From Pelomyxa schiedti (Eukaryota; Protista; Evosea), in the NCBI GenBank assembly GCA_020536535.1, contig JAHLWZ010000020.1, positions 1-37,287 of the forward strand: DNA of 37,287 bases, in the 5' to 3' direction. Below the pieces are notes generated by a model that searched no databases, had not been told where the DNA came from, and was given only the letters and a program-made list of their open reading frames with translations. Shown one piece after another: positions 1 to 37,287 of the stretch (its first letter is position 1; each line of letters starts with the position of its first letter). A program made the translations under genes and the position numbers.

Positions 1-219
1 CTGCCCTGCCGCTGCGCAGCGCACACCGACGACGGCGGAACCAGCAGCGAAGCCACCAGCGATGACAGCGGCCAGAAAGACTCCCCGACACTCACAATGA
101 ACGCGGTCATTTCGTCGCTGGCTGTCATTCTCCTGCCGGTTTCTCCCACACCAATCGCCGGCATCGCAACCCCCCCACCGCCTCCAACTCCTCCTCCTCC
201 AACACCAGCACCAGCACCA
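1..219 (-). pseudogene. Inverted, truncated copy of the 5' part of the ankyrin gene at 19008..20827
   Basis: 1..219 is the reverse complement of about 19403..19621 with a few SNPs. It joins at CACCA (215-219) to sequence matching 20812 onward in direct orientation. Confidence 0.8.
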
Positions 220-758
220 ACAACACCTAGAGTACATAATACGAAAATGTTCACAACAAAAAGCCAAAAAAAAGTTTGTTTTGTATAAACGCTGTTATTA
301 CTTTGTGTTCTGAATGTTAAATCAGAAGATAGCGGGTGTTGATTATCTATAAGAACTGGAGGAACTGTGGCTGGTGTGTTTGGAATTGTGATGTTCATGG
401 TGATGGTGTTTGCGGTGGTTTTTTTTGCTGTGTTGGGACTCCGGTTTTGCGTGGGTTACTGTGGCGCCGCGGTTTATATTATCCGGTTGTGTATCAGAAA
501 GGGACGAGCCTTGTAAATCACGAACCGTAATGGTAAATTCCGACGCGGAAGTGTAGTCTACAACTTGTTGCAACATTTCCGTTACAGTTTGGTTCTGTTG
601 TGTGAGTTCATCCAAAAGCAGCTCGAATTTTCCTGGTGACTGTAAGCGGTTTTATGAATAGCTGGATCGGAACCTTTTTTCTCCATCTCTGCTTTTTCTT
701 TGGCCTTCTTGGCAACTTCCCTTTGTTCGTGCCACACCTGAAGTATTTCTTGTTATTT
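215..758. repeat. Segmental duplicate of 20812..~21359 (ankyrin gene end, intergenic DNA and K+ channel last exon)
   Basis: Near-identical sequence with substitutions and small indels. A 1-bp loss (TCCTGGTGAC vs TCCTGGTGGAC, ~637) frameshifts the channel C-terminal exon copy. The copy ends at the N gap 759-858. Confidence 0.9.
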
Positions 759-995
759 NNNNNNNNNNNNNNNNNNNNNNNNNNNNNNNNNNNNNNNNNN
801 NNNNNNNNNNNNNNNNNNNNNNNNNNNNNNNNNNNNNNNNNNNNNNNNNNNNNNNNNNAAAAAAGCAGGCACTCCTGAACCAAACCACCTCAAAAAAACA
901 TCACCCACCCCAGTTGAAACCAAACAAAATCTTAGATACATTCAAATGAACCCAGCACTCTTTTCTTTCCATAAACCCCGTTCCCATAAACCCCT

Positions 996-2236
996 ATGTA
1001 CTCGGCAAACGGAACCATAAGTCCGTCGTCACAGGTTGTTGCCGTCGGATGTGCCGGCCACGTTCCACGCTGTTCTCGCGCGTCGATGGTCGAGTGGGCC
1101 AGGTCGCGTCACCTGTTCGAGTCGTGGGCTCGCGACTGGGTGCTCAGGCCCGAGAGGTCCGCCGTCTTCGGGCTTCCCATAACCCACTCCAGCGGCACCA
1201 ACCTGGACGCGAGGACCACCTCCACGCTCCGACACTGGGAGTCGTCTGCCACTCTTTGATGGAGTTTGGCCAGCACAACAACGACGATGACGACGACGAG
1301 ACTGTGTGCGGGTGTGTTGGCGATTATGGGAGTGTTCTTGTGGTTTCAAGCAGCAACAGCTGGCATTCTGAGAATTCTCCATGGAGTGTGTCCATAAGGA
1401 GGGGTTATTGTGCTGATGCTGGTTCTTCTTCTTCACAAGTAGAATCACAGGTAATAATATCAGGTACCAGTGTGACAGAGGGTGTTGGACGTTTCATCGG
1501 GGTGGTGAGGAACCCATTCAAGTGCAATAGGAAGTGGATTGTGGGGATTGCTGGTGGAGTGATTCTTCTCTGCCGGGTTCCAAGAGTTGGGAGTTGTAAT
1601 GACGCTCAACAGCAGGAAGTAGTTGAGATGAAATGCCCCCGCCATGGTGGGCCCACTGTGTTCCTTCAGTTCTCACCACTGTGTGATTACGTGGTATTGC
1701 TGCGTGAAATTGGTGACAAAATGGAAACTGCACTGTTTGTTGACTTGGAGTCAAGCTTCAGAAGCAAAGAGCTTGCAATAACATCGAGGGTAGTGTGCAG
1801 TGTTGGTGGGAGAGTGATAACAGAGGGGTTCATGTGGTCACCTGATGGCACTGTGTGCACATTGCAGTGGCACATAGGGAGGGAAATCAGTTCTCTTGTT
1901 GAGTTTGGCACCTCTCTTGAAATGTGGCAGTTTCCAGGGAAGACTAGGGTCGTGGCCATGTCCAAAAGCCATGTGTTTTGTTGCTCGTCAGTTGGCTCAG
2001 AAATGGAAAACTTCCTAGTCTATCACACAGAAAAGCTTGCAACTCCATCTCTTTGTGTTGCATGCACCTGGTCATTTCCTGACAGGCAATCAGGACTGAT
2101 TCTCTCAACATCTCACATAGATTCCTCCACAGTCACTCAAGTGCAGTTCTCACTCCATGATGCTCTGACTGGATTTTATGTTGGTGACTTCACAGTGCCC
2201 GTTTCTCACCCATTTTACTTTCATGTCTTTTACTAA
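996..2236 (+). CDS. Family B member (N-terminal 'QxVAxxC...RC...WVL...PTLGVV' motif plus beta-rich C-terminus), with a frame break near 1165-1230
   Basis: The N-terminal motif is in ORF 996..1259. 'APTLGVV', 'CNRKWIV' and 'LHDALTG' are in ORF 1049..2236. The same motifs occur in 23187..24527 and 24649..25960. Joining needs a frameshift or a 29-nt GT-AG intron (1164..1192). Confidence 0.6.
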
Positions 2237-2583
2237 ATGCAAAGTATACAGTGAAAATAATGTGTCATAATGACACATTATACAGGAACACAAACTGTGG
2301 GTTCAGGCGGTTCTTGGAAAACGAGTCAAAAATTCCTTTTTTTTTGTTTTCCACGCGATGGTGATGGTGCCGGTGCTGTGATGGAACGATTCTTCGGCTT
2401 TGGTTGTAATGAGTATGGTAGTCTTTGTTGGTGTGATTGGTGTACCTGAAACTCTTTTGTTTTAATCCTTTTTAGATTTTGCCTGTTTCCTTTTACCGAA
2501 ATTGCAGTAGCATAACAGTGATGCGCAACAAACAGAAAACTCACTAAACCAACAAACATACCCGAAAACAACATACAGACAAG

Positions 2584-3206
2584 ATGGTGCGTATTTCCCC
2601 CGGATTCGTGAGCAACAGCTCGGGCACGTCATACGTGGTTATGATACCACGCGGTTTTACTGTCACCGATGAAGAGATAAGAGAAGCCAACAACCACGTG
2701 GAGGGTTATTATACGCGTGACCGACTATTGCCTAAAATCACTAAGCCAATATTGGAAGAAGTATGAAGGCGCTTTGCATTTCCCTTACTAACTTGTAAAT
2801 TACAAATTACTCACTTCCTCAGCTTTGCACTAACCGGTATCGATAAGGTAAAACGCGAGATACGCGAACTGGTGAATGGTGGTTCTTGTTCTGCGGAGGA
2901 TGCTGAGTTCCTGGAGGATGAAGAAAATGAGATAGAAGCATCAACCATCATTAAGCTCACGTCTATGCTTATTCCCGACCAGTACAAATTAGTAGAATTC
3001 GAAACTGGGCAGGTTAGTTCCCCTGGTAACTGTTTTCAGCCTTCTAAAATGAACAGGATTCCAGAAGCTGCCTCATTTCAGTTGATCGTGAGCAAATACT
3101 AGAAATACAGGAAGAAGAAAGGCGGCAACCACGTATCACTGACTACTTTAGACCAGAACCACAACCAACCCAAATACCAATGACAACCACTACAGGACAA
3201 CCCTAA
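2584..3206 (+). CDS. 163-aa hypothetical protein with N-terminal GFVSNSS motif and C-terminal PIP box (exons 2584-2760, 2848-3012, 3057-3206)
   Basis: Two phase-0 GT-AG introns (87 nt with a CTAAC branch site; 44 nt) give an uninterrupted ORF: MVRISPGFVSNSSGTSYVV...EE/VKREIRE...TGQ/DSRSCL...RRQPRITDYFRPEP...GQP*. Confidence 0.75.
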
Positions 3207-3286
3207 ACCATCTTTCTTTTCCATATCTTTCTATCTTCAACAGATAGATAAGAAAATGGATCTCTTTTGTAGTGGCTTTGTGATTT

Positions 3287-4525
3287 TTACTTTGTTTGTT
3301 TGTTTGGGAAGAGATGTGAGAGTGACGTAATGACTTGGCTGCACACAGAGCCAATAGGCTGGCTAGCATCTACGTTGATGGGTGTGTTGTTCTCACCAAC
3401 CAGAGCAGATAGAATGGGTGATAGAGAGGACCGGTAGAGTGCAAGGCGGGAGCGCACAACCGGCTCAGTGTCATCAGGCCGCTGGATCACTCGGCTCATG
3501 ACTTCTGGTGGAGGAGGATTGTAAATGAGGTGGTATATCTGTCGATGATATACGTAAGTGTACATATGTGTAGAAACGCAAAAAGAAAGAGATACCTGGT
3601 TTGTGACGGGATCAATTCTTCTTTGAGATATTCGCTCTACAACGGCGTCATCAGTTATATCGAGAATAACTATTGCATCTGGTTGTCGGCCAATTTGTTG
3701 CACAAGTGATGTGGCTTGCCCTGGATTCCGTGGAAATCCATCTAGTAGCCATCCCTACAAAAAGACATTGCATTAGTAGTAGTAGTAGTATATCCAATTT
3801 TCTGCACACCCACATTTTCGACAGTGCGTAACCGCTCTGTTACTACTTGTGTAACTATACTATCAGGAACCAGTAATCCAGCAGCCAAATACTCCTGAAC
3901 CTGAATTCCAATCGACGAGTTGTTCCATATCTATCATGCCAAATCAGTTCCCAACCGCTCCCCCAATACCACGCACAAATATATTATTAGTCCAGCACTA
4001 CATTACCGCTGCACATTATATCCATTACGCGTTATGTTTATACTTTAACAATAAATTTAGATATGTTTTAGGCCCAACGCAATGTATTTCCAGGATAGCG
4101 CACACGGGCACGGGCACACGCACACACACACACGGGCACACACGCACATGCTCCCTGAGTAGGTCGCCGCTGGACACGTGGGTCATCGCGTACCTCTCCC
4201 CCACGCTCCCACACACCGTCCCCTTGCCCGCCCCCGGCGGCCCAAGCATCACAACAACAACCCCTTGTCCTTCCCCTTGCCCTTGTTGTTCGTGCTGCAC
4301 TTCTTGCACGTGTACAGCCAGTTGTTGTTTCTGTTCTTGTGTCGTTGTTGGTGGTTGCTGCTGTTGTTGTTGCTCTTCTGTCCCCTCCCACTCGCAGGTG
4401 CCTGCCGTACCTGAAGCGAATGTGCCGCCGGTGAGAGTGGTGTCGGTGGGGGACGCTACTTGCACAAGCACCACAGCAGAGGCCATCATCGAGAGGCACA
4501 CCAACAACGCACAAGGTCGCTTCAT
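3287..4525 (-). CDS. adk: Adenylate kinase, multi-exon, with N-terminal hydrophobic leader and Gln-rich linker
   Basis: P-loop GPPGAGKGT, HVSSGDLLRE, GLLVPD, GWLLDGFPR, LID region RRIDP...IYH and QRPDDTE, spread across GT-AG-separated exons. Start ATG at 4525 is inferred. Confidence 0.92.
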
Positions 4526-4689
4526 GAACGATGAGAACTCTTGAATAAAATAATCAACCCGAAGAAGGTCGGAAAAAGACTTCTTCTGCGATGAAGAAGA
4601 AGTTGAATCAAAATCAAAGAGACGAGATCCCTGAGTTCCACCCATCACCTCATGACACCTGCAAACACGAAACAGCAGACTCCCAGCGG

Positions 4690-5001
4690 ATGTTGGTGCT
4701 GCACAGCATGTGCCACTGCGGCTCGCGGCACTGCCTCTCCATCGAGGCGGCGGCCGGGGCGCGAGCCCGAGGCGTCGCGTGGCTCATCAGAAACAAGTCG
4801 AGGGGGATGGGGTGGCTCCGAGGAGGAGGCTGCTGCTGGTGGGAGGCTGAGGTGGGCGCGGCCGCAACGGGTGATGAGACAGACACGGAGACGGAGAGGT
4901 ACCTTCAGCAGAGGAGGAGGAAGGCCAAGGAGCAGGTGGCGGTGCTGAGGGGGCTGTGCGTGGGTGGACACTTGGAGATGGCTCAGAGGTTCGTGGGCTA
5001 A
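4690..5001 (+). pseudogene. Internal fragment of a family A (ankyrin-like) gene
   Basis: VLHSMCHCGSRHCLSIEAAAGA...WLIRNKS...RRRKAKEQVAVLRGLCVGGHLEMAQRFV closely matches 32348..34564. It lacks the family N-terminus and stops at TAA TAA. Confidence 0.8.
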
Positions 5002-5350
5002 TAACAGTCGCTTATTCAGTGGACCCACAGCACAGCATCACGTGTCATTGAATTCCCAGAAGTTGTCAGACTTCTGTGGGTAGCCTCCGGGGCCGACACC
5101 GTGATTCCCTTTTTCGGGAAGCCATCACTTTCACACCTTCATCACTAAAATTATTTGTTTGAAACAGTGGCCGCCGATAATTGGCACCGAAAATTCGATT
5201 TGGTGCGCATTTCCCGGTGGGTAACTTTTCTAAAATGAAACAAAGAGGCTGTTTTGTTTGCCGGTTGAACCATAGCATCCTCACTCTCGGCATCACATCA
5301 CATGAATGGGGGCCGTCATTTTTACTGGCACGAAGAATGATGGGGAGAGA

Positions 5351-7879
5351 TCAGAGTTTGTTTGTGGAGGGAGATTGATGAGTGAGTGCTGAGATGGCAT
5401 CTGCAGCTGAGAGCCTGGCAGCCTTGTCGGGGTTCATCATCCTAATCATCACGGACTCCACCAACGGAACAACTGTGTTGTCCACACCACCGTTGTAGTT
5501 CTGATTGACCTCCTCTCCTGATGCCACAGTTGTTGTTTGGGTTGGCAGTGGTTGTGGCGGTGTGGTTGATGCTGCTGATGAAAACAGCACTTGTGGTTGC
5601 GAGGGTTTCACAGATGAGAACGAATGAAGAGGGAACTGGCTGAGGAGTTTCTGGGTGTTGAACGTGCTCATGTCACCATTCATTGTGCTCCCAATGAACC
5701 TGTTGGATTGTGGCAGGAGAGCATCCCAGAAAGTGAGGGCGAGTGCAAAGGAGTCACACTTTGAGTACGAGAACACACCACTGGTTCCCCTCGTGATCCT
5801 CTTGAGGAACATGCTCAGCTCTGGCGGCATCGTGCCTGTGTTGCCCCATGGTTGTGATGTGGCTGACACCATCATGTCCATGTTTGGGCAGTGCTGTGCC
5901 TCGCCAAAGTCGATCAGTGTCAGTTTTCCAGTCTCTGGATCAACGAGAATGTTGTCTCCCTTGATGTCCCTGTGTTGGTATTACAACAAAATCAAAAGAA
6001 GAAGGATGGGTGTTGCGTGGGGACAAACCTGTGAACAACAAAATGTGATTCAATGTGGGAGATTGCCTTGAGTCCCTGAACAAACAAATTCTTAACTTCG
6101 ATGGTGCTGGAGGTGGAAGAGAGGAGGAATGATGACAGTGTGATCCCACAGTGGGGCATGAGAATGGCCAACGATTTGTTGTTGCAGAGTTCCTCCCTGA
6201 AATACTTTTTGTCACTTGGTATTTTTTCCACAAACTCGGCTGGCAGGCTGTGGGTGGTTCATCATTGCAATTGAAACCAAAAAAAAAAAAGAAATACCAA
6301 GGGATGACCAAAGCACCAAGAGGGTGGATCACGTTTGGGTGATTTGGAACCAGTGAGAGGACAACACACTCAGCCATGTATTTCCTCCGCAACAGTGTCT
6401 GTTGTGGGGTGTTCTCCCAGTTGAAAATGATCTTCATAACCATGCCTGTTGTTGGAGACACTGAACCAGAAGCCCCTGAAGTCGATGTTGGTGTGGTTGT
6501 GGAAATGCTTAGGCTGCTGGGGTTGTTGGATGTCGTGGTTTGGAATTGCACTTTGAACACAGCAGCATTTGACCCTGTGCCAAGCAGTTTCTCCACCACA
6601 AAATCACCAACAGTTGCTGAAATCAGTGATGTCATTGTGTTCAAAATGGTCTGAATATGGAGTGAGTGTGAAAAGCAAGTGAGAGAGAAACTATGTATCT
6701 CGTGGACTTCACAACTTCTTCCTGGAGCTCTTTCCTCAGATGTTCATTCTCTTTTTCCAGCTTAGCCACTTCTTTCTTGAGAGAGTCAAATTTCTGTGTG
6801 TTAACTTGTGAGCCTAATCGAATGCACTCACTCACCTCTGCAGAATGTGCCATTTCTTGAAGTAGGAGTTCTTCTAAGGCTTCAACTCGTTTTTTCAACG
6901 TTTCAACAGTGTTATCTTCTTGTTGTGGCACTACAGAATTGTTCCACCCATTACTAAGTGCAGAGCTCTCAGACAGGAGCTTTGCTGCGCCCCTGTGGCC
7001 AAGCTTGGCAGCCATTACCAGCCAGTGTTGTGACTGCTCCACGTTGCAATCAATGCCGTCACCATCCCTGAGACACACACCAAGGTGAAACATTGAAACA
7101 GGATCACCACCCTCAGCACCCATCTGGAAATATCCAACAGCAGCTCTCTTGTCTGTTGGTGCTCCACAGTCTCCCCTTTGACAATACTCTCCAAGTTCCC
7201 CAAGTGCCTCTGCACCCCATGGTGCATTGCTCTTTGCGTTGTTGAACAACTCACGAGCCTTTTCGGTGTCCAGGACAACACCAACGCCCCTTTCATGGCA
7301 ATACCCAAGGAACACCGTCGCATTGGAACCACGAAAAGAACGGAGTAGTCTCACAGCCATTGCTGCGTCTCGTGTCACACCACACCCCCACAAGTAACAC
7401 CACCCAACGAATGCCTGTGCATGCTCGACTGTAGGCTCTGTGAGGAGCCTCACAGCCGTGGCCCAGTTCCTCGGCACACCCTCGCCACGCAAATAACACA
7501 CACCAAGCCGCCATGAGTGCCGGGGAGATTTGGCGATTGCGGCGCTGTAGAGCGATACGGCCCTCTGTTGGTCACACTCCACACCCACGCCGCGCTGGTA
7601 GCACCGCCCAAGCATACACATTGCCGGCGTATGGCCCAAGTCAGCAGCCACGGCCCACGCCGGCACCGCCTTGTCCACGTCACCACCAATGTGGTAGTCA
7701 CTCCCAACCGACGACACGCCTACACCATCGCGTGCGGCGCGGTACCAGTGCAGAGCCTCGGCCAAGTTCTTGGTCACTCCTTCACCACGGCGGTAGCACT
7801 GCGCCAGTCCACGCATCGCTTCGGTGTTGCCTGTGTTGGCCTGTTCAAAGAGGGAACCGATGCCCGTCGCCATCGCCAT
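5351..7879 (-). CDS. SEL1-repeat + coiled-coil + Ser/Thr kinase (PINK1-like catalytic domain), copy 1, apparently intact
   Basis: About six SEL1 repeats (e.g. AMCMLGRCYQRGVGVECDQQRAVSLY). Kinase motifs LGTGSNAAV, MVMK, HPNV, HRDIKGDNIL, DFG, MPPE and YSKCD are joined by short introns (~6645-6685, ~6248-6297 and one within 5972-6028). Confidence 0.88.
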
Positions 7880-7930
7880 CGAATTCGATTGAAGACTATT
7901 ATAGGGGATGTTCTCCCAGCACAACAGTGT

Positions 7931-9346
7931 GCATATCTGGGTCAAAGGGCGGCTGTTTTTTTCCCTATCACTTTCCTGTAAAAACAGCCGCCCAGCCGCC
8001 CCCTCAAAACAGCCGCCAGGCGGCTGTTTTAATAAGGAAAAAAAAATAAAACAGCCGCCCGGGCGGCTGTTTTACCAAAGGGAAAAAGCCATTGTTTTTT
8101 TCACTGTTTTTAACAGGTTTGAGTCTGCAACATGTAGACAAGGTGGGCAGTTGGTATTTCCAATTTTTTTTGTGAAGAACATATGTGGACCCTTGTGGAT
8201 TATTGTGAACAAACAGCTGCCACCTCACACCAAACAAGTGCAAGGTAAATTTTTGTATTGTTACAGTGCATTATCCTTGTGCAACCTTCCCTTTCTCTTT
8301 GGTTACTTATCTCCAATTAGTTGTTTGTGTTTTTGGGTTGTTGGTGCCAAGCAGGAAAGGGGGGTGAGTGAGGAGAAGAAAGGTTGGGGTACTTCCTGCT
8401 CAACCCTACTGTTGGGAGGAGTGGGAGGGGGGTGTGGACTTGGGTTTTGTTGGTTTGTTGCTGGTGTTGGTCTGAGCATCTTGTGGATGGAGTTTGCATG
8501 CTGGTTAAGTGTGAGTTCTGTTGTTGTGTGTTGTGTGTGTTGTGTGTGTTGTGTGTGTTGTGTGTGTTGTGTGTGTTGTGTGTGTTGTGTCAGTGTTGTG
8601 TCAGTGTTGTGTCAGTGTTGTGTCAGTGTTGTGTCAGTGTTGTGTCAGTGTTGTGTCAGTGTTGGCAAGTTATTCTGAGGGTGTTGATGTGGGTTTGTGT
8701 TGGCCTCAGTGCAGGCAAGGCGTTGGTGGTGTCGGTGGCGTATGTGTAGGCGTCGTCGGCGTCGGTGTCAGCGTCGTAGGCGCAGGTGTATTACACGGAG
8801 TACAGTCAGCCCTGGTGGCGAGGGGCCGACGTAGTCGTAGGCCTCAGCTGATGGCGTGGGCGCCGGCACTGTTGGGTAAACCTTCACCCCCTTCACTCGG
8901 TCCGTTGCTGCTGTTGTTCCCAACACCGCCGCTCGACGCCTACACATACGCGGGCGCCGACACCAACAGCCCTTTTCTGATCGTTTCTAGAAACACGGAG
9001 ACTGGACAAATCTGTTGCTGTAGACTGAGGCAGAGTACTGTTGTTGTTGCTGCCCCTTTTTACTTCCCCCTATTGTTGTACTACACTGTTGTTTGTAACC
9101 GTGACTTTCCAGCCAGAACAAACACCCTTCGATTAATCACGCTCCTGTGCTGTTTTGACAGTCTAGCCCACAAGGGGACACATTTTCCTGTCGTGCCCAC
9201 CCCTTCCTGAAGTACTTCAGACAGCCGCCCCGAGGGGCGGCTGTTTTGCACATGGTTTTGATAGGACAGCCGCCCAAAAAAAAGGGCGGCTGTTTTTACA
9301 GGAATTTGACAGGCCAAAAAACAGCCGCCCTTTGATCCAGATATGC
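7931..9346. mobile_element. Non-autonomous TIR DNA transposon-like element (1416 bp)
   Basis: 63-bp terminal inverted repeats (7931-7993 and 9284-9346, 57/63 identical). Multiple subterminal AAAACAGCCGCC/GGCGGCTGTTTT motifs at both ends. No transposase ORF and no clear target-site duplication. Confidence 0.8.
8531..8661. repeat. Compound minisatellite (TTGTGTGTG)x6 followed by (TTGTGTCAGTG)x7
   Basis: Read directly: 9-mer at 8531-8584, 11-mer at 8585-8661. Confidence 0.95.
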
Positions 9347-9847
9347 CGTGGCCACACAGTGGCTCAGGAGGAAAGCATTGTATCCATGACTCCTGGATGG
9401 GCTCTGTGCATGTGGCAAAACGCGTAGGAATTTGATAAACTTAGGGGATAGAATGGACAATCGAGGAGAAACGACGAAAAATGGTCTAAACCTCGTTTTA
9501 TCCATCCCACTCTAACGGTTAGAAACAAGCAAGATGAATAATGTTTTTCTACTCGACTTTGGCCACAATTAAACAATTTTGGTTCGGCTTAAGAGCACGC
9601 GACTTTTCTCGTGCGGCCAAGTTGTGGATTCCATTCCCGCGCATTAGCTTCGCGGCCATCATGTTGATCATCTAAAGTTCTATTTCTATCCATACCGCTA
9701 ACACTCGGTCTAAGCTAAAAATCGAGGCAGTGTGGGTGTGACACCTCCACAAGGAAGTGCGGCAGGAGGGTTTGGAAAGATGACTTGTGTTTACAACAAC
9801 GAGGTGGTTGGCGTGGTTGCCAGGTTGTTGGCGTGGCATGTGATTTT

Positions 9848-9988
9848 TTTTGTGGTACATGCCACTCGGAGTACTTCTGGCAATGGGAACTAAAGTCCAG
9901 TAACTATTTTATTTGTCAAGTGGAGCAAATAGTTACTAGACTTCGTCGGGGAACTCCAACTTGTTGTGGAGTGGCATGTACCGCAAAA
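9848..9988. repeat. Nested inverted repeat / long imperfect hairpin (MITE-like or structured RNA)
   Basis: Outer arms 9848-9867 and 9969-9988 (19/20). Inner arms 9893-9909 and 9927-9943 (16/17). A GGAGT/ACTCC pair lies between them. Confidence 0.75.
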
Positions 9989-10222
9989 CGAGCCCCCCAA
10001 ACCATCATTCCTTCTCTGAAGCGAAGTGGTTGTCAGGCTGTTCACTCCCTGTCACTTGAACACGTGGGAACGGAAAGAACATAACGCCACTGTTATGGAG
10101 TTAGAAGAATAACACGTTATGGACAATTCAATTTCAAGGAAGCACCATGTGTACTTCCACAAAGTACACGAACTCGGCCTTGCCCGCAAGGCTCTGAAGT
10201 CTGGCGCACTTTAGCGGGATGA

Positions 10223-10660
10223 TTGGAGAGACTGAGGACTGAGCCGAATCTGGACTATTACCAGAATGAGACAGCGAAGGTAATGATCAGCGCACAGCAT
10301 CTGATGGCAGGGGAGGGCCCATACCACGCACAAAATAGAATTTTTGGTGTGTCCACCACCTTTTTTGTCACGCACCGATTTTTTTACAAGATGCCGAAAA
10401 CCACAGTGGTGTCAACAGCCTTGTTTGGGTGCCAGGACAAGTCCACCACTGTTCTGGAGTGTGACGTGACGTCTTCTAAAATCACTGAACACAATTTGGG
10501 CAACAGTGTTAACATGGTGTTCTTGAGTGAAACTGGAAACTGGTGTTTTTTGTATTGTGCCCCAAGTCCTGATTTGGTGTGTCATTGGTCAGCACACATG
10601 GGTCCATCATTACCACCATCTAATCTCTCTAGAGTTTTTCAGCAAGGTGCCCAAGAATGA
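10223..10660 (+). pseudogene. Possible degraded family B fragment
   Basis: IFGVSTTFFV weakly resembles the family GVSPTLGV motif. The downstream sequence is beta-rich. No intact start, and it abuts the 3' end of kinase copy 2. Confidence 0.25.
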
Positions 10661-10673
10661 GGCTCTGGAGAGA

Positions 10674-13530
10674 TCAGAGTTTGTTTGTGGAGGGAGATTG
10701 TTGCGTGAGTGCTGAGATGGCATCTGCAGCTGAGAGCCTGGCAGCCTTGTCAGGGTTCATCATCCTAATCATCACGGACTCCACCAACAGAGCAACAGTG
10801 GGGTCCACACCACCATTGTGGTTCTGATCAACCTCCTCTCCTAATGTCACAGTTGTCGTTTGGGTTGGCAGTGGTTGTGGTGGTGTGGGTGATGCTGCTG
10901 ATGAAAACAGTGAGAAAGGGAAGGCACGTGAAAGGCGTGACTTAGGCACAGCTTTTGCTGGTTGCACTTGGGGCTGTGAGGGTTTCACAGATGAAACTGA
11001 ATGAAGAGGGAACTGGCTGAGGAGTTTCTGGGTGTTGAACGTGCTCATGTCACCATTCATTGTGCTCCCAATGAACCTGTTGGATTGTGGCAGGAGAGCA
11101 TCCCAGAAAGTGAGGGCAAGTGCAAAGGAGTCACACTTTGAGTATGAGAACACACTACTTGTGCCCCTTGTGATCCTCTTGAGGAACATGCTCAGCTCTG
11201 GTGGCATCATGCCTGTATTGCCCCATGGTTGCGACGTGGCTGACACCATCATTTCCATGCTTGGGCAGTGCTGTGCCTCGCCAAAGTCGATCAGTGTCAG
11301 TTTTCCAGTCTCTGGATCAACGAGAATGTTGTCTCCCTTGATGTCCCTGTGTTTGTGTTACAACAGAACATCAAAAGAAGAAGGGTGGTGTTACCTGTGA
11401 ACAACAAAATGTGATTCAATGTGGGAGATTGCCTTGAGTCCCTGAACAAACAAATTCTTAACTTTGACAGTGCTGGAGGTGGAAGAGAGGAGGAATGATG
11501 ACAGTGTGATCCCACAGTGGGGCATGAGGATGGCCAATGATTTGTTGTTGCAGAGTTCCCTTTCTATAAAAGAAATACCAAGGGATGACCAAAGCACCAA
11601 GAGGGTGGATCACATTTGGGTGATTTGGAACCAGTGAGAGGACAACACACTCAGCCATGTATTTCCTCCGCAGCAGTGTCTGTTGTGGGGTGTTCTCCCA
11701 GTTGAAAATGATCTTCATCACCATGTCTGTGGTTGTTGAATCTGATGCTGAAGCAGAACAACTTGCAGTTGATGATGATGAGAAAATGGGAGTGGTTGTG
11801 GAACTGGTTCTGCTCCTGTTGGCTGCTGCATTTGTGAATTGCACTTTGAACACAGCAGCATTTGATCCTGTACCAAGCAGTTTCTCCACATCAAAATCAC
11901 CAACATTGGCAGAAATCAGTGATGTCATTGTGTTCAAAATGGTCTGCATAAACATGGATGAAGTGTGAAAAGAGGAGGGAGACAGGAACCATGTATCTTG
12001 TGGACTTCACAACTTCTTCTTGGAGCTCTTTCCTCAAATTTGCCACTGAAGTTTGTTCCTGAAAGAGTGCTGCCTCTGTGGTCTTTGCACAACTCTCAAG
12101 ATGTTCATTTTCTTTCTGCAGCTGTGGAAATAAAAAATCTTATCATAATTGACTCACATGCCTCATCAATCTTCTTTGTCAAGTCCTCCCAGAATTCCTT
12201 GTTTCATTTAATTGTTAATCTGGGTTCTGGGGAAAAAGTACTGCACCTCCAAATTGATAACTGCTTGATGTTCCTGTGGTGTGGCAGAAGAGTTGAAGTT
12301 AATGAATTTTAAGAAGCTTGAGAATTGTGGAACCTCTGCTTTCTCTCTTTCCAACTGTGCCACTTGTTTCTTGAGAGACTCAAATTGCTGTGTGATCTAA
12401 GAAGTGAACGAGGCAATAACACAACACACCTCTTCATAATGTGCCCTTTCTTCAAGGAGCTGTTCTTTCAGGGATTCAACTTGATTTTTCAATGTTTCAG
12501 GAGTGATTTCTTCTTGTTGCACTGCAACGTTGTTCCTCCCATTGTTGCTCACTGAAGATGAGGAAGAGATCTCAGAGAGGATATTTGATGCACCCCTGTG
12601 ACCAAGCTTGGCAGCCATCACCAACCAGTGATGTGACTGGTCCACGTCACAATCAACACCAACACCATCCCTGAGACACACACCAAGGTGAAACATTGAA
12701 ACAGGATCACCACCCTCAGCACCCATCTGGAAATATCCAACAGCAGCTCTCTTGTCTGTTGGTGCTCCACAGTCTCCCCTTTCACAATACTCTCCAATTT
12801 CCCCAAGTGCCCCTGCGTCCAATGGTGTACTCTTTGCCTTGTTGTACAACTCCTGAGCCTTGTTGGTGTCCTGGACAACACCAACACCCCTTTCATGACA
12901 ATACCCAAGGAACACATCAGCCCTGTAACGACTTCTAATCCCTAGAGCACAGTTGAGTAGTTCCACACCCTTTGCCACATCCTTTGCCACGCCACACCCC
13001 CACAAGTAACACCACCCAAGGTACGCCTGTGCATCTTTGTTGTCACCAGACTGGTGGATGAGCTGCACGGTCATGGCCCAGTCCCTCTGCACACTCTCAC
13101 CACGCAAATAACACACACCGAGCCGCCAGGAGTGGCCTGGCCACACGCTAATTGCAGAAGTGTAGAATGACACAGCCATCTGTTGGTCGCGCTCCACACC
13201 CACGCCATGCTGATAGCACCACCCAAGCCGCGCCATTGCCCAGTTGTACCGCAGGTGAGCAGCCATTGTCCACGCCGACACCGCCTTGTCCGTGTTACGG
13301 TTGTATCCATCATCACCACTTCCATTGTAGTAGTCACACCCAACATCAAACAGCCCACGCCCATCGCATGCAGTGTTGTAGCGGCGCAGTGCCTCGTCGA
13401 GGTTCTTAGCTACTCCTTGATCACCTGTGCGGTAACACCGTGCCAGTTCACTCATTGCGTCTGCCTTCTCGACGAAGGAACCAATGCAATTGTGGGTGCT
13501 CTCGAAGTGGGTTGCGGTCACTGCAGCCAT
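10674..13530 (-). pseudogene. SEL1-repeat + coiled-coil + PINK1-like kinase, copy 2, disrupted by a net 85-nt deletion at ~11560-11571
   Basis: Highly similar to 5351..7879 and has extra coiled-coil exons (~12040-12310). The intron and exon segment LPAEFVEKIPSDKK of copy 1 are missing. Read-through is out of frame, and splicing the residual 15 nt creates TGA. Confidence 0.7.
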
Positions 13531-13810
13531 AGGAATTAGTGGAATTGATCTGAGGTTTAGGATTTGCCAAAGAGGAAAACGAAAGCTAAGGCAGAGGAGG
13601 CTCTCAGGAAAGTCCTTGGTTGTCCTCAAGGCTGCAACATTGGTGAAGTCAACCAAAATGACTGCGATTACGACTCCAATTGAGGGACACCATCATCAGC
13701 AGAAATACTTCCCATTGCCTGCAGAGAGTGGAGTTGGTGGTGGTGTGCCTCCTCTTCAGGTATCGCAAATCCGGATTCCCGCTTTGGGATTTCCCAGAAA
13801 CCTATCACAG

Positions 13811-16800
13811 ATGCAGCCGCGACCAATGGCGCAAGCGTGCGGCGGGGGAGTGCTGGACTACGTGATAGGTGGTGGTGGTGGTGGCGCAGCAGCGGCGAGG
13901 ACATCCACAGGGACAGGTGGCGGCCCCCAGCAGCGCGACGGAACCACCACAACCAGCAGCAGGATGGTGAGCCACCAACCAACCAGGGAGAGGGTCGGGA
14001 CACGGGAACAAACCACAAACCCTCGACCAAACCAATCAACTAATAGCAGGGAGACGAGAGCATAATGATGATGGCTGCTGCCGCCAGCACCACTGCGTCG
14101 GCGGTCGTGGGGCTTGGGGATGGTGGGCTGGGTGTGGGTGTGGGTGGGGGTGGGGGTGTGGGTGTGGGCGTGGGCGTGGGCGTGGGTGGCGGGGGGATGG
14201 GAGTGGGGGTGGTGGACCAGGTGGGGGCGGCTAGGGGGCAGATGAGGGGGCTGCTGGACCAGTTCAAGTCCTGGGCCGCACCCACGCCCCAGTCCCAGTC
14301 TCAGCCGCAGGCGCAGGCGCAGATGGCGGGTCTGGTCACTCCCTTCACCAACTCCAACCAGTCGTCTCCTCTCGTTGCCTCTGAGTGTGGAAGATTGGCT
14401 GTCCTCACAAAGGTTTTTTTTGTGTTTGTTTCTGTTTTAGTTCCCTTTTTTTTTTTTTTTTTTTGGTTCAGCTAAATAAATCAATTAATTGTCCAGGCTT
14501 TTGATCTCTTGCTGAACTCTCCGAGTGAACCCTCATCATTCCTCAACAATTTCAGCACCATGGCGGTTCTGGTCAATGACACGTTCAATGAAATTCTACA
14601 GTTTACCTCGGATCCAGCTCCGGCTGTTCGTGCTGCAGTCATAGGTTTTTTGGATACAATTTGCCGGAAATTTCCTGAAAGTATTTTGCCTTCCCCCGTT
14701 TAAAAAGGAAGCTTATTTCATTCCAAGGAATCGAACCCTGCACAGTTATGTTTCTACATATTGTTGATGACAATCCTACGGTGGTTGTCAGCAGGATCTT
14801 CTTAGCTGTGGCGAACTTGTGGCCGAAATCCTTGGAAATCTTGTATAAACAATCAACGAAAACACAGAGTAACTTATTTTGATTAGACTCAAGCCTCCCA
14901 GTGAAGGGCCTGCAGATCCACATGCCCTCTGGAATAACATCAACACACTCAAGACTCTATGCATAACACGATCACTTTTTTTACCAGAGTGTGCCAGAGT
15001 GAATTCCATAAGACTGATGGAATCTGTGATCCTCTGTGGAACCAACAGTGAAAATGTAAACGATGGCACATTTTCTCTTGAAAAAATCCCTGCCACCCAT
15101 CATGTGTTGTCTGCCGCATCAGTCAACAAGGATGCCATGGAGGTCTTTGATTTGTTGATTCAAATGGCTAACAAAATACAGTAATCATACCCTTTCCGTG
15201 GGGTTTCCTTTTACTCACCAACCCTTCAGAACAAGCACACATGCTATTGTTATTGGCCGGATACTTCTTGACCTTGGCAAACAGCGGCAATCACTTCTTT
15301 CTCAGGTCTTGCAAGCAGTGAAGTCCATAATTTCTCTCAGCAACAGCTTCACCGCTCAGTTGCATTCTATACATTACACATTAAAACTTTGTTTGCTGTC
15401 TGCACTAAGGTTTTCTTCAGCTCCCTTGAGTAATGTACTTATCTGTTTATTTTTTTTCAGAACAAATACACAAACCGTTACAGTGAATATGCCGCTATTC
15501 ACAGAGCTACTCACTGAACTGGGGGCAAAAGACCTGCTCAATGAACACCTGGAGAATGTATTTCCACCAACTGTTCAGATGATGGTCTAACAATACTGAA
15601 ACCTTCAGGTGAATGAACTTGCTATGAAAGCCGACAGTCCTCCTCTTACTCCTCCTCCTTCACAGCAAATAAGTGGTCCCAATACACCCCCGACTCAACC
15701 ATTGCAATCCAGTGCTGCTCCCGTGGCCTTGTCACAGTCTCCACCTCCTCAGCTGCTTCCACAACCTCCACTTCAACCCCCTATGGCTCCAACACAGTAT
15801 CCTCCGCACCCCTATGCCTTGATTCTTGAACAGCGGCTTCCTGGGTGAAGCAAAGAGGGTTGTATTTCTTTTCCTTCTAATTTATTTCTAGAATTTCGCA
15901 ACTATCAGCCTCATCCGTTGTTGACATTGCCCTTGAAAATATGTGGAGAATAGAGGCCGCTTCTACACCTCCTCCCTTTTACGGCTCTCTCCCAGAATCT
16001 TTGGACCAAGTATGCCCCATTGCACCCTATGACAATTCAGAAAACTGCCATAAAAAAAGATGCTTTTGCACATTTCTCAAGTTGCAAGCTCAAATCCTCC
16101 TCCAGAAGTTACTTCTAGAAAAAGGAGGGATCCAAGACTTGCCCGCCTTGAACAAACAGAGTAAAGTAAAACTCAAATTCAATAAAAGTAAACGCTTCTT
16201 AGATTGCCCCCACTGTCAATGCAAATTCCACTTCCGTTATCAGCCATGCAAACACCACAAATGCAAATGCCACCCCTGCAAATACAAGGCCAAATCCCAC
16301 TGCCAATGCAACCTCCACTCAACCAACCAGACTACAGTATGACACCATCTGCGCAGCCACAACAGTACCCATCATATACACAACAAGTTCAGTTGGTGCA
16401 AACAGCACCAGAACCTCAGCAGGCTGTTCCAGCACAGGTGAAATTACCCTCAATCAACACACGGCTAACTACTTCAGGGTTCCCTATCTTCAAACGACAT
16501 GGTTGAAATGAGTAACAGTGCAATTCAGCGAATTCTGATGGCAGAAGAAAACGTACCTTTTATCCTGCCCACTTTTTTCTCACGGCATTCAGGCTGCAAT
16601 TGCAGGAGCACTGGATTTACGATCCAGTCTCATCGCCAAGCTTGTTTCGTTCCAATATCAAAACAGTGATAACATTCCTCAAATCATATCCTTTATTCTA
16701 CAGGATCTGACTGCAAGGTTTCTTTCTGAACGTCTGCTCGTACGAAGAATAATTTTTTTTAGGAGACCTCTTGCACTCAAGTTGATGTATGCAATTGCTG

Positions 16801-18937
16801 CCAGAGAAATCAAATCCAACAATGGTGGCATTTTGTATGCTGAATTTTGCAAACAGTTGTTGATTGGTGCAGCGCAAACATTGCAAGTTTCACATAAAAT
16901 TTTGAGCAGTATTTTTATCCAGGTAAAAAAGCTCCAAAGCAATCCGGTGTTCTCTTACATTCAGACAGGCACCCTGGGTTCCTGACGAAGTTCTGGCAAT
17001 CCTGTATCTTTGGTCTGAGAATCAGCAAAATCTATCAGCCTTGCATATAGTGAAGGAATGGGCTGCTTACCTCCCGCCATTGCGGTCAAGATGCCTTTCT
17101 CATGTGCTCAAGTTTGTCACCTCAAAGGGTACTTGCTCTCTTCCACCCTCAACGATAGGATTTTCCTCAAAAAAGAGTGCAGATAATAAAATGAGTACGG
17201 CAGCGACAGATATTATCACCAATTATCTCTATAAGGTTCCGTCTGCCTCTGCTCAAATCATCGAATTCTCCAACAATCTCTTGGGACCAATTTATTGCAA
17301 GGTATACTTTCATTAATCATTTTATTTCCTTACTGTCTTTGTTGGTTTTTTAAAGCCTGAAGAAAAAATTAAAAAAGAGATGATGGAGATCACTCTCGAT
17401 AACGCAGATATCACCTTCCAGGTTCACATGTGTAAAGTTAATTAAGTTTTATTGATTATTGAATGAAGGAACAAAAGGAAAAGCTTAGTCCGGAAGAAGT
17501 TTCCTCAAGACTAGCATTCTATTTTAAACTGGTTGCCAAAGACTTCACTCTGCTCACTAAGTATTCTTATAATCGTTTAAAAAAACTCCTCATTCTCGAA
17601 AAGGTTGTTTGAAGTTTATTCCCTTTGCGACAAACAAACACAGAAAGTGATGCACAGTCTTGCACCTCCATTGGTGGCTGTAATGCCAAAGGAAGATCCA
17701 ACGTTCCTCCAAATATTGGATGGTTTGGCGCCAGGGTGCAACGTCGAAGTCTTGGTTTTGCTGTTTCTGCATTTAATGACTGACCAAAGTAAATTATCCC
17801 CCTTTTTCTTCATTGCTCATGTTTCCTGCAGCCAAACCACCACCAAAGCTGGTCGACGCTGTGAAGAGGGTACACGTTGCACTTTCCAACGATACAAGGT
17901 TTCTGGTGTCAATTGTTGCAGGTTTGACGAAGGTGTGACACAAACGATACCGAGACAGAGATTAATCTCCCTTCTCAATAATCAACAATAATCAATTATA
18001 CACAGGAAGAGATCCAAGAGTATCTCCCCAAGTATTTGGGTCTTAAACCCAATGTATTATTGGCCATGATTAACAGAATACTGCACACACCGTCCTCTCC
18101 ACTGGACCCAAGATCTTTTTTGATAATGTTGCACACTGTTCCTACAGCCTATGTCAAATCCGCTATTGAGCGTATGTCCACTACTAGGTGCCGGTACATT
18201 CATCAACAAGATATATTCATATAGCAATACGAATATGCCTTGAGCAAGGAAATATCTACACTCAAGACGTCCTTGCAGCCGTTTTGCAACATTTAGTGGA
18301 CGAAATTCCGGTACCCCCACTTTTCATGAGAACGGTGTGTAAACTCTCTTGACTCACTCAACACACTAACTTTGTAAATGCAAACAACAAAGACAATCTG
18401 GGTGGTGCAAAAGCACCGAAAGTTGATGAGCTTTGTGATGAACCAGTTGCTGTCAACTCTTATCCGCAAGCAAGTCTGGTTGGACCGCATCCTATGGGAA
18501 GGATTTGTCAACGTAGTGAAGGTAAACTTGTTGTTCTGTTCCAACAAAACAAAAACAACTCAACCCAAACCCAAACCTTAAACCACAAAAACCCAAGCAC
18601 CAAACTAACATTCCGGAAATAGATTTCCAAGCCGTTTTCGTTCCCGATAATATTACAGCTTCCGCCGGCGCAACTTGCGGTGCTCCTGCACAACAACGCG
18701 GACCTGCTGGGCTCACTGAGGACCTACTGCCACAGCACACAGCCCAAGATGCCCCCGCACGTTTCCAAGGTTCTGGAACACCCCGAATCCTTCCTCCCAT
18801 CATCCGCATCCCCGCCGGCATCCTCCTCCCCTTCTTCACCATCACCTCCACCAACAACAACCCAACAACCACCAAACAACACACCAGCACCTTCACCCAA
18901 AGACAAACCAACCCCAACCCACCCCCAACAACACTAA
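13811..18937 (+). CDS. SYMPK: Symplekin (cleavage/polyadenylation scaffold), many exons
   Basis: N-domain ILQFTSDPAPAVRAAVIGFLDTICRK and ARVNSIRLMESVIL. C-domain LLSTLIRKQVWLDRILWEGFV and ILQLPPAQL. A first exon 13811-13966 splices in phase 0 (GTGAGC...TAGCAG) to 14050. The start codon is inferred. Confidence 0.88.
14121..14210 (+). repeat. G-rich (GG[T/C]GTG)n coding repeat (poly Gly-Val)
   Basis: Tandem GGTGTG/GGCGTG units with G-runs in symplekin exon 2. Confidence 0.8.
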
Positions 18938-19007
18938 CTGCTCACAACCAATTAAAAATACCACCACAAACTGAACACAGTAAAAACAAGCAAAAAAAAA
19001 AAAAAAA

Positions 19008-20827
19008 ATGAGTGAAGGTGGTGATGATCCACGCGACATCGTGGTTGTTGTCGGGGGCCGACGCACCCCTTCGGGCAAGCACGACGTGACGATCGTCCGC
19101 AGCGAGATCTTGTGGACGCTCGTCGTGCCGTGGTGCCGCGCGTCGCCGTCGTCGCCCCTCTCGCGTTACCGGTCGCCCCCCCCGTCTACATCGTCAGATA
19201 CGAGCAGCATCAAGGTTGAGGCCTCAGAAGAGCCGACAGCAACAGCACCAACACCACCAACAACAAAAGCAACAAAAGCAACAACAAGAACCAAGAAGAG
19301 GGAAGAATTCGACATGGAGCTACTACGCAGTGGTGGCGGCGGTGACAGCGTAATTGTAGTTGTGAACAACAATAATAGTAGGAGGGGTGCTGGTGCTGGT
19401 GCTGGTGCTGGTGCTGGTGTTGGAGGAGGAGGAGTTGGGGGCGGTGGGGGGGTTGTGATGCCGGCGATTGGTGTGGGAGAAACCGGCAGGAGAATGACAT
19501 CCAGCGACGAAATGACCGCGTTCATTGTGAGTGTCGGGGAGTCTTTCTGGCCGCTGTCATCGCTGGTGGCTTCGCTGCTGGTTCCGCCGTCGTCGGTGTG
19601 CGCTGCGCAGCGGCAGGGCAGCGGCGCCGGCAGGGGTGGCAGCGGCCGCGGCGGCGGCGTGGCAGTGACGAGGCCCACTTTGAGCCAGGGACTGGTGAAG
19701 ATGTGTGCTACGGCGGGGGCTGTGAGGGTTATATCTGCCTTGATGAGGAGGATAATGGTTCTGGAATCAAAAAGGGCTGTGGCTCCCGCTACTAGTGCTA
19801 GTTACAGTACTACAACCAGCGGCGGTAAGGGGGGAAGGGGTGGCTGTAGTACGGGCAATGGTGTAGGGAGAGGAAGGGGAGCGAAGGTATTAATACCGTC
19901 TGTGACAAGAGATAAGGAAGAGCAATCAGATACCTCCCAAGATGTAAAGGAGAGCAGAATACATATAGCAACTGCGAAGCCACCACACCAAGTATGGGTT
20001 TGTGAGAGAGGCGAAACACACAAAGAAAAAAGGAAGACAGCCAACGTGGTACTGTGGGACCCACTTTCTGCTTGCTATGTAACTGACAGTCACCTTGAGA
20101 GCATGAATTCGCCTCCTCTGACCTCTAACAATACCCAAGAGGCTTCAGGAGGGAAGACCATTGAGCCACATGGAGAGAAGATTTCCTGCCCTTCCACAGT
20201 TCCGCTAAATGGTACTTGTATTCCCCACAGCACATGGCTTGTCGCACTAAATGAAGCCTGTGCAAATGGACACCTTCGGTTTGCTCAATGGGTAACAACC
20301 TTACTTTTAAATTCAATGCTTTACTGACCCCTTCTCAGGTTACAATGATGGATCCGACCTTGTCCAGGAAGGATGCTCAAGCCAAGAGTAACTCACTGTT
20401 CAGGACAACTTGCCAGGCCGGGCACCTGGCAGTGGCCAAGTGGCTTGTGGATAAGTTCTCACTGACCAAGAACGACGCCGCGGACATGTGCAATGCAGCC
20501 TTCCGGCTTGCCTGTGCGAGTGGAAGGCTGGAAATGGCTCAGTGGCTGGCCGGTAGGTTCTCACTCAAGAGGTCAGATATCTCTGCCGTGGACAACTATG
20601 CCCTGAACCACGCCTGTGAGAACGGCCACCAAGCAGTTGTGGAGTGGCTATGCAATAAGTACACAATAACATCATCAGACATCTCAGGAAACTCACTCTA
20701 TGGGCTTGTAAGGCGCAGCACAGAAAACGGCCACACAGCCCTTGCACAGTGGTTGGTATGTCAACTTTCATTGCAGCAGCACACAATGAGTAGCCCCCCT
20801 CCCTTGTGTCACACCAACAACACCTAG
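19008..20827 (+). CDS. Ankyrin-repeat protein with family A-type N-terminus (intron ~20292-20338)
   Basis: Repeats ALNEACANGHLRFAQW, AFRLACASGRLEMAQWL and ALNHACENGHQAVVEWL. N-terminal 'SEILWTLVVPW...VGESFWPL' resembles family A. Confidence 0.85.
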
Positions 20828-20939
20828 AGTACATAATACGAAAATGTTCACAACAAAATAGCCAAAAAAAAGTTTGTTTTGTATAAACGTTGTTATTACT
20901 TTGTGTTCTGATGTAAAATCAGAAGATAGCGGGTGTTGA

Positions 20940-22986
20940 TTATTTATAAGAGCTAGAGGAACTGTGGCTGGTGTGTTTGGAATTGTGATGTTTCTGATGA
21001 TGATGGTGTTTGTGGTGGTTTTTTTGGTTGCGTTGGGATTCCGGTTTTGCGTGGGTTACTGTGGCGCCGCGGCTTATGTTCTCCGGTTGTGTATCAGCAA
21101 GGGACGAGCCTTGTAAATCACGAACCGTAATGGTCAATTCCGACGCGGAAGTGTAGTCTACAACTTGTTGCAACATTTCCGTTACAGTTTGGTTCTGTTG
21201 TGTGAGTTCATCCAAAAGCAGCTCGAATTTTCCTGGTGGACTGTAAGCGGTTTTATGAATAGCTGGATCGGAACCTTTTTTCTCCATCTCTGCTTTTTCT
21301 TTGGCCTTCTTGGCAACTTCCCTTTGTTCGTGCCACACCTGAAGTATTTCTTGTTATTTTTTGTCTCCAATTGAGATGGAACTTTTACATCAGAAAAATT
21401 GGAAGCGAAGATTCCTATCGGAAATGCTAGAGACTTTTTTGAGTTTTAGCAAAATGAAAGGAAATAGGAGGACTGGCCATACTACAACACCACCAAGCAT
21501 TGTAATGGCTCCTACAGTTTTCCCGAGTTCAGTTTCTGGTTTGTGCTTATTGGGTTGAAATTGAAAACGTTGTGGTGTACTTGGATAGTTGTCACCGTAG
21601 CCTACAGTTGTCACAGTTGTAATACACCTGTAAAATCCATCAAAACTGACAAAGGCCGGCCAAAGGGGTAACCAACCACCAATAGGTGCCAATGATAGAT
21701 TGGAACGGACTACAAGCAATAAGGTTCAAAAAAAAAAAAGTAAGAAATAAATACCTCTTCCCTTGACTGGGATCATACTCAGTTTTATAGACCCAGGAAC
21801 CATCATAGAATTCGCACCCCAGTCCCTCCATGTAGTACATCAAACTGTGGTGTATTTTTTCGCGAGTAATAATAAGTAACCGATCTACATATGGATGACT
21901 GACAGAAAAACCTGGAAAACAGTGTCAACTCTATAAAGAGAAGGTTCAACAACAGGAGAGCCGTGGATTTACTTCGCTGAGCAGTTATTTTGATGACCTT
22001 GATTGCCAGTGTGAGGAGAGAGAATCTGATAAGAGAGAAACAATATACCACAAGAGTATCGGAATAGGAGCCAATTTTCAACACTCGAAATATTCTTACC
22101 AGTCTTATCACTCGAAGTACCGCCAATTGGCTAACAGAAGTCCCAATGATCAGTTCTACATAGTACGGTACAATAACTGAACAATAAAATAAGAACAAGA
22201 AAGCAGAAGTCTTGACGCACCTATAATATCGACCAGGGCCATTGGCTCTTAAGCATTTGCCGTCAAAGAAAAGATACTTGAAAGGTAAGCAGTATACTTA
22301 CCAAGTAAAAAGCCGGCGTATGGGGCAGATGCAACCTTCAAAAGATATTCCAGTGTGAATACCTGAAAATTAGTAAGTAAACTGAATATAAGGGGCCCTA
22401 CAAACTGCGATGCAACCAGCTTCAATCCCCATTCTGATGTATTGGGTTGACTTGATTTAGTGTTGGAGGCGAAAAAAAAAAAAAGAACAGAGGAAACAAA
22501 CAAAGATTTTGGAGAGTCTGGAAAGATATTAAAGGGGGAAATAGGTGTAGATTACAAAGAAACCTTCATAATACTCCGGCTCGGAACTAATAATAAAAGT
22601 GATGGTGGAGATAATAATTACAATTACAATAAATACGGCAATAAACATAGCCTTTTCAAAGTTACAATGTCAGCTCTTCGAAAAAGCAAAGGAAGCCCGA
22701 CTTAAAAAATAAAAAAGGACCAAACCAATTTTGAGAATGTGTGGTCAGTGAGGGTGTTCCAAACATAATCCCGTGCATTCTGTATTTCCTTGACATAAAC
22801 CCAAACGCCCCTGTTCGGTTTGGCATCGAGCCACTCCCTCGTGAACGCAATGTCCTTTCCCCCTTTTTGCTTGAGTTTCTCTTGGCTCTTTCCCTCCTCT
22901 TCCTGTTCATAACATTAAACAAAAGTAATAATTTTGGTTGTTCGTGTTGGCGCCGTGTGGTCTTGGGTGTTGGTATCTGTGACCAT
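20940..22986 (-). CDS. Voltage-gated (six-TM, Kv-like) potassium channel, multi-exon; 5' end approximate
   Basis: Selectivity filter TTVTTVGYGDNYP. S4 LAVLRVIRLVRIFRVLKIG. S2 FTLEYLLK. Pre-pore SPFQSII. S6 KTVGAITMLGGVVV. Pre-S1 RDYVWNTLTDHTFSK at ~22730-22780. Confidence 0.92.
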
Positions 22987-23186
22987 CGATGGTTGCCTGT
23001 GTCTGTGACTTTTTTGGTTTATTCGTGTTGTTCATTGACGCTCTGAAAAATAGTCTAGTGATGTTCCTTGAAGGTGGCTAATGAACATTTTGTTCCTGAT
23101 GTTGAACAAAGAGATGGTATGAGGCACAGCAAACACACCACTAATAAAGACCCTTCATTACGTTCTTGTGTTTTTGTTTGACATTT

Positions 23187-24527
23187 TCATGCTCTTGCCA
23201 GGGAAAATGAATGGGGCAGGAATGACACACCCAAATACTCAGGGGGCAGTGGCTGGCGCAGAAGCCAACGGCCTGTTGTGGCGTCACACAAATCCACGCA
23301 TCCAGGCTCCCACAGTGCCACGCACCCGCACCCGCACTTGAACCTGCTGCCCTGGTTGACATAGAACACTCGGCCAGAGTGTGACAGTATTTTGGCAGTG
23401 GAGAACACCTGCAGCTTCCTGTTCACCTCGTCGAACTCGGCAAAGTGCCAGGAGTCAACCTTTCGTGGCTTGATGTAGCACAGGCACACAGTGACCCTGT
23501 TATCCAGGGACTTGAATACGTACTGCACTGAGGAAACCTGCTGCTCATGTGGTGATGCACCAGTAGCCATCATAAGCTTGCCTGCAGGTGACAGCAGAAT
23601 CATTCTCCTCACATTCCGTTTGGAGTAGCCCCGGCATCTGTACTTGATCACCATCTGCCCTGTTGTGTATGTAGCCTTCAGGTCCACGCACCACGCACCT
23701 GCCTTTCTTCCTTCCTGCACTGTCACCACTGCTTCGTCCTCATCCCTCTCCTCCAGAAGGTCAAGCCATTTCATGACCTTTCCCTCCGGTACCTGAATAA
23801 TTGCTATCTGAGGACAAGAACCATCTTCAGGAACAGGCCACAGCACGAAACTGTTGCAGCCGTAGTGCCTCTGCCCGTACATTATTGCCCACCTTCTGCC
23901 CCTCTTGAACTTCCAGAGAGTCAGCAAGGAATCAGCGGGAGGCAGTGAGCACAGCCCCCTTCCATTGTTCACATCATAAATTCCCCATGGCCCCAGGAAG
24001 CTGCCCCACACAGCCAAGCCCCTCCCAGCCCACCCCTGAACCTCCATAACCTCCCTTGGAATGCACGCACTCAACACATCCACCACCCCCCCAGTATGTG
24101 ACACTCCCACAGTCACACACAGCTGCACCCACACAGGCGCACCATTATTATTCTTATTAGTATTCTGCTGTTGCTGGTCAGCAGGTGGGTCCTGAGCACC
24201 ACCCCCCCCACCGGCGGCGGGGGAACTATGGACCAGCATTGTGATGGCCAGCCTTGTGTGGGGCCGCAGGACCCACGTGCGGCCGATGTGGTCCCGGAGC
24301 AGGGAGGCAGGAAGCCGGCGGGCGGGGCAGCCGAGGCCGCAGCGGCGGCAGCAGGACCCCACGCAGAGGGCCAGCAGCTGCCCGCGGGCCCACGCCGCGT
24401 AACTTATGGGCGGGAACTGCGGGGGAGGCGAGGGAGGGGCTGCGGGGGCGGGAGTAATGAACGAGGAATTTTGTTGTTGTTGGGGTTGGTGGTTAAGTTG
24501 GTTGGTAGGAGGTGTTGTTCGGCTCAT
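23187..24527 (-). CDS. Family B member, intact and intronless (446 aa)
   Basis: Long ORF with WARGQLLALCVG...RCG...PARRLPASLLRDHIGRTWVL, VGVSHTGGVV, RRWAI and LCDATTG motifs shared with its paralogues. Confidence 0.8.
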   Translation of the reverse strand: MSRTTPPTNQLNHQPQQQQNSSFITPAPAAPPSPPPQFPPISYAAWARGQLLALCVGSCCRRCGLGCPARRLPASLLRDHIGRTWVLRPHTRLAITMLVHSSPAAGGGGGAQDPPADQQQQNTNKNNNGAPVWVQLCVTVGVSHTGGVVDVLSACIPREVMEVQGWAGRGLAVWGSFLGPWGIYDVNNGRGLCSLPPADSLLTLWKFKRGRRWAIMYGQRHYGCNSFVLWPVPEDGSCPQIAIIQVPEGKVMKWLDLLEERDEDEAVVTVQEGRKAGAWCVDLKATYTTGQMVIKYRCRGYSKRNVRRMILLSPAGKLMMATGASPHEQQVSSVQYVFKSLDNRVTVCLCYIKPRKVDSWHFAEFDEVNRKLQVFSTAKILSHSGRVFYVNQGSRFKCGCGCVALWEPGCVDLCDATTGRWLLRQPLPPEYLGVSFLPHSFSLARA

Positions 24528-24648
24528 CGTCTCGGGTTTTTTTTTTTTTTACGATCGTTTTTCGTTTCGTGCAGTTGTTCGGGGATTTTTTTTCTTTTTC
24601 TTTTTGTGATGGTGATGGGATTTTTTTCAGAAAACATCGCCATTGTTG

Positions 24649-25960
24649 TTAACTGATGAGAGTTGCAAGTGTGAGGCCTGTTTGGACATCAGTGAACAGG
24701 TGTGTGGGCGTGGGTTTGCTCCTGTTGGTGGATTATTGCATCTGTTGCACTGCTCCGTTGCCAACGACCTTCCATGCCACAATTCCTTGTTGTGTGGGGC
24801 CATGGTCAAGTGGAACAACCACACTGGGCATTGGCGAAAAACAGGTCATGCAAGGAGTGTGCATGTCTCTGGTGTTGTAGACGTTCAATGTGCCCGTTGG
24901 TGCCTCCACAGAAATATACCCCCTTCCAATGGAAGAGATACAGCTAACCACAAAATCGAATGTGTGCAGCTCCCCTGTGTTGTACACACTCTCACGCTGG
25001 ATCGTGCACAGTGGCTCCGATAGTGTGCAACTCATAACTCCTTTCAGGCTTTTGGGGATGACAATCTCCTTTGTAAAGTCACTCGTTCACCCGCCACAGC
25101 CTCACCACCTGCGAACCGCATCCCACAATCCAGTGGCTGTTGCACTGCAGTCCCTCTATATACGAGGGATCATTTATCAGTGTGCTGAGGACCCTTCCGG
25201 ACCNNNNNNNNNNNNNNNNNNNNNNNNNNNNNNNNNNNNNNNNNNNNNNNNNNNNNNNNNNNNNNNNNNNNNNNNNNNNNNNNNNNNNNNNNNNNNNNNN
25301 NNNTCGTTCACCCGCCACAGCCTCACCACCTGCGAACCGCATCCCACAATCCAGTGGCTGTTGCACTGCAGTCCCTCTATATACGAGGGATCATTTATCA
25401 GTGTGCTGAGGACCCTTCCGGACCCGTCAACAACCACTGTGGTGCTGTGGAGCGGCTCGACAGTGGTGTATTCCGTGGCCAAGAACCTGTCGGAGCGGGT
25501 ACTGCAGCACCCACTGAAGTCCCATAATCCGAGACAGTCCAGCCGAATCGCCCACATGCCGCACTTCACAACACCAAGTGTTGGGGACACCCCAATGAAC
25601 AGGTTCAGCCTCAGGGTTTTTGCTGAGGCGAGTGATGGTGTGGTGGCTACTTGCAATGATTCCAGGAAGTGTCCAGTAGATCGGGAACGCTGCCGTGCTG
25701 CTCACGCAGAACACCCAAGAGCGGCCAAACTCAGCCACGACAGACGGGGCAGAAGACAGCAAGCCGATCCCGGACGTAGGCATTGTGGGATTGGTGGTGG
25801 CCGATCCACCGCGGCACCTCGGGACGAGGGCCCCGCACGCAAACGCAACGAACTGATCCACCGCTGAAAAGTTTGTCGTGAGGCTCACGATGTCGCGACA
25901 GTCATACGTGATGTTGTTGCCATCCTCAACATCTGTTGTTGTGTTTCGGCTGATCATCAT
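24649..25960 (-). pseudogene. Family B pseudogene
   Basis: Motifs AVDQFVAFACG...RC...GRSWVF, IGVSPTLGVV, CNSHWIV and FTDVQTG lie in different frames. Frame breaks at ~25650 and ~25080, and an in-frame TAA at 24733-24735. Spans an N gap. Confidence 0.72.
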
Positions 25961-26062
25961 TTTCGGCTTCCTGGAATTGATTGATACTCTCCGTGTGGTG
26001 TGTTGTTGGTTTAGAACAAAATCAATCAAGTCAATTGTATTGTGGGAAGGGGCTCTCTCAGT

Positions 26063-29000
26063 TCATGATGTGTACTGCCTCTTGATATCCTCATCAGCCC
26101 ATGTGGCCCTTGAGCTCACAAAGTCTGGCATGTTGGCAAGTACCGCTGTGTTCAGTGTGTGGTGTAATGTTAGCCCGGCACTATTATTTATTTTAATAGA
26201 AGATGCGTATGTAATGCTATTTTAATTTTGTTTTTGTTTTTTGGGGGTGGGGAATTACATCCGCCAAACCAAGCAAGGTATTTCCGGTTGTGCGGAGCAA
26301 TGCACTTGATTTCTCTCCGCCTGAGGCCTCCTTTGCTAACTCGGGCGAACACTTCATTTTCGAGTCTCTCTTCAAATCCTGCAAATTGTGGGTGTTAAGC
26401 GAGCATTTCCGGCAAGGAACTGTGGAAAGAACCAACCTTGGAATAGAGTGGAACCGCCAATTAAAACAATGTGTGATAATAATTCCTTCCGGTAATCAAT
26501 GGGGCACCTTGAAACGCAGTCACAGAGGCTGGCATGAAGCCCCGGCACATCCAGGCCAATGTCATTTGGCTTAAAGAGAACCTGAGGAAATGTAAATAAT
26601 GCTAATGGCATGAAAATGTGCTTTTAACCTCAGGGCACAAGAATCGCTCTTGTCCGACTGTAATTACTTTACCATCCGGGAGAGTGAAGTCCATGTTTAT
26701 TTCACGTTCCTTTCTGGCCAGTTCCTTTTCAGGCTCGAGAGCAACATAACACACAGATTCTTTGATCTTCCGCACTTGGTCGGTTTGCTGCATCGGTATT
26801 AAGGAAATTTAATGCGGGGGATGAATAGGACCAACCATGGCACTGGACATGTTGAAGAAATAGCCTTTTCGGGTTAATAGCCTTGCCATATGCTCAGTGA
26901 GACCAGCTACCCCCCTTTTCAATTTGTAAACTGCCGCCTCGATAACGTGACCATCGATCACCGGCACAATTTGAAGGCTGTCAAAAATGAGGGAAAAAAC
27001 TTGAAGAAGGTTTTGTTTTGGGAACTGTACCGATTTCCGCAATCAACAACGAGACCGGTAAATAATCCCAGTGAATACAAGCTCAGAACAGCGGGGTTGG
27101 CAATGTGCAAAGCTGGCACACATAAATTATTGAAGAAAACATCTGTCATGTCTTCCCGGGATTTCGCACTCATATTTGGCAGCTCTGTGAGCAACATCTA
27201 CATACAACTTAGTTAAAAAAATGAAACCAGTATTTCTATCTTTTGGTTTTACCGGATGTGTGGTTGGGTCAATTCCAAGTTCTTCAAGGAAAGTATGTTC
27301 CTTGTAACATATAAATCAGCATACAAAATAGATGTGTGAGTGAGAGTACCCATATTTCGGAAATTCCTTCCCAGTCCACGTCACTCCTGGGATCCACCGG
27401 GCAAGATACTTTTAGCTTATCCCTGTATTTATATTAAAAAACACGTTTGGAACTAAGGTAAAAAAAGTACTTGTGGAGAGCGTTGGGGCCCACAAATATA
27501 TAGTCGTCTGTAAAGGGGAACAACAAGAAAAGATCAGATTACAACAGTAATGAATGTCTCTTGGAGTAGTCCCATACCTTCATAGCCAACCATCGAGGGC
27601 ACTAAGCATCGTGGTATCTCTTCTCCAGCCACACCAGCCTGAACTGAGTATTACTCAAAAAATTTACTCTTTCAAAGCTGAAACCTTTACATAGCTGCTT
27701 CCTGTGTCAACCACAATAGGGGTCATCCTTGGAACTGTCACGCAAAAACTGTTATTTATGAAAATTTGCCAAAAAGGAAAGCAAACCAATTTTTCGTGCA
27801 ACGCCATGGAAACTGGAGCTCTACGAGTGTTGTTACTTTCTGTTACAAAGGGGAAAACTTTTGTACACACTGAGGAAAGGCCACCTTCATTTTGGAAAAC
27901 TTCAGATGCAGGGGCACTGGATTTCTTAAAAGCCGCCAGGGAAGATGTTCTGTTGAGCCCTCGATTTGATCCTGTTCTTTTCAGAGGTGGAAGAGCATGG
28001 AAAGCGGTGAGTGCAGATGAATTTGTTGTTGGTGGCACCGGACTATTATCTGGTGGCGTTATTTGTGGAGCGTGCTCCAAAATCGCTGACGGAGGCTCTG
28101 GAATGGAGTCTGTGGAATCGGCTGATGGGAGTGGGGGAGGAAGAGGAGTTGTTTTCCCTGGATGTGGAGGTGTGGGCTTTGGCATCGCTGGGGGTGGAGG
28201 CTTTGAAGTGCTTGGGGGTGGTGGTGGAGGTGCTGTCCTGGATGGTGGAGGAGGAATGGGTTTTGTGGGTATCGTTGGTTTTGCAGATTTTTCACTTTGC
28301 TCTTCTGTTGTTGTTGCCTGTGGAATTTTGGGAGGTGGAGGTGGGGGTCTCACTGAAGGTGGAACGTGGTGGTGAGTGTCAATGCATGCAGCTTGATCAG
28401 TGGGTGTAGGGTGAGGACATACAGATTCAAGAGAAGATTCCGGGGAATGTTGTGTGGGATGTTGCAGTTCGGGTGGTGGACTTGTCTTTTTGGGGATGAG
28501 AGACAAAGGGGTAGATTTACGCAGCAGCAGTGGAATTGGCTTTGAAATAGGTTTATCGGCTGGTTGTTCAGGGGTTGCTGAAAGACCTGCGCAATGATGG
28601 TAAGATACACCAGCAGGGGGGAGTGGTGGAGGAAGAAGAGGAAGTTCCCGCTTAGAGTGTGTGTGGACTTTTGTGTTGTGACTGTTCAACGACGTGGCTT
28701 CTGGGCTGATGTCAGTATTTAAATTATGCTTTTTTTTTTAAAAAAAAACAACCAAACAAAAAAAATGAAAGGGTATTGAGAAGGTAAAGGAAAATTAAAT
28801 TTCACTAATACGGGGACACTGAATTAATATTTTCTACATATAATAGTAATTTAGTACCGACCAATTTTTTCCGAGCCCACTGACGGGATTGGGTCACCCA
28901 ACCCATAATCGTCCTTGTGGAAGGGTGCAAGTGTCGGTGGTGGAGAAGAATGCGCGGCAGCGAAATCCAGGAGCGCCGAGAACAGCGGAACTTGGAACGC

Positions 29001-29093
29001 GAATTCAACAACAAAGCCTTGTTCCCCATCATCCTCGTTTGGTTGTTGCTGTTCAACTTCGTCACAACACCACCACTCTCTCGGCCGAATCAT
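26063..29093 (-). CDS. Actin-related protein with ~390-aa proline-rich N-terminal extension and WH2-like motif
   Basis: Actin-fold motifs IVVDTGSSYVK/AG, LLTELP, PAVLSLYSLGLFTGLVVDCG, VPVIDG, VRKIKESVCYVA, FTLPDGKVITVGQERFLCPE, CPIDYRKELLSHIVLIGGSTLFQG. The proline-rich ORF 27664..28689 runs in frame into the first actin motif. Exon 1 (from ATG 29093) joins in phase 2. Confidence 0.88.
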
Positions 29094-29208
29094 TTTTTTT
29101 TTTGTTTGTGGACAGACCAACAAGGCCGACTTTCGCTGAAGCATCATTCCTGGTCTTTTCTTAGAAGTTGTTTCTGATCACGTTCACTTCTAAGACCCTT
29201 TTTGCTTG

Positions 29209-31877
29209 ATGACTACAACCACAACCACAGAACGGGAGGCGCCTGGCGTTTATGTAGTTACAGTCGCCGCTGGCAGAGACACTTCCTCCTCCTCCCGCAG
29301 CGTCGGGCTCTCATCGGCGGTGTCGCACGTGATGCTGGTGTCGCGGGTGGTCTGGGAGTGGGTGGTGGCCCCAGGCTGGCTGCGAGTCCCGCAGCCGCCG
29401 CTGGACTCGCGGTCGCCGCCGCGGGGGGACGACGACGGGTACCCGGGCGGGGGCAGCAGCTACTTTGTGGATCTGATGCGGGTGGCTGGGGGGCTGTTCC
29501 CCCTGGTGCCGCGGGTGTGCGCCCTCGTCGCGGCGACGTGCCCCCCCGGCGCGTCGAGGTACCTAGGGGTCAGGTGCGCCGCGCAGGCCCGCGCGCTGTC
29601 GTGCGTGGAGTGGATGGTCACACATCCGCATCACTATCCTCGCCGGGTACCAGTGCCTGATGATGATGATGATGNNNNNNNNNNNNNNNNNNNNNNNNNN
29701 NNNNNNNNNNNNNNNNNNNNNNNNNNNNNNNNNNNNNNNNNNNNNNNNNNNNNNNNNNNNNNNNNNNNNNNNNNTCGAGGTACCTAGGGGTCAGGTGCGC
29801 CGCGCAGGCCCGCGCGCTGTCGTGCGTGGAGTGGATGGTCACACATCCGCATCACTATCCTCGCCGGGTACCAGTGCCTGATGATGATGATGATGACGTG
29901 CAGGTTCACAAACCAATGGTGGCGGTTACGAGGTATGCCTGTGGTGGGTGGGTAGAATGAACTAATGAATATGTTGAAAATGTATATACCACATAGAGGT
30001 ATGCCATACAAGTATAAGTATACTCTAGTATCAACTAACCTAATGTTCAAACTGGTCTCTAACAATAAAATGAAGGAGTATCGTGGACAAGGCGTGTCGC
30101 AATGTGCTTATTGGTCTTCTGCGTGGTGGAAATCTGGATTTGGCAGAGAAGTTTGTGAAGAGTGGTGAGAGTTGCACCAACGAGAGGGTACTACCACCGT
30201 CTGCACTCCCTACAAATCAAACCGAAAGTGGAAGTGGTCCAGTGCACCCAGTGCACCCAGTGCTGAGGTGGCCAGGGGCTCCGGGATCACTTGAAGATCA
30301 AGACATGAAAGAGAACATGAAGGGGGATGCTTCACTCAAGTCACTGTTGTGTGTCTGCCGTGACACTCCAGCGGAGGCTGTGAAGTGGTTTGTGGAGTGG
30401 TCCGGGATTAGAGAGCCTTGGGAGATTCTGGGGATGTTCAGCAGTGCTGTTGAGTGGGGGAACTCTGAGGTTGCGAAGTGGCTGGTGACAAAGTTCAACC
30501 TGGCAGAGGTGTTCGACTCAGAAACGATGATTTTCAATGTGACCGAGATGATTGAGAGAGGGAGGTGCCCTGCTCTTGTAAAATGGTGGCAGGCCGAATT
30601 TCCTTCTCATCAACTGAATGTGTGTTTTCTTCCCCTGACATGCAATCCCTTTGCTTCTGTTGAACTGTGCCAGTGGGTGAAAGATCACGCGGGATCCAGT
30701 TTCCCACCTTTATTCCTTACTTCAGCAACTAATCCACGTTGCTTGAGATGGGCCATCGAAGAGTTCTCCCTCTCACCAACAGAAGGGTGCCTGAACAACG
30801 CTGCCGCAATGGGTGATGCTGAAGTGGTTGAATGGATGGTTCTGGAGAAGAGAGTTGCACCCACACCCACAACTTTTATCAAGGCATGCGGAGCCGCGAC
30901 TGAAAACTTGGGGCTTGTGAAGTGGTTGGTGTCACAGAAGCTCACACCACCTTCACCTCGAGTCCTGGAAGAGGCACTTCAGGAGGCTCTGTCCCACAAC
31001 AACACCAGGATTGCAGATTGGCTGGAACTCACATTTCAAGCGATGAGTGTTATCAACACCAACCCTGTGGCTCTGGTAAGAATCTGCGTGAAATTGCGTG
31101 ATGAAAACCTGGCAGGATTAACGTGGTTCCTTCAGCACGCCGTTCTTTCTCAAGTTCCTGAGAGATCCGTTGTGGATGCAATACATGTTACAAAGCACTT
31201 GTTGAGTGCTGCCTTTCTGCTTGTGGACTCCTTTCACGTCTCACTGGAAAAAAGTTCAAATTCAGACACACTTCTCAGCCTTTTGAGGGAAGTTTTTGAA
31301 CGTGGGAATGTCTCTGATTTGAAGAGAATGCACTCCCTGTGCCCTTTGTCGGCTCGCACCATTTCGTATTCCTTGCCTTTCAGCAGAATCGTTCGCTCAG
31401 CCAAGTCAATCAAGTGGTTGGTGTCACACATTGGAGTGGAATTCTTCAAGAAGAATGGAAATTACACCTGGCTGCTCCGACCATCAATTGCTTCAAACAA
31501 GGTTCATTGCACAGAGTGGTTGATTGACACCCTGGACCTCAACATGTCACAGGTAACTCTGGCCCCCCATTTGATGATTATTTCATTTCTCAATAAAACT
31601 GCACCACAACTAGGTGATGCAACTGGCATCGTTCTGTGGAGAGGAGGCACTTTCTTTTGAGGTTCCCACAATGAAGCTACTTGTGCGCAAGTTCCCAGAC
31701 ATTGACATCAGGGAGTTCATGGGCCAAGTTGCAAGTTTCTCAGCATCAACTGTGGCGCTGTGCATGGACAAGCTTTCACTGACACCCCAAGAGATAGAAG
31801 AGTTCTGCAGTGAGGAGGACATACTAAAAGATGATGTCCGCCTGCTTCTCCTTTCCAGAGCCAAACCAAACCCTTAG
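29209..31877 (+). CDS. Family A (ankyrin-like repeat) protein
   Basis: N-terminal VSRVVWEWVV...LFPLV...CVEWMV, then GLLRGGNL and degenerate ankyrin-like repeats (AVEWGNSEVAKWL, AAAMGDAEVVEWM). Introns 29933-30075 and ~31553-31613. Spans an N gap with a 121-bp overlap. Confidence 0.8.
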
Positions 31878-32088
31878 AGTACAAAACTGTTGAAAGTACG
31901 AGTCACAGAATCAAAAAGTTTTTTCCCTGTGAGCAAGGAAGAGTGTGAAGCGGTCCTGGCAAAACGACAGTGTGGGTTCGTCGAATTTTTTGAAAAAAAA
32001 AAGGCGTGAAGAAAAGTCTCTGAAAAGGAGGAAACTGGGTTGCTTAAACCAAAAAAATTGAAATTTTGAAAAGGGAAACGCTCCACCT

Positions 32089-34564
32089 TTACAGGTGACC
32101 AAGCCACCACCTTGTTTGGGAGAGGGTATTATCCCTTTTATTGGCATTGCAGAAGTCCTTGATGTCATCAAGAGTGATCCCAAGATTGGTGTTGTCAATC
32201 GTGAACTGTGCATGAAGTGGTGTGGACGCAATGGTGCGCATGAAGTGCTTGATAGCAACATCTCTTGTGATGTCTGGGAAAATCTTCAGCATCGACTTCC
32301 ACGTCTCAATGTCAACTGAGGCCATTAACCTTCCCCTTTTTTCTTGTTCAGAGATCACCTGTAAAACGTGAGAGCTGTGTTCCAAAACGAAAAAAAGGTG
32401 AGAGTCCACACACATCATGGAGAGTGAATTTCAACTTGTGGAAAAGCCACTCTGCACATCCTCGTTTGTTTTGGCAAAGTATCCAGAGAAAAGTTGACAC
32501 CAGGAGACCGTTATTATCATGTGACTCTTCTCCCATGTGTGGTAGGCAGACAGAGGAAACAAACCACTTCGTTATTTTGGTGGATCGTGGATGGTTGTAA
32601 TCAAAGCATTGCATCAAATCATCATCTGTGAAGTCTCCAAATGACAAAACCTGCTTTATCTCGTAAAATGAGCCAGCCTCCATAGCCTTTTTCAACAATG
32701 TGACAAGGAGATCATGGTGCTCAACTGGTGACAAGGGAAACCTCTTCCACACTGACACAGCACGACTGACCTTGGATTTAACTGCATAACGACCTTGGAC
32801 AGCAGCTTTCACCACACTGAAAACCTCAGAAGGACTGCAGTCAATGTCACAGGAGTGGGAATGGGTGAGCACCCACTCAAGCCAGTCTTCACGTATTGGC
32901 CTTCGACGCAACAAAGGAAGTTTGGACAGAGAAACTTTTGGCCTTGAACCTGAAGTGGTGGTTATGTGTTGCTCCAACCATCTTGCAATGAAGCCATTTG
33001 GCACTGCCAAAGCACTGTGAAGTGCTCCAAGAAGGTCATCTTGGCACAGATCCCCACCAACTTTCTGGAACAACCACTTGAGGAATTCCACGTTGTCATG
33101 GGTTCCTGAACATGCCACCATGAAGTCGTCGGTTGTTGCTGCAACACCCTTCTCCTCAACAATCCACTTTCCAAACTGAACATCCCCAGTTCCCGTGCAC
33201 GTGCTACGCCAAATTCCTTCCAGTGCACTACTATCAGTGACATCAGAGACTGCCCACTGAACCACTTGTGCGTTTTTCAGCAGGCTTCTCGTGACGAGGA
33301 GAAATTGAGAACCATCCAGCGAGAAACGATCCTTGAGCCACTGGCACGTTTCAATGATCTCATCTGCTGAACACCCTTTGCACGATGCTGCTGAAGAAGC
33401 CAAGAATTGGGATTCACTGAAGTCCCAGTGTGGGAAGGTCTCCACGAAGAGTTTCACATCAGAAACTCTGTTTTTTCTTGGTTGGAATGAGCACTCCTGT
33501 CCCATTCGGCTCATCAACTCATCCAAGTCAAAGGTGCTCACCAGCCACTGGAGGATTTGAAGGTGACCACTGAGGATTGCCCCTCTGAGGCACCCACCAA
33601 GTACCTCTTTGTTTCCTTTGTTGATCTCCCCGCAGTTCCGCACAAGCCACTTCAACACATCCAAATGCCCATTTATGCTCACTTCCCCCATGATGTGGAA
33701 CACTCCCCTCTTGCTCCAGAATTCGCCACAGAGAGGAGAACTCCAACTCTTCAAATGAAAAGAAATCTTTAGAACAGTCGCATGATTTAAAGAGAGAGAT
33801 CCAAATACACACACCACACTGTCAGAACTTCTTGCTGTGAATGAATTATCACCACCACCATCACTGCTTGGTGGCCAAAGCACCAACGCCTTTGTATGTC
33901 CGGCGGTGGAACTGTCTATCTCTCCTCCCTCCTCGCACCAGAACTCACACCCGTTCTCCACGAACCTCTGAGCCATCTTCAAGTGTCCACCAACGCACAG
34001 CCCCCTCAGCACCGCCACCTGCTCCTTGGCCTTCCTCCTCCTCCGACGATCCATCTCCATCTCCGCATTCATGTAACCTTCATCCGAAGCTGATGATGCT
34101 AGCGGCAGGGCGTTGCCACGATTCTGGGACGACTTGTTTTGGATGAGCCACGCGACGCACCTCGGGCTGAGCGCCCCCGCCCCCGCCTCGATGGAGAGGT
34201 AGTGCCGCGACCTGCAGTGGGACTTGCTGTGCAGCAGCAGCACGGCGCGGGAGGCCAGGGCCACCAGGGGGAACATCGCCTCGGCCGTGGCGAGCACGCA
34301 CGACACAGCCCGGGGGCGTGGCAGCCATTCGTCGTCGTAGTAACACTCCTTGCGAGGAGCGAGGGCTGGGGGCAGGACCCAGGGCACCACCACTTGCTCC
34401 CAAACAACTCGTGAGATCCCCAAAATCGGCTGTTTCTCTGTTAGTGGTGGTGATGGATTGTTCAAGGTGGGGCCCTGTCTGTGCTTTGTTGGCGGTGGTG
34501 GTGATGGTGGGTGGAACTCGTCGGCGGTTGGGCTCCCCACGACTACGACGCTTGGGTTGTTCAT
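32089..34564 (-). CDS. Family A (ankyrin-like repeat) protein, tandem copy 1
   Basis: 738-aa ORF plus a terminal exon ending at 32089. Motifs ISRVVWEQVVVPW, MFPLV, GLCVGGHL, SINGHLDVLKWL and AILSGHLQILQWL. Confidence 0.85.
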
Positions 34565-35263
34565 CTCTACGTATCGTTTTTCTTGGAACCTGATTTGGCA
34601 ATTGTTCAGTGTGGCCTGTGTCTTTGATTAATAATCACAACCACCAAAAAATCGCTGCTACGTAGGGGAGACTATGCCACCCAAATGAAAAGGAACAAGT
34701 GGTACTCTCCCATTTGCTTTTCGTCGTCTTTCCCGCCACACACCGTTCCATTTGCTTGTTTCTTATTTTATTTATCATAGTTGCGTTTATTTTTACTATT
34801 TAACAAATCTATCTAACATAATAAGCTGCCTGTTATGTTTCGTTAATGTATTAACTTTTTTATAAATTTAAAGTAATTACGCAGGTAACTTTTTTCCATT
34901 CAACCTGAGTGAGAAGTCTCCGGCATTAAACCAGTATTTACGGCAGCTTTCCACTGGTATGTGGCTTCTTCTTTCTTCGTTTTCTCACGTAAGATAATTT
35001 AGGTGCCGGACATGGTGGAGGTCATCCCAGCTGGCTAGGTAACCAGTAGCTTTTTTTTTTTTACAGCTGGGCCCAGCTGCCACGATGACAACCACCAACG
35101 TACATCCCCCCTTGTGTAACTACCACTCTGGACTGGTGGGCACCAGGCCGAAAAACGCACAGGTGGGCTACAGGGTAGAGTACATGGTGAGTATGGGAGA
35201 TTTCTCTTGATCAGTTCGATTCTGAGTGGGGCATTTAATTTTTCTTCAATTTGGGCGTGTGTG

Positions 35264-36497
35264 TTACTGGCCAAGCCACCACTTTGTTTGGGAAAAGTCC
35301 GGATCCCTGCTGTGGTTAGCATCGCAGAAGTCCTTGATGTCATCAAGTGTGATTCCAAGATTGGTGCTGTTGATGGTGAACTGTGCAGTAAGTGGCGTGG
35401 ATGCAACGATTTGCATGAAGTACTTGATGGCAACATCCCNNNNNNNNNNNNNNNNNNNNNNNNNNNNNNNNNNNNNNNNNNNNNNNNNNNNNNNNNNNNN
35501 NNNNNNNNNNNNNNNNNNNNNNNNNNNNNNNNNNNNNNNTGTTTCCTTTGTTGATCTCCCCGCAGTTCCGCACAAGCCACTTCAACACATCCAAATGCCC
35601 ATTTATGCTCACTTCCCCCATGATGTGGAACACTCCCCTCTTGCTCCAGAATTCGCCACACAGAGGAGAACTCCAACTCTTCCACTGAAAAGAAATCTTT
35701 AGAACAGTAGCATGATTTAAAGAGAGAGATCCAAATACACACACCACACTGTCAGAACTTCTTCCTGTGAATGAATTATCACCACCACCATCACTGCTTG
35801 GTGGCCAAAGCACCAACGCCTTTGTATGTCCGGCGGTGGAACTGTCTATCTCTCCTCCCTCCTCACACCAGAACTCACACCCGTTCTCCACGAACCTCTG
35901 AGCCATCTTCAAGTGTCCACCCACGCACAGCCCCCTCAGCACAGCAACCTGCTCCTTGGCCTTCCTCCTCCTCCGACGATCCATCTCCATCTCCGCGTTC
36001 ATGTAACCTTCATCTGAAGCTGATGATGTTAGCGGCAGGGCGTTGCCACGATTCTGGGACGACTTGTTTTGGATGAGCCACGCGACGCACCTCGGGCTGA
36101 GCGCCCCCGCCGCCGCCTCGATGGAGAGGTAGTGCCGCGACCTGCAGTGGGACTTGCTGTGCAGCAGCAGCACGGCGCGGGAGGCCAGGGCCACCAGGGG
36201 GAACATCGCCTCGGCCGTGGCCAGCACGCACGACACAGCCCAGGGGCGTGGCAGCCATTCGTCGTCGTAGTAACACTCCTTGCGAGGAGCGAGGGCTGGG
36301 GGCAGGACCCAGGGCACCACCACTTGCTCCCAAACAACTCGTGAGATCCCCAAAATAGGCTGTTTCTCTGTTAGTGGTGGTGATGGATTGTTCAAGGTGG
36401 GGCCCTGTCTGTGCTTTGTTGGCGGTGGTGGTGGTGATGGTGGGTGGAACTCGTCGGCGGTTGGGCTCCCCACGACTACGACGCTTGGGTTGTTCAT
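35264..36497 (-). CDS. Family A protein, tandem copy 2 (middle hidden in N gap)
   Basis: 35540..36497 is nearly identical to ~33610..34564. 35264..35439 is homologous to the terminal exon of copy 1. Confidence 0.8.
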
Positions 36498-37111
36498 CTC
36501 TACGTATCGTTTTTCTTGGAACCTGATTTGGCAATTGTTCAGTGTGGCTTGTGCCTTTGATTAATAATCACAACCACCCAAATGAAAAGGAACAAGTGGT
36601 ACTCTCCCATTTGCTTTTCGTCGTCTTTCCCGCCACACACCGTTCCATTTGCTTGTTATGTTATATCTATCTAACATAATTATGATCCAGTTGCCTGTTA
36701 TGTTTCGTTAATGTATTAACTTTAACTTTTTTATAAATTTAAAGTAATTACGCAGGTAACTTTTCCATTCAACCTGAGAAGTCTCCGGCATTAAACCAGT
36801 ATTTATGGCAGCTTTCCACTGGTATGTGGCTTCTTCTTTCTTCGTTTTCTCACGTAAGATAATTTAGGTGCCGGACATGGTGGTGGTGATCCCAGCTGGC
36901 TAGGTAACCTCCTTCTGTATTTCCAGTGGCTTTTTTTTTTACAGCGGGGCCCAGCTGCCAAGATGACCACCAACGTACATCCCTCCCCCTTGTGTAACTA
37001 CCACTCAAAAGTACTAGGTTCTGGACTGGTGGGCACCAGGCCGAAAAACGCACAGGTGGGCTACAGGGTAGGTTCTCTTGATCTCAGTTCGATTCTGAGT
37101 GGGCGTGCGTG

Positions 37112-37287
37112 TTACTGGCCAAGCCACCACTTTGTTTGGGAAAAGTCCGGATCCCTGCTGTGGTTGGCATCGCAGAAGTCCTTGATGTCATCAAGTGTGA
37201 TTCCAAGATTGGTGCTGTTGATGGTGAACTGTGCAGTAAGTGGCGTGGATGCAACGATTTGCATGAAGTACTTGATGGCAACATCCC
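37112..37287 (-). CDS. 3' end of family A tandem copy 3 (runs off the window)
   Basis: Nearly identical to 35264..35439. The preceding spacer 36498..37111 repeats 34565..35263 with indels. Confidence 0.8.
   Translation of the reverse strand, partial: DVAIKYFMQIVASTPLTAQFTINSTNLGITLDDIKDFCDANHSRDPDFSQTKWWLGQ

Follow-up and report, generated by a model that had tools for sequence, protein, structure and literature searches.

A five-exon kinase gene on the minus strand

On the minus strand of the window (the whole stretch of Pelomyxa schiedti DNA analysed here, 37,287 nt), positions 7879..5351 encode, in five exons, the 778-aa P. schiedti protein P0068 of NCBI, and the limits 5351-7879 set by the initial annotation correspond exactly to the stop and the start of this gene. 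In tblastn searches, P0068 was recovered from 7879..5354 at 96-100% identity and, together with a reading of the sequence, mapped as five exons separated by introns that measure 41-59 nt and have GT..AG ends. The introns number four, not three as had been counted before, the additional one of 42 nt being located within the coiled-coil region. The parts of the gene and two neighbouring features are:

6836..7879, minus strand: exon 1, codons 1-348, from the ATG (7879) through the Sel1 array into the long helix (tblastn of P0068; Pfam Sel1, 2.7e-42)
6794..6835, minus strand: intron 1, 42 nt, GTGAGT..CAG, in frame, spliced out in the NCBI model (sequence reading)
6692..6793, minus strand: exon 2, codons 349-382, remainder of the coiled-coil helix (tblastn; AlphaFold model)
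6651..6691, minus strand: intron 2, 41 nt, GTTTCT..CAG, with another in-frame donor at 6712 (sequence reading; tblastn)
6298..6650, minus strand: exon 3, codons 383-499 and a further 2 nt, with the N-terminal helix, glycine loop, S/T-rich beta2-beta3 loop, Lys455, Glu476 and HPNVIH
6248..6297, minus strand: intron 3, 50 nt, GT..AG, interrupting codon 500 (Cys) (sequence reading; tblastn)
6029..6247, minus strand: exon 4, codons 501-572 and the split codons, with the Insert-3-like segment, then beta5, then helices D and E as far as His572
5970..6028, minus strand: intron 4, 59 nt, GT..AG, interrupting the HRD motif in the codon for Arg573 (sequence reading; tblastn)
5351..5969, minus strand: exon 5, codons 574-778 plus TGA, with DIKGDN, DFG 593-595, GNTGTMPPE, YSKCDSF, a disordered S/T/P/Q-rich loop and Arg758
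10674..13530, minus strand: tandem paralogue with the same Sel1/coiled coil/kinase layout (ORFs; tblastn)
7947..8074, no strand assigned: cluster of the palindromic AAAACAGCCGCC motif, 70-190 nt upstream of the ATG, the window containing 9 copies where 0.01 would be expected (inverted repeats)

The two short introns in the coiled-coil region allow more than one reading. Continuing through intron 1 adds 14 residues relative to P0068, a stretch that is likewise missing from paralogue P0001, and for intron 2 the 41-nt form is favoured because paralogue P0016 retains the matching TRY(K/I)TI stretch. A gene model with a 62-nt intron (donor 6712) and the 42-nt intron read through was dropped, as paralogues P0001 and P0016 back the NCBI model. 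Over positions 4900-8400, contigs from four runs of one sample contain every intron unspliced and are therefore DNA; their joints lie off the predicted splice sites and resemble paralogue variants. Contig depth is very high at the AAAACAGCCGCC cluster, which may not belong to the gene. A search of Rfam with the region 4000-14500 gave no match. In NCBI, P0068 bears the name 'calmodulin-dependent protein kinase', which is misleading.

Domain architecture and resemblance to PINK1

That SEL1 repeats, a coiled coil and a kinase are joined in one spliced ORF, as initially described, is borne out in agreement by the exact gene bounds, Pfam and AlphaFold. The protein comprises three parts:

6953..7876, minus strand: Sel1-like repeat solenoid (residues 2-309) made up of 18 paired helices, pLDDT > 90 (Pfam; AlphaFold model; PDB)
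6624..6916, minus strand: single 70-residue helix, residues 322-391, presumed coiled coil, span including two introns (AlphaFold model)
5381..6602, minus strand: PINK1-like protein kinase domain, residues 399-769, span including two introns (Pfam, profile and structure searches)

Pfam recognised both Sel1 (9.7e-40) and Pkinase (1.4e-17) in the entire protein. Searched exon by exon, Sel1 (PF08238) matched seven stretches of exon 1 (2.7e-42) and Pkinase the last exon (2.7e-06), while exons 3 and 4 on their own had no Pfam match and only weak matches in the PDB. In the PDB, the Sel1 array matches bacterial Sel1 proteins and SEL1L (3e-30 to 1e-13). In the full-length AlphaFold model (pLDDT 81.5), helix 322-391 continues directly into the kinase N-lobe, and the chain ends about 10 residues past the final kinase helix. 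Heptad occupancy of the helix is 0.69; its leucine-zipper matches in Pfam are weak. Lys455, Glu476, HRD 572-574, DFG 593-595, the PPE motif, Asp645 and Arg758 occupy invariant or near-invariant columns among 43 family members, and the kinase domain, carrying every catalytic motif, is apparently active, as far as its sequence indicates. The beta2-beta3 loop (30 residues, S/T-rich) is disordered and varies across the family. No membrane helix was predicted in P0068, where the highest 19-residue hydropathy value (1.47) falls inside the kinase core, nor was a presequence, the start MAMATGIGSLFEQ not being basic; the earlier suggestion of a soluble enzyme devoid of a mitochondrial anchor is consistent with both observations.

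Sequence, family profile and predicted structure all identify PINK1 as the closest among the characterised kinase families. Against solved structures, the top 12 distinct PDB sequences for the P0068 kinase are all PINK1 (1.5e-12 to 1.8e-8), followed by Pim-1 as the next family with 33 bits over 46 residues. A profile of the 43 family members, made free of PINK1, also had PINK1 for all its top PDB matches and scored 114.8 bits with PhPINK1, 95 with TcPINK1 and 93 with the human protein, as compared to 74 with TTK. Likewise, Foldseek with the predicted kinase model, which was built without PINK1 sequences, returned PINK1 for all of the top ~20 entries, and VIA-align gave PINK1 a Z of 25.6 over 280-300 residues versus 24.2 over ~260 for CDK2, a small margin. 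The best shape match in the ESM Atlas is a rotifer kinase cluster of 612 aa; rotifer proteins of this size cluster with P0177, to which the PINK1 profile gives 411 bits. Among the 20 long-stretch matches examined from a phmmer search of 1.84 billion proteins, the named family outside Archamoebae/Trimastix is PINK1 (Hydractinia). Word-index protein searches with the kinase retrieved P. schiedti proteins only. A language-model feature search listed clusters of SBK1 and PDIK1L with the nearest entries, at 0.98, and no cluster named PINK1.

The motif pairs with human PINK1 given in the initial annotation were reproduced by HMMER (HPN, the pre-beta5 segment, HRDxKxDNILV, GN..PE and YSK.D). Overall, PINK1 (NKF2; human, Tribolium and Pediculus, e.g., 6EQI, 7MP8 and 9EIH), the best match in sequence, profile and fold, has in common with P0068 a G-x-G-x-x-A-A-V glycine loop, K-x-x-F-N past the catalytic lysine, HPN, HRD-x-K-x-DNILV, DFG, GN..PE and YSK-x-D. 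The two further share a segment of ~25 residues between beta4 and beta5, which aligns with Insert 3 of human and Pediculus PINK1 with gaps of 1-2 residues. At the Insert-1 position (beta2-beta3) each has a variable loop, which in P0068 is S/T-rich and does not resemble PINK1 in sequence; Tribolium PINK1 lacks Insert 1. Insert 2 (helix C to beta4) is absent, the family showing a gap of ~20 columns opposite PINK1. A C-terminal extension is missing as well, and the alignment of P0068 to the metazoan PINK1 profile stops at position 429/574.

Family size, phylogeny and the PINK1 orthologue question

A genome scan yielded 157 exon matches, about 107 of which begin at the catalytic-loop exon, giving about 107 loci; with these and the tandem copy at 10674-13530, the proposed duplication in this lineage is well founded. 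Comparison with the tandem copy shows the P0068 gene to be under purifying selection (dN/dS of 0.47 in the Sel1 part, 0.35 in the N-lobe and 0.20 in the C-lobe). Sel1 and kinase occur together in 17/53 family matches; several members are present in NCBI as fragments with either Sel1 or the kinase alone, some genomic copies contain stop codons, and on related kinases Sel1 is replaced by other modules (ankyrin, Ras/Roc, MORN, SH3). As far as sequence searches reach, the family is almost confined to P. schiedti, Mastigamoeba and Trimastix having distantly related members. We found no paper in the literature that describes the P0068 kinase family.

In phylogenetic trees, in which the clear outgroups are two sequences only, both TKL, the P0068 family and PINK1 form two separate starred clades, and the family is not nested within PINK1. 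Support in the careful tree amounts to 99/99 for the core family, 98/92 for the family with Mastigamoeba and Trimastix and 99/94 for PINK1, the last clade including three unnamed phmmer matches; the deep nodes are weak (67/57). The family stood beside PINK1, weakly, in the first quick tree (support 87), and beside the A5 group in the second (94) as well as in the careful tree (89/60). One clade uniting the family and PINK1 was not rejected by an AU test (p 0.105). A supposed 'ATG1-like' outgroup (P0202, P0208, P0176, P0185 and the N-terminal domain of P0136) proved invalid, its own consensus being PINK1-like.

When the P. schiedti genome was scored with the metazoan PINK1 profile, the best locus was located on contig C676 (134 bits; P0068, 90). 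The ORF at this locus (L049:1417-2568, minus strand) stems from the same organism and belongs to the same broad PINK1-like group as P0068, but follows the PINK1 profile to position 531/574, into the C-terminal extension, where P0068 reaches 429, and in PDB searches at E <= 1e-8 it matches PINK1 chains only (human, 5e-24). It contains HQD in place of HRD and has no Sel1 repeats. On these sequence features, the ORF is a better candidate for the PINK1 orthologue than P0068. Another ORF on this contig, L031 (C676:53507-55444), was ruled out as PINK1 orthologue with a higher PDB score for JNK/MAPK (57 bits) than for PINK1 (47).

By sequence and tree placement, the P0068 family is a separate PINK1-like clade and not the PINK1 orthologue. 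Of the assignment as a 'PINK1/NKF2-clade kinase', the part naming PINK1 as nearest characterised family stood, whereas clade membership was not supported: the trees place the family in a clade of its own (AU p 0.105 for the joint clade), and neither Insert 2 nor a C-terminal extension is present. Similarly, the idea of a 'redeployed PINK1' is better worded as a 'separate PINK1-like family', because a much better PINK1 candidate exists on C676.

The initial annotation had also considered a host with reduced mitochondria, which is true of P. schiedti (PMC8887013). This anaerobic amoeba harbours many prokaryotic endosymbionts. Its ubiquitin retains Ser65, and its genome contains > 100 ubiquitin-domain matches, in many polyubiquitin arrays; furthermore, P0208, a metagenomic PINK1-like relative, bears a ubiquitin-like domain. 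To our knowledge, PINK1 is the sole kinase known to phosphorylate ubiquitin.

Proposed function, rival explanations and related systems

We consider it likely that the locus is a functional gene whose five exons encode a soluble, modular Ser/Thr kinase from a PINK1-like, non-orthologous family of ~100 loci. The Sel1-like solenoid would then be the likely partner- or ligand-binding part that recruits the kinase to its target, while the 70-residue helix, which follows the solenoid after a short linker, probably joins two molecules in a coiled coil. By analogy with PINK1 dimers, such a helix-mediated dimer may permit trans-autophosphorylation, upon which the activated kinase would phosphorylate its putative substrate.

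A shallow likeness to PINK1, with the family in truth belonging to another, little-studied 'Other'-group kinase family such as SBK1 (NKF1) or PDIK1L/STK35 (NKF4) and PINK1 ranking first only for want of solved structures of those families, would agree with the clusters named in the feature search, the weak deep nodes of the tree and structural scores that are close across kinases. We nonetheless regard it as unlikely in view of PINK1 emerging as the named family from the phmmer matches examined, the rotifer score on the PINK1 profile, the three unnamed matches inside the PINK1 clade, and shared features that are not general kinase motifs (K-hydrophobic-hydrophobic-F-N-aromatic past the catalytic lysine, HPN, Insert-3, GN..PE and YSK.D). 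The opposite view holds P0068 to be a true PINK1-clade enzyme that phosphorylates ubiquitin or ubiquitin-like domains at Ser65, with Sel1 repeats in place of the mitochondrial anchor. PINK1 as nearest family, the segment of similar length at the Insert-3 position, the retained Ser65, the abundant ubiquitin domains and polyubiquitin arrays, the ubiquitin-like domain of P0208 and a joint clade that survives the AU test are all compatible with it; the placement of the family outside the PINK1 clade, the missing Insert 2 and C-terminal extension with a profile match that stops at 429/574, and the preference of the PINK1 profile for the C676 locus, however, make it decidedly unlikely, and ~100 copies with diverse targeting modules fit diverse substrates better than a single one.

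That the gene is an annotation artefact (a Sel1 gene and a kinase gene wrongly fused) or a pseudogene is hardly credible. Although the contigs of the four runs at the locus are DNA with unspliced introns, several family members in NCBI consist of one part only and stop codons interrupt some genomic copies, the frame here is open across five exons, and the gap between helix and kinase is one 41-nt GT..AG intron, across which the modelled helix is unbroken. Moreover, both domains recur together in 17/53 family matches, the tandem copy repeats the layout, and dN/dS lies below 0.5 in all parts. Ubiquitin kinase activity of P0068 is purely conjectural. An extended version, in which the ~100 Pelomyxa kinases keep PINK1 chemistry and mark ubiquitin or ubiquitin-like domains, with Sel1, ankyrin, ARM, LRR, SH3 and GTPase modules aiming the mark in a phospho-ubiquitin surveillance of organelles or endosymbionts, would be highly improbable.

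PINK1 relatives outside animals are scarcely charted, and Pelomyxa combines ~100 PINK1-like genes with swappable binding modules and a separate, better PINK1 candidate. If the enzymes are active, they may constitute a large uncharacterised signalling or surveillance system; should their substrates be ordinary, the family would represent a lineage-specific kinase expansion comparable to those of Rhizophagus or Giardia. The family is also a source of natural variants of the PINK1 fold, its Insert-3 region included, with which to probe what makes a ubiquitin kinase.

Compared with known systems, P0068 differs from PINK1 in having neither presequence, membrane helix, Insert 2 nor C-terminal extension but a Sel1 array and a coiled coil, and in belonging to a separate clade with ~100 copies rather than one. 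Repeat-plus-kinase relatives in other anaerobic protists are P0157 (two SH3 modules) and P0175 (ARM) from Mastigamoeba, P0151 (ARM) from Trimastix and the metagenomic P0154 (LRR), which fall into the kinase clade of the family (98/92) and in which, as in P0068, a protein-binding repeat module precedes the kinase; their modules are nevertheless different, identity is only 26-33%, and few were recovered per organism in contrast to the expansion in Pelomyxa. The N-terminal 309 residues of P0068 form a typical Sel1 solenoid, as in SEL1L/Hrd3, E. coli EsiB and the Helicobacter Hcp proteins, yet these are adaptors that carry no kinase and are secreted or reside in the periplasm or ER lumen, whereas in P0068 the solenoid is joined to an enzyme and the predicted location is the cytosol. 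Finally, a fungus possesses high-copy signalling genes that pair kinases with Sel1-like repeats, are also lineage-specific and have been proposed to serve in the perception of the environment; these are annotated as S/T/Y or calmodulin-dependent kinases, with no PINK1-like kinase reported among them, and are likened to the Pelomyxa family here by description only.

Gene model and architecture of P0068

On the minus strand of the window, an open frame runs from an ATG at 7879 to a TGA at 5353-5351 and is broken by short GT..AG introns. It encodes the P. schiedti protein P0068 (778 aa; named 'calmodulin-dependent protein kinase' at NCBI), which on mapping back to the window yielded five exons of 96-100 % identity.

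Kinase gene features in the window (exons and introns from the P0068 mapping)
7879-6836, minus strand: exon 1
6793-6692, minus strand: exon 2
6650-6298, minus strand: exon 3
6247-6029, minus strand: exon 4
5969-5351, minus strand: exon 5
Between these exons, minus strand: introns 1-4 of 42, 41, 50, and 59 nt
10674-13530, minus strand: tandem paralogue with the same Sel1/coiled coil/kinase order

An alternative model, in which the 42-nt intron is read through and a donor lies 21 nt more upstream, was rejected, the NCBI version being favoured by the paralogues P0001 and P0016. The published P. schiedti gene models were built with Augustus and refined by PASA and EVM with single-cell transcriptomes; the sequencing runs containing the locus are DNA contigs that retain the introns.

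The motif AAAACAGCCGCC occurs nine times (0.01 expected) at 7947-8074 and 9236-9329, mostly as perfect palindromic pairs and directly upstream of the ATG. In these two segments and at 5017-5133, contig depth is 10-20 times higher than over the gene body, marking all three as multi-copy elements. A GT-rich microsatellite (8520-8750; translating as CCV/VSV repeats) lies within the spacer between both kinase genes, and directly downstream of the P0068 gene lies a minus-strand ORF (4025-4648) with an adenylate-kinase-type P-loop (GPPGAGKGT) and a poly-Gln/Glu stretch.

In Pfam searches, exon 1 alone matched Sel1 (2.7e-42, seven stretches) and the last exon alone Pkinase (2.7e-06), exons 3 and 4 searched singly gave no Pfam match, and complete P0068 matched Sel1 at 9.7e-40 and Pkinase at 1.4e-17. 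At the level of the gene model, the fusion of Sel1 repeats, a presumed coiled coil, and a kinase in one spliced ORF, as proposed in the initial annotation, is borne out. An AlphaFold model of the full-length protein (24 family members as input; mean pLDDT 81.5) predicts 18 paired helices (residues 2-309), a disordered linker, a single unbroken helix (322-391) with a heptad pattern, and a kinase beginning at residue 399; in the PDB, the Sel1 part matches SEL1L and bacterial Sel1 proteins (3e-30 to 1e-13). The N-terminal start is not presequence-like and no 19-residue window of P0068 reaches membrane-helix hydropathy, in agreement with the earlier view of a soluble enzyme devoid of the PINK1 presequence and transmembrane helix. 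Lys455, Glu476, His-Arg-Asp 572-574, Asp-Phe-Gly 593-595, Pro-Pro-Glu, Asp645, and Arg758 occupy invariant or nearly invariant columns among 43 family kinase domains, which predicts an active enzyme. One disordered Ser/Thr/Pro-rich loop lies between beta2 and beta3, and a second in the C-lobe.

Relationship of the kinase to PINK1

By sequence, the kinase is PINK1-like. The best PDB match of the last exon is Tribolium PINK1 (E 0.017 over 93 residues), the top kinase matches of exon 4 are likewise PINK1, and for P0068:383-778 the first twelve distinct PDB sequences are all PINK1 (1.5e-12 to 1.8e-8), followed by Pim-1 (33 bits over 46 residues). A PINK1-free profile built from the 43 family domains covers nearly the full domain of Pediculus (114.8 bits, 3.4e-32), Tribolium (95), and human PINK1 (93), the next family being TTK at 74 bits. 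The beta4-beta5 segment, known in the PINK1 field as Insert 3, aligns with gaps of only one or two residues, and a 20-column gap lies opposite Insert 2. Structural comparison points the same way, albeit by a small margin: with a template-free model of the kinase domain (PINK1 sequences excluded; pLDDT 84.7), Foldseek returned about twenty PINK1 chains (4.7e-15) before CK2 and CDKs (1e-12), and VIA-align gave Z 24.7-25.6 over 277-300 residues for PINK1 versus 24.2 over about 260 for CDK2. In the ESM Atlas, a rotifer kinase cluster (612 aa) comes closest in shape; P0177, which clusters with rotifer proteins of this length, reaches 411 bits against a PINK1 profile. SBK1 and PDIK1L clusters were among the nearest in a language-model feature search and are absent among the PDB matches.

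Nevertheless, P0068 is not PINK1 itself: unlike PINK1, it has no presequence, membrane helix, Insert 2, or C-terminal extension. Its close protein matches are all NCBI P. schiedti entries, as are the best 53 matches of a word-index search; among 1.84 billion representatives searched exhaustively with phmmer, 37 proteins reached E <= 1e-30, and nine of ten intermediate matches checked were again from P. schiedti. More distant matches comprise Mastigamoeba proteins in which the kinase is combined with two SH3 domains or with ARM, a Trimastix protein that pairs it with ARM, and metagenomic sequences, one of them with LRRs; animal PINK1s, at about 60 bits, come next. A careful maximum-likelihood tree gives good support to each of three groups, namely the core Pelomyxa clade (99/99), the wider family formed with Mastigamoeba and Trimastix (98/92), and the PINK1 clade (99/94), but not to the link between them (67/57); an AU test did not reject a joint clade (p 0.105). 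As a test of membership the tree is weak, since its only true outgroups are two TKL sequences and the group initially taken as 'ATG1-like' outgroup was ruled out, its motifs being PINK1-like themselves. Clearer is the reciprocal test with a profile of 14 animal PINK1s: its best match in the genome is C676:52425-53213 (134 bits, reaching position 532 of 574 in the C-terminal extension), while copies of the Sel1 family score below 50 bits per exon and P0068 90 bits, ending at position 429. The proposed assignment to a PINK1/NKF2 clade is therefore partly supported: PINK1 is the nearest solved family in sequence and structure, but the separate clades and the better match elsewhere do not support membership of the PINK1 clade.

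The C676 ORF (L049:1417-2568, minus strand; 384 aa, HQD replacing HRD) is a far stronger candidate for PINK1 than the Sel1 family: PINK1 is its sole PDB family at E <= 1e-8 (human PINK1 5e-24). Only 11 nt separate its start from the stop codon of a second kinase ORF (L049:2580-3728), so both may form one tandem-kinase gene. P0202, P0208, P0176, P0185, and P0136:1-305 constitute a further PINK1-like group, in which HLD replaces HRD; metagenomic P0208 (836 aa) carries ubiquitin-like and SPRY domains C-terminal to the kinase, and in P. schiedti P0136 ('ATG1t' at NCBI) it is the N-terminal kinase that falls within the P0208 group. A 723-aa open frame at C113:68435-69337 combines a P-loop GTPase-like N-terminus with a kinase (HGD, ALKMMYNY, long insert preceding beta5) of unstable tree position.

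A large family with exchangeable N-terminal modules

In the P. schiedti assembly searched (52,367,397 bases, 5337 contigs; published as 52.4 Mb and 5337 scaffolds, PMC8887013), the last exon has at least 157 matches, of which at least about 107 start at its catalytic-loop end, corresponding to a lower bound of roughly 100 loci. Together with the tandem copy, this substantiates the duplication suspected in the initial annotation. Comparison of the tandem pair yields dN/dS values of 0.47 (Sel1 part), 0.35 (N-lobe exon), and 0.20 (C-lobe exon); dN in the Sel1 array is six times that of the C-lobe, so the binding module evolves faster than the enzyme. Identity (93 % in the C-lobe, only 66 % in the Sel1 array) and dS (0.16 vs 0.47) differ between parts of the pair, pointing to gene conversion or a mosaic origin.

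N-terminal modules among 53 annotated relatives
Sel1 repeats: 17
Ankyrin repeats: 11
Ras/Roc GTPase domain: 2
MORN repeats: 1
SH3 plus CS domains: 1

The ankyrin form P0072, whose kinase is 69 % identical to that of the window gene, nests in the family tree within a tight subclade of the closest Sel1 forms (P0068, P0070, P0076), implying that N-terminal modules were swapped recently.

Proposed function and known systems

P0068 is probably a soluble modular signalling kinase. Its Sel1 array would bind a partner and its helix pair two molecules, and mutual activation of the paired kinases would precede phosphorylation of a substrate. The component domains and the intact catalytic residues are shown by the present analysis; the remainder of the scheme draws on the architecture, PINK1 dimers, and Sel1 adaptors. 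That the substrate is ubiquitin, as the initial annotation had considered, appears improbable. In P. schiedti ubiquitin, Ser65 is retained and residue 57 is Ala; ubiquitin domains gave 103 genomic matches at E <= 1e-15, mainly within polyubiquitin arrays of head-to-tail units spread over more than 15 loci (e. g., C711:61483-63291, C202, C106, C830, and C166).

A paper describing the Pelomyxa PINK1-like kinase family was not found in the literature, and the genome papers of P. schiedti (PMC8887013) and Mastigamoeba mention neither PINK1 nor Sel1. In the related genus Entamoeba, PINK1 and Parkin are absent according to an Entamoeba review. An analogous expansion is found in Rhizophagus irregularis, with its high-copy kinase and Sel1-like genes.
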